Source: an uncultured bacterium
GTDB taxonomy: Bacteria > Babelota > Babeliae > Babelales > Babelaceae
DNA: 64,000 nt
Assembly (NCBI GenBank): GCA_963713855.1
Contig: OY970209.1
Location: 64,001-128,000 of the forward strand
Direction of reading: 5' to 3'
This document shows, piece after piece, positions 1 through 64,000 of the stretch (positions are counted from its first letter, which is position 1; the number at the start of each line of letters is the position of its first letter). Both the position numbers and the translations under genes were made by a program. Below the pieces are notes generated by a model. It saw only the letters and a program-made list of their open reading frames with translations. It was not told the origin of the DNA and did no database searches.

Positions 1-183
1 TTGACAACTACTTGAAACCTCTTTGCAGCCCTCAGTCGCCTCGTTACGGCTTTCTGATGACTCAGATTGATCTTTATACATAAAAAAGCACCTCTTTCAA
101 CCTTCTATCTTATTTTTTTTAGCTTAACGTATTGTCGAAAAAAGAGCCATATGGTATAACAAAGATCTTAACCGGAGAACACA

Positions 184-1350
184 ATGCATAAACATCACCT
201 AAAAAAAGCTTTTGCAATCATCCTATCTTTGATACTAGGAAGCGCAAATTATGCTGCCGGATATGCAAACGGCAGGTTTTTTAGGGCAAGATGCTTTCAA
301 GATGAACCCGAAATACCACCTGAAGGATTTTTAAGGACCGTTACCAAGTTTTATCAAACTTCTACGGATACTGCTTTTAACAGCAACGGTAAAAAAGTTC
401 CCCTACTTGCGCTTTATGGACCCGAAACAAGTCCAACCGGTGAATGTAAAAACCTTTTTTTAGATGGGCATTTTTCTTTCTTTGAAACGCAATTTGAAAC
501 CTATTATACTTTTGGCAAGGGATTTTTTGTCCATACGTTTCTCCCTTATTTTTCCGCGCACATAACCGATATTATGCCCTCAAGTTCCTCTGAAAGCTGT
601 AGAGAGGCTTTTGAAGATTTACAAAATACGATTGCAAAAAAGGGCATTACCTTTGAAGCAAGCGATAGGAAAGGAATTGGTGACTTTATCCTTTTTGGGG
701 GTTGGCAAGGAAAAAACTACGACCTATCAATGGTCGATTTCTTAACCGCCCAACTTCAAATTGGTATCCTCTTTCCCACCGCAAAAAGATGCAACATGGG
801 TGAGACGTGCGCGCTCATACCTTTTGGATTTGAACGTACGTGGGCTATCCCAATCGTCACTAACGGTGCTGTGGGCTTTTTGGACTGGCTTACTTTTGGT
901 ATACGTACTGAAACGCTTTTCTTCTTTCCAAGGACAAAGTCAATTGGCATTCGCACTAACGCTTTACAAACCGGCATTTTAAGACTGACGCAGGATCCTC
1001 ATGCACGAATTAAAGAAGGAACACTTTTTGACGTGAGCATATACCTTAAAGCTGACCATTTTATGAAAGGGTTCTCTCTAGCAATAGAATTTACCCACGA
1101 GCACAAGCTTCGCACTAAAATAAGCCCATCAATTCGTGTAGATCCAGCGGCCGTTAACAGCGATCCAATCTTTGCTGGCTGGACGATGAATATATTCCAT
1201 ATCAATGCCGAATATGATTGGTCTAATGAGGATAATCCCTATGGGCCGATTATCGCTTTCAATTACAACTACATCTTAAGCGGTAAACGCATTTTCAATG
1301 CTTCAACATCGGTAGGGAAATTTGAGTTAAGGCTTAGATTCGATTTTTAA
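184..1350 (+). CDS. Secreted hypothetical protein, possible outer-membrane beta-barrel
   Basis: 388 aa ORF, N-terminal signal-like segment, alternating aromatic/hydrophobic strands, C-terminal Phe (LRLRFDF). Confidence 0.6.
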   Translation: MHKHHLKKAFAIILSLILGSANYAAGYANGRFFRARCFQDEPEIPPEGFLRTVTKFYQTSTDTAFNSNGKKVPLLALYGPETSPTGECKNLFLDGHFSFFETQFETYYTFGKGFFVHTFLPYFSAHITDIMPSSSSESCREAFEDLQNTIAKKGITFEASDRKGIGDFILFGGWQGKNYDLSMVDFLTAQLQIGILFPTAKRCNMGETCALIPFGFERTWAIPIVTNGAVGFLDWLTFGIRTETLFFFPRTKSIGIRTNALQTGILRLTQDPHARIKEGTLFDVSIYLKADHFMKGFSLAIEFTHEHKLRTKISPSIRVDPAAVNSDPIFAGWTMNIFHINAEYDWSNEDNPYGPIIAFNYNYILSGKRIFNASTSVGKFELRLRFDF

Positions 1351-1357
1351 GAAAAAC

Positions 1358-1666
1358 AGGGAAGGATACGCCTACGCGGCATCATAAGAGTCATAGTATT
1401 GACTCTTATGAAAGGGCTCATAAGCCTGGACTCAGGCTTTATGACCCTTGACCCACACCCTGCTTAAACTTTTTATGGTTGTTTAATATACCAGAAAGGG
1501 AACCCTTTCTGGTATATGTGCCTAATGAGATAGACCGGTTTTTCCGGTCTATCTCATACACTATAAGTATGTAAGGAGCAAAACAAGAAACAGGTGCAGG
1601 ACGATGTCCTGCCGCTCGACGCGTAGTCGCCTATTTCTCTTTGGCTTACTTAGGAACTCTACCTAG
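1358..1666. repeat. Multi-hairpin dispersed element, copy 1 (MITE/REP-like or structured ncRNA)
   Basis: Stems 1382-1393/1400-1411, 1412-1428/1433-1449 (two bulges), 1486-1500/1503-1517, 1525-1538/1544-1557, 1596-1602/1606-1612; closing IR ctacgcg 1372-1378 / cgcgtag 1620-1626; close homologue at 32123-32397. Confidence 0.9.
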
Positions 1667-2163
1667 AAAGGAAGCTCATCCTCAAAATCTTTAAAAGGTG
1701 GCTCGTCTTTAAACATGTTTGAGCCTGAAGCACTCTCGGTTTTTGGGGCTTGCGGTGCACGACGTGCTCCTGTATTGAAGTCAGAAGGTGCATCTTCCGA
1801 AGAAGCACCTTCGCTCGCCGTATCAGTGGTTTGTTGAGACCCAACAAAAACAACACTTTCTGCAACAATGGTATATCTATTGCGTGGCTGACCATCTGCT
1901 TCTTTCCATGAGTCTTGCTTAAGGCGACCTTCTACAAGAACCTGACGGCCTTTACGAAGATGTTGGGTACAAATATCAGCTAAAGCTCCCCACACTGCTA
2001 CATCGATAAAGCAAACGTCTTGAACCATGGCTCCCGCTTTGTTCTTAAAGCGCCTGCTTGATGCAATTGCAAAGTTGCATACCGATTGACCCATATCGAG
2101 CTTTTTAAGCTCTGGATCGCGGGTTAAATTGCCCATCATAATGATTTTGTTAAAGTTGGCCAT
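1663..2163 (-). CDS. ssb: Single-stranded DNA-binding protein
   Basis: NKIIMMGNLTRDPEL, VEGRLKQDSW, acidic tail ending DELPF. Confidence 0.97.
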   Translation of the reverse strand: MANFNKIIMMGNLTRDPELKKLDMGQSVCNFAIASSRRFKNKAGAMVQDVCFIDVAVWGALADICTQHLRKGRQVLVEGRLKQDSWKEADGQPRNRYTIVAESVVFVGSQQTTDTASEGASSEDAPSDFNTGARRAPQAPKTESASGSNMFKDEPPFKDFEDELPF

Positions 2164-2237
2164 TCTGCTCCTTCGGCAAGTAAAAGCTTTGCTTACATGT
2201 CTATAAAAAAGTCGCTTAGGTTAGACTACCAAAAAGG

Positions 2238-2669
2238 TTAACTTTTGCAACTTTGTATATTAGATTTTGATTCAGCTTTATGCTCTTCTGATCGCGTTAT
2301 TGACGCGCACAATTTTACGAGTTCCTCACATCGAAGTTGTGTAGCATTACGCGCATTTTGAAGTTTCTCGTTATAGTACTCTTTTTCGTTTTTTAGAGCT
2401 TTCATAGAAGCACTATCAGACTTTCCCTCGGCAAGCGCACGCGCAGCGTCCATCACTTTATGGAGCGTTGAACCAAGTAATTCTATTTCAGTCGAGAGCT
2501 CATGCGCTAAAGCTTCAAAAGATTCTATTCCTAACTTTCGAGCCTCTGACATAGAAAAACGTTCAGGTTTTTGCGTCTTTTTTTCTATAAAAGCGTTTTG
2601 ACCATACGCACATATAACAACCGACATTACGAAGAATAAAGCCACAGTGACTTTTTTAGCACATACCAT
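2238..2669 (-). CDS. Secreted hypothetical coiled-coil protein
   Basis: 143 aa ORF with signal-like N-terminus, overlaps the end of pgsA. Confidence 0.6.
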   Translation of the reverse strand: MVCAKKVTVALFFVMSVVICAYGQNAFIEKKTQKPERFSMSEARKLGIESFEALAHELSTEIELLGSTLHKVMDAARALAEGKSDSASMKALKNEKEYYNEKLQNARNATQLRCEELVKLCASITRSEEHKAESKSNIQSCKS

Positions 2670-3226
2670 AAACGCGTTCCTTTAAGTCCTTTATAAAGAT
2701 AGTGGCCCAATGCGAGAGCATTAAACCAAAAAATAAGAAAATGCATGCATGCATTAAGCCAAAGCGTACTATGGTTAGCATAAAGTGAAAGAAGAAACCA
2801 AAAAACGCTCACCGTTTGCAAAAGCATAGCGCTTTTACCAAGCCAGCTTGGTTGTACTGTCGCAGCCTCGTTTGTATAGACAAGTCCTATACTTGTAATA
2901 ATAAGAACAAGTTCCTTGAAAATGAGAAACAGAAGAAGCCATAGAGGTAATGCTATCAGAGAGGCACACACCTTAATAAGTGCACCATAGCACGAAAGAA
3001 TAAGTATTTTGTCAGCCAAAGGGTCTAAATAAGTGCCCAAGAGCGTTTCTTCATCAAAGAGCCTCGCGCACGCGCCATCGAGCACATCAGTCAAAGCGGC
3101 AAAAATGAATAAGCAAGCCGCAGCATCCCATACAGCTGAAAGTATACATATAACAATGGCCGGTGCCAGCAAAATACGTGTTAATGTAAGCGCTGTCGAG
3201 AGCGTTAAATTAGCTTTTATAGTCAT
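2627..3226 (-). CDS. pgsA: CDP-alcohol phosphatidyltransferase (PgsA family)
   Basis: LTLTRI and TDVLDGACAR...LGTYLDPLADK motif; start placed at MTIKANL. Confidence 0.88.
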   Translation of the reverse strand: MTIKANLTLSTALTLTRILLAPAIVICILSAVWDAAACLFIFAALTDVLDGACARLFDEETLLGTYLDPLADKILILSCYGALIKVCASLIALPLWLLLFLIFKELVLIITSIGLVYTNEAATVQPSWLGKSAMLLQTVSVFWFLLSLYANHSTLWLNACMHFLIFWFNALALGHYLYKGLKGTRLWYVLKKSLWLYSS

Positions 3227-3290
3227 TCCCCACCTAAAGCCTTGGTTTGAACTACCATACCATACCAGCACACAATTGCACAGAAGTTTT

Positions 3291-4403
3291 TCAAAAACTC
3301 CCTTCCTTGATCACTCCACCACCCATACAACGCATGCCATCGTAAAAAACGGCAAATTGCCCCTCAGAAATCCCCTGATCCCTTTCATCCAACACGAGAG
3401 CAAGGTCACTTATTGAATGTTCAATGCGCCCAAGTGTACCTCTTTGAATGTGCGGCCCATGTCTCATTTTAACGCCTACGCAAGCAGGTAGTGTGGGTGC
3501 ACCAGGTATCCAATTAACGTCTTTTACGACAAGGTTTTTACGCTCTTTTTCAGGACTATAGTACTGCTTTGAGATATACACAGTATTTGATGAAGAATCC
3601 TTTAAAACAACATACCAGGGACCACCACTAAGGCGAATACCTTGGCGTTGGCCAATCGTATAATACCAAAAGCCCTCGTGTTCACCTAAATGTTTACCCG
3701 TTTCATATTCGAGCAACATCCCTTTTTGTACACCGACGTGATAGCGAATAAAATCGCTAAATTTTATTTTTCCCAAAAAGCAAATCCCTTGGCTATCCTT
3801 GCGGTCTTTGTTAGGCAAATTAAGCTCGCGAGCTTTTTCTCGTACCTGCGTTTTTGTCATATGCCCAATGGGAAAGAATGCGCGAGCAAGCTGTGTTTGG
3901 GACAGATAAGAAAGAAAATAGGTTTGATCCTTAAGATCATCCGGCGAGCGGTAGAGCTTATAATCGGTTCCTTCTTTTAGTACCTGCGCATAGTGCCCTG
4001 TTGCAATTTTTTCAAACCCTAAACCAAGTACGCGCTCAAAAGCACCAAATTTGATCCTTTGATTGCACATAATGTCAGGATTTGGCGTACGACCTGATTT
4101 GATCTCCGAAAGAACGTACGACACAACGTCTTGCCAATATTCCCTTTGCAAAGAGACCACTTCAAGAGGGACTTTTGCTTGATCACAAACGGCTTTTACA
4201 TACGATAGATCTTCTTGCCAGGGACAGTTTCCTAAATGGGAAAGCTCGTCTTCAAGCCAGATTTTAAGATAAAAAGCTGTTACTTCATGGCCCTGTTCTT
4301 GGAGGCTGCGTAAAGCAACTGCACTGTCAACGCCACCCGAGACTAAGACAGCACACCGTGTAGGAGGGTAAAGGGTATTTTCTCTATTCATACGCACCGC
4401 CAA
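3291..4403 (-). CDS. mnmA: tRNA-specific 2-thiouridylase
   Basis: SGGVDS, TPNPDIMCN, ATGHY, KDQTYFL, DSQGICF, YTIGQR. Confidence 0.97.
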   Translation of the reverse strand: MAVRMNRENTLYPPTRCAVLVSGGVDSAVALRSLQEQGHEVTAFYLKIWLEDELSHLGNCPWQEDLSYVKAVCDQAKVPLEVVSLQREYWQDVVSYVLSEIKSGRTPNPDIMCNQRIKFGAFERVLGLGFEKIATGHYAQVLKEGTDYKLYRSPDDLKDQTYFLSYLSQTQLARAFFPIGHMTKTQVREKARELNLPNKDRKDSQGICFLGKIKFSDFIRYHVGVQKGMLLEYETGKHLGEHEGFWYYTIGQRQGIRLSGGPWYVVLKDSSSNTVYISKQYYSPEKERKNLVVKDVNWIPGAPTLPACVGVKMRHGPHIQRGTLGRIEHSISDLALVLDERDQGISEGQFAVFYDGMRCMGGGVIKEGSF

Positions 4404-4496
4404 TACAATTTCCTCAGTTTTAATAAATTATAGTACAATCTTGATTTATTTGCTATGCTCTAATCTGTAAAAATCATGATAGAACTTTTGATATTT

Positions 4497-4582
4497 CCCC
4501 GCCGGGCTTACTAACCCTTTGCTGTGCATGAACCTCCCATTATGCACAAACAGCCGATATGCTGCCGGCGGGGCATCTTTTT
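4497..4582. ncRNA. Candidate structured RNA or attenuator in the mnmA-argS divergent spacer
   Basis: ccccgccgg 4497-4505 / ccggcgggg 4565-4573 encloses tgtgcat 4523-4529 / atgcaca 4542-4548; T-run follows. Confidence 0.35.
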
Positions 4583-4661
4583 GTAAAATGCTATATAAAG
4601 CTCAGCACTTTGGTATACTATCGCTATATCTTTTGCCAAAATCTAAAGGACTATTCTCTTT

Positions 4662-6314
4662 ATGAACACGCTTGAGTCGATTCAACGTACTGTGTATGAG
4701 CAGATTAATAAGGCCTACCCTTTACATCCCGATACCGCTTCATTAATTACGCTTTCTTTGACTACCGATGCTACAAAGCATGCTTTTGGGGATCTTACCA
4801 GTAACGCTGCTCTCGTTCTTGCTCAATCATTACAAAAAAGTCCAAGAACTATCGCCGAGACTCTCAAAGCACAGTTATCTAGCTCTTTATTTGAGCGCGT
4901 TGAGATAGCAGGTCCGGGCTTTATCAATATTACCCTCTCACTTTCGGTTTTGCAAAAAATCCTTGAAGAGTTGATGGGCCTACAAGATCAATTTTTCAAG
5001 CTTTCAGCAACTGACTGCAAGCTTTCTTACTCGATCGAGTTTGTAAGTGCAAATCCAACCGGTCCTTTACATCTCGGTCACGGTCGCGGAGGTATTCTGG
5101 GCGATGTCTTAGGCAACATTTTACGGTTTTTAGGACACACGGCCGTTAAAGAGTTTTATATTAATGATGCAGGCTCACAAATTAAAAAGCTGGGGCTTTC
5201 ATTTCTCGCCCGTAGCCAACAAGCTGTAGGTATTGACGCAAAGGTACCCGAAGATGGCTACCATGGGCATTATCTTGTTGACCTTGCAGAGCAACTTGTA
5301 GCTCAAGAAGGAAAAAAAGTACTGGAAAAGCCCTTAACTTTTTTTGAAGACTACTCAAAAAATGCACTTTTACAGGATGCACGAACAACGCTCGAAAAAT
5401 ATGGCATTCACTTTGACGTCTGGTTTTCTGAAAAAAGCCTTTTTAATAGTGGTGCCATTCAAAAATCCCTCGAGTTTCTGACAAGTAGAGGGTATACCTA
5501 TAAAGCGGAAGATGCTCTTTGGTTTGCGTCAACCCGATTTGGCGATGATAAAGACCGCGTCTTAAAAAAAAGAAACGACGAATACACCTATGTAGCATCA
5601 GATGTCGCTTACTTACAGGAAAAAAAAGCACGTGGGGCCGATCGGCTTATCATTGTGCTTGGCCAAGATCACCACAGCTACGTGGTAAGACTAAAAGCCA
5701 TTATGGAAGCGCTTGGCTACGCGCCCGGTGACCTTGACGTCATTCTTTATCAACTAGTAACGATTAAAGAAACAGGTCAGAATATTCGTATGTCTAAGCG
5801 AGCTGGCCGCATAGTTTCACTCGAGGATGTGATTGATACGGTGGGCACAGACGTGGCGCGCTTTTTTTATCTTCACCGAAAAGCTGATGCTCACTTAGAA
5901 TTTGATATTGACCTTGCTCTTAAAAAGACTGAAGAAAACCCGGTATACTACCTACAGTATGCGTACGTTCGAATAGGCAGTATTTTAGAAAAAGCCGTCA
6001 AGCATCCCGAGCTTGAAAACATAACCAATGCGGATGTACAAGCAATTGGGGTTGAAGAAAAGCTCCTTATTAAAAAAATAATATACTTACGAGAACTCCT
6101 AAAAAATATCGGCTTTAACTACCAAATACATTTACTAACTTATTATGCTGTGGAACTTGCACAGCTTTTTCATCGCTATTACAACGACCACCGCGTCATC
6201 GATCTTGAAAATCCTCAAAAAAGCAGGGCACGAATCGCTTTATTAACGGTCTTGCGTTCAACCTTGAAACTCTGTTTTAAGCTACTTGAGATAAGCGCTC
6301 CCGAACGCATGTAA
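4662..6314 (+). CDS. argS: Arginine-tRNA ligase
   Basis: EFVSANPTGPLHLGHGR, MSKRAG, NPVYYLQYAYVR, C-terminal APERM. Confidence 0.97.
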   Translation: MNTLESIQRTVYEQINKAYPLHPDTASLITLSLTTDATKHAFGDLTSNAALVLAQSLQKSPRTIAETLKAQLSSSLFERVEIAGPGFINITLSLSVLQKILEELMGLQDQFFKLSATDCKLSYSIEFVSANPTGPLHLGHGRGGILGDVLGNILRFLGHTAVKEFYINDAGSQIKKLGLSFLARSQQAVGIDAKVPEDGYHGHYLVDLAEQLVAQEGKKVLEKPLTFFEDYSKNALLQDARTTLEKYGIHFDVWFSEKSLFNSGAIQKSLEFLTSRGYTYKAEDALWFASTRFGDDKDRVLKKRNDEYTYVASDVAYLQEKKARGADRLIIVLGQDHHSYVVRLKAIMEALGYAPGDLDVILYQLVTIKETGQNIRMSKRAGRIVSLEDVIDTVGTDVARFFYLHRKADAHLEFDIDLALKKTEENPVYYLQYAYVRIGSILEKAVKHPELENITNADVQAIGVEEKLLIKKIIYLRELLKNIGFNYQIHLLTYYAVELAQLFHRYYNDHRVIDLENPQKSRARIALLTVLRSTLKLCFKLLEISAPERM

Positions 6315-6379
6315 TTTAATAAAGCGGCTATTCTTTGATGTTCTTAATTTTAAGCGTTAGCACGTTAATATCTGAGCAA

Positions 6380-7531
6380 TTAGATTGGCTTATGCTGGAT
6401 AGGTTGAAACAGAAAACCAACGATAAGCGCAATAAGCTCGGGCGGAATCACTCTTGAAAGACTTTCGGCGGTGCCTTCAAAAGTCAAAGTAGGTCTTCTA
6501 ATACCAGAGGCTTGTACCCTAGCAGCTCCCTCAAGCATTTCTAGTATTCTTCTCAAAGAAAATCTATGATCATCTGACATCGATGCACGCGAGGCTAAAA
6601 GTTCACGCACATGCTCTCCGGATCTTGCTAAAGGTAAATTTGGTGCCTCACCGACGACGAAAGCTCTTTCTAGAATAAAAGATACGATAGGGTCATGGCC
6701 CATTGTCGAAGACCAGTAAAGAGCATTCTCGACAATCCTAATAAAGCTTTCATAGCTCAAAATACGATTCAGGAGCCTTGTTCGCAAAGCATCATATAGT
6801 TTATCAAATAAAACACTGTTTCCAGTAGCTGCAGCAGTCTCCAGAGCACCTTTCCAGCCATTCTCATCGATACCTGCAGAGTCATTTTCAAGCACGAATG
6901 CTACAAGTTCTTCTTGACCAAGTGCTATCATAAGAAAAAATGCTCGATTGAATATATCTTGATCAAATTCATTCTGAGAAATCAACTCCATTAAAAGGTC
7001 TTTTGCCTCTTGAATATTATTTGTCAAGATACTGTACAAAACAGGCTCATTTTTAAAGACTTCCATATTTTTTATATCAGATACATGAGCACCATGTGCT
7101 AAAAGCCATTCCACAACACGAATATTCGCCACCCGTGCAGCGATACGAACGGGTGTACCGCCAAAACGAGCGGCGGCATTCAGGCCGGCACCGAACTCGA
7201 CGAGCAATGACACTAAAGGCACATCGTCAAGACGAGCAGCAGCTAAATGAAGAGGCCTACTACCATGCTTATCAGATATATTTATGTCACCATCATAACG
7301 AACAAACAATCTAATAAGTTCTCTAAATCCTTTGCGAGCAGCGGTATGCATTGGCGTATACCCAAGACGTGATAGAGCAGTCAATTTGGCTGAACTTTTA
7401 AGAGCTTTTTCAGCTTCTTCGATCTTTCCAGACTCAGCGGCCTCTAAAAGACTTTTTGTAACATCATTTGCAATAAGACCAGTTACAAAACCAATACTAA
7501 CTAAAAATAAAATAGCACGCTTATATGACAT
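6380..7531 (-). CDS. Secreted ankyrin-repeat protein with C-terminal F-box-like motif
   Basis: Signal peptide; GYTPMHTAA, GSRPLHLAA, GGTPVRIAA repeats; terminal IPPELIALIVGFL. Confidence 0.8.
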   Translation of the reverse strand: MSYKRAILFLVSIGFVTGLIANDVTKSLLEAAESGKIEEAEKALKSSAKLTALSRLGYTPMHTAARKGFRELIRLFVRYDGDINISDKHGSRPLHLAAARLDDVPLVSLLVEFGAGLNAAARFGGTPVRIAARVANIRVVEWLLAHGAHVSDIKNMEVFKNEPVLYSILTNNIQEAKDLLMELISQNEFDQDIFNRAFFLMIALGQEELVAFVLENDSAGIDENGWKGALETAAATGNSVLFDKLYDALRTRLLNRILSYESFIRIVENALYWSSTMGHDPIVSFILERAFVVGEAPNLPLARSGEHVRELLASRASMSDDHRFSLRRILEMLEGAARVQASGIRRPTLTFEGTAESLSRVIPPELIALIVGFLFQPIQHKPI

Positions 7532-7552
7532 AATATGTTCCGTTTTTTTGCT

Positions 7553-7774
7553 TTAGCGTCGTTGAGCCCTTTGTAAAGCTGCAACAGCAATTTCGTGTCC
7601 CGGATCCCGCCATCTGACAACTTTTTTTCCTGCGGGACTAAGTCCATACTTAGCTTGCTCCTCTCTTTGTGCCATTTGTGAAGCTTTTGCTCCAGTTGCT
7701 GCACCGGAAGGCGCTTGGCCTCGAGCTATAACAGTTAATATAAGGCAAAAAGATAATGGTAATCCCCATTTCAT
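7553..7774 (-). CDS. Small secreted hypothetical protein
   Basis: AAGGAGA RBS before ATG, hydrophobic N-terminus. Confidence 0.55.
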   Translation of the reverse strand: MKWGLPLSFCLILTVIARGQAPSGAATGAKASQMAQREEQAKYGLSPAGKKVVRWRDPGHEIAVAALQRAQRR

Positions 7775-8045
7775 AGTATTCTCCTTGTGGGTTCTTCGCA
7801 TTATCTTAGCAAAAAAACCATTCAATTAGGAATAATTGCAGAAAAAATGAATGATGTCTTGACCAACCAAACAGTTTTCTTTCTTGGCCGGTCCTGAGTA
7901 TAGATAAATATATTCATATTGTAAATACTTTTCTGATAAGCTGGGAAAAATAGATAGGTACGTTTATTAAAATAATGGACGTTTTGAGAAAGCTATCTCT
8001 AACGCTTAAAGATAAAGGGCTGCTTTTAAAATTAAGGGAGACAGA

Positions 8046-8792
8046 ATGAAATATGTGCTATTAATTGCCTGCGGACTTGCTTTGGGATTTGCTTCAAGTA
8101 CAAAGCCTCAGGTGGAACAAGAATTTTTAAAGGGGGTTACACTTGTCTCACTTGCCAACTGGATAATGAACAGCATCTATGGTGCGGATGACAAAAGCAC
8201 CGATTACAAATTTAAAAGAGATAGCTTGTCCGTTATTTTAAAGGCCATGATAGATCCGGTATTTGAACACGAGTTACTAAATAAATCTTTATCAGTCACA
8301 GATCCCAGAAGATATGTCATCATGGCGCTGTTTCAGTCAGGTAAATTAGTTCCAAAAGCTCTTGATTTTGTCTCATCCATCACAGCACGACTCAATGATT
8401 GGTGGAAAAAAGCAAGCCAGCCCGAACACATACCTATTTTTAGAGAAGATGATGTGAGCACGTGGACTGAAAAAGAAGAGGAGTGTCCAGCTGAGGACTC
8501 CTATTGGGATAAAATTAAGAATGCTTTTTATACCATCGCCTCTCCCCTTGCTTCAATTGCAGTCGCTTGTTTGGTGAATTACGTCGTCTACAAAATCGTC
8601 TATGAATTGGGACGAAAAGCGGCAAACGTTCCCCAAAACCAATGGGTTGACTTGGGCATCAAACTAGCTGCTCAGGAATCAGGTGTTGGAGGAAGCACCT
8701 ACCTCACTGACTGGTTTAAAACCGTTGTTGGGGATATCTTTAGTATCGAAAACAGCCCTCAATTTAGTGGGACGCCTTTGCACTCTCTTTGA
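8046..8792 (+). CDS. Secreted hypothetical protein
   Basis: 248 aa, GGGAG RBS, signal peptide, one internal hydrophobic helix. Confidence 0.65.
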   Translation: MKYVLLIACGLALGFASSTKPQVEQEFLKGVTLVSLANWIMNSIYGADDKSTDYKFKRDSLSVILKAMIDPVFEHELLNKSLSVTDPRRYVIMALFQSGKLVPKALDFVSSITARLNDWWKKASQPEHIPIFREDDVSTWTEKEEECPAEDSYWDKIKNAFYTIASPLASIAVACLVNYVVYKIVYELGRKAANVPQNQWVDLGIKLAAQESGVGGSTYLTDWFKTVVGDIFSIENSPQFSGTPLHSL

Positions 8793-8885
8793 AACATTTA
8801 GCAGCCATTAAAAGCGTAATGTTCTTGATTATTTTGTTACTAATATGATATGTTAAACAAAATGTGGTTAAAAAAAGGTAAAGAT

Positions 8886-9755
8886 ATGAAGAAAATAAAA
8901 TTTCTTATAGTATTGATCTTATTAACGAGAAGCTATCTCCTTCAGGCGGCTGGCCCAGTAACCCATGCAATTTTAGGAGAAATGTGGTTAGATAAGTGCG
9001 GGACACGGTACACTCAAAATGAGCGTAAACTGTTTTTAATTGGCACGCTTTATCCAGATATAAGGTATCTGGCAGCGCTGTCACGTGAAGCTACGCACCT
9101 ATCAAGCGTATCTCTCGAAGACATTGAAAAGCAAACTGATCCCTTTACAGCAGGAAGCATGTTCCACTCGTGGGTCGATAACGCGCGAGAATACTATCTT
9201 AAAAGCAGGAAGAGCACATTGCTTCCACTACTTAAAGGGGTAAGCTCTATGCTTTCTTCAAATTACCTCAAATGGCTTGAAGATGAGATTTATTTCCCAA
9301 TGCAATCCTTTAGTGAAGTTGCTGAAGACCTTAAAACTGTACGCGAAGGCCAACTAAAAGGCGGGGTCGGTGATAAAGTTATTCGTGAATGGAATAACAT
9401 CTTGATCGAGCAATTAACCTATTCACCAAGCACTTTCTTTGAAAGAATGAGTAAAAAGGAAGATGGGCGCTTTTTTGAGCTTTCGCCAAACACTGTAAAA
9501 CAGTGGTCTTTAAGCCTTAAGCAGTACGCTCAAGATCATACATTTAAAGACTATGCTCGGGATCTTCTTACCTTCTTCGAAGAACAAATGAGTGATTGCA
9601 AAAGCCTCAAAACGTATCCTTTTGAAGCTGGCTCAGAAACGCCTGCAAGCATAAAATATTGGGTCAAACTTATAAAAAGACTTGGACGAGACCAGGTTTG
9701 GCCTTACCTCCCTCAAGCAGCCAAAGACTATCTTTTAGATGCTGGCTGGATATAA
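8886..9755 (+). CDS. Secreted protein, possible zinc-dependent phospholipase C/P1 nuclease-like fold
   Basis: Signal peptide then AGPVTH, FLIGTLYPD, GSMFHSWVD motifs. Confidence 0.5.
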   Translation: MKKIKFLIVLILLTRSYLLQAAGPVTHAILGEMWLDKCGTRYTQNERKLFLIGTLYPDIRYLAALSREATHLSSVSLEDIEKQTDPFTAGSMFHSWVDNAREYYLKSRKSTLLPLLKGVSSMLSSNYLKWLEDEIYFPMQSFSEVAEDLKTVREGQLKGGVGDKVIREWNNILIEQLTYSPSTFFERMSKKEDGRFFELSPNTVKQWSLSLKQYAQDHTFKDYARDLLTFFEEQMSDCKSLKTYPFEAGSETPASIKYWVKLIKRLGRDQVWPYLPQAAKDYLLDAGWI

Positions 9756-9873
9756 AAGTCATTTAATTGAAGGGGGCTGCTCATCGCGCGGCCCTCAGAG
9801 CATTTTTGGGAAATTAGCATAAAGTATGTATACTTATTCTAGGTGTATCTTAACTTTATTCTAAGGACCGATC

Positions 9874-11580
9874 ATGAGCAAAAAGCATGACCTTAAAGTA
9901 CTTCGTCATTCAGCTGCGCATCTTCTCGCACATGCGATTTCCGAGCTTTTTCCAGGCACGCTTTTGACGATTGGTCCAGCCACGGATGAAGGTTTTTTTT
10001 ACGATTGTCTCCCTTTGAAAAATTTTAAGGAAGAAGATCTTGCCCCCATCGAAGCGCGCATGCGTATTCTGGCTGATAAAAACATACCTCTTACTCATCA
10101 TGAAATCTCTAAAGAAGAGGCACGAAAACTATATCGTGATAATCCTTTTAAATTAGAGCTTATAGAGTCAATACCGGGAGATACCGTAGGTCTTGCTCGC
10201 CAGGGCGATTTTTACGATCTTTGCCGTGGAGGACACGTTGAATCCACCGGTCAACTCAAGCATTTTAAATTACTGAATATCTCGGGTTCTTATTGGAGAG
10301 CTGATCGAAATAAGCCGGCTTTGCAACGCATTTCTGGAACAGCTTTTTTTACTGATGAAGAGATGGCAGCCTACGAGCTACAACAAGAAGAAGCTCGCCT
10401 TTATGACCACCGGCGCTTGGGAAAACAGCTTGATCTTTTTTCTTTTCAAGATGAAGGCGTTGGTTTTCCGTTCTTCCATCCTCGAGGAAAAGCGGTAATC
10501 AATGGCCTAGTTTCTTATATGAGAAAGATGCAAAGTGAATATGATTACCAAGAAGTAAGCACTCCAACGATGTTAAATGTAAACTTGTGGGAACGCTCAG
10601 GGCACTATGCCTACTACAAAGAGAATATGTATTTTTGCACAATTGACAGCACTACCTATGCTCTAAAGCCAATGAACTGTCCGGGTGCAATGCTTATTTA
10701 TAAAAATCGCCCGAGGTCCTATAAAGAATTACCTTTAAAGTTGGCAGAATTTGGACACGTGCATAGGCATGAGCTTTCTGGAGCCCTTCACGGACTACTA
10801 AGAGTGCGCGCATTTACCATTGATGATACGCATATTTTCTGCACCACAAACCAACTTGAGCACGAAATACGGACTCTCTTAAAGATCATTAATCGGGTTT
10901 TGCAGACATTCGAATTTAGCAAAATACAATACGTCCTTTCTACAAGACCTGATAAGTCCATGGGAAGCGATGAGGTATGGGAAAAAGCAACTCAAGCTTT
11001 AGAAAACGCGTTGAATGCGGAGCAATGCGCCTATGAGGTAATCCCAAAAGATGGCGCATTCTACGGTCCTAAGATCGGCGTTGTTATCGAAGATTCCTTG
11101 AAACGTTCCTGGGGTTGTAGCACAGCGCAGGTAGATTTTCTTCAACCTGAAAGCTTTGATCTCACTTTTGTAAACAGTCTTGGACAGCAAGAACGACCTG
11201 TTGTTATTCACAGCGCTATCTATGGCTCTCTTGAGCGGTTTTTTGCAATCCTTCTTGAGCATTTTAAAGGACATCTACCGGCATGGATCGCCTCGGTGTC
11301 TGTACGCGTCTTACCCATTACCGATGCCCAACGAGCCTATGCTCAAGAAGTATACGACGAATTAAAATCCGCTGGTATACGCGTAGAAATTGATGAATCT
11401 GCAGACCCACTTTCAGGCCAAATCAAGCGAGCACAACAAGAAAAAATCCCGTGGATGCTCATCGTGGGTGGAAAGGAAGCTGATAGTAAGACAGTGACCC
11501 TGCGCTACCACACAGGTAAACAGGAACATGGTATTACCACGCAAGATATCATTAAACGTCTTGAAGCAATGCAAGCATAG
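9874..11580 (+). CDS. thrS: Threonine-tRNA ligase (no N-terminal TGS domain)
   Basis: RHSAAHL, DLCRGGHV, DHRRLG, KPMNCP, GAFYGPKI, GSLERF. Confidence 0.97.
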   Translation: MSKKHDLKVLRHSAAHLLAHAISELFPGTLLTIGPATDEGFFYDCLPLKNFKEEDLAPIEARMRILADKNIPLTHHEISKEEARKLYRDNPFKLELIESIPGDTVGLARQGDFYDLCRGGHVESTGQLKHFKLLNISGSYWRADRNKPALQRISGTAFFTDEEMAAYELQQEEARLYDHRRLGKQLDLFSFQDEGVGFPFFHPRGKAVINGLVSYMRKMQSEYDYQEVSTPTMLNVNLWERSGHYAYYKENMYFCTIDSTTYALKPMNCPGAMLIYKNRPRSYKELPLKLAEFGHVHRHELSGALHGLLRVRAFTIDDTHIFCTTNQLEHEIRTLLKIINRVLQTFEFSKIQYVLSTRPDKSMGSDEVWEKATQALENALNAEQCAYEVIPKDGAFYGPKIGVVIEDSLKRSWGCSTAQVDFLQPESFDLTFVNSLGQQERPVVIHSAIYGSLERFFAILLEHFKGHLPAWIASVSVRVLPITDAQRAYAQEVYDELKSAGIRVEIDESADPLSGQIKRAQQEKIPWMLIVGGKEADSKTVTLRYHTGKQEHGITTQDIIKRLEAMQA

Positions 11581-11587
11581 CCTACCA

Positions 11588-11630
11588 CCGAGCAAGATGC
11601 TTTAAAATAGGAGCATCTTGCTCGGCTTTT
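11588..11630 (+). terminator. Intrinsic terminator after thrS
   Basis: 14-bp stem 11588-11601/11612-11625 followed by ctttt. Confidence 0.75.
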
Positions 11631-11835
11631 GTAAAAATTCTTATCTTCATACTTACCTTTTTTATATGCTCACCTTTAGAATAAAGCGCTTAGATAAAAT
11701 CAAAATTGCTTTTTTGTATAAGCGAATCTGCAAATATTTTGAAGAAGTTTAAAATTAAGAATAAAAAATGTTGATTAGTGATGTGCATATCGTATACGTT
11801 AGTAATCAGTATGGAGTACTTTATAAGGAGAGCTC

Positions 11836-12339
11836 ATGGCAACGACACGAAGAACGACAGCACGTAAGACCACAAAAAGGAAGGCCGCAAGACCCGCTGC
11901 TACTAAAAGGAAAGCAGCTGTTCGCGCTGCGGCTGGCAGAAAAACAACTGCTAAACGAACAACTGCTAAACGAACGACAGCCAAAAGGACGACTGCTAGA
12001 AAAACTGCTGCATCTCGTTCAAGAACTGGTGCTGCACGCAGTAAATCAGCTGCAGCAAGATCTACAAGCGCACGAGCAGGAATACGCGCAGTCGGTAAGG
12101 CAAAAAAAGCAGCTGGTAAAACAGCAAAGCGCGCAGCACCTAAAGCTGGTGCTAAGCGTACAGCAGCCCGACGTGCAACAACAGCAAAAAAAGCAGCTAA
12201 ACGTGCGCCTGCACGACGAAAAACAATCCAAAAGCCATTGTTATCGGGACAGCTTCCTGAAAATGAGGAAACTTTTCCGGAGCATGAATCTGAAGGCACA
12301 AATATCTTCTCTTTTAGAAGAGGCGACTTTAATAGGTAG
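11836..12339 (+). CDS. Histone H1-like (Hc2-like) basic protein
   Basis: AAGGAG RBS; K/R/A/T-rich with TAKRT repeats; short acidic tail. Confidence 0.75.
   Translation: MATTRRTTARKTTKRKAARPAATKRKAAVRAAAGRKTTAKRTTAKRTTAKRTTARKTAASRSRTGAARSKSAAARSTSARAGIRAVGKAKKAAGKTAKRAAPKAGAKRTAARRATTAKKAAKRAPARRKTIQKPLLSGQLPENEETFPEHESEGTNIFSFRRGDFNR
11947..12006 (+). repeat. 15-bp coding tandem repeat x4 (TAKRT)
   Basis: actgctaaacgaaca actgctaaacgaacg acagccaaaaggacg actgctagaaaaact. Confidence 0.85.
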
Positions 12340-12351
12340 CACGTTTTAGGA

Positions 12352-12375
12352 GGGCATGCAAAGTTTTGCATGCCC
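12352..12375. terminator. Hairpin between convergent genes
   Basis: gggcatgcaaa / tttgcatgccc inverted repeat. Confidence 0.65.
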
Positions 12376-12391
12376 CTCATCTTTTCAATGA

Positions 12392-13246
12392 CTAGATTGC
12401 TCTAAATTCATCCTGAAATGCATCATCTAAAATACCTGTACTATTTGAAAACTCGAGTTCTACTTTTTGACCATCTTTAGGACACAGTATCTCATTTAAA
12501 AGCGGTATCTCTGCAAATTCTTCAATACAGATATTTTCGGCCCTTTGTTTCAACTGGTATTCCTTAATAAGATCCATAAGCTCTTTATTTTCCTTATCAT
12601 AGGCCTGGGCCAACAAATCTTCATAAGCATGATTTCTGCTATTAGCACAAGCCCCGTGGATGAATAAGAGTTTTAATAGCTCGAGGTTTTCGGCCCTAAT
12701 CGCCAGAGACGCAGCGGTGCCACTGCCTAGTGCACTAATCCAGGAACAATTTTCAGGATCCGGGCGGCAATCCACCTCAACCATGAGGGTATTAGGATTT
12801 ACGCCTTTTTCCAAAAGTGCTTTAACGACAGCATAAGCTTCGTTTTTTTCAAACTCCGATACTTTGCTCATTTTAAGGAGGGCATAACCGAGATAGGTGA
12901 AACTGCTTTCACGATACTCAAGTATGTCCTCATCATCTTTTACGCAAAATAAAAGCTTAAATATTTTATTGATATCTCCCGAATGAAAGCGAATTGACTC
13001 ACTATCGCCCTGTACAATCGCTTTTAAATAGTCGTCATTAGAGTTTTCTGCTAGAAACTTCTTCTCAAGTTCTTCAAAAGCCTCGCCTTCGTCTTCGTTA
13101 CCCTCCTTGCTAAAACATGATGCTTTTTCAGTCCTCGAACGCACAGGTATGGGCATAATAACCAAAGTCTTCAGAAAATTCGAGGGGACTAAAAGTCTCA
13201 GAAAAGGTATTCTCTTCATCCATCTCTTTTGCAAAACTGCATTCAA
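12392..13246 (-). CDS. Ankyrin-like repeat protein
   Basis: VVKALLEKGVNPN, GTAASLAIRAENLELLKLLFIHGACAN. Confidence 0.65.
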   Translation of the reverse strand: MNAVLQKRWMKRIPFLRLLVPSNFLKTLVIMPIPVRSRTEKASCFSKEGNEDEGEAFEELEKKFLAENSNDDYLKAIVQGDSESIRFHSGDINKIFKLLFCVKDDEDILEYRESSFTYLGYALLKMSKVSEFEKNEAYAVVKALLEKGVNPNTLMVEVDCRPDPENCSWISALGSGTAASLAIRAENLELLKLLFIHGACANSRNHAYEDLLAQAYDKENKELMDLIKEYQLKQRAENICIEEFAEIPLLNEILCPKDGQKVELEFSNSTGILDDAFQDEFRAI

Positions 13247-13372
13247 ATCCCCAAGAACTTATCACACTTACCCATAGAACCGACTTTAAAAATAGTTTAG
13301 ACATTGAAATTCATCCTTATTAACGCAATACACTAGCGGGCAGTATAGTAGAAACTATAAAAACCACAACTT

Positions 13373-14002
13373 TTAAGATTTAGAGTGAAGAACCTTAAGA
13401 AGTGGCTTAATATTGCACTTATTTTGGCCACATTTGACAAGAAGTCTATGTGTCTCGGCCCAATGACTTTGGGGAATAATCTTTTTAAGTGCACATTCCG
13501 TCTCGTAAGGAGTTTTAGTGGTAACAAGCCCAAGCTCATTAGCAAGGCGGTGAACATGGGTGTCTACGCCTAATGCAGGAATACCGAATGCTTCTGCTAA
13601 CACTAAATTAGCAGTTTTTCGTCCAACGCCTTTTAGAGAAAGGAGCTCACTTTCGGTCTTAGGCACGTGCCCATTAAAGCGCTCTATAAGTTCCCGTGAG
13701 ACTGACTTGAGGGTTCTACCCTTATTAAGGTAATAATTGACCGGTCGAATAATCTCGTAAAGCTTCTGGTCGGGAAAATCAACCATTTGCTGAGGGGTAC
13801 GCACAACCGCAAAAAGTTTTTTACAGACTGGATAGGTAACCGTATCTCGGGTGCGTAAACTTAAAAGGCAGCCTATAAGAATAATATATGGGTCTCGGTT
13901 GTATTCTTGATCGAGCTTTACGAGTAGCGGCTCGGCCATCCCGTGGACTGTATCTTTAAGCCGTTTAAGGAATAATAAGACAGTGGATGGCCGAAGCTTC
14001 AT
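13373..14002 (-). CDS. nth: Endonuclease III (HhH-GPD glycosylase)
   Basis: LLSLRTRD, LKGVGRKTANLVL, VDTHVHR. Confidence 0.9.
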   Translation of the reverse strand: MKLRPSTVLLFLKRLKDTVHGMAEPLLVKLDQEYNRDPYIILIGCLLSLRTRDTVTYPVCKKLFAVVRTPQQMVDFPDQKLYEIIRPVNYYLNKGRTLKSVSRELIERFNGHVPKTESELLSLKGVGRKTANLVLAEAFGIPALGVDTHVHRLANELGLVTTKTPYETECALKKIIPQSHWAETHRLLVKCGQNKCNIKPLLKVLHSKS

Positions 14003-14180
14003 GGAACTACAAGCAAACTAACACGGATGATAACCGCTACTTGACAAGACATTTCTATCGAGTGGACAGTTTAGGTAAAAATAAAAAAAATGCAAGAAAA
14101 AAAGCCTTGCTCAGTAATTGATGCTTATCATTAATTGAAATATAGGGTACATTTAACAAAAAAGACCTATAAAGTACGTT

Positions 14181-16763
14181 ATGCTAAAATTGCTTATCAT
14201 TCTTTTAAGACCTCAGGTGCTCTTATTGGGGGCGTTGGGCTTTATCACCTCCATTTTCATTTTTCTGTTTTTAAAACTCATCACATTCAAATCTACAACA
14301 AACACTAAACATCTTCTGAGGTTTTATACCGCAATACTTGTCCTATGCGCTTTAAAAATAAGCCTGAGCTGGATGATACTTCTAATACTAGCTATTTTGC
14401 AAAACAATCATGCAAAAATAGCATTGCTAGCTTTCAATGTTAGACAGGCTTTTAGTATTATCGAATACCTCTTTATACCCCTTTTTGTTGACGCCCTTAT
14501 TCGACCAACTATCACCTTGAGCATAGGGGGGCTTAAAAAAATCCACTTTTTATTTTTAAGTATTTTGGCCATATTGTACCTGGTCGGGCAAAATATGCCA
14601 CAAACGGTAGACGTATCAACCTTTTTAATAGATTTTTACGGCATTGTTGTTCTTTTAGCTTCAAGCTATTTTTTGTATCGCTCAATAAAAAAAGAGTCAG
14701 CCATTCCGTTGGTTGTTAAAAAAGAGCTTACCACGCTCACTCGTAAGATTTTTTTTCCTTACGTACTTTCAAGCATTTTAGTAATGGTTTCTAGAGATTT
14801 ACCTTATAATGCTCTTTTTTTTAGTGCAGTTTTGTCTCTATTTATAAAGGCATATCTTTGGTATTTCTGCAAGAGCCGGATTATGAAACTTCCTTTCTTT
14901 ACCACTAAGCAAAATGCGCTATCGCACGTTTTTATTGAGGACCTAAATAAAGCCTTTGAGGGCTTAACACACGCTCTTAATATGAGCGAAATAGAACGCG
15001 TTACTAAACAATTTTTCCAAGACTCTTTCAATGTGAGTCCTTTAAACGTAAGCCTTCACATTAGATCCGCTCAAGAAACCTACCTTCAGCCTCAAATGAA
15101 TAAAAGGGAAAAAGAAGAACGCCACAAGATACTCTCTGCTTTGGAAAGCACCTTAGATTCTTCCGATTTAGAAGCTTTTCTAGAAAAAAACAAGATGCTC
15201 AAAAAAGATGATTTGGCATTCGCCTATTTTTATGAGTTAAAGTCGCAATTAAAAGTATATATTGATTTTCTTGAAACCATTAATGCTTCGTTTTTTATAG
15301 CCATTTACAACCAAAAACGCATTTCAGCATACCTTATCTTACGCGATACCTCTATAAATTGCGCTACTGGTAGCGCTGAAGGAGAAAAAATACTTCTTTT
15401 TACTGCCTACTTAGAACGCGTACTAACTTTTATGGAAACAATCGACCCACAAGCGGCTCTTAAAAAATACCAAGCATTAAAGCGCGAAACCCACTATCAT
15501 GCAGAAAAACTAGCGTGGTACGAGAGCATTATTGCAAGTATAAGTCCTGATAATCTAGCTTTCATGGGCGCTCTTTTGTATAACAACGATAAACTTTCGT
15601 ATCTAAACCAAGAGAGCGAAGAGCAAATAGGTATAAAACTAAGTAAATACTCAATATTTGCCGAAAATTGCACCTTCATAGCAAAAGAAGCACAAAATAC
15701 AGGAAGCCCAAAAACGTTGATCATCAAAGATGAAAGGGGTCGAGCTGTTAAGCTCAAAGCAACTCCATGCTTTCTTTTTGAATCAAAAGAAGCTATTGTC
15801 ACCGTACAGCAAACATTTTTATATCCGCTGCAAAATCACGAAAATCCTCTCTATGCACATTTAGATTGGAATATGATACTTCGCTTAGAAACCACGCAGG
15901 CTGGACAGCTTATAAATCAGGCTTTACCGGGGTCTAGTCCCGCCCTACTAGCGTTAAAAGTAAGCATTTTAAAAGCGGTACTTAGCCCAAAAGCAGTATG
16001 GATTGAAGCCCCAGGCATGGAACTCATGAAAGCGGCCGACATTATCTATAAAGCAAGCTCTAGGCCTTCAATGGCAAAGCTCAGCTTAAAAGAGCCAGAA
16101 AATAAAGAAGAAATTGCTGAAAAACTCTTTGGCTTAAATGCTTTCTATCGTTTACCTGGAGACTTACCGCTTCTTGAGGAAGTTGCTGATAATGGCATGC
16201 TATTAATTGAAAACATCCATCTTTTAAGCCGTGAGACCCAAGAAGCGCTCGCTGAAACTCTCAAATATGGATTTTTTAAGCCCCTAAAAAGCGAGCGCAA
16301 AATTAAGACTGAGATGCAACTCCTTGTATCAAGCTCATATAATCTTGAAACGCTTGTCCAAGAAAATCTTTTTTCTCCAGCTTTACTTGCAGAATTAACC
16401 CATATTTCTCTAAAAGCACCTTCAACATTTTCCACACAAGACATACAAGAGCTCCGAGAAATTGCCGCTTTTGGTGAGGAGGAATTACCAACATTTACCC
16501 TCGACGCAGTTCAAAATAGAGTGCACGCTATCCTACATCAAAAAGAACAAACTCAAGAATTTCATCCCGTTATGATAGACTCTAAAAAGCATGACAACCC
16601 AGCACTTGACCGTATACTTGAGAAAGGCAAAGATGCTCTTAAAGATAAAGAAGCTATGACCTTCCTTTGGAATACTTTTAAAAGTCAGGCAAAAATTGCT
16701 AGCCTCCTTAAAGTAAACCGCTCATCTGTGCATAAGCGATGTAAAGAATTCAATTTGAATTAG
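14181..16763 (+). CDS. Multi-TM protein with degenerate sigma54-activator-like AAA domain and C-terminal HTH
   Basis: About 7 hydrophobic helices; GMLLIENIHLLSRETQEALAETLKYG resembles the bEBP Walker B region; SQAKIASLLKVNRSSVHKR Fis-like HTH. Confidence 0.7.
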   Translation: MLKLLIILLRPQVLLLGALGFITSIFIFLFLKLITFKSTTNTKHLLRFYTAILVLCALKISLSWMILLILAILQNNHAKIALLAFNVRQAFSIIEYLFIPLFVDALIRPTITLSIGGLKKIHFLFLSILAILYLVGQNMPQTVDVSTFLIDFYGIVVLLASSYFLYRSIKKESAIPLVVKKELTTLTRKIFFPYVLSSILVMVSRDLPYNALFFSAVLSLFIKAYLWYFCKSRIMKLPFFTTKQNALSHVFIEDLNKAFEGLTHALNMSEIERVTKQFFQDSFNVSPLNVSLHIRSAQETYLQPQMNKREKEERHKILSALESTLDSSDLEAFLEKNKMLKKDDLAFAYFYELKSQLKVYIDFLETINASFFIAIYNQKRISAYLILRDTSINCATGSAEGEKILLFTAYLERVLTFMETIDPQAALKKYQALKRETHYHAEKLAWYESIIASISPDNLAFMGALLYNNDKLSYLNQESEEQIGIKLSKYSIFAENCTFIAKEAQNTGSPKTLIIKDERGRAVKLKATPCFLFESKEAIVTVQQTFLYPLQNHENPLYAHLDWNMILRLETTQAGQLINQALPGSSPALLALKVSILKAVLSPKAVWIEAPGMELMKAADIIYKASSRPSMAKLSLKEPENKEEIAEKLFGLNAFYRLPGDLPLLEEVADNGMLLIENIHLLSRETQEALAETLKYGFFKPLKSERKIKTEMQLLVSSSYNLETLVQENLFSPALLAELTHISLKAPSTFSTQDIQELREIAAFGEEELPTFTLDAVQNRVHAILHQKEQTQEFHPVMIDSKKHDNPALDRILEKGKDALKDKEAMTFLWNTFKSQAKIASLLKVNRSSVHKRCKEFNLN

Positions 16764-16772
16764 TATTTTCCT

Positions 16773-18533
16773 ATGGAACACCTTTCGCAATTGCTCGTAC
16801 AACGCCTTTCTATCTTTGCTCGCCTTTTTTTGCTCGCAACTATTATCATAACCGGTCGTCTTTTTGAGCTCCAGATACGACTTTTTACAAGATTTCTTGC
16901 TTTAGGTGAGCGTAATTTTTTACGTACCGAAAGGGTCGTTCCACCACGGGGTAATATCTTAGATTGCAAAGGAAGACCGCTCGCGACAAGTTCACCTGTT
17001 ACAGCACTTATTTGGCAAGGCACAGGAAAGCGCGCTTTTCAAGCTCACCACATTAAACTCATAACGTTTCTTGAAAAATTACTCGATAAAGAACTCCTCA
17101 ATAATATAGATCTATTAAACGCTGAGCGAAAAGCTAAGCAACACGTTATCGTTAATGATTTAGCCTTTGAAAAATCAAGCCAGATTTTAGAACAGTATCC
17201 TAAGCATGAAAATATCATCCTTTCAACACGTTTTAAGCGTACGTACCCACATCATTCTTTAGCATGTCATGTCGTCGGCTATTTAGGCTCAGCAAAAACC
17301 CGCTTATCTGGCAAGATGGGACTTGAAAAAATGTACGAAGCTGCTCTTTGCGGAAATCCCGGCCAAATAAGAAAAAAAGTAAATTCGCAGGGTCGTGCTT
17401 TAGCTAAAGAAGAGATTCAAAAAGCACTCAAAGGAGAAGACTTAGAAATAACCATCGACCTTGATCTTCAAAAGCTTGCTGAAGATATTTTTCCCAACGA
17501 TTATGCTGGAGCAATCGTTGCGTTGAGCCCTTTAAGCGGAGCTTTAAAAGTAGTTGCGTCTAGGCCCGCCTTTGACCCAAATATATTTGTGAAATCACTT
17601 GATCCTCACTTATGGAACAGCCTGAGGGAACAAAAACAACCTTTCCTAAATAGGGCTTTTAGCGGACTTTACCCTCCGGCCTCGCTTTTTAAACTCGTCA
17701 CCATCGCTGCCGCTTTAGAGAACAATTTAGCTCAAGAAGATACTCTGTGGGAATGTAAAGGTCATATAGTTTTTGGGGGAAGACCATACTATTGTAATAA
17801 ACGCAATGGGCACGGAACTCTGACGACGCTTGAAGCTGTCGCACATTCATGCAATATTCCTTTTTATGAGCTAGGAAAGCTCATAAAGGTAGATGTACTA
17901 GCAAATTACGCCTATAAATTTGGTCTTGGCTCAAAGACATACGGTGCATTTTGCGAGAAAGCGGGACTCATCCCAACAGCCTCCTGGAAGCTTAAAGAGC
18001 GCGGTGAACGTTGGTGGCCTGGAGAAACGCTTTTAGCCACTATAGGTCAAAGCTCTTTATTAGTAACACCTATTCAAATGGCATGCATGGTCTCAGGTAT
18101 ATGTGAAGGATATTTGGTAAAACCTTCAATTCTCAAGTCTGAGGCACAACATCAGCTTGAAGGTGAGAAAAAAATGCTTGATATTAAGCCCAACACTCGA
18201 GAATTTCTTAAAAAATCAATGCGTCAAGCAGTCACGCGCGGAACGGGTAAAAGGCTTAGCAGACTGAACAATATTACCATTTATGCAAAAAGCGGAACTG
18301 CTCAAATTAGCTCATTTGAAAAAAGGTCCTTTGGCAAGGAGTTTCAAGAGCATGCTTGGTTTATTGCTTATATCTCGTATAAAGATTATGAACCACTTAC
18401 TCTTCTCATATTGCTCGAAAACGCAGGCTCATCAAGCCACGCAGTTGAGCTTGCAAAACTCTTTATTAATCGGTATAGAGCACTTACTGATGCCCATCCA
18501 CAAGAATACAAAAGGCCAAACGTTAGGCTATAG
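16773..18533 (+). CDS. mrdA: Penicillin-binding protein 2
   Basis: PPRGNILD, YPPASLFK (SxxK), SCN (SxN), KSGTAQ. Confidence 0.9.
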   Translation: MEHLSQLLVQRLSIFARLFLLATIIITGRLFELQIRLFTRFLALGERNFLRTERVVPPRGNILDCKGRPLATSSPVTALIWQGTGKRAFQAHHIKLITFLEKLLDKELLNNIDLLNAERKAKQHVIVNDLAFEKSSQILEQYPKHENIILSTRFKRTYPHHSLACHVVGYLGSAKTRLSGKMGLEKMYEAALCGNPGQIRKKVNSQGRALAKEEIQKALKGEDLEITIDLDLQKLAEDIFPNDYAGAIVALSPLSGALKVVASRPAFDPNIFVKSLDPHLWNSLREQKQPFLNRAFSGLYPPASLFKLVTIAAALENNLAQEDTLWECKGHIVFGGRPYYCNKRNGHGTLTTLEAVAHSCNIPFYELGKLIKVDVLANYAYKFGLGSKTYGAFCEKAGLIPTASWKLKERGERWWPGETLLATIGQSSLLVTPIQMACMVSGICEGYLVKPSILKSEAQHQLEGEKKMLDIKPNTREFLKKSMRQAVTRGTGKRLSRLNNITIYAKSGTAQISSFEKRSFGKEFQEHAWFIAYISYKDYEPLTLLILLENAGSSSHAVELAKLFINRYRALTDAHPQEYKRPNVRL

Positions 18534-18785
18534 TTAAACCTATCCTTGAAACAAAAAGGGTCTTTAAAATCTTAGAGTTGCGCGCGTTCCATTGCTATGA
18601 AAAAGCTATTTTACGCGCGCGTCGCTCATAAAAACTCCAAATGGCAGCTAGATTTCTTCAGCTCGTGAAGAAAGAAGAATAATTTACCTAAGAAATTTAT
18701 TAGCGTGCTGCCAGAACTTGTTACAGGTCCGCTCGTGGTTTGTTAAGTCAGGAGGATATAAAAATTATATCCTCCGATTAACGAC

Positions 18786-20083
18786 CTATCGAGCAAGAGT
18801 TTTTAGTACATGGGCAATTGGGCTCGTCAATGATGAGGCAGCATTTGTGGTACCGCCTGTTACAGTAGTGGTGCCTGTGGCACTTGTGGCGCCCGTCGTG
18901 GTAGAAGGCGTACATCCTACAAGAGTAAATACTGTTACATCCGGTATGCCGCCATTTGCTAATGAACCATAATTAACAGTAACCAAGTATTGGCCCGAAG
19001 GTGAGAATGCTAGTCCCCAAGGATTTGTAGAACCAGCGGGTAATGGGTATGAGGTACCATCACTCAAGGTTCCGTCTGCCGCCACCGCAAACATCGTTAC
19101 ATCATTTGAGCCAGTAGAAGCGACTGAGACGCCCCCATTAGCAGTAACCAAGTATTCGCCAGAAGGTGAGAATGCCAGTGCGTAAGGATTTATAGAACCG
19201 GAAGGTAACGAATATGAAGTACCTGCGCTTAAGATTCCGCCCGCTTCCAACGTAAACACCGTCACTTGATTTGAGCCGAAATCAGCTGTTGCAAGGTATG
19301 TCCCGTTCGGTGAAAATGCTATTGAAGCCGGAGAAGAACCAAGAGGCTGACTAACAGTATTTCCCTGACCTGATAGCGTTCCCGTTCCTAGACTAAATAC
19401 CGTTACACCACTGGGGCAATTGCAGCAAGGGTAACAGCCGAAATCAGCTGTAACAATATATTTTTCATCATGGGAGAAAGCTAGCGAAGTGGGATTCGCG
19501 TCAACAATTGGTATAGCGGAACTTTGTGGACCAGATAAGACTCCCCCTGCTTCCACCGTAAACACTCCTATATCTGCCGCACCATGCGGACCAGCGCCAT
19601 CAGTATAAGCTACGTATGTTCCGGAAGGCGAGAACGTTACGAAGTTGGTTTGAGGGCTTGCTACTAAGCCGACATTGTATCAGCTACCGGCACTTATGGC
19701 ACCTCCAGCTCCAACCGTAAACATGGTTAAAGAGCAAGCAGGACTAATTGTGCCGCCACTAACGTCGTGACTAACAGCAGCTATGTATCCACCAGATGGT
19801 GAAAATGCTGAGAGACTATATCGGCAAGATAAGAGGGTAAAGGATACGGAGTACCAGCACTTAATGCTCCTCCTGATCCCATCGTAAACATTGTTATCTC
19901 GCTGGAACTGCCAATGGCAACGTAGGTGCCAGACGGCGAGAACGCAATTGAGTCAGCAAGAGAAGTACCAGATGGTAAAGGATACGATGTGCCTGATTCT
20001 AGAGAACAAACAGCGTCAGATTGTAAACTCACCATAAGAGGAGATAATGCGCAGATTAAATATGAAATCATGATAATTTTCAT
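18786..20083 (-). pseudogene. Disrupted secreted beta-propeller (lactonase/WD40-like) repeat protein
   Basis: ~45-aa repeats AFSPSGxYLxTAN...VTxF; frameshift near 19810-19825 and in-frame TGA at 19680-19682. Confidence 0.75.
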
Positions 20084-20492
20084 TATGTCCTAAAAGTTAG
20101 ATATAAAGTCAATATAAGATCAAACGCGATAAACTTATCCAGTCCCCGCCTTATATTGAGTCTTTCTTTACTAAACTCTCCCAACCTAATTTTGCGGGGA
20201 ACAGATGGAGACAACTTTACATACTTTTCTCCCTTCTTTTTATTAGACAAGTTTCAATTATTAACTTGTAGCTCTGTTAGCAGGCGTTTCTAGTTTTATT
20301 CACAGCTAATTCGGTCCTTTAATAAAGGCAATCGATACGCCCCTCAAAAATAAAATATTGCGAAGCCTCCCTATTCAGAAAATTAGTAAGAACAAAATGC
20401 ACAACCGTTAATGCATATTTTATGAAAACATTGACGAAGATCCATATCCTACCTTCGACTTCAATCATTTCCAGAAAATGCACTAAACTGAT

Positions 20493-20987
20493 TTATTTAT
20501 TGCCTTTATATCCGTGAAATACCGCCTCAATGCGCCAACCATTTGGATCAATTACAAAAGCACCGTAATAGCCTTCGTGATATTGAGGACGGGGTCCCGG
20601 AGCCCCATTGGAAGTGGCCCCTAGTTCAAGGCACTTTTTATACCAGCGATTGACTGACTCAGCATCTGGCGCTAGAAAGGCAACATGAAACCCTCGAGCT
20701 CGACCAATTTCTTCATCTGCCTTTCCCATAGGGCTAATCCAAAAAGAAGGCTTACCATTTTTACCGTAGCCCGCGGTGAGTACATGTTTATGTGGCAGAT
20801 CGATTGTCATAACCCTTTTATAGCCAATCACTGAAAGTGTCTCGTCATAAAAAGTTCGACTTTTTTCATAATCTTTAACTGATAACGAGACGTGATCAAG
20901 CATGAGTGTATTTTTGCAAAAAAATAAACAATAACCAATAGCCGCTATTAACGCTGCTATGATAAGATAAGCTACTCCCTTTTTCAT
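20493..20987 (-). CDS. VOC/glyoxalase family protein
   Basis: LDHVSLSVKD, HVAFLA, GAPGPRPQYHEGYYGAFVIDPNGWRIEAV. Confidence 0.9.
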   Translation of the reverse strand: MKKGVAYLIIAALIAAIGYCLFFCKNTLMLDHVSLSVKDYEKSRTFYDETLSVIGYKRVMTIDLPHKHVLTAGYGKNGKPSFWISPMGKADEEIGRARGFHVAFLAPDAESVNRWYKKCLELGATSNGAPGPRPQYHEGYYGAFVIDPNGWRIEAVFHGYKGNK

Positions 20988-21059
20988 GATAATCCTAAAA
21001 ATGTTGAAAGCTTCAGCTAACATAACACTATCATGCTCGCTTAACAAGCCGTTTTCGGT

Positions 21060-21365
21060 TCAGAATAAAAAGATTTCCTCATTAGGAAAGCCCATTTGTA
21101 ACTCTTTGCGCGCTATTTTTTCTCGATACCAGGGAAACTCGGAAAGCTCATCTACCTCTTTTTCAAGATCACTAATTTCAAACTCAAGTTGCTTTATCGA
21201 CTTTATAAGTAGCTCGTTTTCTAAAACTACTTCTTTGAGGCCCTTCGACCCGCGAGGTTTTATAATAAATCGCCAGCAAAAAAGAGTGCTTTCCAAAGAA
21301 AGAAGTACTGCGAGTATAAAAATTGTTCTCTTTTTCACGATCGGGTACCTTGTACTTTTAATCAA
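21060..21365 (-). CDS. ftsB: Septum formation initiator (FtsB/DivIC family)
   Basis: TM, coiled coil, EKIARKELQMGFPNE. Confidence 0.75.
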   Translation of the reverse strand: MIKSTRYPIVKKRTIFILAVLLSLESTLFCWRFIIKPRGSKGLKEVVLENELLIKSIKQLEFEISDLEKEVDELSEFPWYREKIARKELQMGFPNEEIFLF

Positions 21366-21431
21366 CCTAAGTCTAAAAACAGCGAATAGAGAGATACAAG
21401 AAAAAAATAGGTTAAGTTTAAAGTACAGCGC

Positions 21432-23264
21432 TTATTCTATCGAAACAGATTTTGATAAATTACGAGGCTTATCTATAGGGTGCTCAAGAACAAGCCCTAT
21501 TTGATACATAAAAAATTGCATAAGTGCTGTCATAGCTATTGGAGCAAGAAGAGGGTCGACTGGCGGTATAATAAATGCTCTATCTGCAAGTCCTATGAGA
21601 TCATCTTGGCCAGAGAATGCAAACACAAGAAGTTTTCCAGATCGATTCTTCACTTCTTTAGCATTAATGAGAAGCTTTTGGTAAATAGTTCTGTGCAATG
21701 ATGAAAATAAGAACACAGGTACATCCTCATCCACCAATGCAACCGACCCGTGCTTGAATTCTCCCGAGTAACAAACATCTACAAAAAGGTATCCCATCTG
21801 CTTAAGCTTAAGAGCAGCTTCAAGAGCAAAGGGATATCCCATGTGACGACCGAGAAAAATGAAATGCTTATAATGGGCATATGATGGAGCAATGGTAGAA
21901 ATTATATGCCTTTTATATGACTCTAGGGCACTTTCTTGCACCTCAGCCGTTACAATTAAGTTTTGATAAGCAATTTCAACATCCCGTTGGGTAATAAGCT
22001 TTTTTTCAAAAGCGATCTCGTGGGCTAAAAGATAGAGCACTGCTAGCTGCGCCGTGAACGCCTTAGTAGAAGCTACCGAAACTTCAAGACCCGCCTGGGT
22101 CAAAAGAAACCCAGTCGCTTCTCGCACCATGCTGCTCGAAGCTACATTAGTCAATGCAAGCGTCGGTAATTCTAAAGCATTTGCGGCTCTTAAAGCCTCT
22201 AAGGTGTCCATCGTTTCTCCGGATTGAGAAACACCAATATAGAGGCTCCTTTTTTGCGGGAAAAATGGTGCATCCCGAAACTCAGAAGCTAGACATGCTC
22301 GCGCAGGTATGCGGGCGATTTCTTCAAAAAAGAAAGCTCCTATCGAAGCTGCATTCCAAGACGATCCACACCCGAACAAGTGTAATGACTCAATTTCGCA
22401 AACCGTTGATGGATCAATACCAATGCGTTGCCATAATGAATTACCCAGAAATTTGATAAAATGAACCGTGTCATAGATTGTTTTCTTTTGGTCGTACATT
22501 TCTTTGAGCATGAAATGCTCATAAGACCCTTTAGCAGCAGTTAATTCCTCAACATGCAAAGGCAGCGGCTGGCCAGTAAATGAATACAGTTCTATGCTCT
22601 CTTTACGAACAAGTGCAAAAGTTTCATCAGGCATAAAAACGACCTGTTGCGCCTTACCAGCAAACGAGAGCAGATCAGATGATACAAACATTTCGCTCTT
22701 GCCAACACCTATATATAAAGGGCAATGCTTTCGTGCAATAATAAGCGTATCTGGAAACTCTTGAAGAATACAGGCGATAGCATAAGCGCCTACAAGCCTT
22801 CCCGTTAAATCAACAAATGCGGCGCGTAAGCTCGTATGTGTCAAAAGAAGTGCTTCAAGTAAATGAGCTACCGTTTCGGAATGAGCTTGATCTTGAAATA
22901 TGTGACCCGTTTGTATGAGAAAGTCTCGCAGCGCATGATGGTTTTCAATAATGCCATTGTAGACAAGAGAAATTTTATTTGAGCAATCAACCTGTGGCGA
23001 GGCTTTAGCGTCTTCGAGTGGTAATCTGTGGGAAGACCAGCGGATATGTCCAATACCAATAGGCCCGTCTAGTAAAGACTGCTCAACTTTTTCAATAAGC
23101 TCACTTATACTTCCTTGTACTTTGCAAGCTGCAAGCGTCGCGTCTGTAGCATTTAAGCAGCCAAACCCACCAGCGTCATAGCCACGGTATTCAAGACGAG
23201 CTAAGCTTTCAATTATATGGGCTTTGCTCATCCCCGAACCTACATACCCAACTATCCCAGACAC
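21432..23264 (-). CDS. glmS: GlmS-like protein with degenerate catalytic motifs
   Basis: RLEYRGYD, NGIIEN, SQSGETMDT, VASTKAFTAQ, DKPRNLSKSV; begins MSGIVG instead of MCGIVG. Confidence 0.85.
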   Translation of the reverse strand: MSGIVGYVGSGMSKAHIIESLARLEYRGYDAGGFGCLNATDATLAACKVQGSISELIEKVEQSLLDGPIGIGHIRWSSHRLPLEDAKASPQVDCSNKISLVYNGIIENHHALRDFLIQTGHIFQDQAHSETVAHLLEALLLTHTSLRAAFVDLTGRLVGAYAIACILQEFPDTLIIARKHCPLYIGVGKSEMFVSSDLLSFAGKAQQVVFMPDETFALVRKESIELYSFTGQPLPLHVEELTAAKGSYEHFMLKEMYDQKKTIYDTVHFIKFLGNSLWQRIGIDPSTVCEIESLHLFGCGSSWNAASIGAFFFEEIARIPARACLASEFRDAPFFPQKRSLYIGVSQSGETMDTLEALRAANALELPTLALTNVASSSMVREATGFLLTQAGLEVSVASTKAFTAQLAVLYLLAHEIAFEKKLITQRDVEIAYQNLIVTAEVQESALESYKRHIISTIAPSYAHYKHFIFLGRHMGYPFALEAALKLKQMGYLFVDVCYSGEFKHGSVALVDEDVPVFLFSSLHRTIYQKLLINAKEVKNRSGKLLVFAFSGQDDLIGLADRAFIIPPVDPLLAPIAMTALMQFFMYQIGLVLEHPIDKPRNLSKSVSIE

Positions 23265-23280
23265 AGTACTCTCTCTGCGA

Positions 23281-23718
23281 TTAACGTTTTACAAACTGGA
23301 ATTTTCTTCGAGCAGCTTTTTGACCATATTTTTTGCGTTCTTTTACTCGGGCATCAACAGTAAGAAGGCCATGCTGTCTTAAAAGAGGTTTTAAATCTGG
23401 ATTAGAAGAGAGAAAAGCCCTTGCAAGCCCGAGTTTAACCGCGTCAGCTTGCGAGCAGAGTCCGCCTCCAGTTACATTCACTTCTACATCATATGAATGA
23501 GCGTGGGGAACGAGGCGTGATGGTATACTTGCCGCATCGCGTGTAACGTCCGTATCAAAATACACCTTATAGTCTCTCCCGTTAATCACCATTTTACCAG
23601 CACCACGTCGGAGCCAAACACGGGCGACCGAAGATTTTCTACGGCCAACCCCGTGTCCTAAAGATACAGGGCGCGTGGGAGCGGCTTGTCGTTTTGCTTT
23701 TGAAGGTTTAGCTTCCAT
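23281..23718 (-). CDS. rpsI: 30S ribosomal protein S9
   Basis: GRRKSSVARV, VKERKKYGQKAARRKFQFVKR. Confidence 0.98.
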   Translation of the reverse strand: MEAKPSKAKRQAAPTRPVSLGHGVGRRKSSVARVWLRRGAGKMVINGRDYKVYFDTDVTRDAASIPSRLVPHAHSYDVEVNVTGGGLCSQADAVKLGLARAFLSSNPDLKPLLRQHGLLTVDARVKERKKYGQKAARRKFQFVKR

Positions 23719-23755
23719 ATTTTTTTAGATCCTTAACATTGTTAATATATTGTCA

Positions 23756-23831
<76 letters not shown>

Positions 23832-23907
23832 AGGCCCACGCTTTAGTATATCATTTTTGAGATTTCCTTCAAAAAATTCACTAAAGCCTGGCGGTTCAAG
23901 ATTCAGC

Positions 23908-24258
23908 CTAAGCCTGAGATTTTTCCTCAACGGCCTCTTGGCAAGCAAGGCAGCGTGTCACATTAGGATAGAGCTGAAGACGTTTTTCTGAGATAGGTTG
24001 GCCGCAATCAATACAAATTCCGTAGGTTCCTGCCTCAATCATAGAAAGAGCTTTAAGGATCATAACGTACTCGTCATGCTCATTATTTTGTAAAGATATA
24101 TTCACATCCTCAAGAGATGAAGCCGATGCTTGATCGGAAGGATCGGGAGATTGCCTATCTCCGAATTGCTCTCTCGATAAGCGGGTCAATTCGACCTCGA
24201 GCTCAGCCTTTCGCTTAAGAAGCCTTTCTTTAATTGCTGCTATTACGATGTCGTTCAC
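23908..24258 (-). CDS. dksA: DksA/TraR C4 zinc-finger protein
   Basis: DPSDQAS, GTYGICIDCGQPISEKRL...CLAC. Confidence 0.85.
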   Translation of the reverse strand: MNDIVIAAIKERLLKRKAELEVELTRLSREQFGDRQSPDPSDQASASSLEDVNISLQNNEHDEYVMILKALSMIEAGTYGICIDCGQPISEKRLQLYPNVTRCLACQEAVEEKSQA

Positions 24259-24722
24259 TAGTACCCTTTCTTTCTTTTCTGTTTAAAAAATTGTTTTAGC
24301 AAAGCAGCCGATTCTAACGCTAAAACATGGCTCGTAATATTTTTTATGTGCTTAGTATATAAAGCAAGGACTCCTTCCTTGTCAAGACGGTAGCCAAAAA
24401 GCGGCGAATCAGCCCCATAAACAATTCTTTCAATCCGGCTTAATGCTGCAAGGCTTATACACATCATGCAAGGCTCGAGCGTTACATAGAGCGTGTAGGA
24501 GGTCAAGCGCCAATCAGCCTTTTTTTTGCAAGCGCTACGAATAGCGCGTACCTCGGCATGCTCACTCTGGCAACCAATTGATTCAACCTTGTTATACCCC
24601 TGACCTACTAAGAGCCCATTATCCGAAACCACTAAGGCTCCAATGGGAACTTCCCCCTCGCTTTTAGCTCGTAACGCCAGCTTGAGAGCTCGCCGCATAA
24701 AAAATTCATCAGCTTCCAGCAT
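24258..24722 (-). CDS. tadA: tRNA adenosine deaminase
   Basis: EVPIGA, HAE, LYVTLEPCMMC. Confidence 0.92.
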   Translation of the reverse strand: MLEADEFFMRRALKLALRAKSEGEVPIGALVVSDNGLLVGQGYNKVESIGCQSEHAEVRAIRSACKKKADWRLTSYTLYVTLEPCMMCISLAALSRIERIVYGADSPLFGYRLDKEGVLALYTKHIKNITSHVLALESAALLKQFFKQKRKKGY

Positions 24723-25110
24723 AAGTCTCCTTATTTAGCCTTTAATAGACTAAAATAATGAATAATTTTAGCAAAATTATAACAAATATCAAATATTAAT
24801 TTCAATCACCCATTTAAACTCACCCTTTGCAAGCGTCCTTGCATCGAGTAAAGTGGGAAAAAGCACCCCATAGGCTATGCCTCATTTTTAGTGCTTTTAA
24901 AAATAAGCACACTAGCATACCACAAAATAAGCACGCAATCTTTTAATTCTTAACTTTCATTTTTCAGCACAGTTAATACTAAATAAACTTCTAAGAATCA
25001 TTTATAAAAAAAGTGCTATCTAGGAAAAAAATAGAAATAGCTTTACTTTAAAGGTTTTTCTGGTAAAAAAATTAAGTAGTTGTTTACATTTCTAGTTTCA
25101 AGGAGCTTTC

Positions 25111-26288
25111 ATGAAATTACTTTCAAGAATTGCGCTTTCTTTGTTATTCCTTATGCCTTATGCAAGGGGACAAGGAGGAGCTTTTTCTTTTGATGGCAAA
25201 CGAGCCGTGGTAATAGAGCCAGGCGATGCCACTTTCGAACATGCGTTTAACGATTACCATCACTATTATCCAAAATCCGAAGTTAAAATGTTTGAAGTGT
25301 ACGCGAGTCCATTTTACAAACATTGGAGCTTCTCGGACGAAAAGAATGGTGAGGGATCTCTAAACACTTTTGGATCATTCCTTCAAGGCCAAGTAAATTG
25401 GGGCGATGTTTGGTTTCGTATTAACACTATCGTGGGCAGAGCTCAAGAGAAGTTAAAAGAAATTGAAACAAAAAAAGAAGAAGGGGAAGCCAAGGAAAAA
25501 ACTTCTGCAAAAACAGAATCTGAAGGCCGTTCAAGAACCGGTGTTGACGACGTACTCCTTAAAGTTGGTTACGACTTCTTTGTTGATGGCGATGACCACA
25601 TTGGCGTGTATGCAGTAGGAGGCATTGCTACTCACCGAGACCTAAAATCTTTCCTCACTCCCGACAACATTTTAAGCCTTAAAACACCTGCTCTTGGTAC
25701 AAAAAACTACAGACTTGGTGTTGGTCTTACTGGTGGTTGGACGGTATATGCATGCGATGATCAGCACGCAGCATGGCTTTTCGATGCTCAGTATCGTTAT
25801 GCATTCCCTGCAACATATATCAATTTTAAAGAGCACATGGATGCAAAAGACACCAATACGGAACACATTAAAAAGCTGACAATCACGACATCAGCTTTAC
25901 TCCTGGACACACCATAACTTCATGGAGTGCTTTGCATTATGCAGTTGATTGTTGGCATTTTGAGGTAGGAAGCTCTTTCATCGGAACATTCGGCAGACAT
26001 CTTCATTTTGATAGAATCGAGACTGAAGATAAAAGCAAAGATAGTGCAGATGAGAAGAAGAGTGAGACACATCCTCTTGATGGCAAAATCATCGAGCCAG
26101 ATACCATTAAGTTTGGGGTAACACCATATGTGGGCATATCCTACTCTACCCTTGTCAATGATAACCCGTTGACCGTTGGCTTTGGTATAGGTTATGACTT
26201 CAATCGTCTACATGAGCGAAACAAAGATGCTAAATCAGATAGCCTCCATGGCTTTAAAACCTGGTTTACTGTTGCGCTTAACTTCTAA
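25111..26288 (+). CDS. Secreted beta-barrel-like hypothetical protein, split by frameshift(s) near 25880-25930
   Basis: Signal peptide, GGAG RBS; ORFs 25111-25917 and 25932-26288 read as one protein ending VALNF. Confidence 0.55.
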
Positions 26289-26315
26289 TTCAGCTTACTT
26301 TTAAAGCAAAGTAAA

Positions 26316-26353
26316 AGGGAGCTATACAAAAAGTATAGCTCCCTCATTTTTTT
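26316..26353. terminator. Terminator between convergent genes
   Basis: agggagctatac 26316-26327 / gtatagctccct 26333-26344, T-tract after, A-tract before. Confidence 0.8.
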
Positions 26354-26372
26354 TATCACCTAATCGAGTACT

Positions 26373-27008
26373 TTAAAGATCGATTTCTTCCAAAACATCG
26401 TCCGGTTCGACAAAAATATTGCCAGCCGCATCGGAACTAACAAAGTAGTCATCAACGTATTCTAGAAATCTAGAATTTCGATGCATTCTTCCAATTCCAA
26501 ATCTAAATTCATAACCATTTCTTGTCTTCGTTGCTTTGCTTTTTCTTCTAACAGTTCTAAGGGCGTTTTCAATATGCATTTTAAAGTCATCGAGATTTTC
26601 GAGGACTTTTCCCTTAGCTTCATATTCAATCAACTTGGTTAAAACAACTTCAATAACCGTTATTTTGATTATTGCATCTTCAAAGTCGTACAACTGCTTT
26701 CCCATAGAAAACCCATACATCGTAGGGCCTAAAATGGTAAAGAGCCTGGCATGAAGACGATCTAAATCTTCTATGGTATTTACTTCATCAAAACCTCTTG
26801 AATCGGTATTTTCCTCATCTTTTGAAGCACCATCACGCAGATCTTGAAATTCTTTTTCTGCTATTGCTAACTCTACCTTGGCCTGCTCAACTGGCGATAA
26901 TGCACTCGCTTGATTGTTAGCAGCGATGTAAAAATCGGAGCTTCGATCTTCCTGAGCCAGAGAAAGACTCACACTCAAAAGCAGAAAAAGCACTATAAAC
27001 TTATTCAT
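26373..27008 (-). CDS. Secreted acidic hypothetical protein
   Basis: 211 aa, AAGGA RBS, signal peptide. Confidence 0.65.
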   Translation of the reverse strand: MNKFIVLFLLLSVSLSLAQEDRSSDFYIAANNQASALSPVEQAKVELAIAEKEFQDLRDGASKDEENTDSRGFDEVNTIEDLDRLHARLFTILGPTMYGFSMGKQLYDFEDAIIKITVIEVVLTKLIEYEAKGKVLENLDDFKMHIENALRTVRRKSKATKTRNGYEFRFGIGRMHRNSRFLEYVDDYFVSSDAAGNIFVEPDDVLEEIDL

Positions 27009-27227
27009 ATATCAATCCTTCTAAAATACTAACCACAAGACATCTTTCATATACATTGACGATAAAGAAAATTACAAAATAGTCAATATAAATTGGCCCC
27101 GATAGGTGGTCTGTTCCACAAAAAACCGTAAGTGTTCGGCTCATTTAAAGCCTGGCAAAAATTCAAACTCTTGACTAATTTTTATTTTTTTTAATACATT
27201 TAGTAATAAATATGGAGAATTTATAAA

Positions 27228-27632
27228 ATGAAGACCTTTAAAATCCTTACCACTTGGGCCCTGGTGACTTGTGCGCTTCATGCGGGAGCTACGAGGGACC
27301 TTTTATCTGAACCTAAAGCTGCGCTCTCTTGTTTTGATGAACTCACCCAAAAGCCATCTCAATGTATGGGCTACTCAGAAAAAATGGCGATAAGAAAGTG
27401 GATAAAAGCTGAGGGTCTTACTTGTTTTGGCAAGGATCCAAAAAAGGCTGCCGAAGATCTTATACACGACCAACCGAAAAAGGATCTTCTTTGTTTTTTT
27501 CTTCAAGAATACCCTGAGCGCCCCTGGAGAAAATTAAAACATCACCTAGTAAAACGTACGGTATATAAGCCTCTACCACCTAAAGGAAGAGAATATCTTT
27601 ACGAAGATCCGCCACTTGGTACACTTTTATAA
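27228..27632 (+). CDS. Secreted hypothetical protein
   Basis: 134 aa, GGAG RBS, signal peptide. Confidence 0.6.
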   Translation: MKTFKILTTWALVTCALHAGATRDLLSEPKAALSCFDELTQKPSQCMGYSEKMAIRKWIKAEGLTCFGKDPKKAAEDLIHDQPKKDLLCFFLQEYPERPWRKLKHHLVKRTVYKPLPPKGREYLYEDPPLGTLL

Positions 27633-27645
27633 CTAGAGCGTTTCA

Positions 27646-28472
27646 TTAGAGCTGTACTTGGACGGGTTGTTTTTGCGTTAAGATTTCCTGGCTTTCGAGC
27701 GTTTCAATCTTGTCAAAAACAAATGGATTTTTGCTTCTAGGATCGTAGGTAACATGGGCTACACAGCAGTTGGGAATTTCATACATCTTGCCCGTGATGC
27801 TTTCAAACAAGGTATACATAACCCCTGCATGAGTAACGACAACTACTTCCTGGCCTGGATGGCTTTTTGCAATCTCTTTAAGACACCGGGTAACACGCAT
27901 TAAAAGTTGATTTTTACTTTCGCCTTCAGGCCATTCCGGATGGGCCCAACGAAGCTCTTTGTAGGATAGCGAGCTTCTAAGTCTTTGCGCCATGTTCCGC
28001 AACTTAAATCTCGCTCATCAGGAGTAAGGCCCTGAGCTTTACCAACATGAAGCTCTCTCAGATCGGGCTTACGGCATACATATTTTCCCATCTTACAAGC
28101 GATTTCCTGTGCGGTGTGGGCAGCTCTTTCAAGATCTGAAGCATATACAGCCGTCACATTCCCTTTTAATTGACAAAGTCGCGCTGCTACGACTTTCGCT
28201 TCATTGCGGCCGTGCTCATTAAGAGGGATGTTTGCAGTTCCTTGCATACGGTGTTTTACGTTCCAGTCAGTCTGTCCGTGACGCACAAGCAAGAATTTTG
28301 TCTTTTGTTCAACTACTTTTGGTTGTTTTAAAGTGTTTGTCACTGGCCTTCTTATAGCCGGTATTACATTTTTTTTCTGCAACTTACGACTCTTAACTTT
28401 CCCTACCAAAAGCTGAACACCCGAGGCTACAAGTGTTAGAAAAAGTAAGCCAAGTAACGTTTTTTGATTCAT
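27646..28472 (-). CDS. Histidine phosphatase (phosphoglycerate mutase family), frameshifted near 27960
   Basis: LVRHGQTDWN, SDLERA, LRELHVG in one frame; EGES and VVTHAG, IPNC in the next. Confidence 0.85.
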
Positions 28473-28726
28473 TTATTCTTCCTTTCAAAAAATTCTCTAT
28501 CTATAACTACCTCACAATACGAATATTCTTGATAACTATTATAATAGAAATAAAAACTTAGTAAATGAAAAAGGCGGGATTTTTGCAAAATGAAAAAGGC
28601 ACTTTCTCAAAACTCTTTGTGAAGATGACAAACCGCTCTTAACGTAAGGTAGAATCCCTAGATAAAAAGCAAATAATGTGTATACTATATACATAACCGA
28701 TACATTCGCCTAAAGGCTCTATTTGA

Positions 28727-32117
<3,391 letters not shown>

Positions 32118-32122
32118 AAAGC

Positions 32123-32397
32123 CTAGGTAGCTTTCCCTAAATAGCTCAGTCAAAGAGAAATAGGCGCCTACGCGGCGAGCGCTCATAAGCCTGTACACAG
32201 GCTTTATGACCCTTGACCCACTTCTTAAACTTTTTATGTGGGTTTAATATACCAGAAAGGGAACTCCCTTTCTGGTATATGTGCCATGAGATAGACCCGG
32301 TAAACCGGGTCTATCTCATACACAATAAGCATGTAACACTCAAACAACAGGTGCAGGACAATGTCCTGCCGCGCGCCGAGTAGGCGTATTTTTCCCT
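32123..32397. repeat. Multi-hairpin dispersed element, copy 2
   Basis: Core 32181-32372 co-linear with 1416-1615; same stems, different loops; IR cgcctacgcggcgagcg / cgcgcgccgagtaggcg. Confidence 0.9.
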
Positions 32398-32522
32398 CAT
32401 TTTTATTTAGGCACAGAAGCTAGACTTTTGATAATTATTGTTATTGCTCTATTTCTTGAAGCGACCTAGACAGAAAAGCTCTTTAGAGCTAAACTTCTTG
32501 TCGTACAGGCGCAAAGGAAACG

Positions 32523-33827
32523 ATGGCAAAAATAGTAATTATTGGAGCTGGTCTTACAGGACTTTCGGTTGCTTATCATTTGGAACAAGAAGGTTTTTTT
32601 GACTATGTCCTTTTAGAAAAAGAGCCAACCCCTGGCGGACTTTGTCGATCGGTTGTAGAGGACGGTTTTACCTTTGACTATACGGGCCACTTATTGCATA
32701 TCAACGACCCCTATTTTGAGTTATTTATCAAAAAGCTTGTAAGCATTGAGCACTTTAATCATATTGTTCGCCGTTCTTTTATTTATTCTCAAGAGCGGTA
32801 TACACGTTACCCCTATCAAAGTAATTTGTTTGGCTTACCTATAAAAACTATTGCAGAATGCATAGAAGGTTTTATACAAAGGCCACGAGCTAAAACGAAT
32901 CCACGCTCTTTTTATGAGTGGGTGCGATGCTCATTTGGAAAAGGCTTTGGCAAGAATTTCTTTTTTCCCTACCAGCGAAAAATTTTTGATTATGATGTAA
33001 AAAAACTTTCTTCCTCATGGACAAGCCGATTTGTGCCTAAAACATCCCTTCACGAGATCATTGAAGGTTCTTTAAAAGATCAAGCTGACACTTCGGTTGG
33101 TTATAATGCACAGTTCTTGTACCCTAAAAAAGGTGGCATTTACAGTTGGATTCAAGAGATAGCCAAAAAATTGATTCAACCAATACACTATAATAAAGCA
33201 GTTAAAAAAATAGATCTTTTAGAAAAGCAAGTGCTCCTTCGTGATGGCTCTCGGCATACTTTTAAACACCTTGTAACTACGATGCCCCTTGACACCTTTT
33301 TAAACGCTTTAGTTGACAAAAGCTCGTCATCTTTTGGGTCTGCAGCTCGACCATTGCGCTGCACAACTGTTCTTAATTTCAATATAGGTGTCAAAAGAGA
33401 AAAACTGGAAAATATGCACTGGATATATTTTCCAGAAAGCATTTACCCATTTTACCGCATCGGCTTTACATCAAACTTTTCCGACGCCATGACCCCAGAA
33501 GGTTGTAGCTCGCTCTACGGCGAAGTTTCATTTTTAGCAAAACCACAATGGTATCAAAAAGATCGCTTAAAAGAATCACTTACTATGGCTAAAAAACTAT
33601 TCAAGATCGAGGAATCCGAAATTGTAACGGAAAAGATAATTCCTATAAACCACGCGTACGTAATCTACAATAGGTGGCGGGATACGCATCTTCCTATACT
33701 ATTACAACGATTAGAAAATGAACGGGTACATTCAATAGGGCGCTATGGAGCATGGAAGTATTCAAGCATGCAAGACGCGGTGCTTGATGGAAAATCATGC
33801 GCCTTAAAGCTCCTAGCACGTACCTGA
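32523..33827 (+). CDS. FAD-dependent oxidoreductase (protoporphyrinogen oxidase/UDP-galactopyranose mutase-like)
   Basis: IIGAGLTGL, PGGLCRS, FTFDYTGHLLH, IGRYGAWKYSSM. Confidence 0.8.
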   Translation: MAKIVIIGAGLTGLSVAYHLEQEGFFDYVLLEKEPTPGGLCRSVVEDGFTFDYTGHLLHINDPYFELFIKKLVSIEHFNHIVRRSFIYSQERYTRYPYQSNLFGLPIKTIAECIEGFIQRPRAKTNPRSFYEWVRCSFGKGFGKNFFFPYQRKIFDYDVKKLSSSWTSRFVPKTSLHEIIEGSLKDQADTSVGYNAQFLYPKKGGIYSWIQEIAKKLIQPIHYNKAVKKIDLLEKQVLLRDGSRHTFKHLVTTMPLDTFLNALVDKSSSSFGSAARPLRCTTVLNFNIGVKREKLENMHWIYFPESIYPFYRIGFTSNFSDAMTPEGCSSLYGEVSFLAKPQWYQKDRLKESLTMAKKLFKIEESEIVTEKIIPINHAYVIYNRWRDTHLPILLQRLENERVHSIGRYGAWKYSSMQDAVLDGKSCALKLLART

Positions 33828-33843
33828 GTAAAAGGAGACAGCA

Positions 33844-34815
33844 ATGGCACGCTCGTTATTAGAGCTTAGCAGAATTGGCATATCAGAGTATGAGCATTGG
33901 TCTTTACTTGCCAAATATTACAAAAATAGCGAAGTGCTTGTTACTGGCGGCGCAGGATTTATTGGCTCGCACGTGGTGAGTATTTTAGTAAAGCTTGGTG
34001 CACGTGTTACCATTCTTGACGATTTTTCCACTGGTTCATTGGCTAACGTCCAGTCTATACAAAATGCGCTAACTATTATTAACGGCAGTGTTACAGACTT
34101 TCAGAAATGCCTCGAGGCTTCACGGGGTAAAAAATATATTTTCCATCTTGCTGCAATTGTATCGGTTCCTGAGTCTTTTAATAATCCAGTAAAATGTAAT
34201 GCCGTCAACATTACGGGCACACTCAATATGCTCGAAGCTGCGCGCGTGCATAATGTACAAAGTTTCACTTTTACCTCCTCGTCATCTATTTATGGTAATC
34301 AAGAACGTATTTGCCAAGAGGAAGTTGCTGCAAATCCTACGTCACCCTACGGCTTTTCAAAACATCTTGGAGAACTATCTTGCCGCTATTACTCGGCCTA
34401 CCAAGGGCTTAAGACCGTTGTTTTACGTTACTTTAACGTATTTACCCATGGAAATACTGGACAATTAGGAAACGGTGTTATTGCTCAATTTAAAAAGCAA
34501 ATGGCGCTCAATGAACCAATTCTCATCTTTGGAAACGGTAAGCAGCGACGTGATTTCGTTCCCGTTGGAGCTGTGGCTCAAGCGACTTTGCTCTTAAATC
34601 TTCTTCCCCAAGAACACATCGGAGGCCAGAGCGTTAATATAGCTACTGGCACAAGCGCAACTATCTTAGACGTCTTTAATCAACTTCGCCTAGAATTTCC
34701 CTTTTACGACAAAGGTCCCGTCTATCAGCCCGCAAGGCCCGGAGACGTTTACGTATCGTTAGCAGATTGCACCAAATATAGAAACCTCGTCGAACTATGC
34801 AAACTCATTCTCTAG
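33844..34815 (+). CDS. NAD-dependent epimerase/dehydratase
   Basis: VTGGAGFIGSH, SPYGFSK (YxxxK), LRYFNV, RDFV. Confidence 0.9.
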   Translation: MARSLLELSRIGISEYEHWSLLAKYYKNSEVLVTGGAGFIGSHVVSILVKLGARVTILDDFSTGSLANVQSIQNALTIINGSVTDFQKCLEASRGKKYIFHLAAIVSVPESFNNPVKCNAVNITGTLNMLEAARVHNVQSFTFTSSSSIYGNQERICQEEVAANPTSPYGFSKHLGELSCRYYSAYQGLKTVVLRYFNVFTHGNTGQLGNGVIAQFKKQMALNEPILIFGNGKQRRDFVPVGAVAQATLLLNLLPQEHIGGQSVNIATGTSATILDVFNQLRLEFPFYDKGPVYQPARPGDVYVSLADCTKYRNLVELCKLIL

Positions 34816-34991
34816 GCGTAGCTACTTGATGCATTCGAACGAATTGGTGATCACTAAATAAAAGAGTGCTTTTTGAAAAAGAGCTCTGAACCGAACACTG
34901 CGATGTTGCCGCAGGGTATAATTAGCTCTCACCATTCTTTTATGATATACTTCATCGTATACACTTACCTTTTAAATACACATTCACACCC

Positions 34992-36110
34992 ATGGCCAAA
35001 AAAGATTATTACGAAATACTAGGAGTAAGCCGCAGCGCTACGGCAGATGAGATTAAAGCGTCGTATCGAAAACTTGCTCTTAAGTATCATCCTGATCGAA
35101 ATCCAGATAACAAGGAAGCCGAAGAAAAGTTTAAGGAAGCAACTGAAGCTTATGAGGTTCTCTCCGATGCTCAAAAAAGAGCACAGTATGACCAATTTGG
35201 CACCGCAGCTACTGGATTTACCGGTGAGTCTGCTGCCAATATGGAAGATATTTTTGAAGGTTTAAGCGGCCTTTTTGGAGACTTTTTTGGCGGTGGACCA
35301 CAACGACGCAAAAAAAGGACAGGTCCAACACCTAAAAGGGGTCATGATCTTTCAAAAGATGTTACCATAACACTTGAAGAGGCCTACAAAGGCACTAAAA
35401 AAGACATTACCTATTACCACTTTATTACTTGCGAAGCATGTAAGGGTAAGGGTATGCCTGCAGGTGCTTCGGCAACAATTTGCCCTAACTGCCAGGGAAC
35501 TGGTCAAACCACAATACGAGATGGCTTTTTTGCGTACAGTCAAACATGCGCCATGTGTGGAGGCGAAGGGTTTACCATACCCAACCCTTGCTCTACTTGT
35601 AAGGGACAGTCACGTATACAGCAATACGAAACACTTTCTGTAGCAATACCTAAAGGAATCTATGACGAAGCCGATTTACGATTGGCTGGCAAGGGCGATG
35701 CAGGCGTATTTGGGGGACCACCCGGAGACCTGTATCTGCGCGTGCACATAGCACCGCACCCTTATTTTAAGCGTGTTGCTGATGATATTGAATGTACCAT
35801 GACACTGACGTACCCGCAGCTTGTACTTGGGGCTCAGATGGAGATCAAAAATATCGATGGCGCTTCAGAAGCCTTTAAAGTGCCAGCTGGAACCGCTGTT
35901 AATGATAAAATTGTGCTTCAAGGCAAAGGATTTCCTAAGCTTCGTGGAAAGGGGCATGGTAATTTGATTATTAGCGTAACCTGTGATATTCCTAAAAAAC
36001 TGACTGCTGAAGCGGAGCAAAAATTACGCGAATATGCTGAATTGATAGGCACTAAAACGGCAAGCAGCAAAAACTCTATAGCAGGCTTTTTTAAAAAATT
36101 TTTGGGCTAA
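34992..36110 (+). CDS. dnaJ: Chaperone DnaJ
   Basis: J domain with HPD, four CxxCxGxG repeats, GDLY. Confidence 0.98.
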
Positions 36111-36136
36111 TTGACGCTGACGGAAAAAGGATACCA

Positions 36137-36559
36137 ATGGAGCACTTTATAAAAAGATTTATCTGTTCAAGCTCGTTACTTTTTGTAAGCATCGCAATCT
36201 TTTCACTCTATGCAAAAAATAGATCCTCCATAGATTATGAGACCACAGTCCCTGAGCTTTACTCCTTGAAAAATACCCTCGCCCAATTTTACGATAACTC
36301 AAGACAAAAGCTTGCCGAACTGTACGCAAAGGCATCAAGAACACGAACTACTATATGTCTTGAAACACATTACGAAAAGAAGCACTTTGACTGGGGCGTA
36401 TACAGAGAGCTCGAAGCAATCTCTTCAACATTAGAAGATATACAAAAGCGTTTTGAAGAGATCCAGCATGAAGTTAGGCAAGCGATGCAAACTCAATACC
36501 ATAACGAACCTGCAGCCGAACTTAAAAAAGAGGACCAAAGCTTTAAACCTAACGGTTAA
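36137..36559 (+). CDS. Hypothetical protein with N-terminal anchor
   Basis: 140 aa, AAGGA RBS. Confidence 0.6.
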   Translation: MEHFIKRFICSSSLLFVSIAIFSLYAKNRSSIDYETTVPELYSLKNTLAQFYDNSRQKLAELYAKASRTRTTICLETHYEKKHFDWGVYRELEAISSTLEDIQKRFEEIQHEVRQAMQTQYHNEPAAELKKEDQSFKPNG

Positions 36560-36608
36560 GTTCGGTTTTTAAACTGCTCCCCCACCCAAAGTCTTTAACT
36601 TTTAAGTC

Positions 36609-36686
36609 TGATTTTTATACATAAACCCCTAAATTAAACCTTGATTTTTCTGCGAAAAGAGTTCAATCTTAGTTTGATTTTTATGC
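36609..36686 (+). promoter_or_regulatory. Three 12-bp direct repeats at 33-bp spacing
   Basis: tgatttttatac 36609, tgatttttctgc 36642, tgatttttatgc 36675. Confidence 0.55.
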
Positions 36687-36697
36687 ACGATTTATGT

Positions 36698-37037
36698 ATG
36701 AAGCGAATTATAGATTATTTTCTTCTAGATTGGAAACACCGGGCAAACAGAAAACCTCTTATGGTTAGGGGAGCGCGACAAGTCGGAAAAACACATGCAG
36801 TTCGAGAACAAAGAGCAGGTAATTCCCATCGAGGTAAAAGCAGGGCCCAGTAAACGAATCAAAAGCATGCAAATATACCTTGACACCCACCCACATTCTC
36901 CTTACGGAATAAGGTTTTGGGCTTCTCAAAAGGAAATAAGTCAGAAAATAATTTCTTACCCCTTGTATGCTGTTATAAAGCCATTATGCGATAATAACAA
37001 GCACATGCTTCAGGCTATCCTACACCTTGCAGATTAA
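36698..37037 (+). pseudogene. Internally deleted AAA_14/DUF4143-type ATPase remnant
   Basis: RKPLMVRGARQVGKT (Walker A) joined out of frame to the family C-terminus VIPIEVKAG...PLYAV. Confidence 0.8.
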
Positions 37038-38131
37038 ACGTTCATACGTCTTTTTCTCATGCTTTTAACCGATGGGCCAATCTGGTTTTGCAAAGGCTGC
37101 AATGACTGTAACATATGGTAAAAAAACTCTTTATCTCCATTAGTTACAACTGCTTGCTCATGGGCTTCTGCAAGTGCTATTGGATATCCTTGTCCCTTAC
37201 ACGCCTGATCATAGACAATAGAGGTAACACTTTCCAAAAGCGCTGAGTCGAGAGCCACAAAAGCTGGTAACTCAACACGTGCTATCTCTTGGCCCGTATT
37301 AAGGTAATAAAAATAGGGTTCACTGCCTTTTGGATAGGAAGAACAGATGGGCGATTTGCTTTGAAAAAGCATAGATCGCATTCCTGGTTTTAAATAAAAA
37401 TGGGCTATGGCGGAGTCGCTTAAAGTGGCAAAATCGACAGCTTGACTCTGATGCGAAGCTACAGCTCTTAAAATGTTAACAAGGTCTCTACTTTTCGGAC
37501 AACTTATATAACCCACAAGTGGATACTTATTCTTGCAAAATTGATCCATCAAGCTAAACATGCCTTTTAGAAAATCAAGGGAAGGATTTGTAGCTTGTAG
37601 CGTAACAAGATGCCAAAAAATAAGAGAACCATCCACCATAAATAAGCAAGGATTTTTAGCCTTGTCAACAATGTTTTGCATCCACAAAAGGCCTGTACTG
37701 AGTTCTTTTTCACCTCGTTGCGCGTTCACTATTTCAGGGGTATATTCGCCTGAACCTTTTTCACCTTCAAACACAACGATCGGGTTAGAGTCGAATCTGA
37801 CTCTGCTTTCATACACGAGGTATTGAAGATGCACAATTCCCATGTTTAAAAGATAGCAGGAGGTTGCTTGATGCCTGTCAGGGTAGATCTGCGAACCGTC
37901 AACAGCAAGCACCTCATACCAAGATGGTTTTTCGATCCCTACGACAGCCCCCAAAAGCCCTTGCCACGAAGGACACGGTAGCCGTGAGCCTGAAACAACT
38001 GATTCAAGATCGATATTATATGCTGACTGATGCCAAAGTTCTTGCGCTAAAGCGTATTCGTTACTAACAATCTCTGATGCAGCCACATACCGCAATGATA
38101 GCTCTTTAATGATTTTAGTTCGATCTAACAT
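37034..38131 (-). CDS. nurA: NurA-family nuclease
   Basis: LAVDGSQIYPDRH, VDGSLIFW, EIARVELP, GYPIALAEAHEQAVV. Confidence 0.8.
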   Translation of the reverse strand: MLDRTKIIKELSLRYVAASEIVSNEYALAQELWHQSAYNIDLESVVSGSRLPCPSWQGLLGAVVGIEKPSWYEVLAVDGSQIYPDRHQATSCYLLNMGIVHLQYLVYESRVRFDSNPIVVFEGEKGSGEYTPEIVNAQRGEKELSTGLLWMQNIVDKAKNPCLFMVDGSLIFWHLVTLQATNPSLDFLKGMFSLMDQFCKNKYPLVGYISCPKSRDLVNILRAVASHQSQAVDFATLSDSAIAHFYLKPGMRSMLFQSKSPICSSYPKGSEPYFYYLNTGQEIARVELPAFVALDSALLESVTSIVYDQACKGQGYPIALAEAHEQAVVTNGDKEFFYHMLQSLQPLQNQIGPSVKSMRKRRMNV

Positions 38132-38498
38132 AATTTCGTATACCTTGCTTAAGCGCATGAAGGGCAACTAAGGCACATTCGAGTCGATTAGGCCCCAAGG
38201 TACTATTTCCTAAGGCGCACAATTTCTCTGAAGTAAGACCTAGTAGAGAATCAATGTTTTTTCCGAGTGCATATTCAGCCAAAAGAGAAGCAAATGCCTG
38301 ACTTATAATGCAGCCCTTGCCCTCTTGACGTATATCCATCAAAACCCCCTCTTTAATAGAGCCACTCATACATACTACATCTCCACAGGCTTGATGGGTC
38401 AGCTCTACGACAAAATGAGCACGCTCCAGAACGCCGGATAAGCGAGGATTATGATAATGATCCATTAAAAGCGGGTTATAAAGAGAAATAATTGCCAT
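38115..38498 (-). CDS. sufU: SufU/IscU-family Fe-S scaffold
   Basis: MDHYHNPR, CGD, GCIISQA, RLECA. Confidence 0.8.
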   Translation of the reverse strand: MAIISLYNPLLMDHYHNPRLSGVLERAHFVVELTHQACGDVVCMSGSIKEGVLMDIRQEGKGCIISQAFASLLAEYALGKNIDSLLGLTSEKLCALGNSTLGPNRLECALVALHALKQGIRNYVRSN

Positions 38499-38698
38499 AG
38501 GTAAAGTTAAAAACAAACATTTTAAAGAGTATACATCAACCAAAGATTATAAAACAATCAAAAGAGAAAAAGCGCCGAATAAATACGCATACACAGTATA
38601 AATGGAACAGATTAGAAATTAAAGTTGTTTTTGAGCTTCGCACGGTATTATACTGACTCGTGTAAAAAAATAATATTATTTAAATGGTAAAGATAGCC

Positions 38699-39583
38699 AT
38701 GAAAAATTGCCTAAAAAGCTTTAATCAGTTACTTTTTTTAGCCTACCTACTAAACCCGGTAACAGGATACCCTTTAGCGATTATCTGGGATTTAGGATAC
38801 ACCCTTCTAAAGCCCGATTCGCTCATGATAGCCAAAGTTATAGGGTATAATAATTGTTTGAGGATGTATCTTAAGCACGGAGACTTGACACAAGAATTGA
38901 TGGCTACAATACTGCGAGAAGCTCTCTGTCGTCCGGGCGAGAAAATAGACCCGTTTGGACCTTGTGACTTATCTGGTAAGCCGATGCCAAAACTTATGTG
39001 TGACTGGTTTGAAGGCAACCTTACTAATAAACAAGTTTTACACGAAGCACTACAGATGGCTAAAACCTACCGACATTTTAAAAGCCCTTTAGAAAAAGAG
39101 TGTTTTACAAAAATTATAACCTGGATGTTTACACCAAAGCTTCTTGCTGACAGCATGAAACCGATCAAAAGCATGGTCAGAGTGTTAAAAGCATGCGCCC
39201 AGGACCCAACTATTCAGCTTTACATACTTTCAAATTGGGACCCCGAGTCTTTCCTAGAAGTTTGCGATCTGCCTTCCACAAAAGCCGTTTTTAAACATTT
39301 TAAGCGCAAAAACATGTACATTTCGGGTCTTATTGGTTATATGAAACCCGATCCCCGTTTTTACAAATACCTACTCAAAGAAGCCCACCTTGACCCTAAA
39401 GAGAGCATTTTTGTAGACGACCAGGAGGAAAATATATGTGCAGCACGCCAATGCGGTATGCGAGCAATACATTATAAAGGTGACGCAGAAGAGGTTGAAA
39501 ATCAGCTTAAAAAATGGAAAGTATTACCTGGAACCCAGCTCGAAAAAAAGAAAAAGAGAGTAGGACAGGTAAAAGCAAGATGA
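38699..39583 (+). CDS. HAD-family hydrolase
   Basis: IIWDLGYTL, ILSNW, KPDPRFY, FVDDQEEN. Confidence 0.85.
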   Translation: MKNCLKSFNQLLFLAYLLNPVTGYPLAIIWDLGYTLLKPDSLMIAKVIGYNNCLRMYLKHGDLTQELMATILREALCRPGEKIDPFGPCDLSGKPMPKLMCDWFEGNLTNKQVLHEALQMAKTYRHFKSPLEKECFTKIITWMFTPKLLADSMKPIKSMVRVLKACAQDPTIQLYILSNWDPESFLEVCDLPSTKAVFKHFKRKNMYISGLIGYMKPDPRFYKYLLKEAHLDPKESIFVDDQEENICAARQCGMRAIHYKGDAEEVENQLKKWKVLPGTQLEKKKKRVGQVKAR

Positions 39584-39622
39584 ACATTCAGGAATCTTGT
39601 AGCAATGTTCACCGATTATTTA

Positions 39623-39652
39623 TTGACAAATATTTATATTTAATGCTAGTAT
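39623..39652 (+). promoter_or_regulatory. Putative sigma70 promoter
   Basis: TTGACA-18-TAGTAT with TG extension, upstream of ORF 39705. Confidence 0.5.
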
Positions 39653-39704
39653 TGATCAAAAATATGCCGTAAGAAGCTTTCATCTTACTAGCAGGAAAAT
39701 GTAA

Positions 39705-40529
39705 ATGTGGTTTGTAAAAAAAGGTCTAATCTTACTAATGTGTTGTACACTCTACCAAGTGTCCATAAATCAAACCTTAACGGAAAACAATAATCAGGAT
39801 GCTACTGCGCTGCAAGCATATTATAAAAACCTCTACGGATTTACAGAGCCTTCAGAAAAAACAAGAAAAGTATTCGACGAAATCATGGCTCAATCGCCTA
39901 TACAAATACCTCTTTTAGAATACCCTTCAAATGAAAATGAAAACCATACACGCTCCTTAGGGCCAAGTCAATTACGGGTCATAGTCATGCCCAATCTGAG
40001 CACCCTTGAAAAAGAGCATTTAGACTATGAGATTTTTGCTCTCTATCGCGAGCTTAATAAAATTATAAACTGGAACGGCATTAGCCTCGTTGGTGGTGTT
40101 TTGGGATTTTTTGGATCGTTACTCACATTACCTATAATTATAAACGCATTTCCCCATATTAGGCATGATATTAAGCACGCTTACGATTTAGCCCAACTTC
40201 ACATCATTTCACCCCGAGCTCTTTGGCGCATTGCATCGCCACTTCTACTTATCGGAGCCTATATTCTTTCAGTAACAGTGAGTAGTGCAATTTATCTGCA
40301 GTTACTCTTTATGCAACCGATCGAAACGGGACTCGATATTAACGCTTGCAAGCAACTTATTGCGGACGGCAAAACAGACATCCTTGAAAATGCGATTACT
40401 TACCTTAAAAATCATAAACCACATGAAAAAGAGCGAATCAGAAAATTGCAATTTTGTAAAGACAACGTAACTTTACCTATGTGGCAGTGGAAAAAAGGTA
40501 TGATGATGAATCATTCTGATGCTCTATAG
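39705..40529 (+). CDS. Hypothetical membrane protein
   Basis: 274 aa, signal peptide plus two TM segments. Confidence 0.6.
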   Translation: MWFVKKGLILLMCCTLYQVSINQTLTENNNQDATALQAYYKNLYGFTEPSEKTRKVFDEIMAQSPIQIPLLEYPSNENENHTRSLGPSQLRVIVMPNLSTLEKEHLDYEIFALYRELNKIINWNGISLVGGVLGFFGSLLTLPIIINAFPHIRHDIKHAYDLAQLHIISPRALWRIASPLLLIGAYILSVTVSSAIYLQLLFMQPIETGLDINACKQLIADGKTDILENAITYLKNHKPHEKERIRKLQFCKDNVTLPMWQWKKGMMMNHSDAL

Positions 40530-40739
40530 GTTTAACCGCGAAAACACCCTACCAGCCACCACCTCGGCCGCTCGTTCAGCATTTGCTCATTGTGCTCAGT
40601 GCTCGATAGAGTGCTTTTTCTCGAACATAATCCCTCTATTTCAAAGGAAATTCTCTAGAGCTGTATATCTATTTTGTTGCAAAATAGGCAATAAAATCGC
40701 TATACTTATTATGATATTACTTTAAATCAAGAGGTCTGT

Positions 40740-41315
40740 ATGCGTAAAATCAATCATTTTTATGCATTTTCGTTGATGTGTTTTTCTATTTTTAACGTTC
40801 TTTCAGGTCAAGTTAAAGCTAATGTACTTGAAGAAAAAGCTGAAAAGCTACGTGCAGATCTTAATATTGAGAAATTAGTAAAGGACACATTTTATGAAAG
40901 TCTTTTAAAGGATTTAGCAACAGAGGTTAATAGATTTGATCAAATCCATAAGGTGGTTCTAGAATTACCAGAACAAGACGATGACTCCGATACCATTGTA
41001 ACCGACTCAGATGAATTTGAAGAAGAATTACTCAAGCTACAAATTAAGATTTTTAAGCTTGCCATCGAAGTTCAGGATACTATTAATGATATTAACAATG
41101 CACTGGCGGAACGAATAAATGATGCTGTTGAAAAAATAAAGAAACAACCTTCAAAATACGTGACTCGAGATGACATACGTGCTCTTGTTCAACCGATATA
41201 TTTTCAAGTATTTTCTCTTGATATAGAAGGGCTTCATCATCTTAATGACAACTTAGAAGCAGCAATTAATGAGTATAATGATGTAGCTAAAAAATACCAT
41301 CGGGACGAATTATAA
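40740..41315 (+). CDS. Secreted acidic helical protein
   Basis: 191 aa, GAGG RBS, signal peptide. Confidence 0.65.
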   Translation: MRKINHFYAFSLMCFSIFNVLSGQVKANVLEEKAEKLRADLNIEKLVKDTFYESLLKDLATEVNRFDQIHKVVLELPEQDDDSDTIVTDSDEFEEELLKLQIKIFKLAIEVQDTINDINNALAERINDAVEKIKKQPSKYVTRDDIRALVQPIYFQVFSLDIEGLHHLNDNLEAAINEYNDVAKKYHRDEL

Positions 41316-41358
41316 AAGAAGTTTTATTTGTTCCAATGCATTGCTCTAGGCGTAAAGA

Positions 41359-42111
41359 TCAAGTTTTGATTGCGCGAAAACAAATGACCGAACTTTCTTT
41401 AGTCGGTCTTTCCAGAGTATAATCTCCGTAGATTTTTATCTCTTTAAAGCCGGCTTGCTCTAACAGTACTGCAAGCTCATAAATACCATACCAGCGCCAA
41501 GTGGCAGCAGCTTGTTCAACTTTGACAAGCTCATTGTGCTTATAGTGCTCAAATCGATACAACGCTTTTCTAAGCTGATGGACAGGATCATGCTTTAAGC
41601 TTTCATACCAGGTTATTGATAGCCCGGGCTCCAAAGGAATACCTTCTGCACGCACCTGCAAAACACCATCTTTGGTACGCTCGTGCCATGGCACAAAGAG
41701 TGATATAAGTACCTGTCCACCTGGAAGAAGGTGCTCGTAAAAGCGCTTTAAAGCCTCCACTGCTTGATCATACTCTGATATAAGCATAAAAGATGCTGAG
41801 GGTATATAGATCGTCGCGTACTGCTTTTTAATTGCTAAAGTTTGCATGTACTGCTCATATAAAACGGGCTTAAAGCCGCTTTTTTGAGCTTTCTCGCGAC
41901 ATAATAAAAGCATTTCTTTTGAAGCATCAACACCTTCAACGTCATAACCCCCTTTTAAAAAGTGCACCAAAAACTGACCCGTTCCACAAGCAAGCTCTAA
42001 TGAAGTACCCGGTACTACATCAAAAAAAGAGCGATAAAAAGAAAGCTCCTCGCTTGATGGCTCGAACAAAGTGTCATACAGTTTTGCAAAAATACCCTCG
42101 TAAAGTGTCAC
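41359..42111 (-). CDS. Class I SAM-dependent methyltransferase
   Basis: LELACGTG, GVDASKEML, HLLPGG. Confidence 0.9.
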   Translation of the reverse strand: MTLYEGIFAKLYDTLFEPSSEELSFYRSFFDVVPGTSLELACGTGQFLVHFLKGGYDVEGVDASKEMLLLCREKAQKSGFKPVLYEQYMQTLAIKKQYATIYIPSASFMLISEYDQAVEALKRFYEHLLPGGQVLISLFVPWHERTKDGVLQVRAEGIPLEPGLSITWYESLKHDPVHQLRKALYRFEHYKHNELVKVEQAAATWRWYGIYELAVLLEQAGFKEIKIYGDYTLERPTKESSVICFRAIKT

Positions 42112-43328
42112 GTTGTCAACCTTCCTAAAGCTTTAATAAGCTTAGAAACCTCTTCATGAGTTGAATAGAGATAAAAGCTTGCGCGAACGGAGGCCACAAT
42201 ACCACGTTTTCTATGAACTTCTTGAGCGCACTGCATACCGGCACGCACAGCAATACCCTCGGTATCCAAAAATGCCGCAACATCATGGGGATGTATTCCA
42301 TCCAGCGTAAAACTGACAAGATGGTCTTCATTCGCATCACTTAGCGGACCGAGAATCTGGGCACGAGGGAGCTTTAAGAGGGCCTCTTTTAACTCATTAC
42401 ATAAAGCACTTTCATGCTTTTTCAACCAAGCAAAATCGATTTGTTCTAAATATTCTAACGCTTTTCCATAAGCAATCACTTGAGCAGCACTTTGAGTGCC
42501 CGCTTCGTAAAGTCGGGGAAAGGGCTCGAACTGCATGCCTTGCTCTGACCACGAAGCAAGCATACCTCCACCAACTTGATGAGGATAGAGCTCGCTATGA
42601 AGTTTTGAAGACACATATAATATCCCCACGCCCTGTGGACCGAGCATCTTATGAGCAGAAAAGACCATAAAATCACACTTAAGGTCTGCAACATCAATCC
42701 TCTTATGGGGAACAAGTTGTGCAGCGTCGATAAGAACACGTGCTCCAACAGCGTGGACCATTTTAGTGACCTGCGTTAAAAATGAAACAGTGTCTTGGGC
42801 AATTGCTCCCAAGACATTAGAATATCCGGTTACGGCCAGAAGCTTCGTTTTAGGAGTTAGCAGTTTAGAAAGTTCAGAAAGAGCCAAATGACCTTCGTCA
42901 TTAAAGTCCCACCAACGTATAACGAGTTTTTTTTCTTGGGATAACAAAAGCCAAGGAAAGCTATTAGCTGAATGCTCAAGGCGTGAAAGTATGATCTCGT
43001 CACCTTCGCGCAACGCATGGGCAGCCCAACCAGAAGCTACAATGTTTATACTTTCTGTAGCGCTTTTGGTAAAAACAATTTCTTCGGGAAGCGCATTAAT
43101 AAACCGAGCGCATCTTTGACGAACATCTTCATACCGCTTTGTCGCTTTTTCTGCCAAAAAATACATACTTCGTTGCGTCGAAGCGTATTCATAGGCATAA
43201 AAATCATAAAGCTCGCGAATCACGCTTTCAGGTTTTTGGCTCGTTGTGGCGCTATCAAGATAAGCACAATGGGGATGCTTTTTAAAAAAAGGAAAGTCAC
43301 TGCGATAGGGATTCATACGAAAAACCAT
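42108..43328 (-). CDS. sufS: Cysteine desulfurase (SufS type)
   Basis: YLDSATTSQKP, DAAQ, FSAHKMLGP, EAGT, VRAGMQCA. Confidence 0.92.
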   Translation of the reverse strand: MVFRMNPYRSDFPFFKKHPHCAYLDSATTSQKPESVIRELYDFYAYEYASTQRSMYFLAEKATKRYEDVRQRCARFINALPEEIVFTKSATESINIVASGWAAHALREGDEIILSRLEHSANSFPWLLLSQEKKLVIRWWDFNDEGHLALSELSKLLTPKTKLLAVTGYSNVLGAIAQDTVSFLTQVTKMVHAVGARVLIDAAQLVPHKRIDVADLKCDFMVFSAHKMLGPQGVGILYVSSKLHSELYPHQVGGGMLASWSEQGMQFEPFPRLYEAGTQSAAQVIAYGKALEYLEQIDFAWLKKHESALCNELKEALLKLPRAQILGPLSDANEDHLVSFTLDGIHPHDVAAFLDTEGIAVRAGMQCAQEVHRKRGIVASVRASFYLYSTHEEVSKLIKALGRLTT

Positions 43329-44477
43329 TTATATGGCACGAGCAACCTCGGCAATAGACGTAATACCGCTTTCTATCTTATCGACAGCATCATGATGTAA
43401 ACTCAGCATACCATCTTTGAGCGCAGCATCATAGAGCCTATCGTGCAAAGCGTGCTTACTTAGCTCATAACGTAATGAAGGAGAAACTAATAGTATTTCA
43501 AAAATACCAGTCCGTCCCTTGTATCCACGCCCATAGCATTGGCTACACCCTTTAGCCCCATACGATTGCTTGACCTCTATGCGCAAATATGAAAGCACGG
43601 CTTTTTCAAGATCGGTAAGAAAAGTACTCATTTCTCTACAATTCGAGCATAATACTCTCACTAATCGCTGAGCAAGTATGCAAGTAACTGTCGCGTTTAT
43701 TAGGTAGGCCGGTACACCCATATCAAGAAGACGAATAAGAACGCTAGGCGCATCGTGAGTGTGTAGGGTGCTTAAAACAAGATGGCCTGTAAGCCCGGCT
43801 TGTAAAGCCACTTCGGCAGTTTCTGTATCACGTATTTCACCAACCATAATAATATCTGGGTCCTGCCGTAAAAGCGCGCGTATACCACGAGCAAAGGTAA
43901 AGCCAATCTCGGGGTGAATCTGTCCTTGCGTTACTCCCTCTATCGTATATTCTATAGGATCTTCAAGCGTTACAATATTTTTTTCAGCTGTTTTTAAAGC
44001 ATTTAAAAGAGCATAAAGAGTCGTCGTTTTTCCCGAGCCCGTAGGCCCGCAAACAAGAAAAAAACCAGTAGCTCTCATTAATTGTGAACTTAAGAGCGTG
44101 TACGCTCTTAAAGATAGGCCGAGTTCGGCTAGACTTTTAGCACCGCTAGAACGCTCCAGGATACGTATAACAACTTTTTCACCATATAAGCAGGGAAATG
44201 TAGCAACGCGTAAATCGAATACGCTGCCCTGCTTTTCATAAGAAAATTTACCGTCCTGGGGTAACCTTTTTTCAGCCGTATCTAAATATGAAAGCACTTT
44301 AATCCGAGCCACAATTTGTGAGGCCGCTTCAACCGGATACGAAATAGCTGCATACAAAAGACCATCGATTCTAAAACGAGCTTCAAGTCTCTGTAAGCCA
44401 GGCTCAAGATGAATATCCGAAGAGCGACTGGACAGAGCTTTATTGATGAGCTCATCCACAATCTCTATAGCAGACAT
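43329..44477 (-). CDS. GspE/PilB-family assembly ATPase (core domain only)
   Basis: SDIHLEP, RLPQDG, GPTGSGKTTT, LRQDPD, TGHLVLSTLH, CxxC pairs. Confidence 0.92.
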   Translation of the reverse strand: MSAIEIVDELINKALSSRSSDIHLEPGLQRLEARFRIDGLLYAAISYPVEAASQIVARIKVLSYLDTAEKRLPQDGKFSYEKQGSVFDLRVATFPCLYGEKVVIRILERSSGAKSLAELGLSLRAYTLLSSQLMRATGFFLVCGPTGSGKTTTLYALLNALKTAEKNIVTLEDPIEYTIEGVTQGQIHPEIGFTFARGIRALLRQDPDIIMVGEIRDTETAEVALQAGLTGHLVLSTLHTHDAPSVLIRLLDMGVPAYLINATVTCILAQRLVRVLCSNCREMSTFLTDLEKAVLSYLRIEVKQSYGAKGCSQCYGRGYKGRTGIFEILLVSPSLRYELSKHALHDRLYDAALKDGMLSLHHDAVDKIESGITSIAEVARAI

Positions 44478-44490
44478 TCAATCACCCAAC

Positions 44491-44853
44491 TTAAAGGCCA
44501 ACTTTCCACCCTAAAAGAAATCCTATAAAGAATGCCACCACAGCTGGTACATGCTCCTGTGTCCATGCTTTAAGAAAAACGTTAAGCTCGGTCAGTGAAT
44601 TAAATGCTGGCATTCCTACAAAAGCATGCAGCTGCTCCTGATGAATACTTATGATATGAAGCGATTCTGCAAACCATAAAATACCCACGCTTACTAAAAG
44701 CCCAATAAGAAGATAGCGGCCTAAGCTTTTGAGTAAAAATCCTAAACCAAAACCGAGAGGACCAAAAATTACTATATCAGCAACATAAGGCGGATATCCC
44801 TCAAACTTGGTTACCAGTGAATTATACCAATCGACCGCTGCATGCTTTGCCAT
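44491..44853 (-). CDS. Small membrane protein, possibly FUN14-like
   Basis: Gly-rich TM helices GFGLGFLLK and FFIGFLLGWK. Confidence 0.55.
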   Translation of the reverse strand: MAKHAAVDWYNSLVTKFEGYPPYVADIVIFGPLGFGLGFLLKSLGRYLLIGLLVSVGILWFAESLHIISIHQEQLHAFVGMPAFNSLTELNVFLKAWTQEHVPAVVAFFIGFLLGWKVGL

Positions 44854-44949
44854 AGACAGGAACTCCCTAAGAAAGTTAGAAAAAAGACGCTTAGATTAAG
44901 CGGCTAAGCGTCTCTTTCCTGTATACTGAACGTATTGTACGAACAATAC

Positions 44950-45228
44950 TTAATGAATTGAAACGAGGTCGCGTAAAGCTTTACCAGGTTTGAACTTTGC
45001 AACCTTTTTCGCAGGTATTTGCATCTTTTGCTTAGAAGCAGGATTGATACCCATTCTGCTTTTTCTCTTAGCAACGCTAAAAGTTCCAAAACCTGTCAAA
45101 ACCACCGATTTGCCACCTTTAAGCGTTTGACCAACCGTTTTGATAAACGATTCAATCGCTTTTTTGCAAGTAGCTTTTGGCAGCTTGGACATTTTGTGCA
45201 TCTGCTCGATTAATTTTGCTTTATTCAT
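44950..45228 (-). CDS. hup: DNA-binding protein HU
   Basis: MNKAKLI, GFGTF, RMGINP, KFKPGKALRD. Confidence 0.95.
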   Translation of the reverse strand: MNKAKLIEQMHKMSKLPKATCKKAIESFIKTVGQTLKGGKSVVLTGFGTFSVAKRKSRMGINPASKQKMQIPAKKVAKFKPGKALRDLVSIH

Positions 45229-45268
45229 AGCAATAACCCTTTAGTCAACAAATGATACTCTGCTTCTC

Positions 45269-45353
45269 TGGTGCCGAGAGCCGGACTCGAACCGGCACGG
45301 AGTTACCCGAAGGATTTTAAGTCCTTTGCGTCTACCACTTCCGCCACCTCGGC
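45269..45353 (-). tRNA. tRNA-Leu(UAA)
   Basis: GCCGAGGTGGCGGAAGTGGTAGACGCAAAGGACTTAAAATCCTT...GGTTCGAGTCCGGCTCTCGGCACCA, long variable arm. Confidence 0.96.
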
Positions 45354-45360
45354 TTTTGCC

Positions 45361-45434
45361 TGGAGGCGGCACCCGGATTCGAACCGGGGATCAGGGTTTT
45401 GCAGACCCTTGCCTTACCACTTGGCTATGCCGCC
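45361..45434 (-). tRNA. tRNA-Cys(GCA)
   Basis: GGCGGCATAGCCAAGTGGTAAGGCAAGGGTCTGCAAAACCCTGATCCCCGGTTCGAATCCGGGTGCCGCCTCCA. Confidence 0.97.
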
Positions 45435-45439
45435 CAATC

Positions 45440-45960
45440 AATTATTTTATTCCGTAATACAGTCATTCCCGCTTTATCGGCATTTTCTATTTCATCTTTT
45501 AAGACTCTCAGACATCCATCAGCTTTACGTCTGCAGGTGCTCCATGAGGTGTTGCTGTCCGACATTTGCCAAATATCCTTCTTTAGCGGATCCCTCAAAG
45601 GAAATCCTTTCTGCTTCCATTCAGCTGTGCCGCCTTCATAAGCAAATACATCTAGAAAACCCATTTTTTGAAGTCTGACGGGCAGCTTCGGCACTGGCGC
45701 GCACATATAATTGGCGCAATAGACTACAATACGAGTTTCTTATTCCCAACCTTGAGGATGATTGTTCAAGCTTGTCAAAGGTACATTGATTGATCCCTTA
45801 ATATGAGCATCCGCATATGCAGCGAGGGACTCAAGAACATTGACCACCATTAGTCGTTGCTTTGCCTGGCTGATATCTTCTTGACTTCCCAACAACCAAA
45901 AGAATACAAAGACCAAACACAGCAAGCTGTAACTAAAGAACTAAAAATCCTCACAAGCAT
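45440..45960 (-). pseudogene. Rhodanese-domain protein, multiply frameshifted (ends approximate)
   Basis: YADAHIKGSINVP in one frame; IVVYCANYMC and KMGFLDVFAYEGGTAEW in another. Confidence 0.7.
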
Positions 45961-46043
45961 TATACCTGCTGATATACGCTTTTGGTTGCTTACTTTATCA
46001 CAAATATATACATCTGCAAGTTTTTATTAGCAAATTTATTCTC

Positions 46044-46910
46044 CTATTTAACTTGCTGGAAGCATCGGCTCCAACGTATACGCTTCCAGAAGTCGATAGG
46101 ATGCTTAATAAGGTCAATGATCCACCAGTTTTCAGTACTATCAATAGACCACAACCTATAAACTATCCGTCCATGGATTAGTTTGCCGGGAAGACTACCA
46201 AAACTACGAGAGTCCGAACTATTGAGTCTGTTATCGCCCATAACAAAGTAGTCATCGGGACCAAGGTTGAGCTCAAAAATATCCTCCGCTTCACCAGTTG
46301 GTGTACCAGGATAACGCATAACCATTTTTCCGTCATGCGTCACAATAGCTGCGGGATTGATGCGATAAAAAGGCTGCTTATCCCAAGCATAAGAAGGATC
46401 GAATGAGCGCATATCAACATGCCCTTTTTGACCGTTTCTCCAAACACCGATCAATGGATACTTATTTAGGTACGGCTCTGAAAGCTTAGAACCATTAAGG
46501 TATACAACCGGTTTTCCATCTTCTATTCGGCCTTTGATATGATCACCCGGAATAGCGATAATCCGTTTTGTAAGATTGATAGGTCCCCATACATACCTTT
46601 GAAACCAGTTTTTTAACGGGTTAGTAGAATAACGAAATGAAGGGTCGTTAACGGTAATAATTTCGCCACGTAAAGGAGGCCTGAACCAATAGGTGAGCTT
46701 GTCGCCCAAAAAGCGCTCGCCTACCAACATGGTAGTTTCCATAGATCCTGTAGGCACTTGATAGAGGCCATAGATAAAGGTTCGTATGAGAAACGCTGCG
46801 AGAATCAGAATTAAGAACTGGTTTACGCTATGTATAAAACCGTGCAGACCGCTTTGCTGCTTTTTATGTGTATCTCGCTTTCTATCAAACATGTTTTCCT
46901 TTCTTTCCAA
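46044..46910 (-). CDS. lepB: Signal peptidase I
   Basis: VPTGSMETT, TKRIIAIPGD, YFVMGDNRLNSSDSR. Confidence 0.95.
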   Translation of the reverse strand: MERKENMFDRKRDTHKKQQSGLHGFIHSVNQFLILILAAFLIRTFIYGLYQVPTGSMETTMLVGERFLGDKLTYWFRPPLRGEIITVNDPSFRYSTNPLKNWFQRYVWGPINLTKRIIAIPGDHIKGRIEDGKPVVYLNGSKLSEPYLNKYPLIGVWRNGQKGHVDMRSFDPSYAWDKQPFYRINPAAIVTHDGKMVMRYPGTPTGEAEDIFELNLGPDDYFVMGDNRLNSSDSRSFGSLPGKLIHGRIVYRLWSIDSTENWWIIDLIKHPIDFWKRIRWSRCFQQVK

Positions 46911-47846
46911 TAAGCAACAAGAGTGGGTCTATAGGAACGTCTCCCAAAAAGACCTCAAAATGAAGGTGCGAACCATCTCCGCCTTTGCTCGGCCGCACAT
47001 GACCAGTATTTCCAACAGTACCAATAAGAGCATTCTTTGCAACAAAATCACCAGCTTTGACACTCATAGTATCAAGATGAGCATAGCGCGTTTTTGTCTG
47101 ACATGCATGGACTATAAGCACCATATTGCCATAACCTTTGTGGTAGAACGCTGTGATCACTTTACCCGAAGCTGCAGCTTTTACTGGTGTACCCCTTGCT
47201 GTTGCAAAATCGCAACCGGCATGAAAACCGATTTTACCGTCGGGATTTTTACGTGGTCCGAAATGCGAGCTAATCCGGAACTTACACGTCTCATCCAGAG
47301 GCCATGCAAAAAACTTTTCTTCTCGGAGCTCATTAATGCCCTTTCTTTTTATATTCTTATAATGAACAGCACTTTGTACTAAAGGGGTATTCTTTTTTGC
47401 CGGCAGCTCTTTTGGTGGATGAGGTCGATTATGTGCCGTAAGTGGCTTTTTTTGAACCTTTTTTGGCTTATTAACGCTAACCGATTCCTGTTGCTCATAC
47501 AGTTTTTTTAAAGAGCGCTCAAGATTTTTTTGTTGACCAAAAGCGATTGCCTCTTTTTTAATGTGCTCAGCCTGCCGATTTAAAACGAGCAATGAAGCTC
47601 TTACAGGATTACCTTTTTTTCTTCAGCCTCTGGCAAAGGTGCTTTAAGCTCTTGGTGGTTTTTACGCTTAAGTATTTGAAGACACGTTTGATAGTGGCTT
47701 TTTATGCGTATTAGTTCGTGAACTTGTTGACGAAAAAATCGGTATTCAACAACCAAGCAGACACTTACACACGTCATACTTATTACAAAAAGGAAGGCGA
47801 AAACCGAATATAACCAGCCAAAATCTTTTTTCATGCAAGTGCGCAA
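46885..47846 (-). CDS. M23 family peptidase; N-terminal anchor ORF (47601-47846) joins catalytic ORF (46885-47592) by a -1 shift
   Basis: HAGCDF (HxxxD), YAHL, HLHFEV; shift site GAA AAA AAG at 47613-47621. Confidence 0.8.
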
Positions 47847-48074
47847 AGCTCCTGTTTGCAGGTACTATCGATCTTTTCGAGTTATCCACTTAAAGCCGAT
47901 ACCGTCATAGAGTATCAAAAAAATAAATGGAGCACTAGAGATAGCACTCCAAACTCGAGGCCTCAGTATACCGCAAAAGAAAAAAGTTCCAAAATTTCTA
48001 AAGCTGCAAGCACAAGAAACATCGACAAAAAGCAAATATTTTGCTATTATTGCGATAGTACATTTTGAGGAATT

Positions 48075-48323
48075 TTGATGGTTATTGTAGTGCTACCTAC
48101 GGCTTTCCTGGCTCTTATAAGCCTAGGAGTAATGTTACTTGTTGGGCTATTGTGGAGCATCGGTTTTTGGCTTATTCTTGGCGTAGCGGTTGCAGCAGCA
48201 TGGATTTTGGGGTTTCCGCTCGTTCTATTAAGTGGCATTATAGTTGGAATTACGTGCATACCCATACCACTGCTAGTGCTTGCTATAGTTGGTATTTTCC
48301 TCATGCGAAAAAGGCGAAGTTAA
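48075..48323 (+). CDS. Small hydrophobic membrane protein
   Basis: GAGGA RBS, almost fully hydrophobic, basic tail MRKRRS. Confidence 0.55.
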   Translation: MMVIVVLPTAFLALISLGVMLLVGLLWSIGFWLILGVAVAAAWILGFPLVLLSGIIVGITCIPIPLLVLAIVGIFLMRKRRS

Positions 48324-49045
48324 TCCTTATTCCGCTCTAAAAACCATGCATACACTCTGTCTGAAAAACTTTGAATAGTATCTTGAGTCTGCCAATACAT
48401 AGGTTTTCCAATCGTTGCGCCAATCGGTTTTGGATAAAACCATACACTTCGCGGTGGACGTACGACGCCTGTATTATGTAAAAAAACTGGAATAACTGGA
48501 TAGTCAGTTTTTTGGGCAATAAGCGCAAAGCCCCTTAAAAAAGGATGTACGTTCCCATCCACGTATCGACCACCTTCTGGAAAAATGAGAAGATGGCAGC
48601 CATATTTTTGTGAACGAGCAATCCCATTTAGTAATGCTTTGCCTGCTTTTATAGGATTTTCCGGGTCAACAAAGATACCCATCCTTTTTGCAAAAAATCC
48701 CAAAAGTGGCGTTGAACGCAATGATTCTATAACATACCAAATATGGGCATGTCCATTCATGAGAGAACCCAAAAGCGGTATATCAAGCGAAGATTCGTGA
48801 TTAGCAACAAAAATGGTAGGCCGGTCAAGAAGATTGTCACTTCCCGTCACTGTTATCTTCACCCCTAACGTATATAAAAACCCTTTATACGTTTTATGTA
48901 AAAACCAAAAAAGAAGTTTGTTGTAACGATACCGTTCAGGTAAGAAAGAAAGAAAAAGGCACGGCACAAAAAAAATGAGCATCATGAGCACCATTGCTAG
49001 ATAAATGGCTATAACGCGAAAAAAACTAAGGGCACCTTTAAGCAT
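48320..49045 (-). CDS. plsC: 1-acyl-sn-glycerol-3-phosphate acyltransferase
   Basis: ANHESSLD (NHxxxxD), IFPEGGR, PVIPV. Confidence 0.88.
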   Translation of the reverse strand: MLKGALSFFRVIAIYLAMVLMMLIFFVPCLFLSFLPERYRYNKLLFWFLHKTYKGFLYTLGVKITVTGSDNLLDRPTIFVANHESSLDIPLLGSLMNGHAHIWYVIESLRSTPLLGFFAKRMGIFVDPENPIKAGKALLNGIARSQKYGCHLLIFPEGGRYVDGNVHPFLRGFALIAQKTDYPVIPVFLHNTGVVRPPRSVWFYPKPIGATIGKPMYWQTQDTIQSFSDRVYAWFLERNKD

Positions 49046-49715
49046 AATAGATGCCCTCTTGATAGACTCTGCGAAGATACAAAGTGGTTAGAGCACCTGC
49101 ATAAAAGGGAAGATACAAAAGGCTTGCAAGCACAAACAAAAACGTATTTTCAACACCCAAAAAACTCAAAAGCACTATAATAAGCCATGAGCTGAATACC
49201 CTAAAAGCCTCTACAAGAACGATGGCAGGGTAATTATAGAGTAAAAAATAGGCAGCGTGATGCAGTGCTTTAAGGTACGCTTTAAATTGAAACGATGCAT
49301 CAGCTAAAAAAAGGAGCAGTAAGCTCAAAAAAGCAAATCCATGAGCTTTTAAAACAAGCATTCCCGGCCACATAAAGTCGGAGGTGCTCGTGATAAATGG
49401 CATAATCAAAATCGCATAAGGCGCGAGAAAGAAGAATGATTTGATAATAAAATAGGACATGCTTTTAGGAGCTATAGAGGAACGGGCGGCAAGAAAAAGG
49501 ATACACAAAAAAGCCCCGTAAAAAAATAATCCCCCCCAGCTCAACCATGCTGCAACAAGAAAACCAAGCCATAACCAAGTCACTTTATTAAGAAGTACCG
49601 AAATGAGCTTATATCCAACTTTAAGCACGCTTACTAAAAAACTATGTAATTCGCTTCTTTTAAATAAAGCTAAAACGTCTTTCCAGGCAAGAATAATCTT
49701 AGAATGAGTCATCAC
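49038..49715 (-). CDS. Hypothetical polytopic membrane protein
   Basis: 225 aa, several TM helices, overlaps plsC start. Confidence 0.6.
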   Translation of the reverse strand: MMTHSKIILAWKDVLALFKRSELHSFLVSVLKVGYKLISVLLNKVTWLWLGFLVAAWLSWGGLFFYGAFLCILFLAARSSIAPKSMSYFIIKSFFFLAPYAILIMPFITSTSDFMWPGMLVLKAHGFAFLSLLLLFLADASFQFKAYLKALHHAAYFLLYNYPAIVLVEAFRVFSSWLIIVLLSFLGVENTFLFVLASLLYLPFYAGALTTLYLRRVYQEGIYYA

Positions 49716-49866
49716 CGCTTGTACCTCTTTTTGGCTCTAGTATACCAAGCAACGTTAGCTTCTTGAAAGATCCAATTTCATTTCTGACGACCAAAAAATT
49801 CTGATCCTGGGCTCGAAGGCTCGCCTAATCCAGGGTCTCATTGTTTACAATAGGGCAGAATGTCCA

Positions 49867-51501
49867 TCATTCTTTTCTTTGATAGCTTAGATAATCCCTA
49901 TTAATAAGCCCTAGCGAAACTAATGTTCCACGCCTATACATAATCAACCAGTCGCTCAAATTTCCCGGCACAGGAAAATCACGCTCTGTCGCAAGTAAGT
50001 TGGCTAAAGCTCTAGAAACAAACTCTTCTCTTTCGTGGTGCTCATACATTTCATTATTATCGAGAAATGTTCTGAGCATAAAGCAGATCTTTGTAAATAG
50101 GCAATTCAAGTCCTCGTGAGTTATAACGTTGTCTTCTTCTCTTTGCCCAGGATTAAGCATCGCCTGAAAGACACGATCTTCCCAGACTCTTTCGCTTCCC
50201 AAAAATCTTTCAAATTGATCCCGTTCTTCTACCGACAGTGACCTTATACTATAATGAAATTCTGGATGTGGCGCTGTTTCTCGAACTTCGTGAATCCGAT
50301 CTTTTTTTATAAAGACGAATTCGCCACCGCTATCAAAGCTTTCATCGAGATCTAGTCTCGTAGTATTCAGTCCAACAGGAGCTCCGTCTGATTGATCAAA
50401 TAACGGGTCAAATACCGTATCAAAGTTTTCTGTCTTTTCAGTTTCCTCCACATATCGCGCAATATCGGAAACTGCCATTTTATCAGCTGCTCTTTCGTTT
50501 CTTTGATTTTTTTGCTCAATAGAATCTTGTGCTTCTTTTTGTTCTTGCATAATACTGCGCAGGCGAATATTCTTATCCGACAAGCGCTCCAGACGGCGTG
50601 CTTTAGCAATAAAAACCTCCTCAATCGAACTGGAGTCACTTTCACAAATGTCATTTACTAGTTTATGCATATCTGTGGGAAAAAACTGAGCATAAGGCCT
50701 GAGTAACAAGACCAGATAGTGCAGTATAGTAAATTCCAGCTTGAGCAATTTAATGTATTTGTGCCTTATATCCTCCGACAGCAAAGTGTGATTTTGAGAA
50801 AGTAGCTGTCTATTCTTTGCCATGCGATCGTTGATTACAGCAGCTTGTACCGCTGCCGCGAATATGTTGGGGTAAAGATCAAAATACGTTCTTATTAATA
50901 TCTGCCAAGTGAACTGGGCAGCGGCAAGGTCCGACCTAATACCTGGAATTCTGATCAGCCCTTTTTTTTGCAAGACTTGCCGAAGCATTTTAAGCAACAG
51001 AGCACTATAAACAAAAACGTCTTTCAAGCTTTTCAAGCGAACAAGCATGAGGTGTCGTGGTACTTGCATTAGCAGATGATCTGTTAAAGGGTTATCTTGA
51101 AGCAACGCTCTAGCCCAACGCGGTAGTTTAATTTTTTTTATCTGCAAAAACAGCTCAGTATCATTTCGGCTTACCGTAGGCAAAATAATAGGCAACGATT
51201 GCGTCCTGAGAAAAGCTGCCACCTGCTCTGGCAATAATTCAAACTCAATCAGCCCAGGATCTGCATAAAGAGTTATCTCACCAGTCGCGTTAGCAAAGTC
51301 TACGCCACCAAAAGCCTCGCGCAATTCAATACTAACCTCTCCCTCGGGAATTTGCATTTCTGGATCCCTGGGAGCATTTAAGGAAAAAGCTTCATTTATT
51401 TTTCGAACCATCTGATCGACAGTAACTATGTTGCCACAAAATAAAGGCTCACAGAAAAAGCAAACTATACTGAATGTAAAAAAAATTATTTTCATTACCA
51501 A
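49867..51501 (-). CDS. Secreted hypothetical protein with coiled coil
   Basis: 544 aa open frame, signal peptide. Confidence 0.65.
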   Translation of the reverse strand: MVMKIIFFTFSIVCFFCEPLFCGNIVTVDQMVRKINEAFSLNAPRDPEMQIPEGEVSIELREAFGGVDFANATGEITLYADPGLIEFELLPEQVAAFLRTQSLPIILPTVSRNDTELFLQIKKIKLPRWARALLQDNPLTDHLLMQVPRHLMLVRLKSLKDVFVYSALLLKMLRQVLQKKGLIRIPGIRSDLAAAQFTWQILIRTYFDLYPNIFAAAVQAAVINDRMAKNRQLLSQNHTLLSEDIRHKYIKLLKLEFTILHYLVLLLRPYAQFFPTDMHKLVNDICESDSSSIEEVFIAKARRLERLSDKNIRLRSIMQEQKEAQDSIEQKNQRNERAADKMAVSDIARYVEETEKTENFDTVFDPLFDQSDGAPVGLNTTRLDLDESFDSGGEFVFIKKDRIHEVRETAPHPEFHYSIRSLSVEERDQFERFLGSERVWEDRVFQAMLNPGQREEDNVITHEDLNCLFTKICFMLRTFLDNNEMYEHHEREEFVSRALANLLATERDFPVPGNLSDWLIMYRRGTLVSLGLINRDYLSYQRKE

Positions 51502-51617
51502 CCTTCAAACATAAAGCGCCCGCTTCGATGACAATGTCAAATCGAGAATTTTGTCTAAGTAATGTGATGCAATCGGATATATCATCTTTTAAAACTGTTG
51601 TTTTCCATTATGGTGGT

Positions 51618-53896
51618 TTAAAGCGAGCTATCTGCGGAAGTAGTCAGTGATTCATCGCCAAAGTTAACACTTCCCGCCCGATGTTTATGCAAGTACTTAT
51701 ACAGTAAGCAAGAAGTGACAGCGCCAGTTACCGCTAAGAGGCCAAATGCTACCGGAACCCCCACCGTCGTTCCTATAATAACGCCCAAAGGCAGATTACT
51801 ACCTCCATCTCCAGTTCCTGTACTTGTACCAAGCAACGGAAAGACTGAAACGTCATTTGATGCCTTATTTGCTGTTACAATAACCATATTTCCACTGCTT
51901 TCAAGAGGTGAAAAAGTTAATGCTTCATCATCACTCGACTGATCAGGCAAATAATAAGAAGTCCCCTGATCTAATATATCATTGATAGAGCTGAAAAGCG
52001 TAATACTATTGGAGCCGCTATTGGCCGTAGCAAGATAGGCCCCATTCGATGAGACCGCAATAAAAACTGGCTCAACAGCGCCTGCAGGTAATGGATAGGA
52101 TGTTCCAGCGCTTAACCTACCTACTTTTATAGGAAAAATTGTTATATCATTAGAGTCACTATTAGCGGTGGCAACAAGAAATTCACCGGTGCTCGTAGGC
52201 ACAAAGACAAGTGACCGAGGCTTTTTAGAACCAGCAGGCAGAACTTGAGATGCTATACTCTTCAACACCCCGTTTGTTGCATTAAAAAGCGTTACGTCAT
52301 TTGAAGCACTATTTGCCGTAGCAAGATACACACCATCAGAAGAAAAAGCGACTGCTACCGGATCCAAAGATCCTGCGGTAATCATAAGAGTGAGCATTCC
52401 CGTAGAGCTTGTCCAACGAACTTGAATATGGTCACATCGTTCGAATTACTATTTGCAAGAGCAAGATATGCATCGTCGGGCGAGAAATTAATTGAAGCAG
52501 GGTTGGATGAATTTGCAGGCAATGCATACGAAATACCACCTGTTAATTGCCCTCCGATCACTTTAAAAAGGGAGACATCATTGGATTTACTATTGGCAGT
52601 GGCTAGATACGACGCATTGTTTGAAAAAGCAAGATCGAACGGGAACAATGAGCCGGAAGGTAAAGGAAAAGATATTGCATTATTGAGCGTACTGTTCGCG
52701 TTCACCGTAAACAATGTTATATCGCTTGAGTTATAATTTGCTGTTGCAAGATACAAACCTATCTGGCAAAAAGTCACTGCGTCGGGTTCACTGATCCAGG
52801 TGGTAAAGGATAAGACCTCCGAGCTTGCTTGAAAACAAGCCAGAGCCGTAAAGACCGTTATGCTATTTGAATTGAAATTAGCAGTTGCCAAATACGCACC
52901 GGAAGGCGAAAAAGTTGCTGATTCTGGATAGGTGGAGCCAGAGGGTAAAGCATAAGAAGCAGCCCCGCTTAATACTCCTCCTGTTTGCACGTTAAATACT
53001 GTTACATCATTTGACTGAGCGTTAGCAGTAACCAAGTAAGTGTTCGAGGGCGAAAAGTTTACTGAGATAGGACCTAATGAACCAGCGGTAACGGATATGA
53101 AGCGCCATCATTCAAGGTTCCTCCTGCTTGCATGCTAAACACAGTGACATTAGCTGAAGTGCTATTAGCAGTTGCCAGATATGCACCAGATGGCGAAATT
53201 GCAATTGATTCCGGACCTGTCGAGCCAGCAGGTAAAGGGATAGGAAATACCGGTACTTAAAACTCCTCCTGTTCCCACCGTAAACACCGTAACATCATTG
53301 GAGAGGTCGTTAACAGTGACCAAATAATTGCCCGATGGTGAAAATGCTACTGAAGAGGCCCCGAGAAACTCCGGGCAAAGAATACGTCGTCCCTCCGCTT
53401 AATACTCCTCCTCCTACTGTAAATATGGTCACATTATTTGAAGGGCTATTAGCAGTGGCCAAATAATTGCCGGATGGGGAAAATGCCACTAACTGGGATC
53501 AGTAGGCCCCGAAGGTAAAGCATACGAGTCCCTCCGCTCAATACTCCGCCTGTCACGGTAAATATGGTGACATCGCTTGAGCTGGCATTGGCAGACACTA
53601 AGTAAGCACCTGAAGGCGAGAACTTTAGCGAAACAGACTGATTACTACCAGCTGGTAAAGATACGAGTACCGCACACTTAAGGTCCCCCCTGTTTCCACC
53701 GTAAACATTGTTACATAGGATGGATTGAAGGCGTTTGATGTAGCTAAATAGGTGCCTGAAGGCGAGAATGCTACTGTGGTAGGACCAGGCCCGCCGCTAA
53801 AGGGTAAGATATACCTGATTGCAGGGAACAAATAGCACCAGATTCTGAACTCATGAGAAGAGATGAGAGCAGGCTCAATACTATAGTAATTTTCAT
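51618..53896 (-). pseudogene. Multiply frameshifted beta-propeller repeat surface protein with C-terminal TM helix
   Basis: ATG at 53896 after GGGGAG, signal MKITIVLSLLSSLL; more than 10 repeats SYxLPxGSxxPxxxxFSPxGxYLATANxxSNDVT across several frames; TM then YKYLHKHR. Confidence 0.75.
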
Positions 53897-54319
53897 TATA
53901 CTCTCCCCGTTTTAGTTTGAGACCTGAGTACTGCGAATTGCTCCTAGCCCTTATCTCGTTTTAAAGCTTCTTCTTGCTCTTTAGACCCGCTAATCCATAG
54001 TCAATCTGTTGCCGCGAAACAGCGTGTAAAAAAAAGCATACTGCTGAAAGTAAAAAAAATTACGAGCTTATCTACCAAACAAACTTTATTCGCTTGATAA
54101 TAATATCAAATGGGATCATTGTCCACCGCAAATCTTTTTTTTAATAAGCAGAACTCGTTAGGCACGATGTGAGCTCAAAATTAAGCTTCTAACAAATAAA
54201 AGCCGCAAACTGACTCATGCGGACGCATATCTCAGAAAATCAACGAAGCTTCTAGACACGAAACCGTGTACTCAGAAAAGGCCTTCATTCAGCTCAAAAA
54301 ACGCTCTTTCTCTAGGTAT

Positions 54320-54349
54320 TTGACTTTTTGTCAATATTCATTTTACTAT
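54320..54349 (+). promoter_or_regulatory. Putative topA promoter
   Basis: TTGACT-18-TACTAT; palindrome ttgac-5-gtcaa over the -35. Confidence 0.45.
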
Positions 54350-54408
54350 AAGACTAAAGAAAGTAATCGCACCATCTCTGGTGTATCGCTGTAGGATGAT
54401 ACGTAAGC

Positions 54409-56646
54409 ATGAAAAAACTACTTATAGTTGAGTCGCCTGCCAAAATTAAAACCATAAGCAAGTTTTTGGGCAGAGACTTTAAAATTTTATCTACTGTTGG
54501 GCACGTTAAGGACCTACCACAAAAAAAGCTCGGTGTAACCGTAAACGGTGGCGTCAAAATTGATTATGTCGTTCTTGAAAAGAAGGACAAGGTGCTCCAG
54601 GAAATTTGCAAAGAAGCATCTAAAGCGGCGGAAGTATTTTTAGCGCCAGACCCTGATCGCGAAGGCGAGATCATTGCCTGGCACGTCGAGCAAGAAATAA
54701 AACATTGTGCATTCTAAAGTACCAGCCATTTACCGCATTACCTTTAACGAAATTACAAAACCCGCAATAGAAGAGGCGCTAACGCATCCGACCGATGTAG
54801 ACCTTAATAAAGTTGCAGCGCAGCAGGCACGTCGCATTTTAGACCGCTGGGTAGGCTACGAGGTATCGCCCATCCTCTGGCGTAAAATAAGCAAAGGTCT
54901 TTCAGCCGGCCGTGTACAATCAGTTGCACTACGGCTTATTTGTGACCGAGAAGATGCAATACGCATCTTTAAGCCCGAGGAATACTGGACCATCGAAGGA
55001 CGTCTTTAATGCCGAAGGCACCCCACTAACAGCTTCGCTTACTCATAAGAACAAGAAAAAAATTGAGCTTCCTTCAGAAAAAGAAGTAAAAAAGATCGTA
55101 GCCGACCTTGATGCACAATCGTCATTTACAGTAACCACTATTAAAGATACTAAAAGAGCAAAAAATGCAGCTCCACCATTTATGACGAGTACGTTACAAC
55201 AAGCTGCTTACAATCAGCTTGGTTTTTCTGTCGAAAAAACGATGATGGTTGCTCAACGTCTTTACGAAGGTATACCCCTTGAGGACGCCCAAACTCCAGT
55301 CGCCCTTATTACGTATATGCGTACCGACTCACTACGTATAGCGGATACAGCTCTTAAAGCTGCCCGAGGCTACATACAAGAGGCCTACGGAGCTGATTAT
55401 CTACCGGCAAAGGCACTCGTATATAGTAAAGCGGGTGGACAGGACGCGCATGAAGCGATTCGCCCAATTGCTGTAGCCGTGACACCAAACGAGGTTGCTT
55501 CGTACCTTGACAAAGATAGTATGAGACTTTACGAGCTTATTTGGAAACGCTTTGTTGCGTCTCAAATGAAACCGGCGCAGTATGCTCAAAGGCAAGTTAC
55601 CATAGACGGCGGACCTTACACTTTTAAAATTACTGGCTCGACACTTCTTTTTGATGGATTTTTGCGCGTCTACGCCGAGCAGGACGACGAGTCAGAAAAA
55701 GAGCAAAAGGTCGTTATACCCGCTCATTTACGTGAAAAGATGCCACTTACCTTAAAAAAACTATTACCAAAACAACATTTTACAGAACCTCCGCCACGGT
55801 ACACACAAGCATCACTTGTTAAAGAGCTTGAAAAAGAGGGGATTGGTAGGCCAAGCACCTATGCTACGATTTTAAAAACAATCCAAGCTCGTGCGTATAC
55901 GCAATTAGATGCAAAAAAACGCTTTGTGCCCACAGAGCTTGGTATGATTGTAACAAAGCTTCTTGTTGAAAATTTACCCCATATCATGGACACCAAGTTT
56001 ACTGCTTACATGGAAGAAGAGCTCGATGCTATAGCGCGTGGAGCTTTGGAGCGTGATGCTGTCTTAAAAACCTTTTACGGTGATTTTTCAAAAAACGTAG
56101 CAACATTTGCAGGCGATCAAGCAAAAAGGGCAGTTGAAGAAACAACAATCGCATGCCCAGGTTGCAAAGAGGGCACCCTTTTAGTCAGGTTTGGAAAAGC
56201 AGGGCCTTTCGTCGGCTGCAACGCATTCCCGGCATGTACATTTACCAGTAAATTTACAAGGACTCCTGAAGGACAAGTCATCTTGCAGGAATCTGAGCCA
56301 CCAAAAATGCTCTCAGAAGCGTGTCCTACGTGTAAAAGCCCTCTTCGCGAAGTTCACGGCAAATTTGGGCCTTTTATAGCATGTTCTGGGTATCCTAACT
56401 GTAAATACATTAAGCCAAAAACAGCATCTTTTGCCTGTCCATCCTGCAAAGGAAATGTAGTAAAACGCATGGGTAAAGGTAAAACTTTTTGGGGTTGTTC
56501 TCAATATCCTAGCTGTACCTTTACGATAGGCGGAGACATAGAAGAGACACCATGCCCAAAATGCAAAAGCCCCTACCTACTAAGACGTTCAACGAAATGG
56601 TCAGGATATACGCTTAATTGCCCTACCGCCGGATGCGAATACATGC

Positions 56647-56669
<23 letters not shown>
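54409..56669 (+). CDS. topA: DNA topoisomerase I, two apparent frameshifts (~54700, ~55000)
   Basis: [45 protein letters not shown]-terminal zinc ribbons over three ORFs. Confidence 0.93.
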
Positions 56670-58589
<1,920 letters not shown>

Positions 58590-59696
58590 TTAGCGTGATT
58601 TAACATCGACCCATACCTGATGTAATACTTCTTCAGAAAGAATAGGGGTAAAAAAGAGCACATGTTTTTTAAATTCTTCACGTGACCTGCTTAAAAGAAA
58701 GAGGATCGCGTTTTTAATTTCATCGTCAAATTCAAGATTTTTGAGAATGTTTGTTGTCGGCAATGAGGAAAGTTCATCAAAGTGATACTTCATGACCGAA
58801 GGCGTATACAGATAATTTAGAAATTCGTATGCCGCATCCTCATTACGAGCATGGGCTGGAATTGCAAAATTCTCAATACTAATAAACGTTCCTTCTTGAG
58901 GAATCGCAAATCCCACATCTAACGAGATTTTGCGCCCACGTAAAACGTTTGAAAACTGAGTAACAACAAGTGGGCAATCCTTACTCAAAAGAAAATAATC
59001 TGGCCTAAAATCGCTGTATGCTTCAACCCACTGCTTTTGTTTTATAAGTAATTGCCTAACACCTTCAGTCTGCTCTTCATTCAAAAACGGCAAAGGCCTC
59101 TGGGTAAACCGGTACAAATGGAAAGCTGCCAAATTTACAGCTTCAACAGAGTCATTCACCATAATAATCTTAAAGGTTTTTGGGTCCTCAAAAATCCATT
59201 TCCACGAGGGATTTAAAAGAGATCCTCCAAAAAAACTTTTACTAAAGCCAAGCCCAAAAATCTCCCACATATAAGGCAAAGAGTAGTCATTAGAGGGGTC
59301 AAAATCATACCCTAAAAAAACCGGGTTAATCGTATCTAAAAAAGAAAGCCTCTTTTTATCAATAGGCTTTAATAGGTTTTCTTCCCTTAGTATTTTTACT
59401 GCATAATCAGAGGGCACTACAAGGTCATACTCTGCACTTTTACCAGCATGCAGCGAGGATAAAAGCTCTTCATTGGTCGTATAATAGCTTACATTAAGCG
59501 TTATACCCGTTTTACTTGAAAAATCCGCTATTGTTCTTTCATCGAGAATTCCCGTCCACGTAAGAACATTGAGCGTTCTACTTGCCGACCAGGACAACGG
59601 AATACGTGAAATAAAAAAGCTTCCAATAATAACAATGCTCCAACCTAGCACTATAAAGAAGGGGATAGACCAATCGAAAAACGTTGTTTTCTTCAT
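58590..59696 (-). CDS. potD: Spermidine/putrescine-binding protein
   Basis: YDLVVPSDY, DPSNDYSLPYMW, PQEG; operon context. Confidence 0.88.
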   Translation of the reverse strand: MKKTTFFDWSIPFFIVLGWSIVIIGSFFISRIPLSWSASRTLNVLTWTGILDERTIADFSSKTGITLNVSYYTTNEELLSSLHAGKSAEYDLVVPSDYAVKILREENLLKPIDKKRLSFLDTINPVFLGYDFDPSNDYSLPYMWEIFGLGFSKSFFGGSLLNPSWKWIFEDPKTFKIIMVNDSVEAVNLAAFHLYRFTQRPLPFLNEEQTEGVRQLLIKQKQWVEAYSDFRPDYFLLSKDCPLVVTQFSNVLRGRKISLDVGFAIPQEGTFISIENFAIPAHARNEDAAYEFLNYLYTPSVMKYHFDELSSLPTTNILKNLEFDDEIKNAILFLLSRSREEFKKHVLFFTPILSEEVLHQVWVDVKSR

Positions 59697-60496
59697 TAAA
59701 ATACCTTCATCCTGGCCGCTCTTGAACAGAAAAAGAGCACCAGAAGACTACTTATTACCAAAAGACATGCCGATAAAGCGTTAACTACGGGAGATACACC
59801 ATTCCTGAGCATTGAAAGAATGTACACTGGCAGTGTTTGAGAAGAGGGTCCGCTGCAAAAATAGGAAAGGACAAAATCATCAAAAGAAATAATAAAAACA
59901 AGCATACCAGCGACTAACAGTGCTGGACGTAAAAGGGGAAGCACTATTTTCACAAGCGTTTGAGCTTGCGTTGCTCCAAGGTCTAACGAGGCTTCTAAAA
60001 GCCGGTAATCTATTTCACCATACCGTACATATAAAAGAGGAACGGCATAGCCCAAACCCAAAACGGTGTGTGCCGCAATAAGTGTCATAATGCCGAGCGG
60101 GACTTTACTCAAGGTAAAAAGGCTCAAAAGTCCCACGGCAAGAACAATCTCAGGCACGATAAGGTTTGCATAAAAAAAAGTTAAGATTCTCTGCATGCGG
60201 CGATATTGAGCAGTAGCAAAAATAATTGCTATAGCCATAAAGAGGGTGATAACCGTTGTAAATGCACCTACGATTAAAGAATTGTAGAATGCTGACCACA
60301 ATTCACCGGATTCCCACCAGAGCTGTTTATACCAAAAAAAGGTAAATCCAGTCCACGGGGCCGGCAGCGCCTCTTGGTTAAAAGAAAAAACAACTAACGT
60401 TACAATAGGTACGTACAAAAATATATAGAGACAAGCAATAAAAAAGACGTTTAGTCCAGACACCATAATTGCGCGTGTGTTTATTTTAACTACCAT
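59696..60496 (-). CDS. potC: Polyamine ABC permease
   Basis: FLYVPIVTLVVFSFN, LLEASLDLGA, SFDDF. Confidence 0.9.
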   Translation of the reverse strand: MVVKINTRAIMVSGLNVFFIACLYIFLYVPIVTLVVFSFNQEALPAPWTGFTFFWYKQLWWESGELWSAFYNSLIVGAFTTVITLFMAIAIIFATAQYRRMQRILTFFYANLIVPEIVLAVGLLSLFTLSKVPLGIMTLIAAHTVLGLGYAVPLLYVRYGEIDYRLLEASLDLGATQAQTLVKIVLPLLRPALLVAGMLVFIISFDDFVLSYFCSGPSSQTLPVYILSMLRNGVSPVVNALSACLLVISSLLVLFFCSRAARMKVF

Positions 60497-60510
60497 AACA
60501 CGGTCTTTCT

Positions 60511-61365
60511 TTATAATGCTCGAGCTACTTTTCTAATTACTGGAATGAGGACTAACGCACTAAAAAGGAGCGTCAGCGAGCTTATCACGGTAAACGCTGC
60601 CCCTGCAGACATCGTTGTTCCTCCCAAAATGTAATAAGAGATCACTGAACCCACATACATTTTTTTGTCCCCGCCTAAAAGTTCGGGAATCGCAAACTCA
60701 GCAAATGAAGGAACAAAAACAAGAAAAAAACCGGACAGAATACCAGGCACCGTCACTGGTATTAACACTTTTTTAAGAGTCTGAAACCATGTAGCACCCA
60801 AGTCCAAGGAAGCCTCTATAAGCCTTAGGTCAAATTTTTCTAAAATTGAATAGAGCGGCAAGACCATAAACGGCAAATAATAATAGACGGTCATTAAGTA
60901 TACGGCGGATGTTGTATTGAGCACCTGGATCGGCTGCCTTATAAACCCGATGCTTAATAGGGTATTATTGAGTAAACCTTCGCGCTCAAGCACAAAAAAC
61001 CACGCGCAGATATGGAGCAAAAAGTTGGTCCAAAAAGGAACTATCAAAAGAAAAAGGAGAAGCAATTTAAATTTACCCGCTTTAAAAGCAATAAAATAGG
61101 CAGTTGGATACGAAATTAAAAGGCAAATCAAACCACTTGAAAAAGCAAGAAGCAATGAACGCGCGAGAATCCGAAAATAGGCCTCCCTAAAAAAGGGCTT
61201 GAATGATGCTAAAGTAAATCCCGTTTGCAGATCGGGAAAAAAGCTTAACCCAAAGACAATACAAATGGGGATCGCAAAAAAAAGAAACTGCCATAAAAGC
61301 ACCGGTGTACTTAAAAAAAGGGGCAGGTAAGGAGTTGTATAGGTTTTTAGGCGCTCCCAGCTCAT
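60511..61365 (-). CDS. potB: Polyamine ABC permease
   Basis: PFWTNFL, YLPFMVLPLY, EASLDLGA, PELLGG. Confidence 0.9.
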   Translation of the reverse strand: MSWERLKTYTTPYLPLFLSTPVLLWQFLFFAIPICIVFGLSFFPDLQTGFTLASFKPFFREAYFRILARSLLLAFSSGLICLLISYPTAYFIAFKAGKFKLLLLFLLIVPFWTNFLLHICAWFFVLEREGLLNNTLLSIGFIRQPIQVLNTTSAVYLMTVYYYLPFMVLPLYSILEKFDLRLIEASLDLGATWFQTLKKVLIPVTVPGILSGFFLVFVPSFAEFAIPELLGGDKKMYVGSVISYYILGGTTMSAGAAFTVISSLTLLFSALVLIPVIRKVARAL

Positions 61366-61368
61366 AGA

Positions 61369-62448
61369 CTACCGCTCCAACAAAACGACATTTTCTTTTT
61401 GCCAATATAAATATACTTCGTTATCGTAATCGATAACTTCCTGAGAAAAATGTTCATCATTTTGCTCAAATACCTGTAACCGTTCACCATTTTTTAAGCG
61501 CACGTTATATTGAGTGGATCTTCCATGATAAACGATGCTATCTACGGATCCACGAAGCATATTAGAAAAACCCTCTTTACGACTTTTACTAATAAGCACT
61601 TTTTCTGGTCGCAAACTCATGACAATCGAAGCGCCCTCGCGAAGCCAATCTTTTTTATGAGTGAGGTCGATGTTAAACGAGCCCAAGTCTCCCACTTCAA
61701 GTGTACCATCACGTACTACGCCTTTGAGTATGTTAGTGCTTCCAACAAAACGTGCAACAAACGAGCTTATAGGAAACTCATAGATTTCTTTAGGAGTTCC
61801 AACTTGCTCAATCTCGCCATCAGCATTCATGATCGCCATTTGATCAGCAACCGTCAATGCTTCAAATTGGTCGTGCGTTACGTAAACGAATGTTGTTTTA
61901 AGCTTGTCTTGAAGATCAATCAGCTCAATAAGCACTTTTTCACGTAGCTTTACGTCAAGCGCTGCAAGCGGCTCATCTAAAAGCAATACCTCAGGCTCAT
62001 TAATAATAGCACGCGCTAAAGCGACGCGCTGTTGCTGACCACCCGAAAGTTGCTGAATAGATTTATACATCTGAGTCTGAAGATTTACTGAGGTTAATAT
62101 TTTTTCTACTTTCTCTTTAATCAAGAAAGCGGGAACCCCTTTTATCACCTGACTGTAGGCAACGTTTTCGTACACGTTAAGATGAGGAAAAAGAGCATAG
62201 CTCTGGAATACGGTATTGACTCGTCGCTGATTTATAGGCTTATCGGTAATTTCTTCATCACCTATATAAATCTTGCCAGAGTCGACTTTTTCAAAACCAC
62301 CTATAAGACGCAACAAAGTTGTTTTGCCACTTCCGCTTGGACCTAAAAGTGCAAAAAATTTACCCCCCGGAATAGTCAGGCTTAAGTTTTGAAGAATAAC
62401 TTCATCATGATAACTTTTGGTAACTTTTTCAATGCGTATGCTTTTCAT
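61369..62448 (-). CDS. potA: Polyamine ABC ATP-binding protein
   Basis: GPSGSGKT, VFQSYALFPHL, LSGGQQQRVALAR, LLLDEP, TOBE-like tail. Confidence 0.92.
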   Translation of the reverse strand: MKSIRIEKVTKSYHDEVILQNLSLTIPGGKFFALLGPSGSGKTTLLRLIGGFEKVDSGKIYIGDEEITDKPINQRRVNTVFQSYALFPHLNVYENVAYSQVIKGVPAFLIKEKVEKILTSVNLQTQMYKSIQQLSGGQQQRVALARAIINEPEVLLLDEPLAALDVKLREKVLIELIDLQDKLKTTFVYVTHDQFEALTVADQMAIMNADGEIEQVGTPKEIYEFPISSFVARFVGSTNILKGVVRDGTLEVGDLGSFNIDLTHKKDWLREGASIVMSLRPEKVLISKSRKEGFSNMLRGSVDSIVYHGRSTQYNVRLKNGERLQVFEQNDEHFSQEVIDYDNEVYLYWQKENVVLLER

Positions 62449-63139
62449 TATTCCTGTGTGCAAAATACCAAGGTACAACAACATCTGACAAAGTGCAAGG
62501 TACAACCACGGCGATTATGAGAAAAAAGAACAGTAATCCCATTGATTCATGCCAATTATTAAATCCGTACGAAACCATGTAAAAGAGCGATGCTAAAGAG
62601 CTAATGAGAATATGAACAAAATGGGAACCGAGTGAAAAAAAGCTCAAAAGCGCTTCGTGGTGAGCTCTTAACACGATACCTGTTATAAGGCCAATGGCAA
62701 GTAATGGAACAATATTATGAAGTTCTGATATAAAGCAGATATGCATAGCCATTTTAACGCCGAGAATGTTACCTGCTAATGTAGGTAACGCAACATCCGA
62801 AAGCGTACAAAAAAATGAAGGAGAAAGTATCGATAACACGATGCCACTCCAAAAAGCTTTTGAAAAGCGCGAGAAAGTAACGAATGTTCCCACGACTGCG
62901 TACACTATGTGAAGATAATGAAAAGAGTGAAAGAGAATGTGGTACCCTTGCAAAACAGCTGCTCCTCGCATTATACCCAGTCCTATAAAATGAAGAATAC
63001 TCAAAAGAATGAACCCGAAAGCTATAGAGAAGGTAGCCCAGGGCAAATGGCAGGCTATCTCCTTCAAAATCGAAGATTCATGACTTTGATGAGCATGATC
63101 GTGATAATCTTGGTCCTGTTTATTTGTACCGGAATGCAT
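62429..63139 (-). CDS. His-rich polytopic membrane protein
   Basis: HDHAHQSHE N-terminus, about 6 TM helices, duplicated CTLSDV motif. Confidence 0.7.
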   Translation of the reverse strand: MHSGTNKQDQDYHDHAHQSHESSILKEIACHLPWATFSIAFGFILLSILHFIGLGIMRGAAVLQGYHILFHSFHYLHIVYAVVGTFVTFSRFSKAFWSGIVLSILSPSFFCTLSDVALPTLAGNILGVKMAMHICFISELHNIVPLLAIGLITGIVLRAHHEALLSFFSLGSHFVHILISSLASLFYMVSYGFNNWHESMGLLFFFLIIAVVVPCTLSDVVVPWYFAHRNNEKHTH

Positions 63140-63349
63140 AAGTAGTCGCTTTTCCTGATCTATAAAAAGAAGTAAAAATCTGTCTATCTATGAATATAAA
63201 GCTTTTTTTACATAAAGCAAAAAATACAAAAAGTTAGACCTTCATCCAATTGAGCCAGGCAATAGCAAACTGTGCAACCAAAAATCAATTTTTACAAGAA
63301 CGAGTGAATATAAAGACAATAAGGGATACAGCTCATTTTGATATGCGGA

Positions 63350-63643
63350 CTAAGCTATAATACGAAAGACACCACGATAGTCTTTATCCTTTAAAAAGGG
63401 TTCAACTTCGATACTAAAGGGCTTTTTAGCTGCACCTTCCTTATACAAAAAATCAACAAAGCTTTCAATGCTATCTATTGAACCGCATGCTATTAGTCTG
63501 ACACTATCCGGCGGAACCTGGTGTAAAATCCCCTCAACGCCTAGCTTACGGGCTTGTTTTTGCAAGACCTCCACGAAAGCTTTGGTTATTTTGCCGGTGC
63601 ATATAATCCTAACACATTTTATCATACCTCTCCCTTTTGGCAT
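63350..63643 (-). CDS. Acylphosphatase-like protein
   Basis: QARKLGVEG, VRLIACGS, acylphosphatase-like size; canonical GxVQGVGFR absent. Confidence 0.55.
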   Translation of the reverse strand: MPKGRGMIKCVRIICTGKITKAFVEVLQKQARKLGVEGILHQVPPDSVRLIACGSIDSIESFVDFLYKEGAAKKPFSIEVEPFLKDKDYRGVFRIIA

Positions 63644-63761
63644 TTTAACATGCTGATGAATGAGGGTACCAAATCATTTTCGCATCTGTCAAAAGCAAAA
63701 GATATAATCCCGACGTCGGCCCCCAGAGACACTGGTTTGCCATCTTTATTTAAAAATGCCC

Positions 63762-64000
63762 TTACTTTGATGCTCCTGGCGGTAAAAATCCGCCCACTTC
63801 AGCAGGTAAACAGATTGCCCTTGATAGCCATTCTTTCAATGCTTTATTAACATCGATACCGTGATCAGCCAGAAAACCTGCCATATAAAGTACGCGTTCA
63901 AAATCAGAAGGATGCGTACTATCTTCGCCAGCAGTTATTTTATCTTCTTCTAGAGGAGTGGGAGCAGACAAGTGCATATCAGTGAGAATTGTCGAAATTT
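63762..64000 (-). CDS. 3' end of a hypothetical protein extending beyond the window
   Basis: Frame is open from the window edge to TAA at 63762. Confidence 0.4.
   Translation of the reverse strand, partial: ISTILTDMHLSAPTPLEEDKITAGEDSTHPSDFERVLYMAGFLADHGIDVNKALKEWLSRAICLPAEVGGFLPPGASK

Follow-up and report, generated by a model that had tools for sequence, protein, structure and literature searches.

Insertions of the IS110/IS1111 type lie in one orientation within their target and go with an IS110 recombinase. Non-autonomous derivatives of IS200/IS605 carry two different subterminal hairpins and no terminal inverted repeat, with ends as in a Y1 element. IS427-group elements are characterised in part of PMC3281130 as 830-865 bp long, with 12-21-bp repeats and mostly 2-bp duplications. 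An orientation bias tied to single-strand or fork-linked movement is ascribed to IS200/IS605 and IS91 in part of PMC3971601, where IS5b-d are placed among the families with little orientation bias.

The repeat analysed here has two layers: an outer shell, in which the ends of an old insertion sequence survive in decayed form, and within it a hairpin-rich DNA cassette which is exchanged between copies. Two copies are located in the window, i.e. the whole stretch of 64,000 nucleotides under analysis. The genome (G000) is a single contig of 1,521,901 bp (1.52 Mb) with 41% G+C and is 91% complete.

The original prediction described a repeat pair ~31 kb apart in the same orientation. This pair is real: positions 1413-1639 match positions 32178-32394 at 82% over 230 nt (E 1.5e-57). 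The sequence shows the additional base pair of one stem as well as the loop and linker differences listed at the time (gact/taca, aa/aact, ttttt/taaa, gat/aat), and the proposed absence of a gene agrees with the lack of any ORF of at least 100 aa inside either window copy. The element placed at 1358..1666 exists within slightly wider limits (1335-1665 and 32124-32422). Its ‘terminal IR’ corresponds to true ends which form two nested sets, not one. Furthermore, the unit had been treated as a single element present twice. A BLAST search of the genome with the core returns 21 copies, and shell and cassette differ in history. The parts of the two window copies are given in Table 1.

Table 1. Parts of the two window copies (positions within the window).
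Copy	Feature	Position	Strand	Details
1	Shell end A, decayed left IS5/IS427-type end	1335..1368	+	Begins at TA; 11 substitutions/35 sites
1	Left inner inverted repeat, cassette boundary	1369..1380	+	CGCCTACGCGGC
1	Optional palindrome H0	1382..1411	.	Copy 2 without H0
1	Left REP-type hairpin	1412..1454	+	AAGGG..CCCTT then GACCC
1	Hairpin H2	1486..1517	.	15-bp perfect stem
1	Hairpin H3	1525..1557	.	14-bp perfect stem, then A-rich linker
1	Right REP-type unit	1593..1629	+	GGTG, 7-bp hairpin 1596-1612, mini-hairpin 1617-1629
1	Shell end B, right IS end	1630..1665	+	Closes in TA
2	Shell end B	32124..32164	-	Left of cassette
2	Cassette	32165..32386	+	Inner IR, left hairpin, H2, H3, right REP-type unit; orientation as copy 1
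2	Shell end A	32387..32422	-	Right of cassette; closes in TA

Both window copies fold far below their shuffles (z -9.6 for copy 1 and z -13.4 for copy 2). The final 16 bases of an ORF (184-1350) lie within shell end A of copy 1, and the TA of its end B forms part of the ssb stop codon (gene at 1663-2163, minus strand). The cassette of copy 2 is located downstream of tilS. A second palindrome (1418-1444) is nested in the left-hairpin loop of copy 1; in other copies this loop is short or partly duplicated. The mini-hairpin of copy 1 has 4 bp and a G..A loop, and also serves as the right inner inverted repeat. It belongs to the right REP-type unit, which is the part common to other phyla. Between the two window copies the outer ends have changed places, whereas both cores run in the same direction. 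Copy 1 carries end A on the left and copy 2 carries end B on the left, hence the cassette sits in opposite orientations within the two shells.

Genome-wide, 20 of the 21 loci are full and one is cut after H2. All copies are intergenic, several overlapping the end of a neighbouring gene. From the outside inward, each comprises an outer end A (~37 bp) or B (~40 bp), the inverted repeat of Table 1 and the core. The full copies include 12 with A on the left and B on the right, 6 in the reverse arrangement and 2 with one unreadable end; 18/20 are clearly A+B and none of the 20 is A+A or B+B. The profile of end A matches 17 element loci and 2 other places, that of end B matches 19 and 4, and all other matches have E values of at least 1.4. 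For the 11-base inner motif, 50 matches with up to one mismatch are found in G000 compared with 7.3 expected. When G000 is compared with itself, neither an IS nor a second dispersed non-coding family is seen; the remaining repeats are tRNA-like or encode paralogous proteins. Among these proteins, a very large family with ~47-residue repeats, which we take to be beta-propeller-like, occupies 18,786-20,083 and 51,618-53,780 of the window and many loci from 600 kb to 1,450 kb; several of its copies look fragmented.

The shell originates from an insertion sequence. IS5-family elements of the sister genome (G001) and of G032 begin with CTAGG(C/T)TCTGT. A 19-base pattern of end A has matches in 2 of 261 genomes, and the sole exact match, in the sister genome, is the left end of an ~810-bp element with terminal inverted repeats (L318:1501-2313, G001:C2). 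The match itself is not independent, since the pattern was derived from end A; its being an IS end is. This element harbors an IS427-type transposase split into two frames with a stop between them, both of which match NF033580 (IS5 family transposase; IS5_3) with E values of 1.4e-45 and 1.4e-20. Consensus A is identical to its left end at 22 of the first 23 bases, and this end is the best scorer among 31 IS427-like loci (E 2e-4). A second IS (L341) shows a 23/32 match to end A. At the other end, consensus B read inward spells PISLWLTI-stop, and transposases of the sister genome terminate in SILLWLKN-stop (nearest IS) and VFIWLR-stop. End B is thus the right IS end, including the last codons of the gene. 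It matches the right end of the sister IS loosely (13/18, by eye), which makes this IS a relative, a cousin, and not the mover.

A terminal TA is present at 14/20 A ends and 13/20 B ends, compared with 38% and 33% in random alignments, but at both ends in only 7/20 copies. Shell A diverges from its consensus at 120/652 sites (18%; 18/20 copies) and shell B at 118/751 (16%; 19/20 copies). Divergence amounts to 22-25% at positions 3-16, where the transposase would bind. Some of this decay may reflect overlap with neighbouring coding ends. Searches for IS4/5 and IS427 proteins detect no IS427-type transposase in G000 (91% complete). The shell patterns have no match in metagenomes, and the 10 raw viral matches are accompanied by one further match by chance. 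With ends homologous to IS5/IS427, a short length, no coding capacity and many copies, the shell has these features of an IS427-type MITE; judged from its sequence, it probably works like one and was one. The predicted MITE-type element is borne out for the shell, and its non-autonomous mobile nature is supported.

The cassette is 211-311 bp long and has its own 12-bp inverted repeat at both ends. From left to right, its modules are the inner repeat, optional H0, left hairpin, AT-rich linker, H2, H3, A-rich linker and right unit. The loop of the left hairpin may hold another palindrome, and the right unit combines a 7-bp hairpin with a mini-hairpin with a G..A loop. H0 is found at the left end in 9/20 full copies and at the right end in 2. 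In 4/20 copies the right loop contains a 58-base insert. Two of these (at 431 kb and 1,197 kb) display an open frame of 91-104 codons on the opposite strand, which is probably spurious.

Stems diverge from the consensus at 37/979 sites (3.8%) and the inner repeat at 12/439 (2.7%), compared with 73/593 (12%) and 60/667 (9%) in the long linkers. Within H2 and H3, we count 8 double-sided paired changes (four of them the same change), no double-sided unpaired change and 13 single-sided changes (5 of them G-T). Copying from arm to arm could yield double changes but on its own would presumably not lower the stem rate, so that some constraint or biased conversion is needed. The stem constraint of the original prediction is supported in this respect.

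Its proposal of a multicopy structured RNA has so far found no support. On the element, the best Rfam score (28.8 bits) stays below the threshold of 40; elsewhere in the window, Rfam identifies three tRNAs. Furthermore, neither window cassette contains a promoter-like site, both cassette strands fold equally well as DNA, and cassette orientation is unrelated to the local gene strand (12/21). In contrast, the REP/REPIN-like character is confirmed for the interior, which consists of two inverted palindromic units with a variable spacer and is extragenic and multicopy. The GT[AG]G foot 5′ of the hairpin, typical of REPINs, is absent from the cassette. The only GTAG lies within the 3′ mini-hairpin, and in relatives the first T of this tetranucleotide may be G, C or A. 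In addition, no RAYT gene flanked by the repeat was found. Since these two tests failed, we do not file the cassette as a REPIN, although it is REPIN-like.

Shell and cassette have decayed unequally: divergence from consensus is 16-18% in the shell, 9-12% in linkers, 3.8% in stems and 2.7% in the inner repeat. Two copies, one at 1,197 kb and the other at 1,504 kb, have 0/153 differences in the core and 23/70 (33%) in the shell; they also have opposite shell orientations and different modules. The next closest core pair differs at 7/148 sites. The case for recent exchange rests mainly on the identical pair, which an assembly or polishing error could mimic. Across copies, core distance tracks neither orientation (p=0.48) nor shell distance (rho -0.04). 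Orientation changes 6 times on the core tree compared with a shuffled mean of 6.0, the tree being poorly resolved (1/17 branches starred).

The sister genome contains 46 related cassettes, which are laid out alike but differ in stem sequence and lack a shell. In G000 itself, a shell-free remnant of the sister type (G000:C1:157,880-157,995) is located between convergent ORFs; it retains two hairpins and the right end unit with a doubled tail, and its orientation fits the replichore rule described below. These shell-free forms argue that the cassette is older than the shell. Insertion sites are not shared with the sister genome: 35 of 42 flanking proteins are found there, of which 4 have an element no more than 1.5 kb away, in only one case at the same end of the gene. 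In the sister genome, short GAATT/GAATC runs often precede the cassettes and the terminal mini-hairpin is often stacked in several copies after them, and other GC-rich hairpins (CCTTGGCGAAG type) are inserted in their loops.

Cassette orientation follows the replichores of G000. The cumulative GC skew is lowest at 395,551, next to a cluster of DnaA boxes at 395,585, and peaks at 1,196,910. In 19/21 copies, the cassette read as in the window is on lagging-strand sequence (p=2.2e-4), a value to be read knowing that the pattern was noticed in the data before the test and that the copies are not independent trials if they convert each other. The proportion is 18/20 (p=4e-4) without the terminus copy and 20/22 with the remnant added. 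Shell orientation is not related to the replichore in this way (13/21, p=0.38). Of all genes, 655/1,239 are on the leading strand. The local gene strand (12/21) does not account for the polarity. A fork bias in IS200/IS605 and IS91 and little bias in IS5b-d fit a biased cassette within an unbiased shell. Compared with a uniform spread, the copies are shifted towards oriC (KS p=0.025), at a mean of 0.35 of the replichore.

In other genomes the polarity is weaker or absent. The skew of the sister genome is noisy and its cassettes give 29/46 (p=0.10), or 30/46 (p=0.054) with the call of one copy revised; a skew cut chosen afterwards gives 18/25 (p=0.043). A cruder, local-skew test assigns 5 of 19 clostridial loci to the lagging and 7 to the leading strand, and 4 and 8 of 30 loci in Planctomycetota, the rest being unclear. 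A count of 9/9 ‘lagging’ among the loci of G266 and of metagenomes was discarded as support: skew over 3-6 kb follows the gene strand, and the strands in G266 lack a two-block pattern.

These data bear on a rival reading, an ordinary MITE with a single ancient inversion, whose replichore pattern would be due to chance or to chromosome rearrangement. The IS427 ends and TA flanks are what it predicts, and both the weak or absent bias elsewhere and a test suggested by the data speak in its favour. It is nevertheless improbable in our judgement, given the probability of the pattern (p=2e-4, or 4e-4 for the 18/20 copies outside the terminus), the scatter of orientation over the core tree, and the much heavier decay of the shell than of the core, at its highest (22-25%) where a transposase would bind.

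A bias towards one strand could also be selected by the host. The cassette would then be a domesticated signal with a strand-specific job, either in lagging-strand priming or restart, like the single-strand origins of phages and plasmids, or as a terminator or stabiliser between convergent genes. Its stems are three times as conserved as its linkers, and its architecture, but not its stem sequences, is common to the sister genome. Moreover, 11/21 copies are located between convergent genes compared with 19% of gene pairs (p=6e-4); such sites are, on the other hand, also those where insertions are best tolerated. A tail-less form of the 7-bp hairpin occurs in intergenic DNA of a phage group near a portal gene (L132:3001-3024 and ~17 similar viral loci) and directly after a Zot-like gene on another phage contig (L206:3001-3024). 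The positions are not conserved, as seen from the 4/35 flanks with a nearby element in the sister genome. Likewise, the element is found by DNA search in 2/61 related genomes and its end pattern in 6/261 genomes of the order. On balance we regard a host function as distinctly unlikely.

The end unit with its tail also occurs in other groups. The genome collection contains 56 such loci, in Clostridia, Planctomycetota, Chloroflexota, a delta proteobacterium and Dependentiae. Some form inverted pairs with a short spacer of variable sequence between them, others stand alone or are arrayed head to tail, and five such genomes hold 3 to 123 units each. In viral contigs the long end pattern has no match, and matches of the short pattern are mostly chance or tRNA-like. 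BLAST against plasmids yields matches of 22-41 bp only. Among the papers that literature searches brought up, subscription journals aside, no title or abstract describes this unit or the inversion of a REP-like cassette within IS ends.

The original prediction also invoked a trans-acting enzyme, which is so far unsupported in G000. Family-by-family searches of this genome (91% complete) give no match to Y1, IS630, IS4/5, IS427 protein, IS110, RAYT or RT. They show one tyrosine recombinase and one GIY-YIG domain, the latter in a 434-aa frame. Six to ten GIY-YIG matches each, mostly in short frames, are seen in G022, G027, G019, G035 and G007; such matches in relatives may mark another repeat-associated family. 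Inspected by eye, the neighbours of the 56 genome loci comprise no recurring enzyme among the matches listed, and those of 19 metagenome loci none either. The Clostridiaceae genome with 123 units gives no Y1 match, none of 13 Y1 loci has a full unit alongside, and the IS200-type genes of G001, G032 and G064 are without the unit.

Two known types of insertion do not fit. An IS110/IS1111-type insertion in a fixed target disagrees with the two orientations seen and with the lack of a PF01548 match in G000. A non-autonomous IS200/IS605 derivative would agree with the orientation bias in G000 but not with a 12-bp inverted repeat at both ends or with Y1 loci devoid of the unit.

Site-specific homing by a putative HUH-like enzyme has to be weighed against the same data. 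Short empty IS427 MITEs would have come first, and the cassette, mobile in its own right, would have been inserted at one central site of each, in the orientation which the fork imposed at that moment. A single step would then account for the random orientation of the shell, the fork-linked orientation of the cassette and the younger cassette. CG is present at the two junctions in either orientation, the sequence on the B side already resembles a cassette end, and the inverted pairs and head-to-tail arrays of other phyla resemble REP clusters made by an enzyme. Occupancy would, however, have to be 21/21: an empty-shell profile run across G000 finds no empty shell, its best match outside the elements having an E value of 0.75. 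The negative searches for Y1, RAYT, IS110 and RT in G000, the 123 clostridial units without Y1, the 0/13 Y1 loci with a full unit and the lack of a recurring neighbour enzyme at the 56 genome loci (among the matches listed) and 19 metagenome loci also weigh against homing. We consider it rather unlikely.

Our best explanation, to which we attach about an even chance, is a composite: an IS427 MITE shell and a REP-like cassette which is reworked at the replication fork by template switching or gene conversion of the host. In a strongly supported first step, an IS427-type IS5 element would have lost its transposase gene, and a REP-like cassette already present in the genus would have taken its place. 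The composite would then have spread as a MITE to ~21 TA sites, with the transposase acting in trans, before its ends died and decayed. In a second step, supported by sequence, the cassette would have remained active by itself. Its identical 12-17-bp inverted repeats at both ends would allow it to flip or to be overwritten by another copy with the shell untouched. Such events would shuffle the optional hairpins between copies and between ends.

The third step would place this rewriting on single-stranded DNA at the fork; here the pattern is observed and the mechanism is our inference. If the cassette folds there as a cloverleaf with the inner repeat as its closing stem, one of its two orientations with respect to the moving fork would be favoured. 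Host replication or recombination appears a slightly likelier agent than an HUH-type nuclease, because no such enzyme is found in G000 and one exchange looks recent. Against the composite stand the lack of an enzyme for the second and third steps and of an empty site for the first. A bolder version, which we think unlikely, makes the cassette a non-coding replicator of a new kind. As a cloverleaf of single-stranded DNA, it would home into existing copies at the fork and rewrite them by means of its palindromic ends only, using a dead transposon as landing pad.

The repeat bears on how REP-like repeats spread and stay uniform without a RAYT. The fossil frame around each cassette records the original insertion and its orientation, so that later flips and overwrites can be read copy by copy. 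It also separates arrival, by a DDE transposase, from maintenance, by a fork-polarised process, and offers a short substrate for a direct test. If the replicator reading were true, the end unit, present in at least 5 distant bacterial groups with no link to RAYT, would mark a widespread REP-like family moved by a novel enzyme or by the replisome itself.

How does the repeat compare with known systems? With the IS5/IS427 MITEs covered in parts of PMC3281130 and PMC3184786, it shares a short, non-coding body, IS-matching ends, mostly 2-bp flanks (putatively TA here), the lack of a transposase inside and many intergenic copies, often at stop codons. Unlike in these MITEs, the ends are the least conserved part, and the interior is bounded by a terminal repeat of its own, is found either way round, is exchanged among copies and is shell-free in the sister genome. 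REP, REPIN and BIME elements with their RAYT (TnpA-REP), as presented in portions of PMC6006769, PMC3733652, PMC8266576 and 10.1101/2021.07.10.451892, likewise have two inverted hairpin units with a variable spacer, are extragenic and enriched between convergent genes, and form tandem arrays in some hosts. The present cassette differs from them in being enclosed in IS ends, in lacking a 5′ GTAG or CGTC foot, in its length (211-311 bp with conserved inner hairpins compared with ~100 bp) and in that no RAYT was found in G000 or beside the unit. Lastly, the symmetric inverted ends of the cassette and the absence of Y1 matches in G000 set it apart from IS200/IS605 and IS91, as these are described in part of PMC3971601, but it shares with them hairpins at its ends and an orientation tied to the direction of the fork.

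Follow-up and report, generated by a model that had tools for sequence, protein, structure and literature searches.

Two regions of the window, by which we mean the whole 64,000-nt stretch of DNA analyzed, carry copies of a small noncoding element: copy 1 at positions 1349-1666 and copy 2 at positions 32123-32423 (Table 1). The left edge of copy 1 follows directly upon the native TAA (1348-1350) of an open reading frame (ORF) at 184-1350, and the terminal CTAG of this copy (1663-1666) provides the TAG stop of a minus-strand ORF at 1663-2163 (read as CTA at 1663-1665). The C-terminus and stop of ORF 184-1350 are mirrored in a homolog from a congener (~38% identity; sequence read by eye), and since the bases preceding copy 1 are thus the native end of this ORF, its A arm is shortened to ~20 nt (1349-1368). 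Elsewhere in the window, a repeat search found that the regions at 18970-19990 and 51850-53780 have common families of diverged tandem units of ~140-165 nt, which are probably repeat-domain coding sequence on the minus strand.

Table 1. Positions of the parts of the two element copies in the window (IR, inverted repeat)
Feature	Position (nt)	Strand	Remarks
Copy 1, outer arm type A, ~20 nt	1349..1368	+	Abuts native stop of ORF 184-1350
Copy 1, left inner IR, CGCCTACGCGGC	1369..1380	+	
Copy 1, H module, an extra 10-bp-stem hairpin	1383..1410	+	Present in 9/20 full copies
Copy 1, conserved core	1419..1595	+	Three further hairpins and asymmetric spacers; same strand as copy 2 core
Copy 1, core hairpins	about 1419-1443, 1487-1518, 1525-1557	+	
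Copy 1, right subterminal hairpin, GCAGGAC...GTCCTGC	1596..1612	+	
Copy 1, right inner IR, 17-nt form, variant CGACTACGCGTC	1613..1629	-	
Copy 1, outer arm type B (B' on + strand), CTAG end	1630..1666	-	
Copy 2, outer arm type B, CTAGGTAG at start	32123..32164	+	
Copy 2, left inner IR, 12 nt plus GAGCG	32165..32181	+	
Copy 2, conserved core, without H module	32182..32352	+	Same strand as copy 1 core
Copy 2, right subterminal hairpin	32353..32369	+	
Copy 2, right inner IR, 1 mismatch	32370..32386	-	
Copy 2, outer arm type A (A' on + strand), CTAG end at 32420-32423	32387..32423	-	

Layout and anatomy of the element

The original prediction, made from the window alone, held that copy 1 is arranged as A-core-B' and copy 2 as B-core-A', with the core on the same strand in both. 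Our analysis bears out this layout. Read directly, the A arm at 1358-1380 shares 20 of 23 nt with 32375-32397 taken in reverse complement. For the B arm, a repeat search returned an inverted pair (1613-1646 and 32148-32181) of 34 nt with 91% complementarity, within which lies the match of 29 of 31 nt reported before, and the sequence CTAGGTAG at 32123-32130 recurs at 1659-1666 in reverse complement. Pairwise alignment and direct repeats (D9, D11, D13, and D15) place both cores on the same strand. The arms had also been said to share a common sequence, and the 12-mer CGCCTACGCGGC, with two mismatches or fewer, does occur four times in the window, and these occurrences coincide exactly with the four ends of the elements. 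However, shuffled windows contain this 12-mer 1.8 times on average, and 6 of 100 shuffles reach a count of 4, so that the 12-mer alone is weak evidence and it is the 34-nt arms that carry the weight. One boundary needed correction: copy 2 had been taken to end at 32397, and its A' arm continues to a terminal CTAG at 32420-32423.

From the outside in, a copy consists of an arm, an inner IR, a subterminal hairpin, and the core, followed by the mirror arrangement on the opposite side; we refer to everything between the arms as the inner unit. The outer arms are ~40 nt long, with B a diverged inverted repeat of A. The inner IR is perfect over 12 nt (17 nt in many copies), and the subterminal hairpins start 17 nt inside each inner boundary. 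The core, of ~150 to 200 nt, contains two long hairpins with asymmetric spacers. As single strands, the two window copies are predicted to fold far better than shuffled sequences (z = -11.8 and -11.2), and compensatory double changes are found in 9 of the 47 predicted hairpin pairs. CTAG is present at both outer ends of most copies; being a palindrome, it could belong to the repeat or represent a target duplication. At the inner junctions, no direct repeat indicative of such a duplication was seen. The B-specific GG stays with the arm in both configurations, which places the exchange junction at the outer edge of CGCC.

Two additional hairpin modules vary among the copies described below. The H module adjoins the left inner repeat in 9 of 20 copies, and in 4 of 20, those at 22.3, 431, 974, and 1197 kb of the genome (L274, L282, L289, and L290), the right subterminal hairpin has an insert of ~70 nt in its loop. 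This insert carries two hairpins of its own, and its carriers comprise three copies that are A-core-B' or ambiguous and one that is B-core-A'. In the copies at 561.5 and 570.9 kb (L286 and L287), the H module is found beside the right inner repeat as well, and its loop there is mirrored in one copy and on the same strand in the other, which makes it a second, smaller instance of a loop that occurs both ways round.

Census of the element and distribution of its end module

The genome to which the window belongs (G000) is a single contig of 1.52 Mb that is 91% complete. BLAST and motif scans located 21 element copies in it, 250 to 380 bp in length, all of them noncoding and intergenic; the flanking genes converge at 11 of them, diverge at 5, and are in tandem at 5. 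Every match to the inner repeat (0 to 1 mismatch) that is followed by element sequence falls within these 21 loci, and the few other 12-mers with 1 mismatch elsewhere in the genome have no element sequence adjoining them. Within this genome, we found no arm sequence outside the 21 loci, no inner unit outside arms, and no empty arms.

Tabulation of arm and core orientation over all copies had been proposed as a check on the flipped arrangement, and it gave 12 A-core-B' copies (A/B), 7 B-core-A' copies (B/A), 1 ambiguous copy, and 1 truncated copy. Clustered without supervision on their inner 24 nt, the 41 arms fall into two classes with 19 and 22 members, and 19 of the 20 two-armed copies have one arm of each class, the exception being the copy at 22.3 kb, which has a degenerate left arm. 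This copy was treated as A/B in the trees, the identity values, the isomer ratio, and the arm-column and clustering tests and as ambiguous in the counts of arm classes and replication polarity; the trees, identity tables, and isomer counts omit the truncated copy at 578 kb.

Two isomers exist, and A and B are not interchangeable. The original prediction had itself named two ways in which this could be wrong, namely, that A and B can stand in for each other as variants of one terminal repeat, with A-A and B-B copies common, or that one locus is misassembled. The arms do align as diverged forms of one ~40-nt outer repeat, but none of the 19 classifiable copies is homotypic: all 19 pair one A with one B, which has a chance of ~2e-6 under free assortment. 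Misassembly of a single locus does not account for 7 B/A copies beside 12 A/B copies, each of the B/A copies having sequence differences of its own. We therefore regard both explanations as scarcely credible.

Outside this genome, a BLAST search against 40 relatives found matches only in one congener (G001), where they are restricted to the inner repeat and the right hairpin. The related family in G001 is ~330 bp long; its core is different, its flanks are short, and its 17-nt end units are arranged in tandem. At L006:1520-1575, L008:1485-1520, and L016:1527-1560, the 17-nt end unit stands two to three times in tandem at the hairpin end, and degenerate copies of the end are found ~50 nt outside the opposite end of this family. 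The B arm is absent from G001. That genome also offered no usable empty site: the flanking homologs (proteins 63% and 38% identical) have no element beside them, and the neighboring ORFs gave no match when queried against the retrieved G001 loci. Taken together, the absence of arms outside the 21 loci, the absence of the B arm from G001, and the sharp CTAG ends fit with the arms belonging to the unit.

The end of the inner unit is distributed more widely than the element. In a sample of 201 genomes from the phylum, only G000 (14 matches) and G001 (22 matches) contain the end pattern, with 0 matches for the control. In public collections, the pattern is followed by a hairpin of the same kind in 62 of ~240 retrieved loci, which by record title come from Planctomycetota and Phycisphaerae, Clostridia, Kouleothrix, and deltaproteobacterial assemblies; the remaining matches look like chance occurrences in GC-rich coding DNA. 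The forms in other phyla are either elements of 120 to 165 nt with both ends or tandem arrays of 39- to 41-nt units. In Planctomycetota, the 17-nt end, a GC-rich hairpin, and then ACCC bound repeats of 120 to 165 nt (L035:2501-2622, L079:2501-2632, and L041:2358-2522), and the same succession of end, hairpin, and ACCC, which is also that of the element's own terminus, bounds such repeats in Kouleothrix (L074 and L091) and in L036 and L071. In Clostridiaceae bacterium strain 9 (L075:2501-2678, L030:3512-3758, and L063:2501-2644), the 39- to 41-nt units stand head to tail, up to seven in a row, in intergenic arrays adjoining ordinary-looking genes.

Pairs of ends 1.7 to 2.1 kb apart in other genomes (L052 and L070) were considered as a possible autonomous parent; in the translations that we read, they enclose ordinary-looking genes and no transposase. 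Likewise, no parent insertion sequence with the same ends was found in G000 among the inner-IR matches or in searches for DDE_Tnp_1, IS110, and Y1. An exact 28-nt core pattern had 0 loci in the metagenome and genome collections, and in a plasmid collection copy 1 had no match and a Planctomycetota copy had one 26-nt match that looks like chance. The best score against Rfam 15 was 28.8 bits, compared to a gathering cutoff of 40, and five related loci had no match. Neither the motif nor repeats of this kind in this phylum were found described in the literature searched. The occurrence of one end module in distant phyla hints at a widespread mobile family for which Rfam and the literature searched gave no description.

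Core orientation and the separate histories of arms and inner units

Cumulative GC skew places the replication origin of G000 at ~392.5 kb (minimum) and the terminus at ~1192.5 kb (maximum). Relative to these positions, the core is on the minus strand in all 11 copies of the right replichore and on the plus strand in 8 of the 10 copies of the left replichore. It thus has the same polarity with respect to the replication fork in 19 of 21 copies (P = 2.2e-4, for a pattern found post hoc), or in 18 of 20 if a copy 5 kb from the terminus is left out. A proxy based upon local GC skew likewise gives 19/21. The polarity is kept in both isomers (11 of 12 A/B copies and 6 of 7 B/A copies), whereas for the arms no more than 12 of 19 copies agree in polarity (P = 0.36). 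The pattern is not repeated in the related G001 family, where local GC skew matches the orientation of 7 of 19 copies.

The polarity also holds for 11 of 11 copies between convergent genes, which means that transcription cannot explain it. Despite the clear GC skew, the genome has essentially no gene strand bias, with 51.6% of coding bases on the leading strand (1042 ORFs), and at this share gene strand bias has no power as a test for inverted segments. The direction of the core shows no consistent relation to neighboring genes. A role of core direction in serving the neighbors was considered; tandem contexts, in which a gene start is pointed at in 3 of 5 cases, are uninformative. Core orientation follows replication in these 19 of 21 copies and is not free; a freely reversible switch would randomize it.

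Conservation differs between the parts of the element. Mean pairwise identity is 88% for the core, compared to 58% for A arms and 67% for B arms. Mantel correlations among A-arm, B-arm, and core distances are ~0, and core distances within isomers (0.121) hardly differ from those between isomers (0.122). Neither the tree of cores nor that of arms has a starred branch, and both are star-like; the isomer label changes 7 times on the former and 6 times on the latter, which is no fewer than with shuffled labels. Star-like trees such as these lend no positive support to a small number of flips or to inheritance, and a single origin is neither shown nor excluded by them.

The copies at 1504 kb (A/B) and 1197 kb (B/A) are 99.4% identical over 155 aligned nt, a figure that leaves aside a 20-nt deletion and the ~70-nt right-hairpin insert of the 1197-kb copy. 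The match spans the left inner IR and the core up to the right hairpin, and the arms of the two copies are unrelated. Near-identical inner units in unrelated arms indicate that inner units have been copied between loci without their arms, and we infer that this took place by gene conversion in which the recipient kept its configuration.

The isomers are not scattered at random along the chromosome. They form 4 circular runs, compared to a mean of 9.6 in shuffled arrangements (P = 0.0096), and six B/A copies stand in a row from 96 to 418 kb, across the origin (P = 0.0033). Copies with the H module comprise 8 A/B and 1 B/A (binomial P = 0.039), and columns of the A arm are weakly associated with isomer (permutation P = 0.047). 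Together, the chromosomal clustering, the bias in the H module, and the A-arm association suggest that a multiplying element passes on its configuration and that this multiplication is probably short-range. The isomers stand at 13:7, in agreement with a ratio of 1:1 (P = 0.26). One-ended copying, in which the arm on one side would be the more decayed, was also considered; the match of the outer half to the consensus is 0.72 on the left and 0.79 on the right (P = 0.19), and we discarded the idea on this ground.

Origin of the two isomers and relation to known systems

The flipped arrangement had been attributed to recombination between the inner IRs, as in an invertible switch or flip-flop isomers. 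The first part of this proposal stands as the simplest origin of the second isomer, with the exchange point located in the shared inner IR; the second is not supported. The proposed search for recombinases, carried out in G000 across five families (tyrosine, serine, Piv/IS110, DDE_Tnp_1, and Y1), found one tyrosine and one serine recombinase, neither of them an apparent invertase, and no Piv/IS110. The tyrosine recombinase (317 amino acids) has XerA as its best match (E = 4e-41), compared to E values of 6e-9 or weaker for invertase models. The serine recombinase is of the large type and broken into at least three consecutive ORFs (1495.4-1496.8 kb; L002:1495-2799). Its fragments adjoin a probable tRNA gene, as judged from ORF translation, and are probably the remnant of an integrated element. 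Across these five families, no gene of the invertase, Piv/IS110, or DDE_Tnp_1 type was found in this 91% complete genome, and the Y1 (HUH) transposase model PF01797 had 0 matches. A consensus scan for sigma-70-like promoters, in a phylum whose promoters are uncharacterized, found none in the core of copy 1 or copy 2 and two promoter-like sites in the copy 2 region, both outside the core.

A programmed reversible switch (phase variation), with a site-specific recombinase acting on the inner IRs, is therefore very improbable. It would agree with the presence of a ~200-bp segment that is bounded by short inverted repeats and found both ways round, with the one tyrosine recombinase gene in the genome, and with the inversion of miniature transposable elements with inverted repeats (MITEs) that the review PMC10969869 reports for Correia elements. 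However, that tyrosine recombinase is Xer-like, the serine recombinase is of the large type and in pieces, and neither core has a promoter-like site. Furthermore, 11 of the 21 copies lie between convergent genes, orientation follows the replichore, the isomers are arranged in blocks, and the arms are conserved, which a switch would not need. Judged from the sequence, the two forms look like fixed historical products rather than switch states.

We consider a three-step history to be the best explanation, with a tentative probability of about 0.4. To begin with, the inner unit would have inverted on one or a few rare occasions by DNA exchange within its own 12- to 17-bp inner IRs, likely by template switching in a fold-back during replication or by short-homology recombination, and with no need of a dedicated recombinase. 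Both isomers would then have spread as whole units, for the most part locally, and each would have landed with its inner unit in the same polarity relative to the fork. Gene conversion would subsequently have homogenized the inner units between loci while the arms drifted. Such a history would account for the strict pairing of A with B, the lack of empty arms, the clustering of the isomers, the bias in the H module, the polarity seen in both isomers, and the mosaic pair at 1504 and 1197 kb. Its weak points are the star-like trees, the poor conservation of the arms, and the polarity of the inner unit. The last of these makes whole-unit transposition awkward: cleavage would take place at the outer ends, yet the polarity is that of the inner unit. 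The post hoc nature of the polarity, the 7/19 agreement in G001, Mantel correlations of ~0, and the failure to find a cognate transposase also count against it.

The main alternative, which we judge to be unlikely, is that the inner unit alone is mobile and inserts into the center of older palindromic A-B' arms either way round, probably as single-stranded DNA at the replication fork, so that the isomer merely records the orientation of the resident arms. Conservation that is much lower in the arms than in the core runs opposite to the pattern of a typical MITE and speaks for an inner unit moving alone, as do the polarity of cores but not of arms, the mosaic pair with its matching inner units in unrelated arms of opposite configuration, an isomer ratio compatible with 1:1, and the lack of a target duplication at the inner junctions. 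The inner IR and hairpin are, moreover, the terminus of repeats with differing flanks in G001 and in other phyla, and an orientation bias relative to replication is described as a signature of single-strand transposition in passages of PMC5027513 and PMC3971601. However, empty arms or arm-free inner units were found at none of the 21 loci and in none of the 40 relatives (BLAST), and the B arm is absent from G001. The clustering of isomers and the 8:1 bias among copies with the H module would be unexpected if arm orientation were random, no Y1/HUH transposase gene was found in G000, and the G001 family lacks the polarity.

Replication could instead act on copies already in place. Flipping of the inner unit in situ, driven or selected by the direction of replication, would turn back cores that came to face the wrong way after an inversion or a shift of the origin. 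This would explain why cores face the fork alike in both isomers, why six of the B/A copies form a block across the origin and the seventh lies 5 kb from the terminus, and why the copies at 96, 234, and 320 kb share their absolute arm orientation with A/B copies of the right replichore; the absence of gene strand bias, so that transcription does not explain the polarity, is in line with it as well. We nevertheless find it improbable, since it requires six or more independent directed flips by way of 12- to 17-bp repeats, leaves the 160-kb copy fitting neither state, and meets with no reversed segment in the cumulative GC skew from 0 to 392 kb, no polarity in the related family of G001, and no mechanism or precedent in the literature searched. 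A broader conjecture, also a long shot, is that the inner unit is a replication-sensing module, turned or recopied so as to face the fork alike regardless of its arms, and that the 17-nt end plus hairpin defines cassettes mobilized as single strands across phyla (this genus, Planctomycetota, Clostridia, and Chloroflexota) by an enzyme other than Y1. If either replication-sensing or flipping in situ were true, B/A copies would mark segments whose direction of replication has changed.

If the three-step reading holds, the element would be a clean natural example of a miniature repeat in which the middle and the ends have separate histories, with ends that drift and a middle that is kept alike between loci and aligned with replication in 19 of 21 copies of a genome whose genes are unbiased. 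It raises testable questions as to how orientation is set in nonautonomous elements, how short inverted repeats bring about inversion without an invertase, and how elements move without a cognate transposase. It also carries a warning for annotation: dimorphic repeats should not be called phase-variable switches from sequence alone.

Invertible promoter switches of the fimS type and the Bacteroides type consist of 200 to 300 bp between short inverted repeats and occur in both orientations. The element described here resembles them in having a segment bounded by short IRs in both orientations. It is unlike them in that it has no promoter-like site and no dedicated invertase and in that it forms 21 dispersed copies with conserved flanking arms and an orientation tied to the replichore; the recombinase and the promoter are the two points on which it falls outside this group.

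Among mobile elements, Correia elements, the MITEs of Neisseria, are likewise small, intergenic, and nonautonomous, with terminal inverted repeats in end subtypes. According to the review PMC10969869, they carry promoters and an IHF site and have been reported to invert (there citing Elbeyioglu et al. 2017). Their sequence is unrelated to that of the present element, which has no promoter-like site and which differs from them in its two-layer ends, strict A+B pairing, replication polarity, and clustering of isomers. The IS200/IS605 family and its miniature derivatives share with it subterminal hairpins at both ends, inner junctions where no target duplication is seen, and a strong bias in orientation that is consistent with the lagging-strand template (19/21 here, and 7/19 in the G001 family). 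According to PMC5027513, single-strand transposition in IS200/IS605 leaves a bias in orientation relative to replication as its signature, and PMC3971601 reports such a bias for several other insertion sequence families. However, IS200/IS605 elements are without terminal inverted repeats, whereas the present element has a perfect 12- to 17-bp pair, and there is no Y1 gene in G000 and no 4- to 5-nt target was identified. Membership as an IS200/IS605 derivative was rejected on the presence of the terminal inverted repeats and the absence of the Y1 gene.

REP sequences and REPINs, which are mobilized by RAYTs, resemble the element in having hairpin modules arranged as inverted doublets around a variable, hairpin-forming spacer and in that the terminal module forms tandem arrays in another genome. 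For one REPIN group, a passage of PMC3337134 describes two doublet configurations. The element is unlike them in that no RAYT/Y1 gene was found in G000, in that its core of ~200 bp is conserved in sequence, and in that its terminal module is common to several phyla, which in the literature consulted is unusual for REPs. Overall, the element works most like a bacterial MITE or a REPIN. It is under about 500 bp, multicopy, and noncoding and has terminal inverted repeats, made up of an inner IR of 12 to 17 bp and arms of ~40 nt, and we accordingly class it as a new variant of the MITE kind.
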